Of a stretch of DNA of 64,000 nucleotides, positions 1 to 64,000 are shown piece by piece. Within the stretch, counting starts at the first letter, position 1; each line of letters opens with the position of its first letter. The stretch spans positions 2,656,001-2,720,000 of the forward strand of contig OZ257156.1 of the NCBI GenBank assembly GCA_965279375.1. The letters are read 5' to 3'. The notes below the pieces were generated by a model. It did no database searches and had not been told where the DNA came from. It worked only from the letters and a program-made list of their open reading frames with translations. A program made the translations under genes and the position numbers. The DNA comes from Gemmatimonas sp. (GTDB taxonomy: Bacteria; Gemmatimonadota; Gemmatimonadetes; Gemmatimonadales; Gemmatimonadaceae).

Positions 1-1
1 G

Positions 2-877
<876 letters not shown>

Positions 878-951
878 GACGCAGGAGGAGTTGAAGGTGC
901 CCGGCGATGACGCGGTCGCGCCGCGTGTGGCGCAGGTAGAACCTATCCAAG

Positions 952-988
952 CGAGAGGCGGGGCGCCGTGGCGACGCCCCGCCTCTCG
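952..988. terminator. GC-rich stem-loop between tRNA-Arg and rho
   Basis: Perfect 14-bp stem CGAGAGGCGGGGCG/CGCCCCGCCTCTCG; no strong U tract. Confidence 0.45.
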
Positions 989-1006
989 AAGGTCAGACTG
1001 AAAAAA

Positions 1007-1080
1007 TGCGCGAGACAGGAGTCGAACCTGCGACCTACGCCTTCGGAGGGCGTCGCTCTATCCAGCTGAGCTACTCGCGC
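1007..1080 (-). tRNA. tRNA-Arg(CCG)
   Basis: Reverse complement GCGCGAGTAGCTCAGCTGGATAGAGC...CT-CCG-AA...GGTTCGACTCC...CTCGCGCA forms a cloverleaf. Confidence 0.95.
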
Positions 1081-1153
1081 GTCGACATACGCCGTGCCGC
1101 ACCACGCCGCCACAACGGTACGGGGCAGCCGCGGTGCGCTGTCACCGTCTAAC

Positions 1154-1969
1154 CTAATCCGCAGACGACTCCAGCGGCAAGGAACCGAGCGCTGCTTCGG
1201 CGAGCGCGGCGCGGAACGCTTGTTCCACTGTGACGGACACCGTCCCGCCACGCAGCACCGTGATGCCGGAGCCCAGATAGCGTCGCAAGACCATCCCCAA
1301 TCCGTGGCCCGAGGGGAAGTCGAGCTGACCCGCCACCGAGTCGAGCGAGCGTCCGCGTTCGTCCAGCAGCCCGCCTGCCACGAGCAAGCGGCACCAGGTC
1401 AGGAAGACGCGCGGACGTGGAAGGCAGTGCTCGACCATCCGGTTCCGCAGTGTTCGCCGGGTCACCCCGAAGGTGGCCGCGACTTCATCGACGCTGAGCG
1501 ATTCGTGCGCGTGTTCGAGCGCAAACCGAAAAAGTGGGCGCACCGGATGCGCGATGAGTTCGCGCAAGCGATCGTCGAGTCGTCGCGCGGTGGAACGTTG
1601 TACAGCGGAGGCCAGCACGCGGGCCAAGACATGCTGCATGTCTTCGACGTCGCGCAGGATCAGCTCCGTGACGTCCGCCTGTGCGATATCGAGCAGGAGG
1701 CGTGACGGTGGCTGCCGCAGTTCGCACCACGCCACGATGGCGTGGGTCGGGGCCGCCGCGCGCAGCTGTCGAATGGTACGAAGCGACCCTTCCGTATCCG
1801 TCGCACCGATCGCCACCACCGTTGCATCGACTTCGCCGCGGAGCACGTGCACAATCGCCGGCGAGGCCTCCCGGAATTGCTGCACCTTCCCCTGTGCGCC
1901 GACGGCGGCCCGCAGACGAGCGGACAGCACAGGTGACTCCGGGATGCACGCGACAACGAAGCCGCTCAT
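1154..1969 (-). CDS. AraC-family transcriptional regulator with N-terminal receiver-like domain
   Basis: C-terminal double HTH (LSVDEVAATFGVTRRTLRNR; SLDSVAGQLDFPSGHGL); N-terminal alpha/beta REC-like pattern. Confidence 0.85.
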   Translation of the reverse strand: MSGFVVACIPESPVLSARLRAAVGAQGKVQQFREASPAIVHVLRGEVDATVVAIGATDTEGSLRTIRQLRAAAPTHAIVAWCELRQPPSRLLLDIAQADVTELILRDVEDMQHVLARVLASAVQRSTARRLDDRLRELIAHPVRPLFRFALEHAHESLSVDEVAATFGVTRRTLRNRMVEHCLPRPRVFLTWCRLLVAGGLLDERGRSLDSVAGQLDFPSGHGLGMVLRRYLGSGITVLRGGTVSVTVEQAFRAALAEAALGSLPLESSAD

Positions 1970-2102
1970 GTGCAGTTACGCAGCATGAACGGCCTCACGC
2001 CCGAGCTCGCTTCCCGTTTGGTGCGATTCTTTCCCAAGGCGAGATGTTGGCGTGTTGGGTTCGCTTGTAGCGATGAGCACCCTCTCACTGGAGCTCGTTG
2101 CT

Positions 2103-2300
2103 ATGCCTGCTCGTCGCTTGCTGGTCGCTGCCGTTCTGTCCGCTTCCACGATCCTCGCCGCCTGCGATGGCGGACCGACCGCGATCAACTCTGCGTCCAC
2201 AATGCAAGACGGCGTCGGCGCGCGAAAGGATCAGATTCCTTGGCACCTGAAGGGCTGCGATTCTACCTCGACAGACGGGTCAAGCGGCGGATGCCCGTAA
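2103..2300 (+). CDS. Small secreted lipoprotein/peptide precursor (65 aa)
   Basis: GGAG RBS at 2089-2092; MPARRLLVAAVLSASTILAAC is a signal peptide with a LAAC lipobox; 45-aa mature part contains KDQIPWH and two further Cys. Confidence 0.65.
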   Translation: MPARRLLVAAVLSASTILAACDGGPTAINSASTMQDGVGARKDQIPWHLKGCDSTSTDGSSGGCP

Positions 2301-3483
2301 TGAGCGCCTTGTCTCCGTACTGGGTTGAGTCGTCCGTCCAGGCGGACGGTGCGGGGACAGCGGGAGGTGTCGCCTTCTGCAGCGCATCCCGAAGTTCGTC
2401 GACCTTCATGGAAAGCTCGTGGAACGGACGCGATTCGATCAGCGCCTCGGTCCGGCGGAGGCGCTGCAGGGCGTTGGCCGTGTCGTGGAGCACATTCCAC
2501 GCGTCAGCGGCCGACAGGAAAAAGCTCGCCACCTCAAACGTGGTGTTGGCACGCGACGTCTCCTCGATAGCGGACGATTCGAGCGCCTCGACACGGGGCC
2601 GGTCGCCTAGCCGCGCGGCCGCGCGAACCGCGCCGCCGTACGCCGGAAGGCGCACACGAACGACCGACGTGACGGTCAGTACATGCAGAAAGCCGTTCAG
2701 CGCCGCGTCCGGGAAGCCGGCGGTGAGTGCCGTGAGTGCAAGATTGGAAAGCAACATTGCACGCTCGTCACTCCCCTCCGGCGACAGATCGTACGCTCGC
2801 CAGCCGTGCAGCAACGCATCGGCCAAACGCGTTTCGGAGATGGCGGCGTTCATCAAACCCTGATGCGCCGATCGCTCCGTTATGCCGCCAGGATGCGCGC
2901 GCTTCAACGCGCGCCCATACAGAAGCCGCTCGTCCGGTCGGTTGCCTCGCATGCGCGCCAGAGCGCCCAAGCCGAGCAGTCCTAACGATTCGAGGGGACC
3001 GTCCCGTTTACGTGATCCTTCGCGGACCACGCTCTCGTAGCAATCGCTTGCGGTGTGAAGGTCGCCGAGCTGGCGCGCGATGCGCCCCAGATGCGCCGTC
3101 GCCACCATGCGGGTGACGACATCGGTCCCCGCCGTGAGCCGACAGACTGCCGCAACGGTCGTGAAGGCCAGCTCGAAACATCCGGCTCGCTCCATCGCCT
3201 CTGCCTCCACGCGCAAGCGCTCCGCGGTGACGGCCATCGGATCGACCGGACCATCCTGCGCGTCGTGCACCAGTGTCGGGCGTACCGACAGCGGAGGGAG
3301 CAAGTTCGTCTCGACCGACGTCAAATAGCCGGCGCGGTGAACTGCCGGCATCGACGAAAGCCGTTCCGCCGCCTGCGCGACGGCCAGCCAGTGCCCCAGC
3401 AATGGCTGCTCTTCCCGGTCAACCGACGAAACGGCCGCCGCATCACGGGAAAACGCAGCCAGGGCAGGGAGCGGATTACGCAT
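2263..3483 (-). CDS. TPR-like alpha-helical repeat protein (406 aa)
   Basis: Repeated TPR-like helix pairs: HLGRIARQLGDLHTASDCY, GLGALARMRGNRPDERLLY, NLALTALTAGFPDAALNGF, SAADAWNVLHDTANALQRL; no signal peptide seen. Confidence 0.75.
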   Translation of the reverse strand: MRNPLPALAAFSRDAAAVSSVDREEQPLLGHWLAVAQAAERLSSMPAVHRAGYLTSVETNLLPPLSVRPTLVHDAQDGPVDPMAVTAERLRVEAEAMERAGCFELAFTTVAAVCRLTAGTDVVTRMVATAHLGRIARQLGDLHTASDCYESVVREGSRKRDGPLESLGLLGLGALARMRGNRPDERLLYGRALKRAHPGGITERSAHQGLMNAAISETRLADALLHGWRAYDLSPEGSDERAMLLSNLALTALTAGFPDAALNGFLHVLTVTSVVRVRLPAYGGAVRAAARLGDRPRVEALESSAIEETSRANTTFEVASFFLSAADAWNVLHDTANALQRLRRTEALIESRPFHELSMKVDELRDALQKATPPAVPAPSAWTDDSTQYGDKALITGIRRLTRLSR

Positions 3484-3585
3484 AATTGAGCATTCCAATC
3501 AATACACTGTATTGCTCTGCATATGGCAGGGAGACTCGCGCCTTATTCATGAACGGAGACTAGCGGCCGAAAATCGGAGTGACCT

Positions 3586-3618
3586 CACGCCATGGGAAAT
3601 CACCGCACGCCATGGGAA
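3586..3618. promoter_or_regulatory. 13-bp exact direct repeat CACGCCATGGGAA x2, 20-bp period; candidate regulator site
   Basis: Copies at 3586-3598 and 3606-3618 in a divergent intergenic region. Confidence 0.5.
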
Positions 3619-3736
3619 GCGATCGAGCTGCCTGCGCGCAGCCACCTCTCCAACCCTCGGACGCTTCCGGGGGGACGCTGCCCTTGCTACTCTTCCTCAG
3701 CGCGACCTTTCCTTGACCCTTCGCCAGGCCCGCCCG

Positions 3737-3919
3737 ATGCCATTCTTCAGTCACCCAGCCAACGCCGATTGGCTGCTCCCGCTGATCAAGATCCCGCTCG
3801 CGTTCATCTCCCTGATCTTCCAGGCGGTGTTCGCAGTGGGACCGTTCGGGCAGATCGCGTTCATCGCCATCGTGATTGCGCTGTTCACGCGCAACGTCAT
3901 GGGGCCGCATCGCGCCTGA
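3737..3919 (+). CDS. Small hydrophobic membrane protein (60 aa)
   Basis: MPFFSHPANADWLLPLIKIPLAFISLIFQAVFAVGPFGQIAFIAIVIALFTRNVMGPHRA; GC3-rich codons; followed by a hairpin. Confidence 0.6.
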   Translation: MPFFSHPANADWLLPLIKIPLAFISLIFQAVFAVGPFGQIAFIAIVIALFTRNVMGPHRA

Positions 3920-3945
3920 GTCCAGTCCGTTTCTTGGGCCAAGCC

Positions 3946-3979
3946 GACGCCCCGCCGCGCCTTGTCGCGGCGGGGCGTC
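3946..3979 (+). terminator. Stem-loop, probable terminator
   Basis: Perfect 14-bp stem GACGCCCCGCCGCG/CGCGGCGGGGCGTC followed by TTGCGTT. Confidence 0.55.
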
Positions 3980-4098
3980 TTGCGTTCGAGCCCCCCGCAA
4001 GCAATCCAAGTGGTCGAGGCGGTCGTAAGAGAGCACAGCTCACCACGGTTCCTCTCCCCCTACGCTCTGCCAGATCCATGCATGCTCTCGGTAACTCC

Positions 4099-7023
4099 AT
4101 GGCCACGCTCCCGTTCGCTCACACGGCGACGCGGGTGATCTCGGCGACTCGTCGCATCGGCGTGCTTCTCGCCTGCAGCTCCGCACTGATCGCCACGGGT
4201 GGGTACGCGCAGACGCCCGGCGCGCAGAGCGCCGCGCCCGTTGTCTCGTCGCGCAGCGCGCAACAGCTCGCGCAGCTGTCCGGTGTCGTCCGAGCGCAGA
4301 CTGGACGACCGCTATCCGACGTCTCCCTTCGCGTGCTTGCTGGAGCAGCGCCGGCGACAGCGCGAAGCGATAGCGCGGGGCGATTCTCCCTCGCGATTCC
4401 ATCGGGCATGCGGCTCCGTCTGGTCGCGTCACAGGTGGGCTTCTCCGCAGAAACGCTGGACGTGCCAGCGCTGGTCGCCGGTAGCCGCCGCGACGTCGCG
4501 CTGACGCTCGCGCCACTGGCCCAGCTCGTGGTGCAACAGGTCATCGCGCAGCGCGATCGGCCGCTCCTCAATACGAGCGACGCCGCGACCGGCGGCGCCG
4601 TGGAGCGCGCAGAGTTGCGCGCCTTGCCAACCGACGCCCGCGATCCCATCGCCCTGGCCTACACGATCCCCGGTGTCGCTCAGGCCCGCGCGTTCTTTGG
4701 TGATGCGCCGCGACTGAGCATCAACGGCACGAATGCGCTCTACACCCAGTACACGCTCGATGGCCTCGAGAACAACGAAGGCTTCCTCGGCGGACCGCGC
4801 GTCGAGTTTCCACTGGCCGCGCTGCATCGCCTTGAAGTGCAAGCCAATACCTACACGGCCGCATCCGGTCGCAGCCCGAGCGGCGTGGTGAACTACGAGT
4901 CGCGGACGGGCGGCGAACGATGGAGCGGCGAGGTCTTCAGCTATCAGCGTCCAGGTTTGCCGCTCGACGCGCGACCGTCGATCGAGCCAAGCGGCGCGGC
5001 CCGAGCCGACTTCCGAAAGGCGCAGGAGGGGTTCCGCCGAGCACAGTACGGCGGCGCCTTCGGCGGACCGCTGGTGGCCAATAGGACGTATGTGTTCAGC
5101 GCGCTCGAGTACACCAACGAGAACGAGGATCGCATCAGCTCGACGGCGCGCGCCACATTCCTCGGACGCGAATTGCGCGAAACGTACAAGGGCTTCGCTC
5201 GACTGGATCACGGCTGGAACGATCGGCAAACCACGACCGCGCGCTTCGCGCTCAGCCGTCAGGCCCGCGCCGGAGAGGGCAGCGGCATCGTCGCCCCCGA
5301 AGCGGACATCACCACGATTCGTTTCGGTACGCTGTCCGCCCTAACCCACCGCAGCAGCTGGAACGCGGGGCGAGCGAGCAACAGCGCGTCGATTCAGCTC
5401 TCCACGTACAAGTGGGACTTCCCGCCGACGCGCAGCAGCTTCAGCGTTCCGCAGGTCACCATTCTCGATCGCGACAGTCTGCCGATCGGCGTCGTGGGCT
5501 CGAGCAATTTCATTTTCGACGAATCCGAACTGCAGTTCCAGTTTCGCGATGTCGTCGAGCGTCAGCTTGGTTCGCGTCACACGATGAGCGCTGGCGTGGA
5601 CGTCGCCTCATCACGCTTCAAGCTGACAGGGTCGTCCACCAACCCGTCTGGTTCGTACGAGGTCATCAACACGGGCAACATCCCGTCGAGCAACGGCCGC
5701 TATCGATACGCGGACATCCCGGCCAACGTCGTCGTGCGCAGCTACACCATCGACGCGGCGCAGAAGCAGGTCGATCTTACGCAGGCGCTGTACGGCGCTT
5801 TCATCGAGGACCGCTGGCGGCCGACGGCATCGCTCACCGTGCGCGCGGGCCTGCGCTGGGACTACGACGACCTGACGCGCCGTGGGGGCAGCACGGCCGA
5901 CTGGAAGAATGTGCAGCCGCGACTCTCGTTCAACTGGCTGCAAAACTCCGGCACCGTCGTGCGAGGCGGCGCGGGGCTCTTCGCCGGCAAGTTGCCGTAC
6001 GCCGTGTATTCGGATGCGGTGCAGTTCGGACCGAACGGCAATCAGACGGTGACCTTCCGCGGCGCGCAGGCGCCGGCTTTCGGGCAGGGTCCGCGAGCGG
6101 CCGCGCTCGACCGCAGCACGCTTCCCGCGCGAGAAGTCCGGCAGCTCTTCTCGCTCGGCATTCGGCAGCCGCTCAGCCGACAGTTTACGCTCGGCTACCA
6201 ACGGCAGTTCGGGGACCGTATCTCGTTGAGCCTTGATGGAGTATGGGTGGATACGCGTCGTTTGCCGCGGTCGTGGGACCTGAACGCACAATCGCGCACG
6301 ATCGGCCTTGCCGATACGGTCGGGCTCTCGACCAGCATCGGAGATGCATCGCGACCCCTCAAGCCGGTCGTCGGTGGATATCGTCGCCTCACCACGACAG
6401 AATCTGGTGGGCGGAGCACCTATGGAGGCCTCTACACGGCCATGCGCTATCGTGCAGCCGACCAACTGTTGATCGACGCCAACTGGACGTGGTCGCACGC
6501 CATCTCCAACACCGAAGACATCAACTTCAACGCGTCGGTCGGCAACGACTTCAATCTGGATCGGGCGGATGCCAACAATGATCGGCGGCACAAGGCCACG
6601 CTGCGCACGACGTGGACAGGCGTGCGGCATCTGATGCTGAGCGGAATCGTCGACGCACAGACGGGTACCCCGATCAATCGGGTGGCGTACTTTCGCGATC
6701 TGACGGGCGCGGGTGGTGCCTATGGCGATGGATTCATCGGCAACTATCAGCGATTTGCAGGAGTGCCGCGCAACGGCGAGCGGTTGCCCGCGGCGCTGTT
6801 CCTCAGCGCGAGCGCGGCGTACGATTTCACCGTGGGACATTCGACGCTCACCGCACGGGCCGACGTCTTCAACTTGCTGAATCGCGTGAACGCTTCCGGG
6901 TTTGCCACTGGCGTAGGTGGTGGAGGATCGGCGACGCAGGTCGGTCGCCCGGGTGACCCCGTCAGCTACACGACGGCGGGCGCGCCGCGCCAGCTCCAGC
7001 TGTCCGTGGGCGCGCGCTTTTGA
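4099..7023 (+). CDS. TonB-dependent outer-membrane receptor (Oar-like, N-terminal carboxypeptidase-regulatory-like domain)
   Basis: Signal peptide; LSGVVRAQTGRPL...SDSAGRF domain; plug (YTLDGLENNE, GRSPSGVVN); C-terminal RADVFNLLN...PRQLQLSVGARF. Start uncertain (4078 or 4099). Confidence 0.9.
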   Translation: MATLPFAHTATRVISATRRIGVLLACSSALIATGGYAQTPGAQSAAPVVSSRSAQQLAQLSGVVRAQTGRPLSDVSLRVLAGAAPATARSDSAGRFSLAIPSGMRLRLVASQVGFSAETLDVPALVAGSRRDVALTLAPLAQLVVQQVIAQRDRPLLNTSDAATGGAVERAELRALPTDARDPIALAYTIPGVAQARAFFGDAPRLSINGTNALYTQYTLDGLENNEGFLGGPRVEFPLAALHRLEVQANTYTAASGRSPSGVVNYESRTGGERWSGEVFSYQRPGLPLDARPSIEPSGAARADFRKAQEGFRRAQYGGAFGGPLVANRTYVFSALEYTNENEDRISSTARATFLGRELRETYKGFARLDHGWNDRQTTTARFALSRQARAGEGSGIVAPEADITTIRFGTLSALTHRSSWNAGRASNSASIQLSTYKWDFPPTRSSFSVPQVTILDRDSLPIGVVGSSNFIFDESELQFQFRDVVERQLGSRHTMSAGVDVASSRFKLTGSSTNPSGSYEVINTGNIPSSNGRYRYADIPANVVVRSYTIDAAQKQVDLTQALYGAFIEDRWRPTASLTVRAGLRWDYDDLTRRGGSTADWKNVQPRLSFNWLQNSGTVVRGGAGLFAGKLPYAVYSDAVQFGPNGNQTVTFRGAQAPAFGQGPRAAALDRSTLPAREVRQLFSLGIRQPLSRQFTLGYQRQFGDRISLSLDGVWVDTRRLPRSWDLNAQSRTIGLADTVGLSTSIGDASRPLKPVVGGYRRLTTTESGGRSTYGGLYTAMRYRAADQLLIDANWTWSHAISNTEDINFNASVGNDFNLDRADANNDRRHKATLRTTWTGVRHLMLSGIVDAQTGTPINRVAYFRDLTGAGGAYGDGFIGNYQRFAGVPRNGERLPAALFLSASAAYDFTVGHSTLTARADVFNLLNRVNASGFATGVGGGGSATQVGRPGDPVSYTTAGAPRQLQLSVGARF

Positions 7024-8285
7024 TGTACGCGGCGTCGCGCGCGGCGCTGAGACGGGCTGTTGTCGTCAGCACTCTAGTGTCGTCGACCCTCGGCATTGCA
7101 TGTGCGCGCCAACGTGATGCAACGCCGCGAGCAGACGCCGCGGCCACGAGTCAGCTGCCCTGGGACAGCGTGGTGGCGCAAGCGCGCGGCACGACGGTAC
7201 TCTGGCGAATGTGGCGTGGCGATCCGGCGATCAACGCATACGTAGACGGCTGGATCGCGCCGCGAGTTCGCGAGCGCTACGGAATCACGCTCCAGGCCGT
7301 AGAGGGGCAGGGCGCCGAGTTGGTGAACGCATTGGTGACCGAGCGTGAGGCCGGCAGAGGTGCGGGTAGTGCGAGCCTCGTGTGGATCAACGGCGAGACC
7401 TTTACGCAGTTGCGGCGTGAGCGGCTCCTCAGCGGACCCTGGTCTGGCCGGCTCCCCAATGCGCGCTACGTCGACAGTGCGTCCGCGATCATCTCGCGAG
7501 ACTTCGAGCGCGATCCGGCGGGTTTCGAGTCGCCGTGGGGAACGGTGCAGTTTGCGCTCATCTACGACAGTGCGCGAACGCCTAGTCCGCCGCACACCGT
7601 CGACGAACTCGCCGCGTGGATTCACGCGCATCCCGGACGCTTCACGCATGACCAATCGTTCGCTGGCGTCACGTTCCTCAAGACGCTGATGTATGCGCGT
7701 GCCGGTGGAGTGGCGCGTTTTCAGGGAGGCTTCGTCGACTCGACGTACGCCGTGGGACGCGACAGCGTCGTCGCTTGGCTGACGAGATTGCGCCCGGACT
7801 TCTGGCGTCGTGGCGAGACGTACCCGCCCGACGTGGCCGCGCTGCATCGCCTCTTCGCGAACGGTGAAGTCGACATGAGCATGTCGATGAATCAGAACGA
7901 GGTGCTGACGAAAGTGCGCCAGGGTGTACTGCCGAAATCATCGCGTGCCTTCGTGCTGCGTGACGGAACGATCGCCAACGCACACTTCGTCGGCATTCCG
8001 TTCAACGCGCCCAACGCAGCGGGAGCGCTCGTGGTCGCCGACTTCCTGCTCTCGCCGGAGGCGCAACTGGAGAAGCAGAAGGCGGAAGTGTGGGCTGATG
8101 GAACGGTACTCGACCTCGTGCGCCTGCCCTCGGAGTGGCGCGCGAAGTTCATTGCGCTCGAACAGGACGCGCATGCGATTTCCACCGACTCGCTGCGTCG
8201 ATATGCGCGACCCGAAGTCTCGGCGGAGTATCACGAGCGCTTGCAGGCTGACTGGCGTACGCTGGTGCGTCGCGGCGCGCCGTGA
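7023..8285 (+). CDS. ABC transporter substrate-binding lipoprotein, YnjB-like
   Basis: Lipobox GIAC; MWRGDPAINAYVD, LVWINGETF, ESPWGTVQF, GTIANAHFVGIPFNA, FLLSPEAQ motifs; TGATG coupling to the receptor gene. Confidence 0.85.
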   Translation: MYAASRAALRRAVVVSTLVSSTLGIACARQRDATPRADAAATSQLPWDSVVAQARGTTVLWRMWRGDPAINAYVDGWIAPRVRERYGITLQAVEGQGAELVNALVTEREAGRGAGSASLVWINGETFTQLRRERLLSGPWSGRLPNARYVDSASAIISRDFERDPAGFESPWGTVQFALIYDSARTPSPPHTVDELAAWIHAHPGRFTHDQSFAGVTFLKTLMYARAGGVARFQGGFVDSTYAVGRDSVVAWLTRLRPDFWRRGETYPPDVAALHRLFANGEVDMSMSMNQNEVLTKVRQGVLPKSSRAFVLRDGTIANAHFVGIPFNAPNAAGALVVADFLLSPEAQLEKQKAEVWADGTVLDLVRLPSEWRAKFIALEQDAHAISTDSLRRYARPEVSAEYHERLQADWRTLVRRGAP

Positions 8286-9166
8286 AGTCGTCCGACAAAG
8301 CGGGCTACGTCGCCGTCGCCATGTTGGCTGCGCCGGTGATCGTCGGTGCGCTCTATTCCGTTGCAGCATCCCTCGGCCTCGTCGGCGCGGGCGCTGATGC
8401 CGCCGGCAGTGAGCGCATCGTGCGGTCGTTGGGCGCGCCCGAGACATGGCGTAGTCTCGCATGGACGCTCTACACGGCAGGAGCGGGTACAGCGCTGGCC
8501 GTTATCGGAGCGCTGATCGTGAGTGTAGCTGTACAGCACAGTCGACTCGGTCGCGCCTTGGCCGTGGTCCCGCTCGCCGTTCCGCACGTGGCGGCATCGC
8601 TAGCGGCGCTGCTGCTATTGGGGCAGAGCGGATATCTATCGCGGATTGCGTTCGCACTGGGGTGGATCACGCAACCCTCGGAGTTTCCGGCGATCGTCTA
8701 TGACAAGGCGGGCGTCGCGCTGACACTCGCCTTCGCCTGGAAGGAGTTTCCGTTCCTGCTGATGTCGGCGCTCGCCGTTCTTGCCACGCAAGGCACCGTT
8801 CTGCGCGAAGTCGCGCAGACGCTCGGTGCCAGCCGGTGGACCACTTATCGCCGCGTGACGTGGCCGTTGCTGTGGCGCGGCATCGCCCCCGCGGTAATCG
8901 CGGTCTTCGCATTTCTCGTTGGGCAGTACGAGATGCCGAGCATGCTCGCACCGAGCGATCCGCTTGCGTTCCCGTTGTTGATTTTCGAGCGCGCCAACGA
9001 TCCGTCGCTCGTGCGGCGTGGCGAGGCGCACGTGCTCGGACTCATAGCTCTTGCGTTGGCAGGGCTGTTGGTGCTGCTGCACGAGCGCTTCCGTGCCAAC
9101 GCCGTCGACGCGGCAGCAACAGAGGGCAGAGACGAGATGGCCCGAGCGGATCGCACACATGTCTGA
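8282..9166 (+). CDS. ABC transporter permease
   Basis: Multiple TM segments; EAA-like loop EVAQTLGASRWTTYRRVTWP. Confidence 0.88.
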   Translation: MKSSDKAGYVAVAMLAAPVIVGALYSVAASLGLVGAGADAAGSERIVRSLGAPETWRSLAWTLYTAGAGTALAVIGALIVSVAVQHSRLGRALAVVPLAVPHVAASLAALLLLGQSGYLSRIAFALGWITQPSEFPAIVYDKAGVALTLAFAWKEFPFLLMSALAVLATQGTVLREVAQTLGASRWTTYRRVTWPLLWRGIAPAVIAVFAFLVGQYEMPSMLAPSDPLAFPLLIFERANDPSLVRRGEAHVLGLIALALAGLLVLLHERFRANAVDAAATEGRDEMARADRTHV

Positions 9167-9974
9167 CGCGCGAGTACGTGCGCCCGCGCCAGATGCCGCG
9201 TTTCGCGCACTGCTGTTTCCGCTGCTCGCGCTGCTGTCAATTCTTCCAATCGGAACGCTGATCGTGACCGCGTTGCGGCCAGCATCGCTCTATCCGGCGC
9301 TGTGGCTTCAGGATGGTTGGTCCATCACGGACTCGATGCAGGTGCTCGCGTCGCCAGCGGTCTGGGGTGCACTCGGCCGCAGTCTGATACTGGCCGTGCT
9401 CACCGGAGTCTTCGGCTGCGTGATCGCCTTCTTCGCGGCGCGCACGTTGGCGCGAGCGACGCGCACCGTGCAGCGCGTGGGAGCGGCGCTGGCGTTCCTG
9501 CCCGTGATTGCCCCGCCGATTGCGTTGGGCGTTGGTGTCCAGGTGTTCGCACTGCGACTGGGCGTTGGCGGATCGATGATTGGCGTGCTCCTGGCACATC
9601 TCATTCCGGCGTGCGGCTACCTCACGCTATTCCTGCTCGGCGTGCTACGTTCGTATGATGACGCGATGGAGGAAGGCGCGCAGACGCTCGGTGCCACCGC
9701 GTATCAGGTCTTCGTGCGTGTGACATTACCTTCGCTGCGTCCTCAGCTGATGGCTGCCGTGGTCCTGGGCGCACTGGTGTCGTGGGGACAGTTGGCGCTC
9801 ACGCTGCTGGTGGGCGCCGGCGTCGTGCGCACCTTGCCGGTAGAACTGCTGTCGTTTGTGAGAGCGGGCGATGATCGGTTAGGCGCGGCCGCGGCACTGT
9901 TGCTCTCGGTGCCGCCGTTGATTGCGCTCAGCGTCGTGCAGAGCGGTGTTCGTCGTACCGGAGCGGTGTCGTGA
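9159..9974 (+). CDS. ABC transporter permease
   Basis: TM segments; EEGAQTLGATAYQVFVRVTLP EAA motif. Confidence 0.88.
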   Translation: MSDARVRAPAPDAAFRALLFPLLALLSILPIGTLIVTALRPASLYPALWLQDGWSITDSMQVLASPAVWGALGRSLILAVLTGVFGCVIAFFAARTLARATRTVQRVGAALAFLPVIAPPIALGVGVQVFALRLGVGGSMIGVLLAHLIPACGYLTLFLLGVLRSYDDAMEEGAQTLGATAYQVFVRVTLPSLRPQLMAAVVLGALVSWGQLALTLLVGAGVVRTLPVELLSFVRAGDDRLGAAAALLLSVPPLIALSVVQSGVRRTGAVS

Positions 9975-11101
9975 GCACGCTTCCAGCGCGAGATGCGGCG
10001 CTGTCGCTCGAGGATGCGTCGATCCGTTTCGGTGCGCGGATTGGGCTGCATGCACTTTCGTTGTCGATCGCAGCGGGCGAGCGCGTCGCGTTGGTTGGCC
10101 CGTCCGGCGTCGGCAAGACGTCACTGCTGCGGGCGATCGCTGGGCTCGAGCAGAGCGCCGCAGGGCGCATCCGGGTAGCAGGGATTGACGTCAGTGATCT
10201 GGCGCCCGACCGTCGCGGCGTGGTGTATCTGCATCAGTCGCCTACGTTGTTTCCGCACCTGTCCGTGGTGGACAATGTGGGGTTCCCATTCGAGGTGCGC
10301 GGGAAGTCGCGTGCCGACGCGAGGGCGATTGCGCTCCCGCTGCTTGCGCGCGTGCAGATGGAGTCGTTCGCATCGCGCGCGCCGTCAACGTTGAGTGGCG
10401 GACAACGACATCGAGTGGCGCTGGCTCGTGCGCTGGCCGCAGAACCTGCCGTCTTGCTCCTCGACGAGCCGTTCGCGGCACTCGACCCTGCGCTGCGCGA
10501 CGAAGTTCGTTCGTCGGTGCTCGCATCTCTCGACGCCGTGCGTTCCGGCGCGGAAGACACGCGCGCGCCTGCAGTTCTGTTGGTGACGCATGACATCGAT
10601 GAAGCGGCGACGGTGGCCGATCGCATCGTCGTGTTGCTGGATGGTCGGATCGCGCAGGACGACGCACCCGGTGTGTTGTTGTCTGCGCCGAATTCGATCG
10701 CTGTCGCGCGGTTTCTTGGCCTGCCGAACATCGTGCGCGGGTCGTGTTCGCGGGGCGTGTTCACGAGCACCGTAGGTACTTACAGGTGCGAGCTCGGCGA
10801 TGGTCCCGCGCGGCTGGTGTCGCGTGCCGATGGATTCGTCGCGCGCGCGCGCGGCGCGACGCAGACGACTGACGTTTCGCCAGAGACGACAGGATCTGGC
10901 GTCAGCATCGGAAGCGTGGCTGGCGTTGTCGAGGCGGTGGAGGAGCGCCTGGCGGGTGTCGTCGTGCGCGTCCGCGTCGCGGACACGCACGTGCTCGCTC
11001 GACCGCTTTCGACGTCAGCTGTTTCTATTGGGGATTGGGTTGATCTGACGCTGGACGTGTCGCGCGTACATCTGATTCGCGAGACCGACGCCGATGTTTG
11101 A
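9971..11101 (+). CDS. ABC transporter ATP-binding protein
   Basis: Walker A GPSGVGKT, signature LSGGQ, Walker B LLLDEP, H-loop VTHD. Confidence 0.93.
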   Translation: MSTLPARDAALSLEDASIRFGARIGLHALSLSIAAGERVALVGPSGVGKTSLLRAIAGLEQSAAGRIRVAGIDVSDLAPDRRGVVYLHQSPTLFPHLSVVDNVGFPFEVRGKSRADARAIALPLLARVQMESFASRAPSTLSGGQRHRVALARALAAEPAVLLLDEPFAALDPALRDEVRSSVLASLDAVRSGAEDTRAPAVLLVTHDIDEAATVADRIVVLLDGRIAQDDAPGVLLSAPNSIAVARFLGLPNIVRGSCSRGVFTSTVGTYRCELGDGPARLVSRADGFVARARGATQTTDVSPETTGSGVSIGSVAGVVEAVEERLAGVVVRVRVADTHVLARPLSTSAVSIGDWVDLTLDVSRVHLIRETDADV

Positions 11102-11699
11102 TCACCTGCTTCGGGCACTCAAGGATCGATGGTTTGCACCACTGGCGCGCGCGCTGGGTCCCGCGCTGTCGCCCGCGATGATCTCGGTGCTGGCGCTCGC
11201 CTTCGGCCTGCTCGCGGCGCTGGCGGCGTATCGCGGACAGAACGGAGCCGCGTTGGGCGCATGGATTGCCAACCGGTTGTTCGACGGACTCGACGGGACG
11301 TACGCGCGGGTGCACGCGCGTCAGACCGACTTTGGCGGCTATCTGGACATCCTGCTCGACTTCGTCGTGTACGCGACAATTCCCGTTGCGCTGGTCGCAC
11401 GCGATCCGGCAGGGTTGTCGCTGGCGGGCGTATTTCTCGAGGCGACGTTTTTCGTGAATGCGGCCTCGTGGATGTATCTGTCGGCGATTCTCGAGGGGCG
11501 AAGCCGTGGGGCGGCGTCGCGCGGCGAGCTGACGTCGGTGACGATGCCGGCCGGGATCGTGGCGGGCACGGAGACGGTGCTGTTCTACGCGCTGTTCCTG
11601 ATCGTGCCTGCGTGGCGCGCGCCGCTGTTCTGGCTGATGGGCGGGCTGGTGTGCGTGAACGTGGTGCAGCGGTTGTGGTGGGCGCGGCGCGAGTTGTAG
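11094..11699 (+). CDS. CDP-alcohol phosphatidyltransferase family protein (YnjF-like)
   Basis: Signature DGLDGTYARVHARQTDFGGYLDILLD. Confidence 0.9.
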   Translation: MFDHLLRALKDRWFAPLARALGPALSPAMISVLALAFGLLAALAAYRGQNGAALGAWIANRLFDGLDGTYARVHARQTDFGGYLDILLDFVVYATIPVALVARDPAGLSLAGVFLEATFFVNAASWMYLSAILEGRSRGAASRGELTSVTMPAGIVAGTETVLFYALFLIVPAWRAPLFWLMGGLVCVNVVQRLWWARREL

Positions 11700-11760
11700 C
11701 GATCATCGCTGGCCGGCGGCGGCATAGGCGCCGTTGGGCGATGGCCTGGTTCCGCCCCGA

Positions 11761-11812
11761 AACGAATCAAGCCCCGCCGCGACGTAAGTCGTGACAGGGC
11801 TTGGCTTTCGTT
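11761..11812. terminator. Imperfect hairpin between convergent transcripts
   Basis: AACGAA-TCAAGCCC...GGGCTTGG-CT-TTCGTT. Confidence 0.4.
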
Positions 11813-11815
11813 CAA

Positions 11816-11889
11816 TCGGGGCGACAGGATTTGAACCTGCGACCTCCTGCTCCCGAAGCAGGCGCTCTACCGGGCTAAGCTACGCCCCG
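11816..11889 (-). tRNA. tRNA-Pro(CGG)
   Basis: CGGGGCGTAGCTTAGCCCGGTAGAGC...TT-CGG-GA...GGTTCAAATCC...CGCCCCGA. Confidence 0.95.
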
Positions 11890-11920
11890 TTGAAATCGGA
11901 TACTCAGAACCAAACTGCAG

Positions 11921-11994
11921 TGCGCCCAGGAGGACTCGAACCTCCAACCTTCTGATCCGTAGTCAGATGCTCTATCCAATTGAGCTATGGGCGC
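11921..11994 (-). tRNA. tRNA-Arg(ACG)
   Basis: GCGCCCATAGCTCAATTGGATAGAGC...CT-ACG-GA...GGTTCGAGTCC. Confidence 0.95.
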
Positions 11995-12099
11995 AGACCG
12001 GAACCGCGCTCACCGACCACCATCACCGGTGAGTCCCACATCGTAGTCGGTCGCAGCCTCGCTCACAACCGCCTTCGACCTTCCAACCAGCAAACGACA

Positions 12100-12173
12100 T
12101 GGGTCGTACAAGACTCGAACTTGTGACCTCCACGATGTCAACGTGGCGCTCTAACCAACTGAGCTAACGACCC
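12100..12173 (-). tRNA. tRNA-Val(GAC)
   Basis: GGGTCGTTAGCTCAGTTGGTTAGAGC...TT-GAC-AT...AGTTCGAGTCT. Confidence 0.95.
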
Positions 12174-12223
12174 AAGATGCAGTGACAACTAGCGCCACTA
12201 CAACGACATCATCTCAACAGCGA

Positions 12224-12296
12224 AGCGGGAAACGGGACTCGAACCCGCGACCCCAACCTTGGCAAGGTTGTGCTCTACCAACTGAGCTATTCCCGC
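12224..12296 (-). tRNA. tRNA-Gly(GCC)
   Basis: GCGGGAATAGCTCAGTTGGTAGAGC...TT-GCC-AA...GGTTCGAGTCCC. Confidence 0.95.
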
Positions 12297-12394
12297 AACT
12301 TCCTGCACGTGCACCAACACCCACACCTGCTAGGACGGAACGCACGATCAGTCGTCACGCTTAATTACTTACTGACCTGCGGGCCGCACCGGGA

Positions 12395-12467
<73 letters not shown>

Positions 12468-12790
12468 GGGGCGCGACACCCTCGCGGCTGTTGCTTCCGA
12501 AGAAGCACGGCAGCGAGGGTGTCAGGAACCGCGCAGTCTAGTCGGGTGTATGTCCGTCGTCAAGCAGAACTCGAACGATTCGCACTGGCGGAAATACCCT
12601 GCAGGCGTATCTTGCGAGGCTAGCCGGATGAAGCGTCTTAATTGTGTAGTAACGCTGAAGTGGTGCGACCCATGCAGAACGTTGCAGCGAGGGCGCCGCG
12701 GCCCTGACGAACCGACGTGACCGACGTCGGTTGCGATGATACAGCACTTTGATCGTGGACGTTCGCCCGTCCCGAGGAACATAGAAATCC

Positions 12791-13678
12791 ATGACTGACG
12801 TCAAGCGGAAGCGCCGTCGTGCGGCACCCGCAGGCATCGCGCCAACCGAGCCAGAGCGCGACATCCTCGACCAGTACCTCTACGAAGTCAGCACGTATCC
12901 GCTCCTCAAGGGCGCGGAAGAAATCGAGCTGGCCAAGAAGATCCGCGCCGGAGACCAGGACGCGTTGCAGGAACTCGTCAAGCGCAACCTCCGCTTTGTC
13001 ATCTCCGTCGCCAAGAAGTACCAGAACCGTGGTCTGCCGCTCATCGACCTCATCGGCGAAGGCAACGTCGGGCTGCTCACGGCGGCGCGAAAGTTCGATC
13101 CGGATCAGGGCGTCAAGTTCATCTCGTACGCCGTGTGGTGGATTCGGCAGGCGATCCTGTCGTCGCTGGCCCGTCAGGGCCGCACGGTCCGCGTGCCGCT
13201 CAATCGTACCGCCGATCTCTCGCGCATCATCAAGGCGTCGGAAATCCTCCGGCAGAAGCTGCGTCGCGAACCCTCGCCCGAAGAATTGGCGCAGGTGACC
13301 GGCCTCTCCGTGGACGTCGTACAGTCGCTTGCTGCGCTCAACACGGGCGATGTGCGTCTCGATGCACCGATGGACCCGGATGGCGATCGCTCGCTGATCG
13401 AACGCTTCGTGGCCGACGAGATGCCGGACACGGAAGAGGAAGCGATGAACCGCTTCCTCACGGACGAAATCGAGCAGGCGCTCTCCACGTTGCCGCCGCG
13501 CGACGCGAAGGTGCTGCGCTTGTACTTCGGCCTCGAAGGCGGTCGCGAGCACACGCTGGAAGAAATCGGCAGCATGCTCGGCGTCACGCGCGAACGCGTG
13601 CGCCAGCTGCGTGATCGTGCACTCAAGCGCCTCCGCGAAGGCGATGTCGGGCGCGCGCTGTCCAGCTTCGCTGCATAA
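12791..13678 (+). CDS. RNA polymerase sigma-70 factor, RpoD/RpoS-like, lacking region 1.1
   Basis: NLRFVISVAKKY, DLIGEGNVGL, KFISYAVWWIRQAI, TLEEIGSMLGVTRERVRQL. Confidence 0.93.
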   Translation: MTDVKRKRRRAAPAGIAPTEPERDILDQYLYEVSTYPLLKGAEEIELAKKIRAGDQDALQELVKRNLRFVISVAKKYQNRGLPLIDLIGEGNVGLLTAARKFDPDQGVKFISYAVWWIRQAILSSLARQGRTVRVPLNRTADLSRIIKASEILRQKLRREPSPEELAQVTGLSVDVVQSLAALNTGDVRLDAPMDPDGDRSLIERFVADEMPDTEEEAMNRFLTDEIEQALSTLPPRDAKVLRLYFGLEGGREHTLEEIGSMLGVTRERVRQLRDRALKRLREGDVGRALSSFAA

Positions 13679-13823
13679 GCCACGTTCCGGCACGGTTGCC
13701 ACGTGTTCACACGGCGGGTCGCGATTTACGCGGCCCGCCGTTTGCGTTCTACGCAGCGGTTTCCGGCGACGAAATGCGGACTGACTTACGGGTCGCCGTT
13801 CCTGCAATCATATTCGTGATGTC

Positions 13824-14615
13824 ATGATCGAGCTCAAGGACGTCTACAAGGCCTTCGGGCCCAAGCAGGTGCTCCGTGGTTTTTCCCTCACGGTCAATGA
13901 GGGCGAAACGATGGTCATCATTGGCTATTCGGGCACCGGCAAGTCGGTGGCGATCAAGCACATCGTCGGGTTGCTCGAGCCCGACGCGGGCGAGGTGTGG
14001 GTGGATGGACAGCGCGTGGATCAACTCTCGCGCGAGGCGCTCTACAAGCTGCGTGGCAAGATTGGCTACGTGTTCCAGTTCGCTGCGCTCTTCGACTCGA
14101 TGACCATCGGCGAGAACGTCGCGATGGGTCTGCGCAAACAGGGCGAGCTCACCGAAGCCGAGATCACCGCGCGCGTCAACGAGGCGCTCGATCTGGTCGA
14201 TCTCCCCGACGTGCAACACCGCATGCCGGCAGAGCTGTCCGGCGGGATGCGCAAGCGCGTCGGTATCGCGCGCGCGATCGCACTGCGCCCCAAATACATC
14301 CTGTACGACGAACCGACAACGGGGCTCGATCCCGTGACTTCTGCGACCATCGACGCGCTGATGGTGCGCATGCGCGAGCAGTTGGGTGTGACGGGCATTG
14401 TCATCACACACGACATGCGCAGTGCGTACACGGTTGGAACGAAGATCGCGATGTTGTATGAGGGAACGGTTCGCCAGGTGGGCACCGTGGAGGAGATTCA
14501 GCACAGCACCGATCCGCTCGTGCGACAGTTCATCGAGGGGCGCGCGACGCTCGAAGGGCACTCACCGTTGATCGGTGTAGCCTCGAGCGCTGAATCGGCC
14601 GCTGCGGAAGCCTGA
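13824..14615 (+). CDS. mlaF: ABC transporter ATP-binding protein, MlaF/Mkl-like
   Basis: GYSGTGKS, VFQFAALFDSMT, ELSGGMRKRVGIARAI, LYDEPTTGLDP. Confidence 0.82.
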   Translation: MIELKDVYKAFGPKQVLRGFSLTVNEGETMVIIGYSGTGKSVAIKHIVGLLEPDAGEVWVDGQRVDQLSREALYKLRGKIGYVFQFAALFDSMTIGENVAMGLRKQGELTEAEITARVNEALDLVDLPDVQHRMPAELSGGMRKRVGIARAIALRPKYILYDEPTTGLDPVTSATIDALMVRMREQLGVTGIVITHDMRSAYTVGTKIAMLYEGTVRQVGTVEEIQHSTDPLVRQFIEGRATLEGHSPLIGVASSAESAAAEA

Positions 14616-14667
14616 CACGCATGTTCGCTCGCATCCTCTGTCGCTTGCAACGTCGCGAGGCGGTCGC

Positions 14668-15177
14668 ATGAATGACCGTCGCGATCAGCGCAAGCGCAGC
14701 GGGCGAGCGAAGCTCGAGACGTCCGCCGGGGGCGTGGTGTATCGCGTGCACGAGGGCGAGCCGCTGTTTCTGCTCATTCGCGACAGCTACCGTAACTGGG
14801 GATTCCCCAAGGGACATCTCGAGGAAGATGAGATGCCCGATGCGGCTGCGCTGCGCGAAGTCCGCGAGGAGACCGGTCTCGAAGCACTCGATCTCGATGG
14901 GGCAATCGAGACGATCGACTGGTTCTTCCGCTTTCGCGGGAAACTGGTGCACAAGGTCTGTCATTTCTACCTGATGCACACCGATAGCGCGCGTACGATT
15001 CCGCAACGCGAGGAAGGCATCACCGCCTGTCGCTGGGCGCCGTACGATGAAGCCGTGCGACTGGTCTCCTATGCGAACGCGCGCGACGTGCTCGCGCGTG
15101 CGCACGCGATGGTGCAGGCGCCGACCGATCCCGCGCCAGAGGCATCCAGCCGTCCCGCGGACTCTCCGGAAGGCTGA
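14668..15177 (+). CDS. NUDIX hydrolase
   Basis: Nudix box GHLEEDEMPDAAALREVREETGL. Confidence 0.9.
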   Translation: MNDRRDQRKRSGRAKLETSAGGVVYRVHEGEPLFLLIRDSYRNWGFPKGHLEEDEMPDAAALREVREETGLEALDLDGAIETIDWFFRFRGKLVHKVCHFYLMHTDSARTIPQREEGITACRWAPYDEAVRLVSYANARDVLARAHAMVQAPTDPAPEASSRPADSPEG

Positions 15178-15178
15178 G

Positions 15179-16000
15179 ATGGCCACGGCTGCGCGCGTCG
15201 GAAGTTCGGACGGCTCCTCGCCGCCCATTCTGGTTTTGGCGCTGCTTAAGCGCGAGCGTGCGCGCGCGTTGGTGCGCGCGGCCTTTCCGCGCCGACGTGC
15301 GCATGTCGTGATGGTGAAGTCGGTCGCAGAGGTCGAAGCTCGCCTGACCACGCAGTTGGTGGATGCCGTCATCGTCGACGGCGGCGCCGGCGATGAAGCG
15401 ATTCGCGTCATTGCACGCGCCGAGGATTTTCAGAGCGTGCCGTTCGTCGTGGTGACGGCGATGCTGCCGGCTGATGCGCCGATGGTCGCGCGCGCGGCGG
15501 AGTCTGGCGTCGCGGAGTTGCTGGTCGAGGGCGTGGATGATGTGGCGGCACGTGAACTGGTGTTGCGTCTCGCCTTCTCGACGCGTTTCGAGCGTGCCCT
15601 CACGACGCCGCCGGAGGCGCTCCACCTCGACACACCGTTGCAGGTGGCCGTCTGGCACAGCGTCATCCGACGCGCCGGCCGCCCGATCCGAACCGACCAG
15701 CTGGCGAAAGAGCTCGGTGTGTCGCGCGAGCACCTGTCGCGCAGTTTTGCCACCGGGCGAGCTCCGACGCTCAAGCGCGTCATCGACCTGGTGCGTGTGC
15801 TGGCCGCCGCCGAGCTGGCGAAAAACGCCGGTTACGACGTGCGCGATGTGGCTGAGGTGCTTGGGTTTGCGTCGTCGAGCCACCTTTCCAGCACGACGCA
15901 GCGTCTGGTGGGGGCCAAGGCGAGCTCGCTCACGCGTCTCCGCGCCGTGGACCTGATCGAGCGCTTCCAGCAGCACTCTTCAGACAGTCTTGCCCCCTGA
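15179..16000 (+). CDS. AraC-family regulator with receiver-like N-terminus
   Basis: [36 protein letters not shown]. Confidence 0.85.
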
Positions 16001-16018
16001 CAAGCCTTGTGATAATTT
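15990..16018 (+). promoter_or_regulatory. Putative sigma-70 promoter of atpAGDC
   Basis: TTGCCC-17 bp-TAATTT with an extended -10 TG, about 50 bp upstream of atpA. Confidence 0.5.
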
Positions 16019-16067
16019 TCACAAGCTAGTCCCGAATCGATTCCTCCGCATTCCACGCCCGCGCATC

Positions 16068-17639
16068 ATGACCACCCAGACCGCCCTTCGCCCCGGCGAA
16101 ATCAAGGACATTCTCCTTCGCGAGATCGAAGCTGCTGATCTCGCTGACCTGAACGTCGAGGAAGTTGGATCGGTCCTGGAGGTTAAGGACGGTATCGCTC
16201 GCATCTACGGCCTCGGAAAGTGCATGGCCGGCGAGATGCTCGAGCTGACGAGCTCCGAGACCAAGGCCGTGATCACCGGCATGGCGCTCAACCTCGAAGA
16301 AGACAACATCGGCGCCGTTATCCTCGGCGACTATTTGCAGCTCAAGGAAGGCGACGAAGTGCGCCGCACCGGTCGCGTGCTTGAAGTGCCCGTCGGACAT
16401 GCGCTCGTTGGGCGCGTCGTCGACGCACTCGGCCGCCCGATCGACGGACTGGGCGACATCGTCACCAGCACCTATCGCAAGGTCGAGTCGGAAGCGCCTG
16501 GCATCATCGTGCGTCAGCCGGTTAAGGAACCACTGCAGACCGGCATCAAGTCGATCGACGCGATGATTCCGATCGGCCGCGGCCAGCGCGAGCTCATCAT
16601 CGGCGACCGCGGTACGGGCAAGACGGCCGTCGCGATCGACACGATCATCAACCAGAAGGGACAGGGCGTCATCTGCGTCTACGTGGCCATCGGCCAGAAG
16701 GCGTCGACGATTGCGTCCGTGGTGGAGAAGCTGAAGCAGGCCGGCGCGATGGAATACACGATCGTCGTCGCGGCCTCCGCCTCCGACCCGGCGCCCATGC
16801 TCTTCATCGCGCCGTACTCCGGCGCGTCGATGGCCGAGTACTTCATGTACAACGAAGGCAAGCCGACGTTGTGCGTGTACGACGACTTGTCCAAGCAGGC
16901 CGCTGCGTATCGTCAGATCTCGCTCGTCCTGCGTCGTCCGCCTGGCCGCGAAGCGTATCCGGGTGACGTGTTCTATCTCCACAGCCGTTTGCTCGAGCGT
17001 GCGGCCAAGCTGCGCGAAGACGATGCGGTGTGCGATGGCAAGAACATCCTGAAGCCGGGTGGCTCGATGACCGCACTGCCGATCATCGAAACGCAGGCCG
17101 GTGACGTGTCGGCGTACATCCCGACCAACGTTATCTCCATCACGGACGGTCAGATCTTCCTCGAGACGGACCTCTTCAACGCCGGTGTGCGTCCGGCCGT
17201 GAACGTCGGTATCTCGGTGTCGCGCGTCGGTGGTTCCGCGCAGACGAAGGCCATGAAGGGCGTTGCTGGTCGTCTGCGTCTCGACCTCGCGCAGTTCCGC
17301 GAACTCGAAGCGTTCGCCGCGTTTGCTTCGGACCTCGACGCCGCCACGAAGCGTCAGCTCGATCGCGGTGCGCGCACCGTCGAAATCCTGAAGCAGGGGC
17401 AGTATGCGCCGCTCGGATTCGAAGAGCAGGTGATGGTGATTTACGCGGTGTCCAACGGTCTGCTCGATACGCTGCCGACGACGTCGATCCGCGCGTGGGA
17501 AAAGGGCTTCCTGGAGTTTGTGAAGTCGCAGTTCCCTCAGGTGGGCGATGCGATTCGCACGAGCAAGGCGCTGTCCAAGGACACGGAAGCGGATCTGAAG
17601 CGCGCGATCGAGCAGTTCGGCAAGACGTTCGGCAACTAA
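16068..17639 (+). CDS. atpA: F1 ATP synthase alpha subunit
   Basis: [40 protein letters not shown]. Confidence 0.98.
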
Positions 17640-17652
17640 GCGGTCATCTCGG

Positions 17653-18513
17653 ATGGCAAAGGGCAGAGAGCTTAAGGGGCGCATCAAGTCCGTCGAGAAC
17701 ACGCGGAAGATCACGCGTACGATGGAAATGGTGGCCACCTCCAAGATGAAGCGAGCGACCGATCGCGTGGTCGCGGCGCGGCCGTACGCGGTCGCGCTTG
17801 GAGAAATGCTCGGGCATGTCTACACGCCCGAGCTGGCCGAGCAGTTTCCGCTGCTGCGTCGTCCGGCGCAGATGAAGAAGGTGGCGTTGCTGTTGCTCAC
17901 CGCCAATCGCGGTCTGTGCGGCGCATTCAACGCCAACCTGATCAAGGAAGCGCGTTCGCGCATGCAGGAGTGGGAAGCGCGTGGCATTGCGGTCGAGATG
18001 CACATCGTCGGCAAGAAGGGCATCGGCTTCTTCAAGTATCTGGGCAAGAACATCGTCACGCAGCGCATCGACATCACGGACAAGCCATCGGCTGCCGATG
18101 CGGCGTCGTTGGTGGATGACCTGATGGCGCGCTTCGCCGCCGGTCAGCTCGACGCGGTGTACGTGACGGGTGCGAAGTACAAGTCGGCGTTGTCGACGCC
18201 GCCGGGCACGGACGCCGTGTTACCGGTGACGCCGCCTACGGGCGCCGCGCAGGGCACGCGCGACTTTTTGCTCGCGCCGTCGTCGGATGCGATTCTCGAA
18301 GCGTTGCTGCCGGCGTATGTGCGCAATGCCGTGTATCGCGCGTTGGTGGAGACGGAGGCCGGGTTCCAGAGTGCGCAGCGTACCGCCATGAAGAATGCGA
18401 CCGACAACGCCACGGACATGTTGCAGGTGCTGAAGCGGACGTACAACACGGCCCGCCAGGCGCAGATCACGCAGGAAATCGCCGAGATCGTCGGCGGTGC
18501 GGCCGCTCTGTAG
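17653..18513 (+). CDS. atpG: F1 ATP synthase gamma subunit
   Basis: RIKSVENTRKITRTMEMVA, RGLCGAFN, RQAQITQEIAEIVGGA. Confidence 0.98.
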   Translation: MAKGRELKGRIKSVENTRKITRTMEMVATSKMKRATDRVVAARPYAVALGEMLGHVYTPELAEQFPLLRRPAQMKKVALLLLTANRGLCGAFNANLIKEARSRMQEWEARGIAVEMHIVGKKGIGFFKYLGKNIVTQRIDITDKPSAADAASLVDDLMARFAAGQLDAVYVTGAKYKSALSTPPGTDAVLPVTPPTGAAQGTRDFLLAPSSDAILEALLPAYVRNAVYRALVETEAGFQSAQRTAMKNATDNATDMLQVLKRTYNTARQAQITQEIAEIVGGAAAL

Positions 18514-19974
<1,461 letters not shown>

Positions 19975-19977
19975 TTC

Positions 19978-20238
19978 GTGGCTGACTCGCTGACGGTGTC
20001 GGTGATCTCTCCGGAGAAGGTGTTGTTTGAAGGCACGGCGCGGTCGGTGACTGCGCCAGCCTTCGACGGCGAGATGGGAATACTTCCGATGCACGCGCCT
20101 CTTATGACGTTGTTGGGCAAGGGCACGTTGCGTCTGGAAACCACGGAGGGTGAGCGTCGGTTCACCGTGCAGGGCGGTTTTCTGCAGGTCGTGGACAATC
20201 AGGTTCGCGTGGTGACGGAGAGCGCCGCCACGCCGTAG
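19978..20238 (+). CDS. atpC: F1 ATP synthase epsilon subunit (short, 86 aa)
   Basis: VSVISPEKVLF, GEMGILPMHAPL, VQGGFLQV. Confidence 0.93.
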   Translation: MADSLTVSVISPEKVLFEGTARSVTAPAFDGEMGILPMHAPLMTLLGKGTLRLETTEGERRFTVQGGFLQVVDNQVRVVTESAATP

Positions 20239-20473
20239 TGAATACCGCGGCCCTCGGGTCGCGAGCGCCCGGCGGGGTTCGTCGAACAGGACGGTGTTCG
20301 GCGAGCCACCGCTGCGGCCGGAAACGCAGCAACGCTTCCGCGAGTGCGCCGGAATCGCGCGTTTCCAACGTCTGAAAGCCGTCCGACGTAATGGTGTTGA
20401 GGCTGCTGGTTTGCCGCCCTCGCTCGGCTCCCCCCTTCCGCCGAGTTCTCATGCGTGCCATCCCGTCCGACTC

Positions 20474-21550
20474 ATGCCTATTCGCGTCGTACTGATCGGC
20501 GATCCACCGGCTGGACTCGGCCAACAGATCGCTGCCCTCCCCGCATCTCTCGAGTTCGAGATCGTGGGCGCATATGCCGACCGTGCGTCTTCGCTTCATG
20601 CGTTGCACACGCTCACGCCAGACGTGGCGCTCGTCGCCGCGCAGCTCGATGATGCATCGGGCTTTGAGTTCGTGTCTGAACTCGCGCCGAATGAACGACC
20701 GTCGGCGATCGTCTTCCTTTCGTGTCGTGAAGAGGACGCCGTGCGTGCGTTTGAAGTGCATGCGACCGACTTCGTCCTGATCCCTGTGCACGGGACACGC
20801 TTTGACGAGGCGATGCATCGCGCTCGGCATCAGGCGTTGCAGACGGCACTCCTGCGCACGGCTGAGGAGTTGCAGCGTCTGATCGGTGCGACAGCGACGT
20901 CGCGTGCTGGGCTCGGACTGGTGGGCGCATCGGCGTCGGGTGCGGGTGTGTTCGCGGGCGTGGGACAGGGCGTCAGCTCGGACGTGGAACGCGATGGCCT
21001 CGGGTGGCGCGCGGCGCACGTTGACGGAATCGACGCGTGGCGTCCACGTGATCGCGCGCCCGAGCTATCGGCGCACGCGGATGACGCACTGCGAGCGGTC
21101 TCTCGCTGGGGTGGTGTCGGTCAGGCATTCGCCGCACTCACGCAGGCAAGCAGTGCGCGCGCGGCAACCGTGAGTGAGGAGGTGCTGGATCTCGCGCAGA
21201 CATCCGAGCCGTCGGCGTTGCGTGTCGCTGAGGGACGTCCGAAGCGTGTGCTGGTGCGCGAGGGACGGCGCACTCGATTCATCGCGTTGAGCGAAGTGGA
21301 TTGGTTCGAAGCGGATGGCAACTACATCCTCGTGCACGTGGCCGATCAGCAGTATCGCACTCGTGGAACGATTTCAGCGATCGAGACGGGCCTCGATCCG
21401 CGGCAGTTTGTGCGGATCCATCGGCGCATGGTGGTGAACATGGATCGTGTGCGCGAGATGTCGCCGTTGCCTGGTGGTGATGGGCTGCTGGTGCTGGGCA
21501 GTGGTACGACGCTGCGCTTGTCGCGCACGTATCGCGCACGAGTGCGGTAA
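20474..21550 (+). CDS. LytTR-family regulator with degenerate receiver domain
   Basis: C-terminal LytTR domain (VDWFEADGNY, LDPRQFVRIHR, LSRTYR); N-terminal REC-like segment AVRAFEVHATDFVLIP. Confidence 0.88.
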   Translation: MPIRVVLIGDPPAGLGQQIAALPASLEFEIVGAYADRASSLHALHTLTPDVALVAAQLDDASGFEFVSELAPNERPSAIVFLSCREEDAVRAFEVHATDFVLIPVHGTRFDEAMHRARHQALQTALLRTAEELQRLIGATATSRAGLGLVGASASGAGVFAGVGQGVSSDVERDGLGWRAAHVDGIDAWRPRDRAPELSAHADDALRAVSRWGGVGQAFAALTQASSARAATVSEEVLDLAQTSEPSALRVAEGRPKRVLVREGRRTRFIALSEVDWFEADGNYILVHVADQQYRTRGTISAIETGLDPRQFVRIHRRMVVNMDRVREMSPLPGGDGLLVLGSGTTLRLSRTYRARVR

Positions 21551-21690
21551 CGAAGCGAGAGGCGCGCCGTGTCGCCCGTGCGTTAGCGCACAAGGAACTG
21601 GCACGCGGGGATGGAACCGAGCAGCGGATGCGACGTAGTATGCGCATCCGCTGCTTTTCGTTTGTGTCCCGGCAACCCTTTGGAGCCTTC

Positions 21691-22404
21691 ATGCTGTCTC
21701 GTCTTCTGTCGAACTCCCGCCGCATCGTCGTGCGCGTCGCCGCTTTTGCTGGTGCGATGGCGTGGTCTGTCGTGGGAGTGTCGATCGGGGCGAGGGGAGC
21801 ATCCGCACAGGCGTTCAACTATCCGTCGCTGCAACTGCCGACGGTCTCGACACGCGACTATACCGCGGCAATCGCGGGAGGCGAGGGAAGCACGCTGCTG
21901 TTTCAGTGGCGCGAGAACACTGGTGAGCGAGGGCACTTCGGTGTCGACGCGGGCATCGCCGATTCGCGCGCCCGCGATCCGATGGTATTTCTTGGTGCCT
22001 CGATCGGTCGCGAGGTGATGCGTGCGACGGAGCAGCAGCCGCTGGATCTGCTCGCGACGGGCGGCGTCAACGTGGCGTTCGGTGCGGGGACGACGCTGAT
22101 TCGGGTTCCGCTGGGGGTGAGCGTGGGGCACACGTTCGAACTGGAGCGCGATCTTGCGCTTACCCCATACGTACATCCGAGATTGTCCCTGGACCGGTGC
22201 GCGGACTGCGGAAAGGCGGGTGGGAGTCGCTCCGAGGTTTCGCTGAATTTCGACTTGGGAGCGAATTTGCAGGTCTCGCGCGAATTCGCCGTTCGGGTCG
22301 CCGGAGTGTTCAGCGGCTCGGATCTCCTAGGGGGCGGGGACGCGTTTGCCGTGGGGCTTAACTGGACGCCGGCAGCACTGCGTCGGCCCGTCCCGGCAAA
22401 GTGA
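21691..22404 (+). CDS. Hypothetical secreted protein, probable small outer-membrane beta-barrel
   Basis: GGAG RBS; signal peptide ending ASAQ; alternating amphipathic strands ending FAVGLNW. Confidence 0.65.
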   Translation: MLSRLLSNSRRIVVRVAAFAGAMAWSVVGVSIGARGASAQAFNYPSLQLPTVSTRDYTAAIAGGEGSTLLFQWRENTGERGHFGVDAGIADSRARDPMVFLGASIGREVMRATEQQPLDLLATGGVNVAFGAGTTLIRVPLGVSVGHTFELERDLALTPYVHPRLSLDRCADCGKAGGSRSEVSLNFDLGANLQVSREFAVRVAGVFSGSDLLGGGDAFAVGLNWTPAALRRPVPAK

Positions 22405-22915
22405 CGGCTGGTCTTTCTGACACAGCGACCGGCCGTGCCGATGGCGTGATGCACACGCGTTGACGGGGTGAACCGGGCACCTATTCCCGCGCGTTTTCAT
22501 TCGAGAAAAGTCAAACGCCCGTCGCGCTAAGTCGCGATGGGCGTTCTTGCGTCAATGTGACGCGTCCGGTACTGTTGCTGTTCTGAGATCGGGGCGGGCG
22601 GACTGTCCCGTTTCACTGCTGTTTATCCCGCGCAGGATCGTGTAGCGCTCACATTTGCAACTTGTCCCGAATCGATGCGCGTGGTTGCGGCGCGCGACGA
22701 GGGGCAGCTCGACCCGTTTCACCGACGCAGTCGCGGTTGAAGGTCATGCACAATTTTCCGCCGTGTTTCAGGCGGATACCATCTCGGTGTTTTCAAGCGC
22801 GTAGGCTCGCGCTTGCTGCACCGGGTTTACGTACCGGTGGGCCGAAGAGTTTCGCGCCGTCTGGTACTCTGTCCCCTCCCCGTTGTTCCGGCTTCCGAAT
22901 CGCCGAGGGCTGAGC

Positions 22916-25900
22916 ATGTCGAGATTTTCACGATGGTTGCACCGGGTTCCGCTGGCAGTGCTGGCGTTGCTCTTGGTGCCAGCGATGGTACGGGCCCAGG
23001 GTCCAGCCGTCATCACTGGTACGGTCAAGACGGACTTCGGTGATCCACTTCAGGACGCGAACGTCTTCATCACTGAGCTCGCCGTTTCGGTGGGCACGAA
23101 TGCAGCGGGTCGCTATACGCTGACCATTCCCGCGGATCGCGTGAAGGGGCAGGTCCTTGTGCTTCGCGCGCGCGCGATCGGCTACAAGGCTGACATCAAG
23201 ACGATCACGGTGAAGGCTGGTCCGCAGTCTTTCGACTTCTCGCTGGCGAAGGACATCAACCGCCTGCAGGAAATCGTGACGACGGGTGTGACGGGTGCGA
23301 CGGAGCAGAAGAAGCTCGCGTTCTCCGTGGCGCAGGTGAGCGAGAAGGACATGCCGGTACCGGGCTCCAACCCGCTGTCTCAGCTGGCTGGTAAGGTGGC
23401 CGGTGCGAACATCGTGTCGGCGACAGGCCGTCCGGGTTCGGCGCCTTCCGTCATTCTGCGTGGCCCCCAGTCGATCAACGCCTCGGGTCGCGGTCAGGAT
23501 CCGCTGTACATCATCGACGGCGTCGTTTCCCAGGGTGGCCTGCAGGACATCAACCCGCAGGACATCGAGAACATCGAAGTCGTGAAGGGTGCCGCCGCCT
23601 CGTCGCTCTACGGATCGCGCGCCGGTAACGGTGTCATCCAGATCACGACGCGCTCGGGCAAGAACCAGTCGGAAGGCGTGCGCTTCCGCGCGCAGGCTGA
23701 GTACGGCACGTCGACGATCGAGCGTGAGTACCAGTACCCGGCCACCAGCTTCATGCTGATGGATCCGACGTACCAGCGTTACTGCATCGCCGCGGCGGGT
23801 GCCGCCGATTGCTCGCGTACGGCCGACATCTACGCCGAAGCGCTGCGCATCAACGATCAGGGCGGTGACTTCTCGCTGCCGCCGGTGACGTTTGTGAATG
23901 ACGGCGGTATCGCGCGTAACCCGGGTGCGGCGAACTCGCGCAACCTGTTCCAGACGAACCCGTTCCCGCAGACGTTCAACCCGATCAAGCAGTTCGTGAC
24001 GGACGGTCAGACGATCAACACGACGTTTGACGCCACGGGTCGCGTGGGCCGTACGAACTTCTTCGCCTCGGTGAACCAGCTGCGTCAGGAAGGCTCGATC
24101 AAGCTGTTGCCGGGTTACACGCGTAACTCGATGCGCTTGAACATCGACCAGCAGCTCGGTGGCAACGTCAACTTCTCCCTCCGTTCGGCCTACTCGAGCG
24201 CGATGGACTACAACAACGGCGGCGCCTTCTTCTCGCTGACGCGTCAGCCGGCGAATGCGCAGCTGTTCCAGACCGACTCCAAGGGTCGCTTGTACATCCG
24301 CTCGGTGGCGCAGCAGCAGGGTGCGCAGAACACCAACCCGGCGTACAACAGCCAGAACTTCCAGCCGCTCAACCGCATCGACCGTTTCGTCGGCAATGCG
24401 ACCGCGCGTTGGACGCCGTTCTCGTGGATGGATGTCGAAGGCAACTTCGGCTACGACAACCGCAACAACTTCCAGGAATCGCAGCAGGATCGTGGCTATC
24501 GCACGACCGCGCTGAGCACGACGAACCTGGGCACGATCAGCCGTTCGGCCAACCGCGACTACTCGCTGAATGCGTCGGGTAACGTCTCGATGCGTAAGGG
24601 CTGGTTCGAGGACAACCTGAACACGCGCCTGACGCTGCGTTACCTGTGGGAAGCGCAGGACGGCCGTTCGCAGAGCACGGGTGGTAACAACCTGGCGGTG
24701 CCGGGCCTGCGCGATCCGGACGCGGCGATTCAGGACTTCTTCACGTCGGGTGGTACGACGCAGGTGCGCCAGCTGGGCGCCTTCGCGAACCTCGACATGG
24801 ACTACAAGGGTCGCTACATCATCGGCGCGCTCGTGCGTCGCGACGCGGCTTCGCTGTTCGGTGCCGCCGAGCGTTGGCAGACCTACGGCCGTGGTTCCAT
24901 CGCGTGGCGTTTGAGCGACGAGCCGTGGTTCAAGGTGCCGGGCATCTCGGACCTCAAGCTGCGCGCTTCGCAGGGCTCGGCGGGTAACCGTCCGATCTAC
25001 TCGGCCCAGTACGAGACGTTCACGATCGGCGCGGGCGGCGTGCTGTCGCCGGCCTCGCTCGGCAATGCGAACCTCCGTCCCGAAGTCTCGACCGAGACGG
25101 AAATCGGCATGGACCTCGAGTTGCTCAGCAAGTACGGCGTGACGCTGACGCACTCGAACAACGTGATCGACAACCAGCTGTTGCAGGTGCCGCCTCCGGC
25201 GGCGGCCGGTTTCTCCAGCCAGTGGAAGAATGCCGGTCAGCTGACGAACAACACGTGGGAGCTGTCGCTCAACATCCCCGTGATCCAGAAGCGCAACCTG
25301 CAGTACTCGGCGCGCATCAACTATGACCGCACGACGTCGGTCATCTCGCGCCTCGACGTGCCGACTTTCTTCTTCTCGGCGGCCGGTCAGCAGGGTTCGG
25401 AGACGATGTTCCAGATCAAGCAGGGCGGCAACATGGGCCAGATCTACGGCCGTCGCTTTGTGAAGGACTGCGCCGAGCTTCCGGCCGCGTTCGCGGCGCG
25501 TTGCGGCGCGGGCAAGGATTATCAGGCCAACTCGGACGGCTTCGTTGTGTATGTCGGCGCTGGCAACACGCTGGGCGACGGCATCACGAAGAACCTGTGG
25601 AACACGCGCCTCCCGGCGTCGGCCGCTCCGTGGGCCGGTGGTACGACTGCCGATCCGCTGAACTGGGGCTTCCCGATCCTCGTCCGTGACTCGACGGGTG
25701 CGGTGCCGGTGCTGCCTGTTGGTCAGGCGTTGCCGAAGTTCCGCTGGTCGATGGCGCAGAACTTCCAGTACAAGAAGTTCACCGCGTATGCCCTGCTCGA
25801 CGCCACCGTCGGCAAGAGCATCTGGAACATCGGCCGTCAGTGGTCGCTGGGTGACTTCATGCATGCCGACGCCGACCAGGCGGGCAAGTCGGTCGCCGAA

Positions 25901-26239
25901 GCGCGTCCGATCGGCTACTACTTCCGCGCCGTCTCGACGGGCGGCATCGGTGGTCTGTACGACGTGCTCGCCCCGAACAACAACACGACGGAAGACGCGA
26001 GCTTCGTGAAGGTCCGCGAAGCGTCGATCGGCTATCGCATCGGTGCGATCGGTGGCGTGGGCAACTGGAACGTGAACCTGATCGGTCGCAACCTGTTCAC
26101 GATCAGCAACTACAAGGGCTTTGACCCTGAAGTCGGATCGGGTGGTGGCAGCCTGGGCTCTGGCGTGTTGAACGCCATCGACGCCTTCGTTTTCCCGAAC
26201 CTGCGCCAGTTCACTCTCTCGATCGGCACCAGCTTCTGA
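22916..26239 (+). CDS. susC: SusC/RagA-family TonB-linked outer-membrane protein
   Basis: PLYIIDGV, DINPQDIENIEVVKGAAASSLYGSRAGNGVIQITT, GNANLRPE, YKGFDPE, C-terminal Phe. Confidence 0.93.
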   Translation: MSRFSRWLHRVPLAVLALLLVPAMVRAQGPAVITGTVKTDFGDPLQDANVFITELAVSVGTNAAGRYTLTIPADRVKGQVLVLRARAIGYKADIKTITVKAGPQSFDFSLAKDINRLQEIVTTGVTGATEQKKLAFSVAQVSEKDMPVPGSNPLSQLAGKVAGANIVSATGRPGSAPSVILRGPQSINASGRGQDPLYIIDGVVSQGGLQDINPQDIENIEVVKGAAASSLYGSRAGNGVIQITTRSGKNQSEGVRFRAQAEYGTSTIEREYQYPATSFMLMDPTYQRYCIAAAGAADCSRTADIYAEALRINDQGGDFSLPPVTFVNDGGIARNPGAANSRNLFQTNPFPQTFNPIKQFVTDGQTINTTFDATGRVGRTNFFASVNQLRQEGSIKLLPGYTRNSMRLNIDQQLGGNVNFSLRSAYSSAMDYNNGGAFFSLTRQPANAQLFQTDSKGRLYIRSVAQQQGAQNTNPAYNSQNFQPLNRIDRFVGNATARWTPFSWMDVEGNFGYDNRNNFQESQQDRGYRTTALSTTNLGTISRSANRDYSLNASGNVSMRKGWFEDNLNTRLTLRYLWEAQDGRSQSTGGNNLAVPGLRDPDAAIQDFFTSGGTTQVRQLGAFANLDMDYKGRYIIGALVRRDAASLFGAAERWQTYGRGSIAWRLSDEPWFKVPGISDLKLRASQGSAGNRPIYSAQYETFTIGAGGVLSPASLGNANLRPEVSTETEIGMDLELLSKYGVTLTHSNNVIDNQLLQVPPPAAAGFSSQWKNAGQLTNNTWELSLNIPVIQKRNLQYSARINYDRTTSVISRLDVPTFFFSAAGQQGSETMFQIKQGGNMGQIYGRRFVKDCAELPAAFAARCGAGKDYQANSDGFVVYVGAGNTLGDGITKNLWNTRLPASAAPWAGGTTADPLNWGFPILVRDSTGAVPVLPVGQALPKFRWSMAQNFQYKKFTAYALLDATVGKSIWNIGRQWSLGDFMHADADQAGKSVAEARPIGYYFRAVSTGGIGGLYDVLAPNNNTTEDASFVKVREASIGYRIGAIGGVGNWNVNLIGRNLFTISNYKGFDPEVGSGGGSLGSGVLNAIDAFVFPNLRQFTLSIGTSF

Positions 26240-26246
26240 CCCCGGG

Positions 26247-26284
26247 GCAGTTGGGAGCGCGCGCGCCGCGCGCGCCCCGACTGC
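26247..26284 (+). other. Intercistronic stem-loop between susC and susD
   Basis: GCAGTTGGGAGCGCGCGC...GCGCGCGCCCCGACTGC. Confidence 0.5.
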
Positions 26285-26304
26285 AGCGAACTTGAGGAAT
26301 ATCG

Positions 26305-27933
26305 ATGCGTAAGCACTACATCATGGGAAGCGGATTGCTGCTCGGGCTGACGGCCTGCGGTGGCGATGCGCTCAACATCACCAACATCAACAACCCGGAC
26401 GTCGCGCGTGCCTATGCGACGCCGGCTGGTGTCGAAGGCGTCGTGGCCGGTCTCGGTCCACAGGTCTTCAATCCGCAGCGTGCCACGGAATCCGTGAACA
26501 CGCAGGCCAAGATCCTCACGGGCGAGTCTTTCGCGTCCGTGGCGAACTTCGGCATGGCGGCTCGCGCGCAGATTCCGCGTTCGATCATCTCGAACGAGCT
26601 GGGTAACGACAACCAGACTGGCAACCTCGCCAACTTCAACTCGTTCTCGCGTGTCGCGCGCACCGCGTCCAACGCGATCGTCGCGGTGAACGCGCTGGCC
26701 AAGACGGGTCAGACGATCGGCAGCCCGGCACAGGACGCGCGCGCACGCGCGTTTTCGTTCCTGATGCTTGGCCAGTCGCTGGGCATGTTGTCGCTGGCGT
26801 ATGACTCGGCGGCCATCGTGACGCCGGCGGTGCCGAGCGATCAGGTGCCGGGTCTCTCGTCGGCCGCGGCGGTGAACACCGCGGCGCTGGCGATGCTCGA
26901 TTCGGCGATTGCGGTGGCGACGTCGGCTGCTGCGACGAACGGAGCGAACGGCTTCCCGCTTCCGGCGACTTGGATCAACGGTCAGTCGTTGACGCAGGCG
27001 AACTTCGTTCGCCTCGCTCGCTCGTACAAGGCGCGCTACCGCGCAGGTGTCGCGCGGACGGTTGCGGCTCGTGCGGCAGTGGACTGGACGGCGGTCATCG
27101 CTGACGCGACGAACGGCATCACGGCCGACTTCACGGTGAACATCGGCAACAGCTCGGGTTGGACGTCCGCGTTCGACGTCGGCCAGATTTACGTGACGGG
27201 CGGCTGGCATTCGCTGCCGTACTTCTACTACGGCATGGCCGACGTGTCGGGTGGCTACGACGCGTGGCTGGCGACGCCGCGTGACTCGCGTCGCGCGTTC
27301 GTGATCGTTTCGCCTGACAAGCGCTGGCCGACGGGTACGACGCGTGCGGCGCAGCAGGCGCAGGCGCCGACGGTTGTGCTGCCGACTGGTCAGTATTTCC
27401 GCAATCGTCCGACGGGCGAAGACGTGCCCCTCACCGGACCGGGCGACTCGTTCTACGATCACCGTCGCTACGGCGCGGTGAACCTGGCCGGTTCGGCCGG
27501 ACCGTACGTCGAAATGTCGAAGACGGAACTCGACATGCTGGCCGCCGAGGGCTACATCCGCGCTGGCAACCTGTCGGCCGCGGCGTCGCTGATCAACGTG
27601 ACGCGTGTGAAGAACGGGCTTGACCCGGTGAGCGTGACCAGCGCGACGCAGCCGATCTCGACGAACCTCGCGACCTGCGTGCCGCGCGTGCCACAGGCGC
27701 CGGCGTTCACGAGCACGGGCTGCGGCACGATTCTCGAGGCGATGAAGTACGAGAAGCGCATGGAGACCGCGTTCACGGGCTACATGGTGTGGTACACGGA
27801 CAATCGTGGCTGGGGCGACAACATCGAAGGCACGGTGATCGAGTGGCCGGTGCCGTACCAGGAGATGCAGGCACGCCAGAGCGGCTACTACAACGGCACG
27901 CTTCGCGCGCCGAAGGGCACGTACGGCTTCTGA
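26305..27933 (+). CDS. susD: SusD/RagB-family lipoprotein
   Basis: Lipobox LTAC; directly follows susC; ELDMLAAEGYIRAG...LINVTRVKNGL, YEKRMET, WPVPYQE. Confidence 0.87.
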   Translation: MRKHYIMGSGLLLGLTACGGDALNITNINNPDVARAYATPAGVEGVVAGLGPQVFNPQRATESVNTQAKILTGESFASVANFGMAARAQIPRSIISNELGNDNQTGNLANFNSFSRVARTASNAIVAVNALAKTGQTIGSPAQDARARAFSFLMLGQSLGMLSLAYDSAAIVTPAVPSDQVPGLSSAAAVNTAALAMLDSAIAVATSAAATNGANGFPLPATWINGQSLTQANFVRLARSYKARYRAGVARTVAARAAVDWTAVIADATNGITADFTVNIGNSSGWTSAFDVGQIYVTGGWHSLPYFYYGMADVSGGYDAWLATPRDSRRAFVIVSPDKRWPTGTTRAAQQAQAPTVVLPTGQYFRNRPTGEDVPLTGPGDSFYDHRRYGAVNLAGSAGPYVEMSKTELDMLAAEGYIRAGNLSAAASLINVTRVKNGLDPVSVTSATQPISTNLATCVPRVPQAPAFTSTGCGTILEAMKYEKRMETAFTGYMVWYTDNRGWGDNIEGTVIEWPVPYQEMQARQSGYYNGTLRAPKGTYGF

Positions 27934-28445
27934 TGATGATGACGATGGCGGCACACTCCTCGGCGCTGCTCCGGCGGCGCCTTGTGGGTGGCCTTTGCGT
28001 CGGCGCGCTCGCGCTGCAGACGGCGTGCTACACGTACATGCCGATGCAAAGCAGTGCGCCGCCGCAGGCCAAGGAGGTCGGGGTCTCGATCAACGATCGC
28101 GGTCGCGTGCTTCTTGGAGATCGCGTTGGTCAGTCGATCAATCGTATCGATGGACGGATCGTCAGCAGTGATTCGCTGGCCGTCGTACTCGACGTGTACC
28201 GCGTGACGGATCTGCGCGGCATCGCGAGTACGTGGACCGGTGAGCGCGTCAGCATCCCGCGCGAGGCGATCATGGGATACAACGAGCGCAAGCTGTCGAA
28301 GGCGCGCACGTTCGCGTTGGTCGGTGCGATCGCGGCTGCAATCATTGCATCAGTCGGAAGTTCGTTGGACATCTTCGGCGGTTCGCTGCCAGATGAAACG
28401 GCGCCCCCAGGCGGCGGTTCGCAAACGTCTCGTATCGGTCACTAG
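27933..28445 (+). CDS. Hypothetical lipoprotein
   Basis: TGATG coupling to susD; LALQTAC lipobox; C-terminal hydrophobic segment; start uncertain (27933-27945). Confidence 0.7.
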   Translation: MMMTMAAHSSALLRRRLVGGLCVGALALQTACYTYMPMQSSAPPQAKEVGVSINDRGRVLLGDRVGQSINRIDGRIVSSDSLAVVLDVYRVTDLRGIASTWTGERVSIPREAIMGYNERKLSKARTFALVGAIAAAIIASVGSSLDIFGGSLPDETAPPGGGSQTSRIGH

Positions 28446-28505
28446 TCGCACATGGCGACCATACGCGCTTTCTCGTTGACGCACACTTTACGGAGTCTTC
28501 GACTC

Positions 28506-29360
28506 ATGCGGCTCTCTCGTTTCGGAATCCTCGGCGCGCTTGCAATCGCGGCCGTCGGATGCAGTTCCTCGGACTCGGGTCCGACCACGCCGACGATCCC
28601 GTCGCTGGCGTACATCCGCTACATCAACGCAGTCCCCGACACGCTCAATACGACGGTTCGCTTCATCGACGGAGTGGAGTTCACCCCGACGACGTTCGTG
28701 AACGTGCCGTTCCGCGGCCTCGGCCAGGGCAACTACCAGGGCATCGGGGTTGGCGCGCGCAAGATGCGCGTGTTCACTGCCGACTTCGTGAACTTCTCGG
28801 AGGCGGGTAACACGGCCATCCTCGTGGACACGACTCTCACGTTTGAAGCGGGCAAGTACTACACGCTCCTGCACGTCGGCTACGCCCGCGCGGGCTCGTC
28901 GCCGAAGCAGGGCATCGTGGTGTACAACGACGTGCTGCCGTCTCCGACGACGGGCATTGCAGTGCGTGCACTGCATGCCGGCTCGGGCATCGGCAACGTC
29001 GATCTGTACGTGACGGCAGCGGCCACCACGCCGATCGCTGGCGCTCCTGCGGTTGCGTCGCTCGCCTTCAAGGCGGCCTCGAACTACCTGAACCTCGCGG
29101 TCGGTGCCTTTGCCGCGCAGGTGACCGCCACGGGCAGCACGACGGCTGTAGCCGCCGCGCTCGCTCCGGCCGGACTGGCTGCTGTAACGGCGTCGGGCAC
29201 CACGCCCGCAGCCGACCCGACGGCCGGCTCCACGCAGGCTGGATCGGTAATGACCGCCATCGCGTTCCCCGCGACGGTGGCTGGCTCGCGCGCCGCGTCG
29301 TTCACGACGCCCGGCGTGGTGTTCTTCTCGGACAAGCAGCCCCCGCGCACGACGCCGTAA
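28506..29360 (+). CDS. DUF4397-like lipoprotein
   Basis: Lipobox AVGC; YIRYINAVPD, AGKYYTL, VRALHAGSGIGNVDLYV. Confidence 0.78.
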   Translation: MRLSRFGILGALAIAAVGCSSSDSGPTTPTIPSLAYIRYINAVPDTLNTTVRFIDGVEFTPTTFVNVPFRGLGQGNYQGIGVGARKMRVFTADFVNFSEAGNTAILVDTTLTFEAGKYYTLLHVGYARAGSSPKQGIVVYNDVLPSPTTGIAVRALHAGSGIGNVDLYVTAAATTPIAGAPAVASLAFKAASNYLNLAVGAFAAQVTATGSTTAVAAALAPAGLAAVTASGTTPAADPTAGSTQAGSVMTAIAFPATVAGSRAASFTTPGVVFFSDKQPPRTTP

Positions 29361-29381
29361 CCTTACGGCGATCATCCGGTG

Positions 29382-30149
29382 ATGTCGCCGGTGCTTGCTC
29401 CAATCATGACCGCGATCGTGAGAGTCTTCACGGTCGCGGTCGTGTTGCTTTGCGCCAATGCCGCGCTCGTCTCAGTGTTGGGCGCGCAGGTCCTTCGAGG
29501 CACGGCGCGCGTACAGGAATCCGGACGTCCGATCGAAGGTGCGCGGGTGATCGCGATGCTGACAGATGGAAAGTCGATCGGCACAGCGACGACGGATGAG
29601 AAGGGACGATTCCTTCTGCGCGTGGAGTCCAAAGGAGCGCCGTTTACTGTCTCGGTCACGCGCATCGGTATGGAGCCTACGACCTCGGATCCGATCGTCT
29701 TGGCGTCGCGCGATACACTCGATGCCGATTTCTCGGTGACAGAGGTTGGTATCCGCACCGACACCATGAAAGTGACGGCGGCACCGTCGCTCAATGACAT
29801 TCGCTTGGCGGAAGCCAAGCGTCGTGGCTGGCGACTCTTCCCGCCGGTGGAGATCGCGCAGCATCGCGAGCGCGCGAATTCGTTCAATGACTTGCTGCGA
29901 TCGCTCGGCTATCCGGGACTGATCATCCCCTCGCGACCGGACGACTGCATTCGCACGACGCGGTACAATCGCTGCCTGATCATCGTGGTGGATGGTGTAC
30001 CGCTGAGTGGTGGCAATCCGCTCGTCAATCCGCGCGACGTCTATTTCATGGCCGTGCTTGGTGCGTCCGATGCAGTGGTGCAGTTCGGCGATCGCGCCGG
30101 TTACGGCGCGCTCGTGGTGTACACGCGCATGAAGGGCGACAAGCCCTAA
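29382..30149 (+). CDS. Secreted protein: carboxypeptidase-regulatory-like domain plus TonB plug-like domain, no barrel
   Basis: GRPIEGARV...TTDEKGRF; C-terminal IVVDGVP...VNPRDV...QFGDRAGYGALVVYTR. Start uncertain. Confidence 0.7.
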   Translation: MSPVLAPIMTAIVRVFTVAVVLLCANAALVSVLGAQVLRGTARVQESGRPIEGARVIAMLTDGKSIGTATTDEKGRFLLRVESKGAPFTVSVTRIGMEPTTSDPIVLASRDTLDADFSVTEVGIRTDTMKVTAAPSLNDIRLAEAKRRGWRLFPPVEIAQHRERANSFNDLLRSLGYPGLIIPSRPDDCIRTTRYNRCLIIVVDGVPLSGGNPLVNPRDVYFMAVLGASDAVVQFGDRAGYGALVVYTRMKGDKP

Positions 30150-30177
30150 CGCAAGAACGTTCGGGCCGGCTCTGAGG

Positions 30178-31503
30178 TCAGCGCAGTGCGTGCACCAGCG
30201 CTTCAACGAGCGCGACGCTGCGATCAGTAGCACCGAGTTCCTGCTGGACGACGGCGCGCGCTCGTTCACCTTCGCGTTGACGTTTCTTGGCATCGCCGAG
30301 CCATTGCGACAGCACTTCGGTCAGCGCGCGTGCCGACGTGACGCTCGCGCCGCCGCCCGCAGCCAGGAGCAGCCCGGCCTCGCGGCTCATGTCGTGGCGC
30401 GGGCCGAACGCGACCGGAATACCGAACGCGGCAGGCTCGATCACCGAGTGCAGGCCGGCGGCGTGGAATCCACCGCCGACGAATGCAGCATCGCCCAATG
30501 CGTACAGGTCGCCGAGCACACCGACGCGGTCCACGATGACGACATCGGCGTCTCCGCTGTCCGACTCTCGCTCGGAGGTCGCGGGGGGTTGCGACAGACG
30601 CGAGAGACGCGCGACGCGCAGGCGCTGCCCGCGCGCCCATGATTCGATGGGCGCGACGTGATCTTCGTTGGGCTCGTGCGGCGCGATGATGAGCCGCGCG
30701 GTGGGGACGGCACGTCGCACCGCCGTCCAGGATTCGCAGAGCACCGACTCGTCGGCCGGCCAGCTGCTGCCTGCGATGAGCGTAGGACGCGCACTCGAAA
30801 GAGACGTGAGCAACGGCGAGCTGCGATCGACATGCTCGGCGCGCGCCCAGACCTGATCGAATCGCGTATCGCCCGTTACGCGAATGACGCTGGCTGGGAC
30901 GCCGAGTGACTGCAGGCGCGTGCCGTTGACCGCGTCGATGGCGCCCACCGATTGCAGCGAGGCGTAGGCATCATGCAGCAGCATGCGTGAGAACATGCCG
31001 AGTCGGCCCGAGCCCGGCGCCAGCGTGGCGCTGAGCAGTGCGACGGGGATTCCGCGAGCCGATGCGCGCGCGACGAGCGTAGGCCACACGTCGAGCTTGA
31101 CGAAGACGAGCGCCGACGGCTTGAGCGCATCGAGCATCGCGTCACACTCGGCGGCCCCGTCGAAGGGGAGATAGTCGGTGATGTCCGCGCCGATACTCTG
31201 CGCGAAGCGCTCGGCGCTTGGAGAGTAGAAGGTGTAGGCGAGTTGCAGCTCCGGATGCCGCTCACGAAGCGCGTGGGCCACAGGGCGCGCCTGCAGGCCT
31301 TCGCCGACGGACGGCGCGTGCAGCCAGACCAGGGGCCGCGACGGATCGCGCACGGCGGTGGCGCGCTGCCTGATACGATCGAGCAGGCCGCGTCGCGCCG
31401 CGAGAGACCGTGCAACTTTTCCGTCGCCCGAGGATGCGAAGCGCGTGGCGGTGCGGGCGGCGAAGACGCCGAGTGAGTACAGTGTGGCGACCGCTCCGTT
31501 CAG
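30178..31503 (-). CDS. waaA: 3-deoxy-D-manno-octulosonic acid transferase (KdtA/WaaA)
   Basis: WLHAPSVGE, DYLPFD, TGDTRFD, IAPHE, FVGGGF...HSVIEPAAFG; proposed CTG start at 31503 (track start 31353). Confidence 0.9.
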   Translation of the reverse strand: MNGAVATLYSLGVFAARTATRFASSGDGKVARSLAARRGLLDRIRQRATAVRDPSRPLVWLHAPSVGEGLQARPVAHALRERHPELQLAYTFYSPSAERFAQSIGADITDYLPFDGAAECDAMLDALKPSALVFVKLDVWPTLVARASARGIPVALLSATLAPGSGRLGMFSRMLLHDAYASLQSVGAIDAVNGTRLQSLGVPASVIRVTGDTRFDQVWARAEHVDRSSPLLTSLSSARPTLIAGSSWPADESVLCESWTAVRRAVPTARLIIAPHEPNEDHVAPIESWARGQRLRVARLSRLSQPPATSERESDSGDADVVIVDRVGVLGDLYALGDAAFVGGGFHAAGLHSVIEPAAFGIPVAFGPRHDMSREAGLLLAAGGGASVTSARALTEVLSQWLGDAKKRQREGERARAVVQQELGATDRSVALVEALVHALR

Positions 31504-32255
31504 CGCGACCTCTTGGTGCGAGCAGTGACGATCGCCGTGTCGATGGCCCGACGGAAGTCGGAGTACGGTGAGGCGCCTTCGACGATGAATTGGCCGACGA
31601 GGAACGATGGCGTCGAGCGAATGCCGGCGCGGTTGGCCTGTTGGATATCGGACTCGATGAGCGAGCCGATCGCCTTGGACTTTCGGCAGCGCGCGAACTC
31701 GGTCATGTCGAGAGAGTTCGCGCGCCCCAAGCTGTCGAGATAGGGAAGCACGTCGGGGCGCCGGCTGAGGGCGTTCTGATCACGGAAGAGCGCTTCGGAG
31801 TATTCCCAAAACTTTTGCTGCGCGCCGGCACAGAGCGAGGCTTCCGCTTCGGCGCGCGCGTGCGGGTGTTGCGGCAGCGGCAGGTTGAGGTAGGCGAAGC
31901 GTACCTTGCCCGTCTGGACGTAGTCACGCTTGACGCCGGCCATCGATGAGTCGTGCCATTGCTTGCAGTACGGGCACTGGAAATCGGAGATCATGACCAC
32001 CCACACCGTCCCCGAATCGCGACCCATGAGGCGCCCGCGGTCTGCGCGATCGATCAACGCGGAGTCACTGAGCGTGTCGCCGGACGAGGAGCTGCTTGGC
32101 GCGGCGCCATTGGCGACCGGCGCTGCCGTAGTGGTGCTGCTCGAACCCGACCGACCGGCCGCGTTGGCGCGATCGCATGCGGTGGCGGCACCGACGGCGA
32201 GGGCGAGGAGCGACAGACGCAGAAGCGTCTTGAGCGACTGTAATGAACCGCGCAT
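31500..32255 (-). CDS. DsbA/thioredoxin-fold lipoprotein
   Basis: SDFQCPYC active site; GIRSTPSF cis-Pro loop; ATAC lipobox. Confidence 0.9.
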   Translation of the reverse strand: MRGSLQSLKTLLRLSLLALAVGAATACDRANAAGRSGSSSTTTAAPVANGAAPSSSSSGDTLSDSALIDRADRGRLMGRDSGTVWVVMISDFQCPYCKQWHDSSMAGVKRDYVQTGKVRFAYLNLPLPQHPHARAEAEASLCAGAQQKFWEYSEALFRDQNALSRRPDVLPYLDSLGRANSLDMTEFARCRKSKAIGSLIESDIQQANRAGIRSTPSFLVGQFIVEGASPYSDFRRAIDTAIVTARTKRSR

Positions 32256-32379
32256 AGGAACGGAGACGGGAGAGTTCGGAGCGCCGCAGGCGCCAGCGTG
32301 TAGTAAAGCTAGCGCCGTGCCGGCGTGTGCTGACACCGGGAGTTGGACCGCTGCGTATACTCCTAGGCGTACGGGCACT

Positions 32380-33258
32380 GTGCGTGTCTCTCATCGTTCA
32401 CTCGTGTACTCTCGACTGTTTCGTCGCTGTCGGCCAGTGGGCCTGTTGTTGGCTGGCGTCGTGTCGTTCATGCTCAGCCCTGTGCTGCTCAGGGCGCAGC
32501 CTCCGGCGCTGCCGGCCCCGACTGGGTACGTCAACGACTTTGCCGGGGTCATCCCGGAGGATGCCAAACTCCGTCTCGAAGAGCTCGCTCGTCGCGTGAA
32601 CGCCGCGACGCGCGGCGACATGGTGGTCGTGACTCTCCCTGATTTGGGCGGCCGCCCGGTCGAGGAGGTGTCACTGCGTTTGGGGCGGGAGTGGAAGGTT
32701 GGCGCGGACGCCGGGATCGGCGACAAGGCGCGAAACGCCGGCGTGATTCTGCTGATCGTACCCAAGGAGAGCTCGTCGACGGGGCGTGGGTCGTGCCGGA
32801 TCGAGACGGGGCAGGGGACCGAAGGGTTCCTGACGGATGCCACGGCGGGCGAGCTGTGTCGTGCGGCGCGGGATCAGTTCGTGGCCAAGGACTATGGCGG
32901 AGCGATCGAGTACATCGCTGGCCAGATCGCCGCTCGCTACGCTGCCGAGTACGGCGTGACGTTGGATGGCGCGCCCGCGCCGCGTCGCTCCACGAGAAGT
33001 CAGGGACAGCGGCAGATCTCGCCGATCGCGATCCTGATTCTGATCTTCATCGTGTTCTCGGTGCTCAACTCACTCGGCCGGCGTCGTCGTGGCTGCGCGG
33101 GATGCATTCCGATCCCGATCCCTGGTCCGTCGATCGGGGGATTTGACCGCGGCGGCTGGGGCGGAGGAGGCTTCGGTGGTGGCGGCGGAGGCGGTGGATT
33201 TGGAGGGTTTGGAGGTGGCGGTGGGTTCAGTGGTGGTGGCGGCGGTTCTGACTGGTAG
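32380..33258 (+). CDS. TPM-domain (YgcG-like) membrane protein with Gly-rich tail
   Basis: GYVNDFAGVI, RIETGQGTEGFLTDA, one TM segment, GGFGGGGGFSGGGGGSDW. Start uncertain. Confidence 0.88.
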   Translation: MRVSHRSLVYSRLFRRCRPVGLLLAGVVSFMLSPVLLRAQPPALPAPTGYVNDFAGVIPEDAKLRLEELARRVNAATRGDMVVVTLPDLGGRPVEEVSLRLGREWKVGADAGIGDKARNAGVILLIVPKESSSTGRGSCRIETGQGTEGFLTDATAGELCRAARDQFVAKDYGGAIEYIAGQIAARYAAEYGVTLDGAPAPRRSTRSQGQRQISPIAILILIFIVFSVLNSLGRRRRGCAGCIPIPIPGPSIGGFDRGGWGGGGFGGGGGGGGFGGFGGGGGFSGGGGGSDW

Positions 33259-33297
33259 GCGTACCTTTCCTCACACTGCGACCGACTCCAACGATCG

Positions 33298-34044
33298 ATG
33301 GCGAATTCCACGATGAGCGTGACTGAGCTGGTCACGCAGCTGACGCAAGTTCATGGCGGCGCGCTGCGCGCCGTGGTGCTGTACGGCTCTGCCGCGACCG
33401 ACGAGCAGATCGCCGGGCAGTCCGACATCAACGTGCTGGTGATTGTCGAGACGCTCTCGATCGCGACACTGCGCGCACTGGGGCAGACAACGCGCGCGTG
33501 GCTGGAGGCGGGCAATCCGCCGCCGCTGACATTCACGGTGGAGGAGTGGCGTCGCTCGGCAGACATTTTCCCGATGGAGTACGCCGACGTACTGGAAAGA
33601 CATCGCGTACTGCACGGAACGTTGCCGCTGGATGGCGTGCATGTGGCGCTGGCGGACTTGCGCCTGCAGACGGAGCACGAAGCGATGGGCAAGCTGCTTC
33701 GCCTGCGTCGCGGTGTGATGAGCGCCGGCACCGATGCGAAGCGTCAGGCGGAGTTGATGCGGGACAGTCTCAGCAGCCTGCTGGTGCTCTTTCGTGCGGT
33801 GCTGCGCCTGCACGGCACGGTTCCATCGCGCGATGCGGTTCCGGTGGTGCAAGCGGTGGCAGGCCATTGTGGATTTGACGTGGCGCCGTTCGAGCGCGTG
33901 ATCGCGCACAAGCGCGGAACCACGCTGGCCGAGCGAGAGACCGAGACGGTGTTGGCGGGGTACGTAGCGGGGATGGAATCGCTCGTTGCGTATCTCGATC
34001 GCTTTACTCCGCCGGCAACGGCAACCGATTCCCTTTCTTCCTGA
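33298..34044 (+). CDS. Nucleotidyltransferase-domain protein
   Basis: AVVLYGSAA...SDINVLVIV Pol-beta-type motif; SADIFPMEY. Confidence 0.8.
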   Translation: MANSTMSVTELVTQLTQVHGGALRAVVLYGSAATDEQIAGQSDINVLVIVETLSIATLRALGQTTRAWLEAGNPPPLTFTVEEWRRSADIFPMEYADVLERHRVLHGTLPLDGVHVALADLRLQTEHEAMGKLLRLRRGVMSAGTDAKRQAELMRDSLSSLLVLFRAVLRLHGTVPSRDAVPVVQAVAGHCGFDVAPFERVIAHKRGTTLAERETETVLAGYVAGMESLVAYLDRFTPPATATDSLSS

Positions 34045-34054
34045 GGACCTTTAG

Positions 34055-34702
34055 ATGAACTCCATGCAGTCTTCGCCCACCACGGGCCGCCCGCGATCCC
34101 GCCGTCGCCTGCTCGCGATGGCGCTCCCGATGCTCTTTGCGGTGAGCGCGCCGCTGACGCTGTCGTCATGCGGTTACAACAGCATTCAGAGCTACGATGA
34201 ACAGGCCGAGCAGGCGAAGAAGAACATCGATGCGCAGCTGCAGCGTCGTGCAGATCTGATCGGCAATCTCGTCAACACGGTGAAGGGGCTCGCGCAGCAG
34301 GAGAGCGACGTGTTCGTGGGGATCGCGAAGGCGCGCGCGGGTCTGACGGGCGCGTTGCAGAAGCCGGGCGGATCGGATCCCTCCGAGACGGCCAACGCCA
34401 ACGAGCAGCTGACAACCTCGTTGCGCGGTCTGAGCGTCTTCATCGAGCAGTATCCGCAGCTCAAGTCCGATCAGGCGTTCCTCAAGCTGCAGGACGAGCT
34501 GACGGGCACGGAGAACCGGATTGCGGTGTCGCGTACGGATTACAACGCCGCGGTGCGCACCTACAACGAGTACATCCGCAAGTTTCCAGCGGTCATGACG
34601 GCAAAGGCGACGGGCGCGAAGCCGCGAACGTATTTCGAGGTGACCGATGCGGCCTCGCGCGCAGCCCCCACGGTGGACTTCAGCAAGCCCAAGGCGAACT
34701 AG
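34055..34702 (+). CDS. lemA: LemA family protein
   Basis: QLQRRADLIGNLVNTVKG, EQYPQLKS, LQDELTGTENRIAVSR. Confidence 0.93.
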   Translation: MNSMQSSPTTGRPRSRRRLLAMALPMLFAVSAPLTLSSCGYNSIQSYDEQAEQAKKNIDAQLQRRADLIGNLVNTVKGLAQQESDVFVGIAKARAGLTGALQKPGGSDPSETANANEQLTTSLRGLSVFIEQYPQLKSDQAFLKLQDELTGTENRIAVSRTDYNAAVRTYNEYIRKFPAVMTAKATGAKPRTYFEVTDAASRAAPTVDFSKPKAN

Positions 34703-34719
34703 TCGACAAGTGAAAGTGA

Positions 34720-34761
34720 GAACGGCGCTGAGCAGAATACGCTCGGCGCCGTTTTCGTTTT
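34720..34761 (+). terminator. Intrinsic terminator (possibly bidirectional)
   Basis: GAACGGCGCTGAGC...GCTCGGCGCCGTTT followed by TCGTTTT. Confidence 0.7.
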
Positions 34762-34784
34762 GTGTCACGTGCTGTTGCTGATGG

Positions 34785-35744
34785 CTAGCGGTTCTTCTCG
34801 TACATCAAATTGCGCGGCGCAACCTTCCAGTCGTACCACTTGTAGACGGGATAGCCGTTGTTGACTGTCGGATCGCTCCTGTCCGATTGGATTTTCGAAC
34901 GGATGCGTACGCCGATGATGTCGTTGCCGTCGTTGAGCGTATCGGTGTCGAGTCCGCTGTAGCCGGGCGATTCTCTATTCCCCTTGAACAGCAGTGATGT
35001 TCGGAAGTCCATGGCTCCGGATGCCAACGGCTTGCCGATGGGCGCTGCCGACGAATTGAGCTGCTCGGCCCGCATGAGCGTGTTGGTACTGACGTCGCGC
35101 CAGTAGACGACGGCCTTGAGCTTCTGAATGGTCGTGCCCGATCGGGTCAGCAGCACGCTGTCGATGCCCGCAGCACGGCCGAGCAAGCGCTGCATCGGCA
35201 GGAATTGCACCTGGAAACGCCCACCCGCACTTCCGGCCACGCTTGTGAGGTAGAGCAGGCGTCGCGTGGTGCCGATCTGCAGGCGTGCGAGATCACCCGG
35301 CTGCAACGTATACGCGCCGTTGATGCGATTGAACTCGATGCAGTTCGTGCCGCAGTTGCCGCCCGGCGGATAGTTGGGGAGCGTGTCTCCATCGTCGAAG
35401 ATGGGGTACACGGGCGCCTCGACGGTGGTGAAGGGCACCGACAGAATCGAGAGCGTGTCGCCGAACGAACCAAGCGTGCCGAACGTCGGCGTGCTCTCGA
35501 TCGCGACGCCCGCTTCCTGCGCGTCACGAGCCAGCGACATGCCGACGAAGCGTGCGTTGCGGTCGACTGTCTCGCGCACTGTCCAACCGCGACGCGTTTG
35601 CCAGCTGCGCATGGAGAAGCTGGCCGCTGCCGTGATGACGACGATACCGATCGTCATCGACATGAGCATTTCAACGAGCGTGAATCCGGCACGATTGCGA
35701 CGCGAACGTGGGACCGCTCGGCGGGTTGATTGGTGCGTGATCAT
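34785..35744 (-). CDS. Type IV minor pilin, PilW-like
   Basis: Prepilin motif RAG|FTLVEML. Confidence 0.8.
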   Translation of the reverse strand: MITHQSTRRAVPRSRRNRAGFTLVEMLMSMTIGIVVITAAASFSMRSWQTRRGWTVRETVDRNARFVGMSLARDAQEAGVAIESTPTFGTLGSFGDTLSILSVPFTTVEAPVYPIFDDGDTLPNYPPGGNCGTNCIEFNRINGAYTLQPGDLARLQIGTTRRLLYLTSVAGSAGGRFQVQFLPMQRLLGRAAGIDSVLLTRSGTTIQKLKAVVYWRDVSTNTLMRAEQLNSSAAPIGKPLASGAMDFRTSLLFKGNRESPGYSGLDTDTLNDGNDIIGVRIRSKIQSDRSDPTVNNGYPVYKWYDWKVAPRNLMYEKNR

Positions 35745-36145
35745 GGGGCCACCACCAGTCCGTTTCCACGGAAGTAGGAGGTCGTGAGCGTCACCGGCTG
35801 TGTGCTGCGCGGATAGTCCACGGCGACGTCGATGCGGATCAGGTTCTGGCGTGACACGGCGACCGTCATGGTGCGTGTGAAGGCACCGGTCGTGGCAGAC
35901 TGACCGTCCGAGTTGAGCTTGACGGGCGATTCGGTCTGCAGCGTCCACGGATCACGCGTTCGTACTTCTTCCATGTAGCTGCGTGCGATGGCGATGGCGC
36001 TCGTGCGATTCTGCGCGAGCGTTTGCATCTTGATCGTGTTGCCGCTGGCCGTTGCAAGAGAGGTCAGCCCCACGGCGAGCAGGATGATCGCGACGAGCAT
36101 CGACACGATCGTGAAGCCGCGGCGGGTGCGTCGTGCGAGTGTCAT
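35741..36145 (-). CDS. Type IV minor pilin, PilV-like
   Basis: RRG|FTIVSMLVAIILLAVGL; IARSYMEEVR. Confidence 0.75.
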   Translation of the reverse strand: MTLARRTRRGFTIVSMLVAIILLAVGLTSLATASGNTIKMQTLAQNRTSAIAIARSYMEEVRTRDPWTLQTESPVKLNSDGQSATTGAFTRTMTVAVSRQNLIRIDVAVDYPRSTQPVTLTTSYFRGNGLVVAP

Positions 36146-36738
36146 TGCCAGCCTCCATTCTTCCACGTCCACAGCCGAACGCTCCCCGAGGGGGAGACTT
36201 CCACGGCGACGACGGCGTTGTCGTCTCTCGCGTTGGTGAGATACACGACACCGGAGGTTCCCATGGGCGAGGGAAGTCCGCGCGTATCGAAGTTGATGTG
36301 GTAGCCAGGAAAGGTGACCGCACTGCCGCCGACATCACCGGGAATCGGCGAGGAAGCTCCACGCGCCATCACGATGTGGTCCGGGAGCGGACGCGTACCG
36401 AACGCCTGTAGCCCGAGCTTCTCTGCCGCCGTGTAGCTGATGACGCTGTCCGCGTCGACATCGAGGTAGCCGGAATACGACGGCGAGCTGGACGAAAGGG
36501 AGAACGACACCTGGGCGATGCTGCGCGTGGAGAGCGCGCGCGTACGTGCGAGGTCCATGTCCTGCGCGAGCTGCATGCCGGCGAGCTGCACTTCGGTCGC
36601 CTCGGAGATGCGCATGCGCGGCACGACGATGGACATCATGATGCCAACAACGGCCACCATGGTGAGCAGTTCGATCAGAGAGAAGCCGCGACGAGCCGGC
36701 GAGCGCGATGGTGCGGAGTAGATCGAGCGCATGGCCAT
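36142..36738 (-). CDS. Type IV minor pilin, FimT/FimU/GspH-like
   Basis: RRG|FSLIELL; LARTRAL; INFDTRG; VSPSGSVR. Confidence 0.82.
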   Translation of the reverse strand: MAMRSIYSAPSRSPARRGFSLIELLTMVAVVGIMMSIVVPRMRISEATEVQLAGMQLAQDMDLARTRALSTRSIAQVSFSLSSSSPSYSGYLDVDADSVISYTAAEKLGLQAFGTRPLPDHIVMARGASSPIPGDVGGSAVTFPGYHINFDTRGLPSPMGTSGVVYLTNARDDNAVVAVEVSPSGSVRLWTWKNGGWQ

Positions 36739-36739
36739 C

Positions 36740-38659
36740 TCAGTAGAGCGGACGGAACGCGGTCTGCAACACGGTGCCGACGGATGGCGTGCCGGGAGGC
36801 AGTCGCTGCGGGAAGCGGAAGTTCACGTCGAAGGACCAGGCACGCGTTGGCGCCGAGTAGTACGCCTGGTTACCGAAGCCGACATTGGTGCTGTTGCCCC
36901 ACAGGCCGGTGGAGTAGACGTTGGCGAACAGCGAGACGAGCGACCCAGTGTAGCGGAACGTGATGCCGCCCCAGTTTTCGAGGAATCGCGGGAAGTTCTC
37001 GAGTCCGCCGCCGTACACGCCGCCGCCGCAACCAGCGCGAGCGTAGTCGCAGGGCGTCGGCGAGTGGCCCGCGAGAATCGCCGCATTCACCGTCGTGTTC
37101 ACTGCAGTGCGCTGCGCCATGTTCTGCTGCATCACATCGCACCATCCGTTCGTGGAGCTGCAGCGGCCAGCAAGACCACTGGAATCACGCATGCGTGCGT
37201 TGGGCGGATTGCTGAGGAACGTGACCGCATCGGCCATCAGCGCAGCCGGGCGCCAGACATTCGTGTTGTAGTCGCCGAGGATGTACATCGGACGATCGGT
37301 CACCATCGAGACGCCGCCTGTATCGGCCGGCAACTGCGCCAGCGGCAGACGCCCGCCGTTGCGCAGGCGCACCGCTACGTAGTCGTTGGTGGCCGCCGTG
37401 TTCGTGTTGATGAAGTTGAAGTACATGATGCGCGGCGCGCGCTGCGTCGGATTGCTGTCGGCCCAGATGCGCAGGGAATCCATGTACACGTCGATCAGGT
37501 CGGGACGCAGGTCTTCGCGGCCCTCGTAGAAGGCGTTTGCACGCGGCTTGAAGATGCGGCGGCACGCGGCACCGGTCGGCACCTGCAACGCGCCTGTACG
37601 CAGCTGCGTCAGGCTCGCGCAGAAGTTGGTCTTCATCATACCCGTGTCGGGATTCGTGAAGGCCGCCGCGTCAACCGTGATGTACCAATCCGACTTCCAC
37701 GCCATCTTCACATCCTGCACCATCTGGTTGTCGCCAGCGGAGCGCGGTTGCACCAACGTGATCGGAGGCGTGTTGGCGGGCAGGGGCAGCTTCAGGGCGC
37801 GGACACCGTGCGCCTTGGTCATCAGTCGGCCGCTGAAACGCTGCTGGCTTCGCGTGACGAACGCAGGACCGGAGAGGCTTCGGGAATCGAAATCGAGCAA
37901 CACGGACGTGCCGGCGGCGTTGTTGATACTCACGCCGTTCAGGCGCTGGTTGGCATCCTTTCGATTCCAGAAGACGCTGTCCGGTGTGGTCAGCTGGCTC
38001 TGAAAGTTGGCGCTCGCAGACGACGTGTAGAGATTGCCGTTCGTGTGCACCCATCCGGCGAAGACCATTGGGGCGCCGGGCAGAATCTCGAGATCGTTCT
38101 CGTAGAAGACACCGAACTGGAAGAGCGGAATCGTCTGCGCATTCACCGACAGGATCGCCGTGGCCTTGTTGCCCGACGAGTCGCGAGCGGTCACCGAGAT
38201 GTCGATCGGCTGATTGAGTGAATACAGCCCGGAGAACGGGCCGGACGCGATCGTGCGCGAGACGGGCGCACCGGTCGTGTTCGTGACATGGTTGATGTTG
38301 AAGCCGCTCAGCTGCGGCGTCGAGAGCTGCGAGATATCCGACGCACTGATGATGCCGTCCTGCATGGCAGCATCGAGCTGCGACATGATATCATCTGCGC
38401 CACCCTCGGCCGCATACGACGCACGCGAGGCGCGGTAGTCTGCACTCGACGTCTTGGCCATCGTCGACACGGCGGAGAGTCCGGCGAGGATGATGATCGA
38501 GAACATGATGAGCAGGAGCAACGACGCCTCCAGCGCGAAGCCGCGTCGGTCCCGCACGCGCGCCTCGGTCACATGAGTGCGCGCGCGCAGTCCGCGCAAT
38601 TCCTGGGCATCGTGGTGTTCGCGCCGCGTGGCGCCACGTTCTGTTCGACTCGATCGCAT
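36740..38659 (-). CDS. Large PilX-like pilus protein (639 aa)
   Basis: GGAGG RBS; RRG|FALEASLLLL; ASYAAEGG; GWVHTNGNL; C-terminal LPPGTP. Confidence 0.72.
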   Translation of the reverse strand: MRSSRTERGATRREHHDAQELRGLRARTHVTEARVRDRRGFALEASLLLLIMFSIIILAGLSAVSTMAKTSSADYRASRASYAAEGGADDIMSQLDAAMQDGIISASDISQLSTPQLSGFNINHVTNTTGAPVSRTIASGPFSGLYSLNQPIDISVTARDSSGNKATAILSVNAQTIPLFQFGVFYENDLEILPGAPMVFAGWVHTNGNLYTSSASANFQSQLTTPDSVFWNRKDANQRLNGVSINNAAGTSVLLDFDSRSLSGPAFVTRSQQRFSGRLMTKAHGVRALKLPLPANTPPITLVQPRSAGDNQMVQDVKMAWKSDWYITVDAAAFTNPDTGMMKTNFCASLTQLRTGALQVPTGAACRRIFKPRANAFYEGREDLRPDLIDVYMDSLRIWADSNPTQRAPRIMYFNFINTNTAATNDYVAVRLRNGGRLPLAQLPADTGGVSMVTDRPMYILGDYNTNVWRPAALMADAVTFLSNPPNARMRDSSGLAGRCSSTNGWCDVMQQNMAQRTAVNTTVNAAILAGHSPTPCDYARAGCGGGVYGGGLENFPRFLENWGGITFRYTGSLVSLFANVYSTGLWGNSTNVGFGNQAYYSAPTRAWSFDVNFRFPQRLPPGTPSVGTVLQTAFRPLY

Positions 38660-38779
38660 CTGACGTCCTCCGTGCGAGAATGATCCTGCTGCACGAGAGA
38701 AGTACGGTCGAGGGCTTCGCTACGTCACTTCGTCAGCGGTACAGGCACGCACGACGAAACGGGAGTGGAGTGCGATGTG

Positions 38780-38817
38780 ACACGCGCCGATGTTCGTGTG
38801 ATGAAATCGGCGCGTGT
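38780..38817. terminator. Stem-loop immediately downstream of metG
   Basis: ACACGCGCCGAT/ATCGGCGCGTGT 12-bp stem. Confidence 0.4.
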
Positions 38818-38828
38818 GTGACAGCGAA

Positions 38829-40382
38829 CTAGGCGGGTGCGCTCGCAGCCGGCGGCTGCGGACGGGGAAACAGTCCCTCGCCTTTTGCGACCGTCCAGCC
38901 AGTCGCGTCGAGCGTGGCGACATCTGCGAAGCGTTGCGAATGCACGGAACCGGTGCCGCCGAGCGTCACCCACAGTGCCTGCGCCTTTTCGGGCATGAAC
39001 GGAGCGAGCAGCACCGCCTGTCGTGCCAGCCGGCGTACGAGCGACGACATGCAGGTCTCCAACTCGCCGCGTCGTGCTGGATCCTTGGCGAGTTGCCACG
39101 GCGCCGTCGCCTGCGTGTACTCGTTCGCTCGCGCGGTCATGCGCGAAACAGCCGCCAGTCCTTCGTGCAAGAGCCACCCACGCGAACCGTCCATCGCCGC
39201 GTGGTACGATGCGATATCGGTGCCATCGTCGCGTTCGGCGTCCGGACGCGCCGCCGCAGGTACGACTGCGCCACAGTACTTCTCCACCATCGCCGTCGCA
39301 CGGCTGGCGAGATTGCCGAGGGCGTTGGCGAGGTCGCTGGTATATCGCTCTTCGAAACGCTCCCAGCTGAAGTTGCCGTCGCCATCGTACGGGACTTCGC
39401 GCAGCAGCACGTAGCGGAACGCGTCGGCGCCGTAGCGATCGATGGCCTCGTCGAGATCGAGCTTGACGCCGGCGCTCTTGGAGAAGCGCTCGCCGCCCAA
39501 CTGCACGAAGCCATGCGCCCACACCTGCCTGGGAAGCGGCAGCCCGGCCGACTCGAGCATCGCGGGCCAGATCACTGCGTGGAAGCGCGTGATATCCTTG
39601 CCGACGATGTGCAGGTCAGCGGGCCAACGCGACTCGTAGCCCGCGTCAGGAAAGCCGGTGGCGGTGAGATAGTTGGGGAGCGCATCGAACCACACATACG
39701 TGCCCTGCGTTTCGCCGTTAGACAGCGGCAGCGGAAACGGCACGGCCCAGTCGAGGCGCGCACGCGACGCGGAAATGTCTTCGAGTCCTTGGGCAAGGAG
39801 CCCGAGGATTTCGTTGCGGCGGCTCTCGGGTTCGATGTACGACGGATTCTCGGCGATCATCTCCTGGAGGAACGTCTGGTACTTGGAGAGACGGAAGAAC
39901 CAGTTGCGCTCTTCAACTTCCTCGAGCACACGCGTGGGGTGCAGCACACACTTCCCGTCCACGATGTCCGCGTCCTGCTTGAACGCCTCGCAGCCCACGC
40001 AGTACATGCCGCGATATGAGCGTTCGAAGAAATCGTCCGGGTTGTGTTGAGCGATGCGCTTGATCAGAGCCTGCACACCAGCCTTGTGGTGCGCATCGGT
40101 CGTGCGAATGAACTGATCGTGCTGAATGCCAAGCTTGGCCCACGTGGCCAGAAAGCGTGCCGCGATCTCGTCGGTGAATTCCTGCGGGGGCACGCCACGC
40201 GCCGCGGCAGTCTGCTGCACCTTCTGCCCGTGTTCGTCCATGCCCATCAGCAGATGCACGTCGTCACCGCGCAGGCGGTGATAGCGGGCAATGACGTCGG
40301 CGCCGATCTTCTCGAGCGCGTGGCCGAGGTGTGGATCGCCGTTGGCGTAGTCGATCGCGGTCGTCAGGAAGAAGCGAGCCAT
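38829..40382 (-). CDS. metG: Methionine--tRNA ligase
   Basis: TTAIDYANGDPHLGH (HIGH), YVWFDAL, GKDITRFH, RFSKS (KMSKS). Confidence 0.96.
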   Translation of the reverse strand: MARFFLTTAIDYANGDPHLGHALEKIGADVIARYHRLRGDDVHLLMGMDEHGQKVQQTAAARGVPPQEFTDEIAARFLATWAKLGIQHDQFIRTTDAHHKAGVQALIKRIAQHNPDDFFERSYRGMYCVGCEAFKQDADIVDGKCVLHPTRVLEEVEERNWFFRLSKYQTFLQEMIAENPSYIEPESRRNEILGLLAQGLEDISASRARLDWAVPFPLPLSNGETQGTYVWFDALPNYLTATGFPDAGYESRWPADLHIVGKDITRFHAVIWPAMLESAGLPLPRQVWAHGFVQLGGERFSKSAGVKLDLDEAIDRYGADAFRYVLLREVPYDGDGNFSWERFEERYTSDLANALGNLASRATAMVEKYCGAVVPAAARPDAERDDGTDIASYHAAMDGSRGWLLHEGLAAVSRMTARANEYTQATAPWQLAKDPARRGELETCMSSLVRRLARQAVLLAPFMPEKAQALWVTLGGTGSVHSQRFADVATLDATGWTVAKGEGLFPRPQPPAASAPA

Positions 40383-41798
40383 TCAGTCGGTCTGCGTGGA
40401 ATGCGAGGGTGAAGCATCATCGTCGTGGTCCGAACCGCCATCGTCGGCGTCGCCGTCGTCGAGTGCATCGTCACTCGAGGTCCCGTCGTCGCTGCCGCCT
40501 TCGGATTTCCGACGCTGCTCGGCGGCACGCAGGCGTCGGCCACCTCGACGGCCACGACGGCGCTTACGCCGCGGCCCGTCTTCCGTTCCTTCCGGCTGCT
40601 CGGCTGCGTCGTCCGCTCGTGCGTCCGCAGGTGCGTCGGCAGTTGACGCTGCCTCGGCGATCGCTGCGGGCTCCACTGCGGCCACGGGCGGCAGTGGCGC
40701 GGCAACAACGGGCGCGGCAACAGCGGGCGCGGCTACAGCGGGCGCGGCCTGCGGCGGTGCTGGCGGGACGGCCGTGGTGATGACGTCCGCGACCACCGGC
40801 TCGGCGATGCGTTCGATGCTCCGCACCGCGGGGCGATTGCTTGGCGTTGAACGCGGCGGCCGACTCTTCGCGCCAGCGCGGGCGTTCGCGCGCGCATCGT
40901 CGTGGTCGATCGCCATGTCTTCGATGTCGCTGGGCACTTCATGCGTGTCGGTCGCGTGCATGCCATCGAAGCCGCCGATCTCTTCGCGCAACTCGGCGAG
41001 CGGCACGACGCGCGAATCGCCTTCGGCGGTGCGCAGCGTGACGCGATCGTTGAAGATGTCGCAGCTGACGACCTTCTCTTCGCCCAGCTTCGTCTGAAGA
41101 ATCTTCCCTTCCTTGGGGAAGCGTCGACGACTCTGCACGTAGAACTCGTGCTCGTATCGCAGGCAGCACATCAGCCGCCCGCACGCCCCAGAGATCTGCT
41201 GGGGATTGAGCGAGAGCTTCTGGTCCTTGGCGACGCCAAGATTGACCGGGCGCAGGTCCGGGAGCCACGACGACGAGCAGTACTCGCGACCGCAGCGACC
41301 AACGCCGGAGAGACGCTTGGCCTCGTCGCGCACGCCGATCTGTTTGAGCTCGATGCGGGTGCGAAACATCGCCGCGAGATCGCGCACAAGCGCGCGGAAG
41401 TCGACGCGACGTTCGGCGGTGAAGTAGAACGTCAGCTTGCGACGATCCCACTGCCACTCGGCGTCGGTCAACTTCATCACGAGCCCATTGGCTTTGACGC
41501 GTTCGAACGCACGCCGACGGGCGGACTCGTTCTCGGCGCCCATCTCGCGTTCGCGCACGTCTTCTTCGCGTGTGGCGAGTCGGAGTGCCTTGCGCGGTGG
41601 CGGTGCGGTGCCACAGCCGTGCGCGCAGCCGCGGCAGCGCACTTCGGCGAGCTCGCCGGTGGCATGCACGCGACCGAAGTCCTCCCCGCGGTCGGCCTCG
41701 ACAATGATTCCGGCCTTGAGAGCCGGCACTGTCTCCTCCTCCCACTGGAAGAACTCTTTGCGATTGCCTCGAAAGGCGACTTCGATGAGGTGCGCCAC
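40383..41798 (-). CDS. ricT: PSP1/YaaT (RicT)-domain protein with long disordered tail
   Basis: FYFTAERRVDFRALV, RIELKQIGVRDEAK, GRCGREYC, ISGACGRLMCCLRYE. Confidence 0.85.
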   Translation of the reverse strand: MAHLIEVAFRGNRKEFFQWEEETVPALKAGIIVEADRGEDFGRVHATGELAEVRCRGCAHGCGTAPPPRKALRLATREEDVREREMGAENESARRRAFERVKANGLVMKLTDAEWQWDRRKLTFYFTAERRVDFRALVRDLAAMFRTRIELKQIGVRDEAKRLSGVGRCGREYCSSSWLPDLRPVNLGVAKDQKLSLNPQQISGACGRLMCCLRYEHEFYVQSRRRFPKEGKILQTKLGEEKVVSCDIFNDRVTLRTAEGDSRVVPLAELREEIGGFDGMHATDTHEVPSDIEDMAIDHDDARANARAGAKSRPPRSTPSNRPAVRSIERIAEPVVADVITTAVPPAPPQAAPAVAAPAVAAPVVAAPLPPVAAVEPAAIAEAASTADAPADARADDAAEQPEGTEDGPRRKRRRGRRGGRRLRAAEQRRKSEGGSDDGTSSDDALDDGDADDGGSDHDDDASPSHSTQTD

Positions 41799-41809
41799 GC
41801 GTGTGCGCC

Positions 41810-42778
41810 CTACTCGGTGAACTGGCCCATGCGCAAAAACTTTTCGCGACGACGTCGCACGAGCTTGTCCGGCTTGAGACGGCGCAGGTCTTCGAGGTTC
41901 TTGATCAGGGCGTCGCGCAGTGAATTGGCCGACGTCTGGTGATCGGAGTGCGCGCCGCCGACGGGCTCGGGAATGATCTCGTCGATGACCTTGAGTTCGA
42001 TGAGATCCTTGGCGGTGAGTCGCAGCGCGGACGCGGCCTTCTCCTTGATCGCTGGCGTCTTGCCATCCTTCCAGAGAATGGACGCGCAGCCTTCCACCGT
42101 GATGACCGAGTACACCGCGTTCTCGAGCATCAGCACGCGATCGGCCACACCCAGTGCGAGCGCACCACCCGAGCCACCTTCGCCGATGACCGTCGCGACG
42201 ATGGGCACCTGCAGCTGGCTCATCTCGAGGAGATTGCGTGCGATCGCTTCGCCCTGTCCGCGCTCTTCAGCGCCGAGTCCCGGCCACGCGCCCGGCGTAT
42301 CGATGAAGGTGATGACCGGCACCTGGAACTTCTCGGCCAGCTTCATGTGGCGCAGCGCCTTGCGGTAGCCCTCGGGGTGGGGCATGCCGAAGTTGCGCTT
42401 GAGGTTCTCCTTGGTGTCGCGGCCACGTTGCTGGCCGATGACCATCACCGTTTCGCCGTCGAGTCGCGCCCAGCCACCGATGATGGCGCCGTCGTCGCGA
42501 AACGCGCGATCCCCGTGCAACTCGATGAAGTCGGTGAAGGCGAGGCGGATGTAGTCGGCCGTGAAGGGACGACGGGCAATGCGCGCCACCTGCACGCGCT
42601 GCAGCGGCGTCAGGTCGCGATAAATCTCAACCCGGAGCGACGAGAGCTTCTGTTCGAGCGGCGCGATTTCCTTCGCCACATCGATCGAGCGTTCGCCGGC
42701 GAGCTTCTTGAGCTCCTCGATCTGCTTCTCGAGCTCGGCCAGCGGTTTCTCGAACTCAAGAACGGGTGCGGAAGCCAT
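41810..42778 (-). CDS. accA: Acetyl-CoA carboxylase carboxyltransferase alpha
   Basis: LEFEKPL, ELHGDR, NFGMPHPEGYRKA, AEERGQGEAIA, GEGGSGGAL. Confidence 0.97.
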   Translation of the reverse strand: MASAPVLEFEKPLAELEKQIEELKKLAGERSIDVAKEIAPLEQKLSSLRVEIYRDLTPLQRVQVARIARRPFTADYIRLAFTDFIELHGDRAFRDDGAIIGGWARLDGETVMVIGQQRGRDTKENLKRNFGMPHPEGYRKALRHMKLAEKFQVPVITFIDTPGAWPGLGAEERGQGEAIARNLLEMSQLQVPIVATVIGEGGSGGALALGVADRVLMLENAVYSVITVEGCASILWKDGKTPAIKEKAASALRLTAKDLIELKVIDEIIPEPVGGAHSDHQTSANSLRDALIKNLEDLRRLKPDKLVRRRREKFLRMGQFTE

Positions 42779-42810
42779 AGCGATACGGAAGAAAGGAAGC
42801 GCGGTTGCGG

Positions 42811-45800
42811 TCAGCCATCGGCGCGCACGAGGCGCACACGATCGGCGCCCAGCAGCGCGCGAAGATCGGTCAGGACAACGGGTGACACAGCGACGGTGAG
42901 GGTCCGCGAGCGAAAGCGCACTTGGTGACCGTCGCCGCTGTTCCAGCGCACTTCGATCGGTGCAGAGCCGTGATGGTTGTCGATCGTCAGCCGGATATCG
43001 TCCATGACCGAAGGCGCGAGATCGAGTCCGCGCTCCAGGTCGATGGCGACCCCCACCTCGCCGTTGGCGCGCACTTCCGTGAAGCGCGTGACCGACTCGA
43101 CGATGAACGTGGGGTTCTCGACCCCCTGATCCTTCCGGGAGTATCCGCCCTTGAGCAGCAGCGGAATGTCCGGCCGGACGCGTTCCGCGATCACCGCCCA
43201 GGCTTCCTGGAAGACCAACACCTCGGCAGACCCCGAAAAATCCTCCACGGTGAGTCGAGCAAACTCGGCGCCGGAGCGTTTCGAAATCTGTCGCTTGATA
43301 GCCGTCACCACCACCCCGATCGTTACAGACTCGGGCGTCCACGTCCCCAGCTGCGCGACCGTGTGGGACGCGAACAGCTCGCACTCCGTCCGGAAGGGGT
43401 CGAGGGGGTGGCCGGAGATGTAGAAGCCCAGCAGCTCCTTCTCCCGCTGAAGCCGCTCACTCTCCGACCAGACCGACGCGTTCGGGAGCGTCGGGGCCGG
43501 CGCCTCCGCCGACATCCCCGACCCCTCGTCAGGGCTCGGCTCGCCAAAGAGCGACCCTTGGCCGATGGCGGCCTCCCCCTGCCGCAGCGACGCCTCGTTA
43601 ATCGCATGGTCGAGCGCGGCCATGAGCTGCGCCCGATGACCGCCCAGCCCGTCGCAGGCGCCCGTGGCGATCAGGGCTTCGAAGACGCGCTTGTTGCAGA
43701 CCCGCAGGTCGACGCGCGAGCACAGATCGTACAGCGACGTGAACGGGCCCGCCTCGCGCGCGGCGAGCAGCGAGTCGATCGCGCCGCGCCCCACGTTGCG
43801 TACGGCACCCAATCCAAAGCGCACGCGGATTTCGCCGTGTACCGTGAAGCGCCATCCGGACTCGTTCACATCCGGCGGCAGGACCTCGAGCCCCATTTCG
43901 CGCGCTTCGGCGATGTACTTGATGACCTCTTCGGTCTTGCCGATCTGCGCCGACAACAGCGCCGCCATGAACTCAGCGGGATAGTGCGCCTTGAGCCACG
44001 CGGTGTGGTACGACAGCACCGAGTAGGCGACCGAGTGCGACTTGTTGAAGCCGTAGCGGCCGAACGTCTCAATCTGTCCTGACAGCTCGTCGATGATCTT
44101 GGGATTGTGGCCCCGTGCGACGGCCTTCTCGGTGAACTTGCCGAGCTCCTTCTTGATCAGCTCCGCGTCCTTCTTGCCCACCGCCTTTCGCAGCACGTCG
44201 GCTTCGGCGAGCGAGATGCCGGCGATCACCTGCGCCAGACGCATCACCTGTTCCTGATAGGTGATGACGCCGTACGTGTTGGAGAGAATCGGCTCCAACT
44301 CGGGCAGCGCGTACGAGACGGGCTCTTCGCCGCGTTTGCGCTTGATGTAGACGTTGTGCATCCCCGCGTCGAGCGGGCCGGGACGCAGCAGTGCGTTAGA
44401 GGCGACCAAGTCGTCGAAGCGGTCGCAGCGCATGCGCTTGAGCACGTCCGTCGCGAGCGGCGATTCGAACTGGAACACGCCGGCGGTGCGACCAGCACGC
44501 AGCAACCGGTACGTCTCGGGATCGGTGAAGCCGCGTTCTTCCAGCACGACTTCCTTGCCGCTCCGCTGCTTGATGAGCGCGAGCGTATCGCTGATGACGG
44601 TGAGCGTCGTCAGACCGAGGAAGTCCATCTTGAGCATGCCCGCCTTTTCCAGCGCGGTCATGTCGTACTGCGTCACGATGACGCGTTCGTCGTCGCCTGA
44701 GCCCGAGCCTTTGGTAGCCTGCGTGCAGATTGGCACGAAGTCGTCAAGCGGACCTGGCGCGATGACGACACCGGCAGCGTGCACGCCGGTGTGGCGCGAG
44801 AGTCCTTCGAGCGAGATCGCGAAGTCGAGCAGCTGCTTGTAGCGCGGATCGTCCTCGTAGAAGCGCTTGACTTCGGGGACCTGCGCAATCGCTTCCTTGA
44901 CGGTGAGCGAGAAGTTGGGCGCGTTGGGGATGAGCTTGGCCAGCGCGTCCGTTTCGCCCGGCGTGAAGCCCAGCGTGCGCCCGACGTCCTTGATCGCGGC
45001 GCGCGACTTCATCGTTCCGAAGGTGACGATCTGGCCGACGGAATCCTTGCCGTACTTCTGACGCACGTACTCGATCACTTCGCCGCGGCGCTCGAAGCAG
45101 AAGTCGACGTCGACGTCAGGCATCGACACGCGCTCCGGATTCAGGAAGCGCTCGAAGAGCAGATCGAACTCCAGCGGGCACACATCGGTGATGCGTGTGG
45201 CGTATGCGACGATCGAGCCTGCCGCGGAACCACGTCCCGGTCCCACGGGAATGCCGCGATCGCGCGCCGCCTTGATGAAGTCGGCGGTGATGAGGAAGTA
45301 GCCCGCGTAGCCCGTCTTGGTAATGACGCCGAGTTCGTAGTCGAGTCGCTCGACGACGTTGGCCGGCAGCGGATCGCCGTAGCGCGCCTTGGCGCCTTCC
45401 GTCGCCAACTGCACGAGATAGTCGTTTTCCGACGTGAGTCCGTCGGGCAACGGAAACGACGGCACGTAGTACTTTTTGGCGAACTGCACGTCGACGCTGT
45501 CAGCGATCGCCAGCGTGTTGGTGAGTACGTCTTCACGGCCCGGGAAGAACGGCCGGATTTCATCCGCGTTCTTGAAGTACAGGCCATCGTCGTACTTCAT
45601 CCGATCGCGGTCGTTGCGATCCTTACCGAGTCCGATGCACAGCAGCACGTCGTGCGCATCGTGGTCCTCGTGCTTGAGGAAGTGCGCATCGTTCGTGGCC
45701 ACGACGGGCAGTCCAACGTCGTCGGCGAGCGACAGGATCTTGGCGTTGAGCTTCGCCTGTCCTTCGCTGGTGTGCGCCTGCACCTCGAGGAAGTAGCGCC

Positions 45801-46305
45801 CCTTGAACAGTTCGGCGTACCACGCCGCTGCTTCGCGCGCTTCCTCGACGCGATCCTCCATCAGGTGCGACGCGACTTCGCCCGCGAGGCAGGCCGAGGA
45901 GACGATGATGCCTTCGGAGTGCGCCGCGAGCAGTTCGCGGTCGATGCGCGGCTTGGTGTAGAATCCCTCGGTGTATCCCAGCGAGGAAAGCTTGACGAGG
46001 TTCTTGTACCCGACGATGTCCCGCGCGAGGAGCACGAGATGGTAGTAGGGCTTGGCACCCGGCGCCGGCCGGCCGCGCGTGCGCCGATCGCCGGGCGCGA
46101 CGTAGGCTTCCATGCCGATGATCGGCTTGATGCCGGCCTTCTTGGCCTTTTCCTGGAATTCCCAAGCGGCGTGCATGTTGCCATGATCCGTGATGGCGAG
46201 CGCCGGCTGTTCGAACAGCTTGGCGCGCGAGATCAGGTCATCGATACGATTCGCGCCGTCGAGGAGCGAATACTCGGAGTGGCAATGCAGGTGAACGAAC
46301 GACAT
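42811..46305 (-). CDS. dnaE: DNA polymerase III alpha subunit
   Basis: FVHLHCHSEYSLLDG, GPGRGSAAGS, FERFLNPERVSMPDVDVDF, YGFNKSHS. Confidence 0.98.
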   Translation of the reverse strand: MSFVHLHCHSEYSLLDGANRIDDLISRAKLFEQPALAITDHGNMHAAWEFQEKAKKAGIKPIIGMEAYVAPGDRRTRGRPAPGAKPYYHLVLLARDIVGYKNLVKLSSLGYTEGFYTKPRIDRELLAAHSEGIIVSSACLAGEVASHLMEDRVEEAREAAAWYAELFKGRYFLEVQAHTSEGQAKLNAKILSLADDVGLPVVATNDAHFLKHEDHDAHDVLLCIGLGKDRNDRDRMKYDDGLYFKNADEIRPFFPGREDVLTNTLAIADSVDVQFAKKYYVPSFPLPDGLTSENDYLVQLATEGAKARYGDPLPANVVERLDYELGVITKTGYAGYFLITADFIKAARDRGIPVGPGRGSAAGSIVAYATRITDVCPLEFDLLFERFLNPERVSMPDVDVDFCFERRGEVIEYVRQKYGKDSVGQIVTFGTMKSRAAIKDVGRTLGFTPGETDALAKLIPNAPNFSLTVKEAIAQVPEVKRFYEDDPRYKQLLDFAISLEGLSRHTGVHAAGVVIAPGPLDDFVPICTQATKGSGSGDDERVIVTQYDMTALEKAGMLKMDFLGLTTLTVISDTLALIKQRSGKEVVLEERGFTDPETYRLLRAGRTAGVFQFESPLATDVLKRMRCDRFDDLVASNALLRPGPLDAGMHNVYIKRKRGEEPVSYALPELEPILSNTYGVITYQEQVMRLAQVIAGISLAEADVLRKAVGKKDAELIKKELGKFTEKAVARGHNPKIIDELSGQIETFGRYGFNKSHSVAYSVLSYHTAWLKAHYPAEFMAALLSAQIGKTEEVIKYIAEAREMGLEVLPPDVNESGWRFTVHGEIRVRFGLGAVRNVGRGAIDSLLAAREAGPFTSLYDLCSRVDLRVCNKRVFEALIATGACDGLGGHRAQLMAALDHAINEASLRQGEAAIGQGSLFGEPSPDEGSGMSAEAPAPTLPNASVWSESERLQREKELLGFYISGHPLDPFRTECELFASHTVAQLGTWTPESVTIGVVVTAIKRQISKRSGAEFARLTVEDFSGSAEVLVFQEAWAVIAERVRPDIPLLLKGGYSRKDQGVENPTFIVESVTRFTEVRANGEVGVAIDLERGLDLAPSVMDDIRLTIDNHHGSAPIEVRWNSGDGHQVRFRSRTLTVAVSPVVLTDLRALLGADRVRLVRADG

Positions 46306-46382
46306 AGGCAGGAAAGGATAGCCGCTCTGCCGGGAGTGCGGGAGCACTTGCGCTCCGTCGCCATCCGGCATGGGGAGATGCG

Positions 46383-47444
46383 ATGCGCCGCTCGCTGAGT
46401 TGGCGTGGGTTTCGTCGCGGCGCTGGGCTGCTGGCCACGCTGTGTGCAGCGGTGCTCTGCCTCACACCGATGGGGTGCTACATCTCGCGCGCTGCGTTCG
46501 AGGAAGCGCGCATTCTGTCGCGCCGGCAGTCGATCGCCAAGCTCGCCGCCGACACCAGCAGCACATCCAAGATTGACGCGGCCACGCGAGCCAAGCTGGG
46601 ACTAGTGGTCGCAGCTCGCAACTTCGCCGTCGATTCCCTGGGGCTCAAGGCAGGAAAGAGCTTCACGGCATACTCTCGTCTCGACCGCGACACGCTCGTG
46701 CTGGTGCTATCGGCCGCCTATCGCGATCGATTGGAGCGGAAGACGTGGTGGTTCCCCGTGGTGGGGCGCTTCCCCTACAAGGGGTTCTTCGACTTCGACG
46801 ACGCGCGCAAGACGGCGACATCGCTGCGCAACGACGGGTTCGACGTCACCGTTGGCGCGTCCTCGGCGTTCAGTACGCTGGGGTGGTTCAATGATCCGCT
46901 GGTCAGTACGACGATCGCGACGGACTCGATCACGCTGGCCAACACGATCATCCACGAACTGCTGCACAACACATACTTCGCCAAGGGGCGCGTGCCTTTC
47001 AACGAGTCCTTCGCCAGCTTCGTGGGTGGGCGCGGCGCCGAGCACTTCTTCCGCGCCCGCGGCGACACGGCGTCCTTGCGTCGCGCCGAGGCGGATTGGC
47101 AGGATGACCTTTTGCTCGGCGCCTTCTGGGCCCGCGTGTCCCACCAGATCGATAGTGTGTTTGCCGCGCTGCCGGCTGACGCGAAAGAGGCGCGCATCGC
47201 CGCACGCGACACGGTGTATACGCACGCGCGCCGCCGGTTGGTGGATTCGATCGGTCCGCAGCTGCGCGGATATCCGGCGGGGTGGGCGGAACGCGTGCCG
47301 CTCAACAATGCAGTGCTGCTGTCGCGCAGAGTGTACGCCGAAGGGTTGGATGGATTCGATTCGGTGTACGTCGCGGAGGGGCGCGATTTGCGGCGCGCGA
47401 TTGAGAAGATCATCGCGCGGGATCGGGAGACGGTACGAAAGTAG
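46383..47444 (+). CDS. Putative zinc aminopeptidase lipoprotein (DUF2265-like)
   Basis: WWFPVVGRFPYKGFF, AFSTLGWFNDP, HELLH...NESFA. Confidence 0.85.
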   Translation: MRRSLSWRGFRRGAGLLATLCAAVLCLTPMGCYISRAAFEEARILSRRQSIAKLAADTSSTSKIDAATRAKLGLVVAARNFAVDSLGLKAGKSFTAYSRLDRDTLVLVLSAAYRDRLERKTWWFPVVGRFPYKGFFDFDDARKTATSLRNDGFDVTVGASSAFSTLGWFNDPLVSTTIATDSITLANTIIHELLHNTYFAKGRVPFNESFASFVGGRGAEHFFRARGDTASLRRAEADWQDDLLLGAFWARVSHQIDSVFAALPADAKEARIAARDTVYTHARRRLVDSIGPQLRGYPAGWAERVPLNNAVLLSRRVYAEGLDGFDSVYVAEGRDLRRAIEKIIARDRETVRK

Positions 47445-47448
47445 GGAC

Positions 47449-47529
47449 CGGTAACCGGTCACGCCGTTGGCTGTTCGGCGGCCGGTCACGCAGTTCGCCG
47501 TTCGGTAACCGGTCACGCGGTTCGCTCCA
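47449..47529. repeat. Three 27-bp tandem units (CGGTAACCGGTCACGCAGTTCGCCGTT consensus)
   Basis: Units start at 47449, 47476 and 47503; two more at 48163 and 48190. Confidence 0.9.
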
Positions 47530-47731
47530 CTGATCTCCCGTCACTCACCACTCGTAGCCCGAAACAGGGGTGTGTCGAGTTGGCGGTCCTCGACCCCGCC
47601 TGATCTGAGTGAGAAACTCTGAACCGGGAACTGGCGACTGCGCCCTGCCGCCGCTCTGACACTCCTCTGTTCCGGGTCGCGAGTGGTGGGTGGTCAGTCT
47701 TGAGTGGAGCGAACTGCGTCACCGGTTACCG
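47503..47731. repeat. Repeat copy L: ~229-bp element with 29-bp terminal inverted repeats; long hairpin
   Basis: 47503-47531 versus 47703-47731: 27/29 complementary; direct repeat of 48190-48410. Confidence 0.92.
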
Positions 47732-48086
47732 GTGACGATTGGACACGCCGGCGTAAGCCGAAGAGCATCTTTCGCACGCCGACCAATTCGTCCATCAGAG
47801 ACACCGCTTCGGCTGGATCAATCAGCGCCAGCTCCCGCGCCAGCTTGAGATGACTCTCCAGCTCATTCGCCGACGCAATCGCGATGGTGAGAAATCGCGC
47901 GAACTGCGCCGGCGAATCCTGCCCGGCGCCCTCCGCGATGTTCGAGGGAATCGATACGGCCGCGCGGAGCAACTGCGCGCGGAGTCCGGGCGCGTTGCGA
48001 TGGGTGAGGCGTTTGGAGGCGGGATGCAACGCGAGCGTGAGCGCGTGTGCTCTCTGCCAGACATGGAGTTTGTTGTGATCCTGCAT
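47694..48086 (-). CDS. Four helix bundle protein (23S rRNA IVS protein / Avd-like family)
   Basis: KLHVWQRAHAL, GLRAQLLRAAVSIPSNIAEG, FARFLTIAIASANELESHL. Confidence 0.92.
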   Translation of the reverse strand: MQDHNKLHVWQRAHALTLALHPASKRLTHRNAPGLRAQLLRAAVSIPSNIAEGAGQDSPAQFARFLTIAIASANELESHLKLARELALIDPAEAVSLMDELVGVRKMLFGLRRRVQSSPVTGDAVRSTQD

Positions 48087-48189
48087 GGCGACAACGTGCG
48101 GAGCAACGGCGGAATGGCGGTAACCATTTCGATGCCCGGTAGTGCCGATTCACGCATCCAACCGGTAACCGGTCACGCAGTTCGCCGTT

Positions 48190-48410
48190 CGGTAACCGGT
48201 CACGCAGTTCGCTCCACTGATCTCCCGTCACTCACCACCCGTAGCCCGAAACAGGGTTGTGTCGGGTTGGCGGTCCGCGACCCCGCCTGAGCTGAGTGAA
48301 AAACTCTGAACCGGGAACTGGCCACTGCGCCCTGCCGCCACTCTGACACTACTCTGTTCCGGGTCGCGAGTGGTGGGTGGTCGGTCTTGAGTGGAGCGAA
48401 CAGCGTGACC
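48190..48410. repeat. Repeat copy R (687 bp downstream of copy L)
   Basis: Manual alignment with 47503-47723: 13 mismatches in 221 bp, no indels. Confidence 0.92.
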
Positions 48411-48466
48411 CTTCACCGGCGGAACCGGATGGAGCAAACCAGGTGACTGGTTACCGAGAACAACCC

Positions 48467-51373
48467 CTACGGCGTCTTCGCCTCCGGCTGCAGTACGAAT
48501 CGCGCCCGATTCGTCTCACTCAAATACACCTTCGCCGCCGCCGCCAACTTCTCCGTCGTCAACCCCGCAATCAGTTCGTCGTTGGCGAACACCGTCGTCG
48601 GGTCGTCGCCGTTCTCGATGCGGTCCCGCAGCACTCCCGCCCACCAGCTGTTCTGTTTGCGCGTGACCTCGAGTCCGCGGCGCTGCTGCTCGCGTACGCG
48701 CTCAACTTCCGCGGCCGTCGGCGGGACGCGACGGAGCGAATCGAGCTCCTGGCGCACGGCGGCGAACAGTGAGTCCGCCTTCTCCGGTGCCGAGCCGTAG
48801 TCGATGACCAACTGCCACTCCTGACGGGGACGGCGCGAGAAGCCCGCGTTGACGCTTACCGAGTAGGTCGCCCCCAACGATTCGCGCAGACGGTCCAGCA
48901 GGCGCATCTGCAGCAGCTCGCCAACGGAACCGATCAGATATGCCTGCTCGCGGCTCCACGCGCCTGTGCCCGCGAGCATCAGCACTGTCTGGCTCTGCGG
49001 AGCGACGCCCTTGCGCACCGTCTTGTCGATCTGTCCGGAGAACAGCTTGGGGCCAACATCGCGGAACGTCTCTTTGCGACCCGTCGTCGGCAACGACGCC
49101 AGCCACTGCTCCACGAGCGGCTTGAGTACCGCCGCGTCGACGTTGCCCACGAACACGAACGAGAAGTCGCCCGCCTCGCCGAAGCGATCCTTGTAGATCG
49201 TCAGCAGCTGACCAAGATCGAGTTCCTTCAGTCGATCCACTGAGATCGGCCGTGCGCGCGGACTGCCGCCGGCGAGTGTGACCGTGATCGTGTCGCCAAA
49301 CACCGCGCTCGGATTCGCGTCCTTGTTGCGCAACTGGTTGTCGAAATTCTGCAGCAGCGCTTGAAAGACCGCGCTGTCGGCACGTGGTGCCGTCATGCGC
49401 AACCACGTGAGCTGCAGCAACGTCTCGAGATCGCGAGGCGAGGCGCGCCCGCTCAGGCCTTCGCTCAGATCACTGATCGACGGCGCAACACTCGCGACCT
49501 TGCCAGTCAACTTCTTGTTGAGATCGACCTGCGAGAAATCACCGACGCCGCCATTCGACAACACCAGCGCAGCGAGCGATGTGCGGAACACCGCGCTGTC
49601 CGGCGCAAGACTGACACCGCCCGGACTCCATGCCGTCATCAGAATCTGATCGGCGTTGTAGTCCGTCGGCTTCACGAAGACGCGAATGCCATTGGACAAC
49701 GTCCACTCGGTCAGTCCGATGCTCTCATACTTCTTCTCGGCCACCACGCGACCGGCCGTGGGGACCGTCTTCACCAACGCGCCGTCGACAACCGTCTCCG
49801 TCCACGCGGCAATCGTTGCAGAAGCAACCGTGCGGAAGACTGCGCGAATCTCCGTCTCGGTCGGCGGCGTGAGGCCAGCCTTCTCGGGCATCGTCACTGT
49901 GACGACGCGGTTCTGCGCGCCGGTGCGCGCATTGCCCAACGCGTTCACTTCCGCCAGCGTGATCGCGGGAAGCAACCGCTTGGCCGCCTCATACTCGAAC
50001 GCGATACCAGGAATCGCATCGCCCGAGAGATAGTTGTCGATGTACTCACTCACAAAGGCGTCCGACGGCGTCTTGTCGCGCTCCGTGTACGCGCGCTCAT
50101 AGGCGCGCAACATGCTCACGCGGGCCCGCTCCAATTCGGCGGGGAGAAAGCCGAAGCGATTGACGCGTTCGGATTCCGTGAGCACCAACTGCAACGCGTC
50201 GAGCAGGCGACCTTCCTTCGCGGCCGCGTCGAGCGAGTAGTAGTCGGCACCACGCACGAGGTTACCGCCGCCGCCACCCGCACCGAGGAACGGAGCATCC
50301 GGCTTGCGAGAGAGCTCGCCGAAGCGCTGGTTGAGCATGCTGTTGTAGAGACTCTGCATCATGTCGCGACGCAGGTCGCTCACGAGCCGTGCGTTCGTCG
50401 GCGGCAGCTTCCACAACACACCGATCGAGGAGGACGTGATCTCCGCATCCGTCGCGATCGTCACGAGCGTCGAGTCGTGCGACGGCACACGAGCCAGCAC
50501 GCGGGGGCGCGAGGCCGCGCGGCGCGGAATCGGTCCGAAGGTCTTCCTAACCAACGAAAGCAGCGAATCCGGATTGGCGTCGCCGACCGCGATCACCGCC
50601 ATCAGCTCCGGCCGATACCAGTCCCGCCAGAAGCGCTTGATCTGCGCCGGGTTTGCCTTCTCGAGAATCTCCGGCTTGCCAATCGGCAGGCGTTCTGCGT
50701 AGCGCGAGCCGCGAAAGATCACCGGGAACTGCTTCGAGCGCACGCGCTCGTCGGCGCCGAGTCCGTTGCGCCACTCGGAGAGCACCACGCCGCGTTCGGC
50801 GACGACCGCGCTGGAATCGAAGAGAATGCCGGTGGCAACATCGCCAAGGAATTCGAAGCTCTTGGCGAGAATGCGCGCGCTGTCCGTGGGAACCGGAAGG
50901 ATGTAGATCGTTTCGTCGAAGCCCGTGGAGGCGTTCAGGTCGGCACCGAAGCGCACACCGATCGACTCGAGGTACTTGACGATTTCGTTCTTCGCGAAGT
51001 GACGTGTGCCGTTGAAGGCCATGTGCTCGAGGAAGTGCGCCAGACCCTGCTGGTCGTTGTCCTCGAGGATGGAGCCGGCGTTGATCACCAGGCGCAGCTC
51101 TGCGCGCTGCTCAGGCTTGGCGTTCCGCCGGATGTAGTAGCGCAGGCCATTGGACAGCGTACCGATGCGCACCGACGGATCGACTGGCAGCGCGGTAGTC
51201 AGCGCGAATGAGTCGACGGCGGGCTTCGATGCGCGTTTGGAGGGGGCCTGCGCACCGACCGAAAGAGCGAGCGGCCCAGCGGCGATGGCGAGTGCGACGA
51301 TGGCGCTGCGGCGCGTAATGCGACGGGGCATCCAATGGGCAATGCGCATGAAATCGATTGGGTGAGTAGTCAT
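48467..51373 (-). CDS. M16-family zinc protease (PqqL-like)
   Basis: LAHFLEHMAFNGT inverted zinc motif; two-half M16 architecture; signal peptide; start uncertain. Confidence 0.92.
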   Translation of the reverse strand: MTTHPIDFMRIAHWMPRRITRRSAIVALAIAAGPLALSVGAQAPSKRASKPAVDSFALTTALPVDPSVRIGTLSNGLRYYIRRNAKPEQRAELRLVINAGSILEDNDQQGLAHFLEHMAFNGTRHFAKNEIVKYLESIGVRFGADLNASTGFDETIYILPVPTDSARILAKSFEFLGDVATGILFDSSAVVAERGVVLSEWRNGLGADERVRSKQFPVIFRGSRYAERLPIGKPEILEKANPAQIKRFWRDWYRPELMAVIAVGDANPDSLLSLVRKTFGPIPRRAASRPRVLARVPSHDSTLVTIATDAEITSSSIGVLWKLPPTNARLVSDLRRDMMQSLYNSMLNQRFGELSRKPDAPFLGAGGGGGNLVRGADYYSLDAAAKEGRLLDALQLVLTESERVNRFGFLPAELERARVSMLRAYERAYTERDKTPSDAFVSEYIDNYLSGDAIPGIAFEYEAAKRLLPAITLAEVNALGNARTGAQNRVVTVTMPEKAGLTPPTETEIRAVFRTVASATIAAWTETVVDGALVKTVPTAGRVVAEKKYESIGLTEWTLSNGIRVFVKPTDYNADQILMTAWSPGGVSLAPDSAVFRTSLAALVLSNGGVGDFSQVDLNKKLTGKVASVAPSISDLSEGLSGRASPRDLETLLQLTWLRMTAPRADSAVFQALLQNFDNQLRNKDANPSAVFGDTITVTLAGGSPRARPISVDRLKELDLGQLLTIYKDRFGEAGDFSFVFVGNVDAAVLKPLVEQWLASLPTTGRKETFRDVGPKLFSGQIDKTVRKGVAPQSQTVLMLAGTGAWSREQAYLIGSVGELLQMRLLDRLRESLGATYSVSVNAGFSRRPRQEWQLVIDYGSAPEKADSLFAAVRQELDSLRRVPPTAAEVERVREQQRRGLEVTRKQNSWWAGVLRDRIENGDDPTTVFANDELIAGLTTEKLAAAAKVYLSETNRARFVLQPEAKTP

Positions 51374-51388
51374 GGGGCCGGCGGTGGG

Positions 51389-53467
51389 CTACGGTTGTCC
51401 GAATCTGCCGCGAAGAAGTGCGCGCAGATCCACCGTCGGATCCGTGCGCAGTGCAGGGAGAGCCTGCAGCGGTTCTGGTGCGAGGGTGACGCGTTGCATC
51501 GTCGCACGTACCCCGTTGTCGAGAAAACGCGACAACTGCCCGTATGCGAAGTCGGCGCCGGTGCGCGTGGGGTAGCTGTGCAGCGGATAGGTCACGTAGA
51601 GCTGGTCGCGGGCGCGCGTCATGGCCACATAGAGGAGTCGACGTTCCTCGTCCACCTGCGCCTCGTCGCCGGCACTCCGCGCCATGGGGAACACCCCGTC
51701 GGCGGCCCAGATGACGAAGACCACGTCGAACTCCTTGCCCTTGGACGAGTGCGCGGTGGAAAGGATCAGCGCGTCGTTGTCGTCCTCGTGGTTGCCCACG
51801 GCCAGGTCCTGCGTGTTGGACGGCGGCTCGAGCGCGAGCGCGGAAAGAAACGCCGAGCGATCCGGGTAGCCGGCAGCGATGATCTCGAGTTGGTCGAGGT
51901 CAGCGAGACGCGGTGGTGCGTCGTCGTATGTGGCCTTGAGGATCGGATCGTAGAGCTGGCGCACCAGTCGAATCGCTTCCGCCGGTGCGTGCGTGTTCAC
52001 CCGTCGCATGCCGTCGAGCAGCGCGGAGAGCGCGTGCAGCCCCGGGCGTGCGCGTGACGGGGCGCGCACGGCGCCAATCGCCATCGGCTCCCAGCCATGC
52101 TGCGCGAGTTGATCGACCGCCGCCTTGGCGGTGGCGTCGCCCACGCCGGGCAGGAGGCGCAGCAGCCGATACCAGCTCACTTCATCGCGCGGATTCTCGA
52201 GCACGCGAAGGAAGGCGAGGATGTCCTTGATGTGCGCGGCTTCGAGGAACTTGAGGCCGCCCCACTTCTCGTACGGAATGCGTCGGTTGGCGAGCTCGAT
52301 CTCGAGATCGGCCGAGAGGTAGCCGGCGCGGAACAGCACGGCGATCTCGCGCAGCGGGATGCCTTCTTCGTGCAACTGCAGGATACGATCGACGACGAAC
52401 TTGGTTTGCTCGTGCTCGTCGCGCAGCGTCACCAGCCAGGGCGGCTCACCGCCGCTGCGATCGGTCCAGAGCTCTTTCGAGTAGCGCTCGAGGCTGCGCG
52501 AGATGAGCGCGTTCGTGGTGTCGAGGATGGGGGCGACAGAGCGATAGTTGCGCTCGAGCGTGATGATGCGCGTGCCGGGAAACTGCGTCGGAAAGTCGAG
52601 GATGTTGCGAATCGTCGCGCCGCGGAACGAGTAGATGCTTTGCGCATCGTCGCCCACGACGGTGATACGACCATTCGTGCACATCGCGCGGAGGATGCGC
52701 GACTGGAGCGGATTCGTATCCTGATATTCGTCCACGAGCACGTGATCGTAGAGCCCGCGGATTTCTGCCGCGATCGTCGGATCGTGTTCGAGGAGCAGCG
52801 CCCACGAGAGGAGCAGGTCGTCGTAGTCGAGCAGATTGCGTTCGCCCTTGCGGCGCACGTAGTCGCCGAAGAGTCGTTCGAGGTCGCCCGCCCACGCGAG
52901 GAAGTGCGGCCATTGGTCGGCCAGAATGTCGGCGACGGGGCGGTCGGTGTTGACGTGCCGCGAATAGACAGCGAGCGCGGTTTCGGCCCGCGGGAAGCGC
53001 GGGGCGCCGCCCTTGGATTCACCGAAGCCCAAGGCGGCGCGGGCGATGCTCATCAGATCGCCGGCGTCACCCTGGTCGAGGATGGTGAAGTCGGCGGGGA
53101 GTCCAGCGGCGGGACCGAACCGGCGGAGCAGGCGATGGGCGACGCCGTGGAAGGTGCCGCCGTGGACCTGTTGGGAGGCGGACCCGACGAGTCGCTGGCA
53201 GCGATCGAGCATCTCCTGCGAGGCTCGGCGGGTGAACGTGAGGAGGAGGATGCGGTGGGCGGGGACCCCGCGTCCTATTAGGTGCGCGACCCGGTGAATG
53301 AGGGTGCGCGTTTTCCCGGAGCCGGCGCCCGCAACTATAAGGAGCGGGGAGTCGCCATGGCTGGCCGCCTCGGCCTGGGCGGCATTGAGAGCCGGGCCGA
53401 GGGGGTCCGCCGGTGACGCGGCGACTTCGAGGTGGGTAGGGATATGGAGTCGGGGGGTGTCTTCCAT
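51389..53467 (-). CDS. UvrD/Rep-family ATP-dependent DNA helicase
   Basis: AGAGSGKT, LVDEYQD, VGDDAQSIYSFRGA, LERNYRS, EERRLLYVAMTRAR. Confidence 0.93.
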   Translation of the reverse strand: MEDTPRLHIPTHLEVAASPADPLGPALNAAQAEAASHGDSPLLIVAGAGSGKTRTLIHRVAHLIGRGVPAHRILLLTFTRRASQEMLDRCQRLVGSASQQVHGGTFHGVAHRLLRRFGPAAGLPADFTILDQGDAGDLMSIARAALGFGESKGGAPRFPRAETALAVYSRHVNTDRPVADILADQWPHFLAWAGDLERLFGDYVRRKGERNLLDYDDLLLSWALLLEHDPTIAAEIRGLYDHVLVDEYQDTNPLQSRILRAMCTNGRITVVGDDAQSIYSFRGATIRNILDFPTQFPGTRIITLERNYRSVAPILDTTNALISRSLERYSKELWTDRSGGEPPWLVTLRDEHEQTKFVVDRILQLHEEGIPLREIAVLFRAGYLSADLEIELANRRIPYEKWGGLKFLEAAHIKDILAFLRVLENPRDEVSWYRLLRLLPGVGDATAKAAVDQLAQHGWEPMAIGAVRAPSRARPGLHALSALLDGMRRVNTHAPAEAIRLVRQLYDPILKATYDDAPPRLADLDQLEIIAAGYPDRSAFLSALALEPPSNTQDLAVGNHEDDNDALILSTAHSSKGKEFDVVFVIWAADGVFPMARSAGDEAQVDEERRLLYVAMTRARDQLYVTYPLHSYPTRTGADFAYGQLSRFLDNGVRATMQRVTLAPEPLQALPALRTDPTVDLRALLRGRFGQP

Positions 53468-53664
53468 CGGTGGGAAGATAGGGGGCCGCCGTCGAACGGG
53501 TGGTGCTGGGTGTGTGACGGGGTGGCTGAGGCGACCGTCCATTAACCGGGCCCAGCCGTATGGCTGCTGGGTTGTGGGAGCCCGTGGGGGTCTGCAGGTT
53601 TGCATTTCCGCGGGTGCGGTACCAGAACGTGATGGTGCAGTTCGGGCGACTTGGGGAAAGCGGC

Positions 53665-53693
53665 TTGACCGCTTGCCAGATCGCCCATAGCTT
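53665..53693 (+). promoter_or_regulatory. Putative sigma-70 promoter for the large lipoprotein gene
   Basis: TTGACC-17 bp-TAGCTT. Confidence 0.5.
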
Positions 53694-53942
53694 TGCGTCT
53701 TGCTATCTGGTCACCGTTCTGTCCACGAGTGTGGGCAGTATTGTGCTGGATGGTTCGGGTATCAGTCTTTTCGTATTGGCGTGGACGCAGCCCGGCCGCT
53801 CCCCGGAACGTGTCCAGCCCGATACGGGCTGACTGATTCAAGGACATGTCATCGCGACGTGTTCTCTTTCATGCGGTTTTTCTGTTGGCAGCGACCCACT
53901 GCACGCAGATGCTCACTCCACGACCTCGTAAGAGGGGGATGA

Positions 53943-56900
53943 ATGCAACTCTTTTCTCGGAAGAAGGCGATTATCGCCGTCAGCCTGAGTGCCTTGACGG
54001 CGCTTGGTGCTTGCGGCGATAACGTCACGGTGCCCGTAGCACCGGCGGCGCCAGTGGTCGTTTCGATCACGCCGCCGAGTGCTAGCATGAACGTTGGCGA
54101 GCGTCTGAACTTCGCGGTTCAGATCAGCGGTGGCAGCACGACGGCCGCCCCGACGCTTGCCAGCTGCACGTCGAGCAATGCTGCGGTGGCCACGGCCGCT
54201 GTTGCGGGCTCTGCTTGCGCCGTCACGGCCGTTGCCCCGGGCAACGCGACGGTGACCGCTGCTGCGTCGACCGGTCAGGTTGCTGCGGCTTCGGTCTCGG
54301 TCTCTGCGCCGACGCCGGCCATCACGTCGCTCGCGGTGTCGCCGTCGGCGGCGCAGCTCGCGATTGGTCAGTCCGTGTCGCTGGTCCCGACGGTGCAGCC
54401 TGCTGGCCGCACGGTCGCGTACACGTACACGTCTAGCTCTGCCGCGATCGCCACGGTTTCGGCGACGGGTGTTGTTTCTGCAGTTGCCCCTGGCGTTGCG
54501 ACCGTGACGGTCACGGCGAACGGTTCGGGCACGGGCTTCGCGAACGCGACGATCAGCCAGGCCGTGACGATCACGGTTTCTGATCGCGTTCCGGGCCTCA
54601 CGACGTTGACGGTTCAGCCGTCGTCGGTCGCGCTTGCCCTTGGTGGCACGCAGGCCCTGACGTCGTCGGTCGCCGGCCCGCGCGCTTCGGCCGCGACGTT
54701 CACGTATGGCACGTCTGCTCCGGCCGTTGCGACGGTCAGCGCGACGGGCACGATCACGGCGGTGTCGGCCGGTACGGCTGTCATCACGGTGACGGCGCAG
54801 AGCGTTGAGTCTGGCGCCTTCGCGGCGTCGTCGGTTACCGCGCTCATCCCGGTGACGGTGTCGCCGAATGCGCAGGTCGCGATCGTCAACCTGACGCGTG
54901 GCGGCTCGGTCATCGACATCTCGAACGTCACGGACCAGATCGAAGTCAACCTCGCGATCCAGCCGAACGGCCAGGTCGTCTCGGAAGCCAACGTTTGGGT
55001 CTGCGACCCGGCGGAGACTGTGCCGGCTTGCGCCGCGCGCACGAACGGTGTGCCGGCTGCTCGTCAGTCGTTCACGGCGTCGGGCACGCAGGCGACGAAC
55101 GTGCAGCTCTACATCAACACGTCTGAGTTCGGCACGCCGGACTTCACGACGGGCGCTGATGCCAACACGCTTTACAAGAACGGCCTCCGCACGATCGTCG
55201 CCACGCTGACGACGACCCCGGCTGCCGCTTCGACGATCGCGTCGAACAGCATCTCGCAGGTGAACTTCAACAACCCGGACGGCTGGACGATCAGCTGGGC
55301 CGCCCCGGCCAACCGCGCCAACGACCCGTCGAACATCACGTGGTACGGTGGTCCGAGCACGCCTGATGCCCTGACGCCGTCGGCGCAGTCTGGCACGGGC
55401 TCGTTCACGGTGGTCCCGGTCATCTACACGCCGAACCGTACGGTTGTGCAGGCTGTCCTCAACCTGTCCAGCAGCTGCGGCAGCAACATCACGGATCGTA
55501 CGCGTCCGTACGCGGGCACGTATGGCACGAACACGCGCGACACGCTCGCCGTGAACTTCAACTGCACGGCGACCGCGACGTCCACGTCGGGTCTCGCCCC
55601 GCAGGTCATCGGTGGTGTTGACAACAACAACAACGGCTACGTCGGCACGAACGCGTCGCCGGCCGTTGCGCGCTCGATCTTCGACGACTTCACGAACATC
55701 GCCAACAGCACGTCGGGCGGTTATCGCCAGTCGCTCGCCTATCGTCGCAACTACCTGTACCTCCCGCATGACTACGCGGCTCCGTCGATCGACGCCTTCG
55801 ACATCAAGGGCGGCTCGAACGGCTTGGTTGCGTTCCAGGACTCTGCGTGGGTGAACGCGGCCGCCTTCGTCGCCGGTACGAACCCGGTTACGGCGACGGG
55901 CACGGGCGCTCTCCGCTACCGCATCTCCGACGGCAACGTCGGCCTGACGTCGGTGAACGGCTCGCAGATCGGTGCTGGTGCGGCTTCGCGTAACACGCTG
56001 TTCAGCGTCTGCGCGCAGGCCAATGTCCCGGCCACGACCCCGACCGCTCCGGTCAACTGCACGTCGCCGGTTGCGACGGGTGGCATCTCCTCCACGTTCG
56101 GCTCCATGAACGTGCCGGAAAGCGCCACGAACTTCACGAACACGGCGTACTTCGCCCAGGTCGCTGAGACGGACCGTCTCGGTAACCGTGCGACGTCGGT
56201 TGTGTACACGTGGGCGAACGCGTCTGCGGGCACGGGTGCCACGCGCACGCCGACCTTCGCGCAGTTCAACGGCAACACGAACAACGTGATCAGCGGTGGC
56301 GTGTTTGGTGTCGACCTCACGGCTCCGGTCGTGGCGGCGCTCCCGAACACTGGTACGGGCTCGATCACGAACGCCGTCCGCACGGACGTCGATTCGATCT
56401 TCACGAACAACGCTGGTATCAACGCCGCTGGTCAGACGTTGGCCAACGCTGCGCTGTTTGCCTTCCGCTTCACGGACGCCCGCTCGGGCTTCCCGCAGTG
56501 CGTGAACGCCACGCTGACGACGGGTAACTGCCCGAGCTTCGCCGCTGGTGGTGATGTCAACGCCGGTACGTTCTCTGTCACCCGCCGCACGGCCCCGACG
56601 CTCGCCGTCGTGTCCAACGCTGCGGTCGTCGAAGGCATTGTCCGCACGGACAACGGCACCTCGGCTCCGACGGTTGCGACGGATCGTCGTCTCACCGTGA
56701 TCAACGCGCCGGTCTCGGGCTTCGACCCGGCCTACCGTGACTTCACGTTCAACATCTTCGGCGCCACGAACCGTATCGCCGCCACGAACCTGATTCCGTC
56801 GGGCATCAACCCGGCCGCGTCGGTCGCTGGCTACTACACGTTCGCTGGTACGCTGACGGACCGCGCTGGCAACAGCACGACGCTCCCGACTCGCTCGGTC

Positions 56901-58181
56901 GCGATCGACAACGCGAACCCGCTCATCACGGGCATCAACATCCCGGCCGTCCTCACGGGTGGCACGACGGTCGCGTTCGGCCCGACTGGTACGGATGACC
57001 TGGAAGCCGTCTCTGGCGACCTGTCGCTCCAGTACCCGCAGCTCGCCTACAACAACGGCCTTGGCGCCGCGGTTGGCGGCCAGCCGAGCACGCTCCGCTT
57101 CCGTCGCGTGACCAGCTTCTCGACGACGGCTGCGCTCGGCCTGTGGCACAACCCGTTCGCGTCGGTCACGGATGACAAGCTCGCCACGCCGATCGGCCCG
57201 GGCACTGCGCTCGGTGCGACTGGCCTGACGGTTCCGATTCCGTTCATCCAGCAGATCGTGACGGTCACGGCCGGCAACGTGCCGCCGACCCGTCAGCAGA
57301 TCTTCGTCAACCTGTTCACGGCCGGCTTCGTCGCTCCTGACGCCCGTCCGAACCAGGTCACGGCGTGGCTGTACGACATCCGCGCGACGTCGCCGCTCGC
57401 CTTCACGGGCAACGGCCGTTCTGCGGCGCTCTCTCAGCCGCTCTTCGGCGGTCAGATTCCGACCCCGTCGGACAGCTTGACCACCAAGATCTGGGGCACG
57501 CCGATCGCTGGCGTTGGCGCTGGTATCACCACGTGGCAGGCTGTGACGATCGGTGGCGTGACCGAGCTTCGTGCGGAAACGCCGACGTCGATCACCAACC
57601 CGCCGTTCACGTCGGTCTACATCGCTCGTCAGGTTGGCGCGACCGAGTGGGAGTACATCGGCACGGCGACCTACGCTGGCCCGCTTGATCAGGGTGGAAC
57701 GCGCTTCTGGCGCTACACGCTCTCCTCGACGGCCATCGATCAGGGCAACGGTGTCACCATGGCCGCTCTGGCTAACGGCGACATCATCAAGGGCATCGGC
57801 GTCGACGCCAGCGGCAACGGTCTCGCGACCGCGGCTGCGACGTTCGGCCTGCCGCCCGCATTCCCGAGCACGGTGACGGTTGCCGCGACGGCCGGTACGG
57901 CTGCCGCGACGATCAATGACAACAACACGGGCGGCGGCACGCGCAACGTGGTTGTCAGCGCCAACCCGAACGGTGCGGCGATCACCTACACCTGCGTCTC
58001 GTCCAACCCGGGCCTGTTGACGGCCACGATGGGCGGCGCCGGCGTCTGCACGCTCGCTGCTGCTGGCTCGGCTGCTCCGGCCGGTAACAACGTCACGGTG
58101 ACGTTCACCGCGACGGGCACGGCGGGTGGTTTCAACACCAACTCCGTCAGCACGACGGTCACCTTCTCGCGCCAGCCGTAA
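53943..58181 (+). CDS. Very large surface lipoprotein (1412 aa) with N-terminal Big_2-type Ig domains
   Basis: AGAGGGGG RBS; lipobox LGAC; three repeats of S-S-x-x-A-V/I-A-T-V-x-x-x-G-x-V-x-A-V-A-x-G-x-A-T-V-T-V; Thr/Ala/Asn-rich. Confidence 0.85.
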   Translation: MQLFSRKKAIIAVSLSALTALGACGDNVTVPVAPAAPVVVSITPPSASMNVGERLNFAVQISGGSTTAAPTLASCTSSNAAVATAAVAGSACAVTAVAPGNATVTAAASTGQVAAASVSVSAPTPAITSLAVSPSAAQLAIGQSVSLVPTVQPAGRTVAYTYTSSSAAIATVSATGVVSAVAPGVATVTVTANGSGTGFANATISQAVTITVSDRVPGLTTLTVQPSSVALALGGTQALTSSVAGPRASAATFTYGTSAPAVATVSATGTITAVSAGTAVITVTAQSVESGAFAASSVTALIPVTVSPNAQVAIVNLTRGGSVIDISNVTDQIEVNLAIQPNGQVVSEANVWVCDPAETVPACAARTNGVPAARQSFTASGTQATNVQLYINTSEFGTPDFTTGADANTLYKNGLRTIVATLTTTPAAASTIASNSISQVNFNNPDGWTISWAAPANRANDPSNITWYGGPSTPDALTPSAQSGTGSFTVVPVIYTPNRTVVQAVLNLSSSCGSNITDRTRPYAGTYGTNTRDTLAVNFNCTATATSTSGLAPQVIGGVDNNNNGYVGTNASPAVARSIFDDFTNIANSTSGGYRQSLAYRRNYLYLPHDYAAPSIDAFDIKGGSNGLVAFQDSAWVNAAAFVAGTNPVTATGTGALRYRISDGNVGLTSVNGSQIGAGAASRNTLFSVCAQANVPATTPTAPVNCTSPVATGGISSTFGSMNVPESATNFTNTAYFAQVAETDRLGNRATSVVYTWANASAGTGATRTPTFAQFNGNTNNVISGGVFGVDLTAPVVAALPNTGTGSITNAVRTDVDSIFTNNAGINAAGQTLANAALFAFRFTDARSGFPQCVNATLTTGNCPSFAAGGDVNAGTFSVTRRTAPTLAVVSNAAVVEGIVRTDNGTSAPTVATDRRLTVINAPVSGFDPAYRDFTFNIFGATNRIAATNLIPSGINPAASVAGYYTFAGTLTDRAGNSTTLPTRSVAIDNANPLITGINIPAVLTGGTTVAFGPTGTDDLEAVSGDLSLQYPQLAYNNGLGAAVGGQPSTLRFRRVTSFSTTAALGLWHNPFASVTDDKLATPIGPGTALGATGLTVPIPFIQQIVTVTAGNVPPTRQQIFVNLFTAGFVAPDARPNQVTAWLYDIRATSPLAFTGNGRSAALSQPLFGGQIPTPSDSLTTKIWGTPIAGVGAGITTWQAVTIGGVTELRAETPTSITNPPFTSVYIARQVGATEWEYIGTATYAGPLDQGGTRFWRYTLSSTAIDQGNGVTMAALANGDIIKGIGVDASGNGLATAAATFGLPPAFPSTVTVAATAGTAAATINDNNTGGGTRNVVVSANPNGAAITYTCVSSNPGLLTATMGGAGVCTLAAAGSAAPAGNNVTVTFTATGTAGGFNTNSVSTTVTFSRQP

Positions 58182-58199
58182 GGCTTAGCGAAAGGCTGG

Positions 58200-58240
58200 A
58201 AAACAAAGGCCCCGCCCGAAAGGGCGGGGCCTTTGTTTTT
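58200..58240 (+). terminator. Strong intrinsic terminator
   Basis: AAAACAAAGGCCCCGCCC-GAAA-GGGCGGGGCCTTTGTTTTT. Confidence 0.9.
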
Positions 58241-58462
58241 CCCCCAGGTTCACGCGCGCAATCAACGGCCGCCTCACCGCGGGTTCAGCAGTCCATCTTG
58301 TCCGCTCAACCGAATGAGAGAGCCCGCGCAGAGCGCACAGAGCCGGCCAATTGAGCCGCCACCTCTTCGGAACACCGGGGTAGTTGTGTAGACTTATCCC
58401 ACCGTTGCACAGCGCTCTTCCAGCGCGTTCGCAACGCATTCCACCCATTACGATCAGAATCC

Positions 58463-58969
58463 ATGAAGACTTCTCTTGTCCGTGCTTCCGCTGTGTTACT
58501 CCTCGTCTCGGCCGCAGCGTGCGGCGGCTCCGACGAAGCTGGTAGCGACCAACTCAAGGGGCTGAAGGAAGGCATGACCACAGCCCAGGCGCTCGAGACG
58601 ATGGGCACAGGCCCCCTCGCCGGCACCTATTCCGACACCATGCGCATCACGCATGGCTTCCGTCGGTCGCGTTACTTCATGAACGGCGTGACCTACGAGG
58701 TCGTGTATGCCCGCGATCTGCCCGGCGATGTGAAGGAGCCGGTGCTGCAGGCCAAGGAGACGCCAGTCGTCTTCCGCAACGACACGCTGCAAGGCTGGGG
58801 CTGGAAGTACTACGCGGAAACGGCCATGCCGAAGTTCGCTCTGCCTACTCCGTTGCGCGCGATCGATACGCTGACGGCGGCGGCGCCCAAAGACACGGGA
58901 GCGATCGGCATCAACGCACAGCCGGCCGACACGACGAAAGCGAAGCCAGATACCACCAAGAAGCCGTAG
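58463..58969 (+). CDS. Hypothetical lipoprotein (SmpA/DUF3192-like)
   Basis: Lipobox AAAC; LKEGMTTAQALETMG; ETPVVFRNDTLQGWG. Confidence 0.7.
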   Translation: MKTSLVRASAVLLLVSAAACGGSDEAGSDQLKGLKEGMTTAQALETMGTGPLAGTYSDTMRITHGFRRSRYFMNGVTYEVVYARDLPGDVKEPVLQAKETPVVFRNDTLQGWGWKYYAETAMPKFALPTPLRAIDTLTAAAPKDTGAIGINAQPADTTKAKPDTTKKP

Positions 58970-59028
58970 TTCGGCTTCGCCGACCAGCGCGCCACGGCTC
59001 ATCGCCGCGTGACGCGGTCGCATGAGCA

Positions 59029-59069
59029 ACGAAAAAGGCCCCGGGAGATTCTCCCGGGGCCCTTTTCGT
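59029..59069. terminator. Bidirectional intrinsic terminator
   Basis: ACGAAAAAGGCCCCGGGAG-ATT-CTCCCGGGGCCCTTTTCGT between convergent genes. Confidence 0.85.
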
Positions 59070-59088
59070 CTATGTCCGCCAGCGCCTG

Positions 59089-61362
59089 TTAAGGCACCGT
59101 GGCAGTGAACACCACCGGATTATTGGTGATGCCCGTGCCGGTCACGGTCGCCGTGAGCGTACGGGCACCCGCGCCCGCACCCATCAACCACGCCGTCGCG
59201 ACGGCATTGCCATTGATGTCCGTGAGCACCGCCTGCGAGGCCGCCCCGTTGACCGTGTGCGGACCAGAGCCGCCCGTCACGAAGGTGACCGAGACGCCGG
59301 CGACGCCGTTACCGAACTGGTCGGTCACGCGCACCGCCGGAGCCGTGGTGACCAACGTGCTCGCCACCGCCGCCTGCGACGTGGTGGTCACATTGGCCAC
59401 CGTTGCCGCTGTGAGCGCGGTACCGACGACGTACCACGTCGGCTCCGCGCCGTTCAGGTTGATGCCGCCAACCAGCGCTCGGATACGGTAGGTACCCACC
59501 GAGGTGCCAATGCGCCACGTGCCCAGCTGCGCCAGACCATCGGCCGCTGTGGTCTTCGTGAAGCCGGTGAGCACGTTCCCGCTGCCAGAGACCACTTCGA
59601 ACGTGACCACTGCTCCGATGATCGAGTTGCCGTTGGCGTCCATCACCTTGACCGTCGGCAGCTGCGTGCCCGGCACGAAGCTGTTGACCGGGAGACTGGT
59701 CAACGCACTGTCGCCCACCACCTGCACGACCGAGGCAGAACCGGCAGTGGCCGTCGCGTTGAAGATGACGTCCGGCAAGCCGAGCAGCGATGCGTTCAAC
59801 GTCTGGTTGCCCGCGATCGGGCCGAGGCGCCAGCTACCAACGGTGGCGATGCCTGCTGCATTGGTGACCACCGAGCCGTTCGTGACCGACCCGCTGTTGA
59901 CGCCCGGTGTGAACGTCACCGTGACGCCTCCAACAGGGTTTCCGCGCCCATCGCGCACGATCACCGACGGAGCCGTCAGCAGCAGCGAGCCCGACGTGGA
60001 GCTCTGATTGTTGCCGGCCGCGATGGTCATCGACGACGGAGCGCCAGGCGTGGCGGTCGCCGAGAAGGTGACCGGGCTGCCAGCAACCGTGATGCCCGTG
60101 GCCGTAGCGCGCAGGGTGTTGGTGCCCGGCGCGTCACCCAGCGTCCACGCGCCGACTGTGGCGACACCGTTGGCGTCCGTCACCGGACGACGGGCCACCG
60201 CGGAACCACCACCCGTCAGCACCTCGAACAGCACTTCCTGACCGGCGATGGGGTTTCCCAGCGCATCGGTGATGCGCACCGCCGGATCAACTGGCAGCGT
60301 GCGACCGACCTGCGCCGTCTGGTTGTTACCCGCGGAGATCGTCATGGCCGCCGCCACACCCGGGCGCGCCGTCACCGTGAAGACGATTGGGGCGAGCGTG
60401 CCCACGGTGGCCGTCAGCGTGTACGTACCCGCCGAGGCACCCACCTGCCAGCCATCAGGCGAAGCGACGCCCGACTGGTTGGTGGTCTTCACGCCGTTGA
60501 CGACGGTGGAGCCCGTCGAGGCGCTGAAGGTCACCGTCGAGCCGGCCACCGGGTTCCCCGTGGCGTCGACCACACGGATCGTCGGGATCGGCGTGACCAG
60601 CGCGCCGACCGAGGCGGTCAGTGTCGTCACGCTCTGCGCGGTGGCGGAAGCCGCCGCTCCGGCCGTGCCGTTGGCGTTGAAGGTGATCGGGTTGGACGTG
60701 ACGCCGTTGGCGACCACCAGTGCCGTCAGGCGGTTGGTGCCGGCCGCGGGGCCGAGCGTCCACGAACCAAGCGTCGCGATACCAACGCTGTTGGTGGTGG
60801 CGCCGAAGCCAGTGACCGAGCCGCCGCCGGAGGCGACGGTGAAGAAGACCGACGTGCCGTTGACCGGATTGTTGAAGCGGTCGCGTACGACGACCGCGGG
60901 AGGGATCGTCACCGCCGAGCCAGCGACCGCGCTCTGATTGTCACCAGCCTGAATGGCGACTGATGCAGGAGCGCCAGCGGTGGCCGTTGCCGTGAAGCTG
61001 GCCGCGGTCGCTACGCCGGTAACGCTGGCCGTCACGCGCTGCGGCCCCGTGGTGCCACCGAGACGCCAGCGCGTGCTGGCTTCGCCGGAGTTGTCGGTCG
61101 TGTCGACGGCGGGAGAGACCGTACCGCCACCCTCGGCGACCGCGAAGCTGACCGGAACGCCGCCGCGAGCGACGCCCTGATCGTCCGTCACTTTAACCAC
61201 GAGTGCTTCGGGGATGAGGTCACCGACGCTGCCGGTGAACTGGGAGGTGCTGACAACCGCAACCGCTGCGAGCGGGCGCGGCCCGTCGTCGCCTTTGCAG
61301 GCGGCCAGCGCGGCGGCCGACAATACCAGCGCTGACCAGGAGAGAGGAGCGCGACTCTTCAT
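59089..61362 (-). CDS. Lipoprotein of seven tandem Big_1/invasin-like Ig repeats
   Basis: Lipobox LAAC; ~100-aa repeats with AGDNQ/AGNNQ, V-x-V-x-D-x-x-GNP-V-x-G and W-x-LG. Confidence 0.85.
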   Translation of the reverse strand: MKSRAPLSWSALVLSAAALAACKGDDGPRPLAAVAVVSTSQFTGSVGDLIPEALVVKVTDDQGVARGGVPVSFAVAEGGGTVSPAVDTTDNSGEASTRWRLGGTTGPQRVTASVTGVATAASFTATATAGAPASVAIQAGDNQSAVAGSAVTIPPAVVVRDRFNNPVNGTSVFFTVASGGGSVTGFGATTNSVGIATLGSWTLGPAAGTNRLTALVVANGVTSNPITFNANGTAGAAASATAQSVTTLTASVGALVTPIPTIRVVDATGNPVAGSTVTFSASTGSTVVNGVKTTNQSGVASPDGWQVGASAGTYTLTATVGTLAPIVFTVTARPGVAAAMTISAGNNQTAQVGRTLPVDPAVRITDALGNPIAGQEVLFEVLTGGGSAVARRPVTDANGVATVGAWTLGDAPGTNTLRATATGITVAGSPVTFSATATPGAPSSMTIAAGNNQSSTSGSLLLTAPSVIVRDGRGNPVGGVTVTFTPGVNSGSVTNGSVVTNAAGIATVGSWRLGPIAGNQTLNASLLGLPDVIFNATATAGSASVVQVVGDSALTSLPVNSFVPGTQLPTVKVMDANGNSIIGAVVTFEVVSGSGNVLTGFTKTTAADGLAQLGTWRIGTSVGTYRIRALVGGINLNGAEPTWYVVGTALTAATVANVTTTSQAAVASTLVTTAPAVRVTDQFGNGVAGVSVTFVTGGSGPHTVNGAASQAVLTDINGNAVATAWLMGAGAGARTLTATVTGTGITNNPVVFTATVP

Positions 61363-61542
61363 GGGGCAATAGAGTTGTGGGCGGGAATCCCACCGGCGTA
61401 CAGTCGTAGCACCAGTGGCGGAGATGCACGCAACGTGCATTGGGGTGCTGCGTGTGACAGTAATGCAGGATTAACAAACTGGAAAGCAGCAGGGATCACA
61501 CGCGCCATCACACAAACGCCACGTTTGTAAGTGGGACGCTCT

Positions 61543-62262
61543 CTACAGGCTGTTCCGCAGCTGGGCCGGCAGTGATGTCGGCGCCAAGTGCAATGTGTGG
61601 GCCATGCTCTGCGTCAACGCGTCTTGTACGTCAGCGAGTGATGGTGTGTTGATCCCAAGTCGCTCGCATTCGCGAGCGACAGTGCTCATCTGTACGCCGT
61701 CGATTCCGCAGGGCACGGTGTGATCGAACGTCGCCAAGTCATTGGTCACATTGAGCGCCACGCCGTGCCACGTCACCCAGTCGCGGGCGTGGACGCCGAT
61801 GCTCGCCAACTTCACCACGCGACCATCGGCATCGGTTCGCCACACACCGGTCAGGCCCTCCACGCGCCCTGCCTCGAGTCCGAACGTTTCGAGGGCATCG
61901 ATGACGGCCTGCTCGATCTGACGCAGATACCAGTGCAGATCCTTTTTGTGCCGCTTGAGATCCACGATGGGGTAGGCGACCAATTGCCCCGGCTCGTGAA
62001 TGGTCACGTCGCCACCGCGCTCGACGTCGCGGAGCTGAATGCCGAGCGCACCGAGGTACTCGGGCGTGGCCAACAGATGCCCCGGCTTGGTGCTGCGCCC
62101 GAGTGTGACGACGGGCGGGTGTTCACAGAGAATCAGGAGATCCTGCGGTAACTCCCCGCTGATGCGCATGGCCGCTGCGCGTTTCTGCAGCGACCATGCG
62201 TCATCGTACGGGACGAGCCCCAGCGGGAGCGTGTAGAGCAGCTCGTCGTGCCGTGGACTCAC
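61543..62262 (-). CDS. lipB: Octanoyl/lipoyl transferase
   Basis: CEHPPVVTLGR, RGGDVTIHEPGQLVAYPI, KLASIG, HGVALNV, PCGI. Confidence 0.95.
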   Translation of the reverse strand: MSPRHDELLYTLPLGLVPYDDAWSLQKRAAAMRISGELPQDLLILCEHPPVVTLGRSTKPGHLLATPEYLGALGIQLRDVERGGDVTIHEPGQLVAYPIVDLKRHKKDLHWYLRQIEQAVIDALETFGLEAGRVEGLTGVWRTDADGRVVKLASIGVHARDWVTWHGVALNVTNDLATFDHTVPCGIDGVQMSTVARECERLGINTPSLADVQDALTQSMAHTLHLAPTSLPAQLRNSL

Positions 62263-63662
62263 GCGTGGAGCATCTTGCCCATGCTGTCGAGCACCGCCTC
62301 GCCGATCGCCTCGGAGAGCGTCGGGTGTGCGTGCACGGCCAGATCGATCTCTTCCACCGTGAACTCGTTCTCGCGGGCGACGACGAGCTCGTGAATGATC
62401 TCCGTGGCGTTTGCGCCCACGATGTGTGCACCGAGAATTTCACCGTACTTGGCATCGCGGATGATCTTCACGAAGCCGTCGGTCTCGCCGCTGGTGCGGG
62501 CGCGTCCGTTCGCCGAGAACGGGAACTTGCCGACCTTGTACTCGAGCTTCCTGTCCTTGCACTGCTGCTCGGTCAAGCCGACGGATGCAACTTCCGGATG
62601 GCAGTAGGTGCAGCTCGGAATGTTCGCATAGTTCACGAGATGCGCATGCTGGCCGCCGAGGAGATCGGCGAGCACGTGCCCTTCGCGTGAGCCCTTGTGG
62701 GCGAGCATCTGATTGCCGGCGACGTCGCCGATCGCGTAGTAGCCCGGGACGTTCGTCTCGAACTTCTCGTTGATCTTGATGAACCCGCGATCGCTCTTGG
62801 CGATGCCCACGGTTTCAAGTCCGATCTTCTCGACGTTGGGCGCGCGACCCGCGGCGACGAGGATCTTGTCCACCTCGAGCGTCTGCGCCTTGCCGCCAAC
62901 TTCGACGACCATCGTCGCGCCGGTCTTGCTGACCTTCACGCTCGTGATCTTCGCACCGGTGAGGATCTCGATCTTCCGCTTCTTGAAGGCCTTGGCCAGT
63001 TCAGCCGAGCTGTCGGCGTCTTCGATGGGAAGAATGGTCGGTGCGACTTCCACGAGGGTGACCTGCGTGCCGAACGCGTTGAACACATCGGCGAATTCGC
63101 AGCCGACGGCGCCGGCGCCGACGATCACCATGCTCTTGGGCGCCTTCTCCAGCACCAGCGCTTCATCGCTCGAGATGACCACCTGCTTGTCGAGCTCGAG
63201 GCCGGCCTGCGGGAGTCCCTTCACGCGCGAGCCGGTGGAGATCACGACAGCCTTCTTGGCCTCGTGCGTTTCCTTGGTGCCGTCGGCGAGCGTGACGGTG
63301 ACCTTCTTCCCCTTCTCGACGGTCCCTTCGCCCTTGATCCAGGCGATCTTGTTCTTCTTGAAGAGGAACTCGACGCCCTTGGAGTTCTGTTCGCTGACGC
63401 CGCGCGAGCGCTTCATCGCGACGCCGAAGTCAAGCGACACCTCGCCCACGGTCACGCCATGCTGTGCGGCGTGCTTAAGCTGGTTGGCCATGTTGGCGCT
63501 CGCGAGCAGCGCCTTGGCGGGGATGCAGCCCCACACCACGCAGGTGCCGCCGAGCTTTTCACGCTCGATGACGGCAGCGGTCAGACCGAGTTGGGCGCAG
63601 CGCAGTGCGCACACGTATCCGGCGGGACCGCCGCCAAGAATGATGACGTCGTAGGCAGCCAT
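62259..63662 (-). CDS. lpdA: Dihydrolipoamide dehydrogenase
   Basis: GGGPAGY, GGTCVVWGCIP, HAHPTLSE. Confidence 0.96.
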   Translation of the reverse strand: MAAYDVIILGGGPAGYVCALRCAQLGLTAAVIEREKLGGTCVVWGCIPAKALLASANMANQLKHAAQHGVTVGEVSLDFGVAMKRSRGVSEQNSKGVEFLFKKNKIAWIKGEGTVEKGKKVTVTLADGTKETHEAKKAVVISTGSRVKGLPQAGLELDKQVVISSDEALVLEKAPKSMVIVGAGAVGCEFADVFNAFGTQVTLVEVAPTILPIEDADSSAELAKAFKKRKIEILTGAKITSVKVSKTGATMVVEVGGKAQTLEVDKILVAAGRAPNVEKIGLETVGIAKSDRGFIKINEKFETNVPGYYAIGDVAGNQMLAHKGSREGHVLADLLGGQHAHLVNYANIPSCTYCHPEVASVGLTEQQCKDRKLEYKVGKFPFSANGRARTSGETDGFVKIIRDAKYGEILGAHIVGANATEIIHELVVARENEFTVEEIDLAVHAHPTLSEAIGEAVLDSMGKMLHA

Positions 63663-63835
63663 AAAAATCGGAAGGCGGAATCAGCGTGCGGCGCGGAAGT
63701 CGCGCCGAATCGGCCGTGAATCGACGCGCCGTCGATTGAATACCGATGGCGAATCGAGCGTGCGGAAAGATACCGCGCGGAGGCCGCGCGCGAGTACCTC
63801 TCCGGCACGTCCGCTTTCGATTGGCTACTGCCTGA

Positions 63836-64000
63836 CTACTGCTTGACCACCGACCGCACGCCGTCGCTGAACACCACTTCGACCGCTCGTCCGTTGGTCG
63901 CGACCAGGTCACCCGAGTTGCGCACGAAGCCCATGAGCGCGCCCGTGGACGCATCTCGTACCATGGCCATCGGGAAGGCCTGCGTGTTCCAGCGCAGCTG
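63836..64000 (-). CDS. C-terminal end of a CDS entering from beyond the window
   Basis: Open frame QLRWNTQAFPMAMVRDASTGALMGFVRNSGDLVATNGRAVEVVFSDGVRSVVKQ* with normal codon bias. Confidence 0.6.
   Translation of the reverse strand, partial: QLRWNTQAFPMAMVRDASTGALMGFVRNSGDLVATNGRAVEVVFSDGVRSVVKQ

Follow-up and report, generated by a model that had tools for sequence, protein, structure and literature searches.

A gene for an AraC-type regulator, a small lipobox ORF and a gene for a TPR protein form one conserved cassette in Gemmatimonadota. On balance this cassette probably encodes a loop resembling Rap-Phr/ComA, in which an exported, clipped and re-imported tail peptide would cause the TPR protein to release the AraC activator. 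A preliminary description of the locus had proposed a peptide-signalling module of this kind. The synteny of the three genes, the conservation of the small ORF and the selection acting on it agree with that proposal, and a shared direct-repeat box and repeated tails lend it further support, while its central steps, namely peptide release, import, peptide-TPR binding and TPR-AraC contact, are ones that we infer.

The locus and its distribution

The window, that is, the whole stretch of DNA that was analysed, comprises 64,000 nt of Gemmatimonas sp. (GCA_965279375.1, contig OZ257156.1, positions 2,656,001-2,720,000 of the forward strand). The three ORFs were found at the coordinates first given for them, as was the divergent gap of 133 bp between the AraC gene and the small ORF (1970-2102). 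The small ORF and the TPR gene are convergent and overlap by 38 nt at their 3' ends. The features of the locus are as follows.

1007..1080, minus strand: tRNA-Arg(CCG), a context feature (the cassette of the PW clade adjoins tRNA-Arg/rho)
1154..1969, minus strand: AraC-type regulator, 271 aa (Pfam HTH_18, AF2 model, fold and sequence matches)
2007..2045, plus strand: direct-repeat box on the peptide side, putative AraC operator (lag-20 repeat, matrix score)
2090..2093, plus strand: ribosome-binding site GGAG (sequence; intergenic alignment, conserved within the clade)
2103..2300, plus strand: predicted small prolipoprotein, 65 aa (alignment, dN/dS)
2226..2246, plus strand: conserved tail of the small prolipoprotein, ending IPWH (clade alignment)
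2263..3483, minus strand: cytoplasmic TPR protein, 406 aa (Pfam, AF2 model, fold search, N-terminus scan)
3584..3622, minus strand: second copy of the direct-repeat box, on the TPR side (top matrix score in the genome)

Scans of the locus for sigma-70 promoters and terminators returned nothing above shuffled sequences.

A profile of the TPR protein matches 139 of 301 Gemmatimonadota genomes. Under a fixed rule, a small lipobox ORF lies beside the TPR gene in 126 of 134 evaluable loci, compared with 37 positives among 3,911 long frames taken as control from the genome of this Gemmatimonas sp. under the same rule, and chance adjacency of the peptide and TPR genes is rejected on these numbers. 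Three further peptide genes spotted by eye bring the count to 129 of 134, and in the other five loci none was found within the DNA fetched there. The synteny proposed for the three genes also holds elsewhere, with all three present in the same layout in 113 of the 134 evaluable loci, and the adjacency of small ORF and TPR gene is preserved across two distinct layouts and also in loci that lack the AraC gene. Some genomes carry several cassettes with differing tails. The cultured Gemmatirosa kalamazoonensis KBS708 has two complete cassettes with PW-type tails.

The idea that the cassette is cargo of a mobile element is unsupported, since the PW-clade cassette keeps one chromosomal site adjoining tRNA-Arg/rho (neighbour clusters, 24-26 PW loci), a search of viral contigs with a close-clade query returned no relative, and the plasmid matches are solely two Gemmatirosa megaplasmids. 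Named homologues and Atlas clusters belong to Gemmatimonadota, save for one weaker set led by Bacteroidota. No description of the cassette was found in the paper listings searched, in which few subscription journals are represented.

A cytoplasmic TPR protein with a generic fold

The TPR protein had been described as consisting of TPR-like repeats throughout, without signal peptide or obvious HTH, and this stands: a hydrophobic N-terminal segment occurs in 0 of 134 family members, and the AF2 model (pLDDT 92) is all-helical, with three N-terminal helices (residues 7-60), an extended linker (61-81), a TPR superhelix (82-369) and a C-terminal helix (388-405). Pfam TPR_12 matches with an E-value of 7e-6, under the curated cut-off. 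The conserved polar residues are R137, N181 and N/D247; position 247, the best conserved of the inner ones, is Asn here and in 80 of 125 close relatives, and phylum-wide it is Asp in 63 and Asn in 21 of 98 sequences.

The likeness to RRNPP receptors drawn in the preliminary description is fair as an analogy, but membership in that family is unsupported, as LGN, OGT and MalT are matched by the fold in addition to Rap. In a fold search with the model, higher scores went to LGN (Z 23.2), Pins and OGT than to RapI (Z 19.8; rmsd 5.2, 300 aligned residues, 10% identity), RapH (Z 18.7; alignment covering residues 25-356 of the model), NprR (Z 18.3) and AimR (Z 15.1). Rap and NprR are nevertheless among the top folds, at a sequence identity of 9-10%. 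A profile search of PDB sequences likewise gave OGT and LGN as best matches, and no RRNPP protein or family, Rap included, was among the matches listed in the profile searches. The fold is thus generic, and common ancestry with the Rap family is left unsupported by sequence. LGN/Pins, OGT and MalT domain III, the best structural matches (Z 19-23), are unrelated in their biology and show merely that such a fold can hold extended peptides.

A small prolipoprotein with a conserved tail

The sequence features ascribed to the small ORF were recovered, with GGAG 9 nt before the ATG, LAAC at residues 18-21 and KDQIPWH at residues 42-48. The ORF is conserved and under purifying selection (dN/dS 0.25, 11 pairs; 0.19-0.30 across all its parts), which rejects a spurious ORF. 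Its product comprises a signal peptide, the LAAC lipobox (Cys21), a variable linker, a conserved tail ending IPWH and a 17-aa C-terminal extension that holds a Cys pair (C52, C64), while the majority of clade members end at PW[GH]. The PW-stop ending had raised the possibility of a ribosome-arrest leader peptide, an idea dropped because the next gene is convergent. The propeptide measures 65 aa here and 39-88 aa (median 47) across 126 loci. Judged by sequence pattern, the product is predicted to be a Sec-exported, SPII-type prolipoprotein, with a basic N-region, a lipobox and a hydrophobic core of KD > 2.0 in 120 of 129 cases. The tails contain two Cys in 80 cases and none in 49, never one or three, a distribution that fits a disulfide and hence export.

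Invariant positions of the alignment are R5, C21, T26 and W47, with P46 near-invariant. The PW motif singled out in the preliminary description is kept in one clade, but other clades carry other tails. Several properties suggest that the tail behaves like a ligand: the conserved portion is confined to a few terminal residues behind a variable, low-complexity linker, tandem units of 6-9 residues occur in 9 of 129 tails (one has the PW unit three times), and the tail classes follow the TPR tree, with 20 changes compared with 75 when shuffled. Tandem units are also described for RRNPPA propeptides (PMC11343458). Covariation with the TPR protein, expressed as partial correlation, is 0.20 for the tail and 0.22 for the signal peptide and is inseparable from co-inheritance.

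A pseudo-receiver AraC regulator and its predicted operator

The C-terminus of the regulator carries the AraC double HTH (Pfam HTH_18, E 1.3e-7), a domain found at E <= 0.001 in all 120 of 120 family members, and sequence matches include AdpA (E 2e-16) and 2qxy. In the AF2 model (pLDDT 93) the N-domain adopts a receiver fold, with receiver matches at Z 13-17, the best again being 2qxy (Z 16.8, rmsd 2.1, 116 aligned). The Ala reported at the phospho-Asp site is indeed present, Ala53 ending strand beta3, but this substitution is local, as Asp is kept in 78 of 120 family members. The acidic pair of beta1 and the Lys of beta5 are each found in 0 of 120 family members. The regulator is accordingly a receiver fold without the phosphorylation-site residues, fused to an AraC domain. 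The absence of a kinase gene from the window was also borne out, none of the genome's 67 HATPase_c matches falling there, and together with the missing acidic pair and Lys this rejects a classical two-component regulator. YesN-like REC-AraC response regulators have the receiver fold in common with the cassette protein, which lacks their acidic pair and Lys and, in this genome, their phospho-Asp.

A direct-repeat box, present at 2007-2045 (plus strand) and 3584-3622 (minus strand), was overlooked in the preliminary description. Its core resembles TT[GT]CCCA[CT] and recurs with a period of 20 bp. The peptide-side box lies 57 nt before the peptide start (32.7 bits with a leave-own-out matrix), and the TPR-side box is oriented towards the TPR gene, 100 nt upstream of its start (36.7 bits, the genome maximum). 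These are the only two strong sites in the 5.3-Mb genome, and a regulon scan of this genome yielded nothing convincing past them, the next site scoring 18.9 bits and the reversed-genome maximum being 15. The box is common to the peptide and TPR genes, and the cassette is probably co-regulated.

Among relatives, the conserved repeats have a period of 20-21 bp, and 28 of the 34 intergenic regions of PW class show the repeat at lag 20. When 700 nt upstream are scanned, 22 of 26 loci of the clade have a TPR-side box ahead of the TPR gene or its operon, and none has one on the reverse strand; at 260 nt the count is 9 of 27 because a small gene often intervenes. In the CD..N..C clade, a TPR-side box exceeds shuffles in 1 of 26 loci within 450 nt, and the VNP-class regions show no 20/21-bp repeat (3 of 3). 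Of 81 genomes of the genus, 31 contain the exact pattern, in many cases as a pair of copies on the cassette that face inward, and the reversed control gives 0 of 81. Extra boxes stand before genes for lipoproteins, a subtilase, a TonB-dependent receptor and regulators.

Both the AraC HTH sequence and the box sequence vary by clade. The box is likely the operator of the AraC protein, a prediction from sequence that agrees with the operator layout of XylS type, which consists of tandem direct repeats (PMC5481539). The cassette protein shares with XylS/AraC activators the double HTH and a pair of direct repeats in front of the gene under control (PMC5481539), and differs from them in that its N-domain is a receiver fold devoid of a phosphorylation site instead of a small-molecule pocket; its input is likely a protein partner.

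Proposed circuit and alternative readings

In the favoured loop, signal peptidase II would process the prolipoprotein and a protease would free a peptide of 6-8 residues, here around DQIPWH, a size proposed because the repeat units in relatives have such lengths. The peptide would be imported through an oligopeptide transporter and, back in the cytoplasm, bind the TPR protein, upon which the AraC-type activator would be released. When peptide is absent, the TPR protein would bind the AraC protein directly and keep it from DNA, in the manner of RapF and ComA. The freed activator would bind the box and activate both promoters, giving positive feedback via the peptide and negative feedback via the TPR protein, and the outputs would be mainly exported proteins and further regulators. 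The sign of TPR control over the AraC protein is the least certain step. The genome encodes four Opp/Dpp-type binding proteins, POT, OPT and LspA; peptide transporters are common and have no linkage to the cassette.

Several observations weigh against this loop, among them the generic TPR fold, tail covariation that is inseparable from co-inheritance, the mostly Asp state of position 247 across the phylum, the 1 of 26 count for the TPR-side box in the CD..N..C clade and the five loci where no peptide gene was found. Gemmatimonadota, the host phylum, have two membranes, and these, the lipid anchor and the disulfide loop all complicate re-import. Moreover, no output gene is evident, as the strong boxes of the own genome precede cassette genes alone. 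Re-import would be sidestepped if binding of the full precursor to the TPR protein were confined to times of stalled lipoprotein export or maturation. The cassette would then report on envelope biogenesis within the cell and carry no intercellular signal. In favour of this, a tail still inside the cell would be reduced and hence unlike the exported form closed by a disulfide, and several extra boxes stand before exported lipoproteins. Such a monitor does little to explain why the tails have diverged so strongly, are specific to clades and repeat in tandem, or why one genome may have several cassettes whose tails differ. Nor did the examined loci show a gene of the export machinery behind any extra box. 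This explanation is considered unlikely.

Equally improbable is that the lipoprotein is itself the output, an AraC-induced surface lipopeptide serving as kin label or envelope factor, with the TPR protein sensing another ligand. The box before the small ORF shows regulation only, boxes precede other lipoproteins also, and the motif following the lipobox Cys is found in ordinary lipoproteins of the genome too (15 of 173). Against this stand the adjacency of the small ORF to the TPR gene in both layouts and without the AraC gene, and the restriction of conservation to the few terminal residues past the linker.

The genomic evidence would be identical if the peptide-bound TPR protein docked on the pseudo-receiver and turned the AraC protein on, and a box before the TPR and peptide genes fits a pure positive loop equally well; the Rap precedent favours inhibition (PMC3246441), and this variant is given only a small probability.

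Finally, it is very improbable that the active peptide is the cleaved signal sequence and the tail incidental: enterococcal pheromones derive from lipoprotein signal peptides, crossing of the outer membrane would be unnecessary, and the signal region is selected as strongly as the tail (dN/dS 0.19 vs 0.23) and tracks TPR distances equally well, but signal regions are similar between clades while tails differ and repeat, and the invariant W47 and near-invariant P46 are located in the tail.

Comparison with known systems

The closest counterpart of the favoured Rap-Phr/ComA-like loop is RapF-PhrF-ComA of Bacillus, where an HTH-less TPR protein of about 400 aa also has three N-terminal helices and a linker (PMC3601957). 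The Rap three-helix bundle contacts the response regulator; in the model of the cassette protein, three helices and a linker precede the TPRs. In both systems a small propeptide of Sec type is encoded next to the TPR protein, its conserved C-terminal portion being short and in some cases present in tandem copies (PMC11343458), and in both the partner is, likely in the case of the cassette, a receiver-containing transcription factor (PMC3246441). The strictly conserved groove Asn of RRNPP receptors (N227 in RapF) holds the peptide backbone, and N/D247 is a candidate counterpart, although mostly Asp phylum-wide. Unlike Phr, the cassette propeptide nearly always has a lipobox, a type reported for 211 of 2,734 RRNPPA propeptides (PMC9765709), and many tails hold a Cys pair. 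In place of a kinase-driven response regulator, the likely partner is an AraC protein with a pseudo-receiver, dedicated to the cassette and encoded within it, and no sequence homology of the TPR protein to Rap was detected in profile searches.

RRNPP(A) propeptides are delimited at 10-100 aa (PMC10075063), receptors as cytoplasmic TPR proteins of 250-500 aa, and the distance between the two genes as -60 to 400 bp; the cassette has a propeptide of 65 aa, a receptor candidate of 406 aa and an overlap of 38 nt. PlcR-PapR, NprR-NprX, AimR-AimP and Rgg-SHP also pair a TPR receptor with a neighbouring propeptide and share a likely operator-based autoregulation. The receptors PlcR, NprR, AimR and Rgg carry their own HTH (PMC9765709), whereas the cassette places DNA binding in the separate AraC protein.

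Implications

Imported-peptide signalling via cytoplasmic TPR receptors has been described for Gram-positive Bacillota (PMC10075063, PMC9765709). A broader reading of the cassette is that it represents a phylum-wide family of peptide quorum sensing that arose independently of Rap-Phr and is the first case of RRNPP logic, with an intracellular peptide receptor, in a phylum with two membranes. The propeptide, lipid-anchored and often looped by a disulfide, would give rise to clade-specific signals that cross both membranes, and a TPR anti-activator would act on a kinase-free pseudo-receiver AraC activator that controls its own cassette and exported proteins via a defined operator. This reading is tentative, its prospects lying somewhat below even. 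If true, RRNPP-type logic would extend to two-membraned bacteria, being present in roughly half of the genomes sampled from a phylum that is abundant in soil and fresh water, and Gemmatimonadota would gain a candidate communication system, none having been found for them in the literature search. It would also raise the questions of how the lipoprotein tail is set free and gets back through two membranes, and of what controls a pseudo-receiver in the absence of phosphorylation. The circuit lends itself to direct tests, with a defined candidate each for peptide, receptor, activator and operator.

Organization and conservation of the cassette

The locus comprises the following features, genes being taken from ORF reading and boxes from a matrix scan:

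1154-1969, minus strand: AraC-type regulator gene, 271 aa
2007-2045, plus strand: direct-repeat box, peptide side, 32.7 bits, with the small ORF starting 57 nt further on
2103-2300, plus strand: small ORF, 65 aa, with GGAG, LAAC lipobox and KDQIPWH
2263-3483, minus strand: TPR gene, 406 aa, overlapping the small ORF by 38 nt
3584-3622, minus strand: direct-repeat box, TPR side, 36.7 bits, with the TPR gene starting 100 nt further on

The three ORFs lie where the preliminary description had placed them, with the ribosome-binding site (GGAG), LAAC and KDQIPWH as described, and its statement that the window holds no kinase gene is borne out, as none of the 67 HATPase_c matches of the genome falls inside. 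The AraC gene is followed by tRNA-Arg(CCG) and rho, and named homologues come from Gemmatimonas and other Gemmatimonadota.

With the single TPR protein as query, 25/61 related genomes gave a match, and a 25-row TPR profile matched 139 of 301 genomes sampled from the phylum at E <= 1e-10. We gathered 157 loci (30 from the single-protein search, 30 from the profile search, 17 from metagenomes and 80 hand-picked from the profile list, covering part of the places in it), of which 142 were non-redundant and 134 evaluable, eight being dropped for a cut TPR gene or less than 450 nt downstream. Under a fixed rule, 120/134 loci have a small lipobox ORF downstream of the TPR gene and convergent with it, and 6/134, in a second layout, have it upstream and divergent; three further loci yielded one by eye, and in five there was none in the fetched DNA. 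The proposed association of TPR homologues with small lipobox ORFs thus holds in 126/134 loci by rule, against 37 of 3,911 long frames in the control on the own genome. An AraC homologue lies within 600 nt downstream in 126/134 loci, and the three-gene synteny is likewise kept elsewhere, with the window's full layout in 113/134; since the loci are kin, these counts measure conservation and not independent origins.

In the second layout (L021, L025, L027, L028, L030, L048) the TPR gene adjoins the AraC gene, and the divergently encoded peptide is longer (72-86 aa), with a Cys-loop and a W-containing motif at its end. TPR-peptide pairs with no adjacent AraC gene in the fetched DNA occur at L054, L118, L131, L133, L137, L213 and L224; L213 and L224 retain the box although the AraC gene is not adjacent, which suggests control in trans. 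One cluster of receiver-domain ORFs, some of them with more than a receiver, flanks the cassette in 37 loci outside the PW clade (e.g. L089:3998-4429), often adjoined by a MerR-type HTH gene. In the window, a 60-aa hydrophobic ORF (3737-3919, plus strand) is divergent from the TPR gene; it had no match in Pfam or NCBIfam, is 71-91% identical in L002, L003 and L018 and is not conserved in most loci. The region 3592-11699 (plus strand) holds what we take to be a TonB-dependent-receptor-like gene, then a set of ABC transporter genes and one resembling CDP-alcohol phosphatidyltransferases; an outer-membrane barrel similar to the gene of this region adjoins L141, which is not general among loci.

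The small lipoprotein and its tail

The small ORF, 39-88 aa long at cassette loci (median 47), is conserved as proposed, being under purifying selection with a dN/dS of 0.25 over 11 hand-chosen close pairs (0.19-0.30 part by part). Tail classes differ by clade (PW[GH], CDxxNxNxC, QGSNN, [FY]VNP, GSGT-like). The conserved PW-containing motif expected in the preliminary description therefore holds for the PW clade, where R5, C21, T26 and W47 are invariant in 29 rows around a variable, low-complexity linker, but not for the other clades. Of these 29 rows, 23 end at a PW[GHN]-type terminus and six extend further; the window copy runs 17 residues beyond PWH, with a Cys pair, so that C-terminal trimming would be needed, or the tail would act as a loop.

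After the lipobox Cys, exactly two Cys are present in 80 tails, none in 49, and one or three in no tail, a pattern that points to a disulfide and hence to export. Tandem units of 6-9 residues, two to six in number, occur in 9/129 peptides (L060, L064, L066, L067, L073, L074, L085, L129, L136), one being the PW unit repeated three times, and their length suggests the size of a mature signal; tandem pheromone copies are described for RRNPPA propeptides (PMC11343458). Directly after the lipidated Cys, C-x(1-6)-T[GAE]P occurs in 71/126 cassette peptides versus 15/173 long lipobox ORFs of the own genome, possibly a lipoprotein sorting signal of the phylum.

The TPR protein and the probable pseudo-receiver regulator

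In the AF2 model of the TPR protein (pLDDT 92), three helices at the N-terminus lead through a linker of 20 residues into about seven helix pairs, and one more helix ends the chain; the order of elements parallels that of RapF, described as a three-helix bundle, linker and seven TPRs (PMC3601957). The suggested comparison with Rap and NprR did return matches (RapI Z 19.8, RapH 18.7, NprR 18.3, beside MalT III at 19.4), but LGN (23.2), Pins (22.8) and OGT (20.0) rank with or above RapI, identities are 9-17%, and the match is generic, in Foldseek as well; no RRNPP protein was among the listed matches of profile searches. A hydrophobic N-terminus is found in 0/134 family members, consistent with the claimed lack of a signal peptide. 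Conserved polar positions are R137 (97/98), N181 and position 247 (D in 63, N in 21 of 98), the last a possible counterpart of the conserved Asn of RRNPP receptors.

The regulator is modelled as a five-stranded receiver fold (2qxy match, Z 16.8) plus an AraC domain. The Ala noted at the phosphoacceptor site is present in the window (Ala53, at the end of beta3) but is not typical of the family, where 78 of 120 members have Asp at this site, 20 have Glu and nine Ala. Since the beta1 acidic pair and the beta5 Lys are missing in 120/120, the entire family looks like pseudo-receivers, in contrast to a canonical response-regulator system. The own genome encodes three further full-length members by homology (E 2e-58 to 2e-30), as against a single strong TPR-profile match:

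15047-16000 of the window, plus strand: receiver-fold AraC member, directly preceding the ATP synthase alpha gene
near 2746800-2747700 of the genome's own contig (G000:C1): receiver-fold AraC member
near 1202750-1204170 of the same contig: receiver-fold AraC member

The direct-repeat box

Between the AraC and peptide genes lies a direct repeat that was absent from the preliminary description. Its period is 20 in 28/34 PW-class intergenic regions and 21 in 27/28 CD..N..C, 19/23 GSx and 12/17 remaining regions, against shuffle means of 1.3-2.5 at lag 21; three VNP regions showed no such repeat. When the window's own site was left out of the matrix, the scan of 5.3 Mb found only two strong sites, the two boxes of the cassette, the third-best scoring 17.5 bits, and a rerun with 74 sites had the same outcome; no target outside the cassette was found in this genome. 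In the PW clade, the TPR-side box is present in 9/27 loci within 260 nt and 22/26 within 700 nt, with none on the reverse strand within 700 nt, and the exact pattern occurs in 31/81 genus genomes, often as inward-pointing pairs (reversed pattern, 0/81). No TPR-side box emerged in the CD..N..C clade (1/26 loci above shuffles within 450 nt), which counts against its generality. A small helical ORF (~80-115 aa) often stands between box and TPR gene in PW loci (L005, L007, L009, L010, L012, L015-L018, L035, L037, L150, L151) and is a possible fourth component; it is missing from the window, and the L009 copy has no Pfam match.

XylS is reported to recognise Pm through tandem direct repeats (PMC5481539), and box and AraC HTH sequences vary together by clade; we infer that the cassette AraC protein binds the box. 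In other genomes, additional boxes stand before lipoprotein genes, one of them with a weak match to peptidase M15, and before genes for paralogous regulators, a subtilase, a TonB-dependent receptor, a LuxR response regulator and a protein with a Tle1-like phospholipase domain; behind several others no clear gene could be read. That the lipoprotein is a mere output of the regulator is, in our judgement, unlikely.

Proposed mechanism

For the observed layout, selection, folds and box, the best reading is a peptide loop resembling Rap-Phr/ComA, which we consider moderately probable. In this loop, each of whose binding, processing and transport steps we infer, the peptide and TPR genes would be switched on by the AraC protein. 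Export and lipidation of the prolipoprotein would follow (LspA is encoded in the genome), and cleavage by a protease would yield a tail of 6-8 residues. The tail would re-enter by an oligopeptide transporter; the genome has four SBP_bac_5 genes, one POT and one OPT, with cassette linkage in none. An export monitor working inside a single cell is as improbable as the output reading. In the Rap-Phr-like loop, the imported peptide would bind in the groove of the TPR protein and so set the activator free, in the way reported for PhrF, RapF and ComA (PMC3601957; PMC3246441); a TPR protein acting instead as co-activator seems still less probable.

Tail classes track the TPR tree (FastTree; 20 changes versus 75 shuffled), a covariation not separable from co-inheritance: with AraC given, the tail has a partial correlation of 0.20 with TPR and the signal peptide one of 0.22. 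An active peptide derived from the signal sequence has an enterococcal precedent, and we give that reading very little credence here.

The pattern agrees with the five-point RRNPP signature as set out in PMC10075063, and its propeptide is of the SPII type, which accounts for 211/2,734 of the RRNPPA propeptides reported in PMC9765709. By analogy, the cassette would work like Rap-Phr, and we do not class it as an RRNPP member. No description of it was found in the literature searched, coverage of which was incomplete; the cassette is real, conserved and, within that literature, undescribed. The model is testable in Gemmatirosa kalamazoonensis KBS708, which has two cassettes in full.
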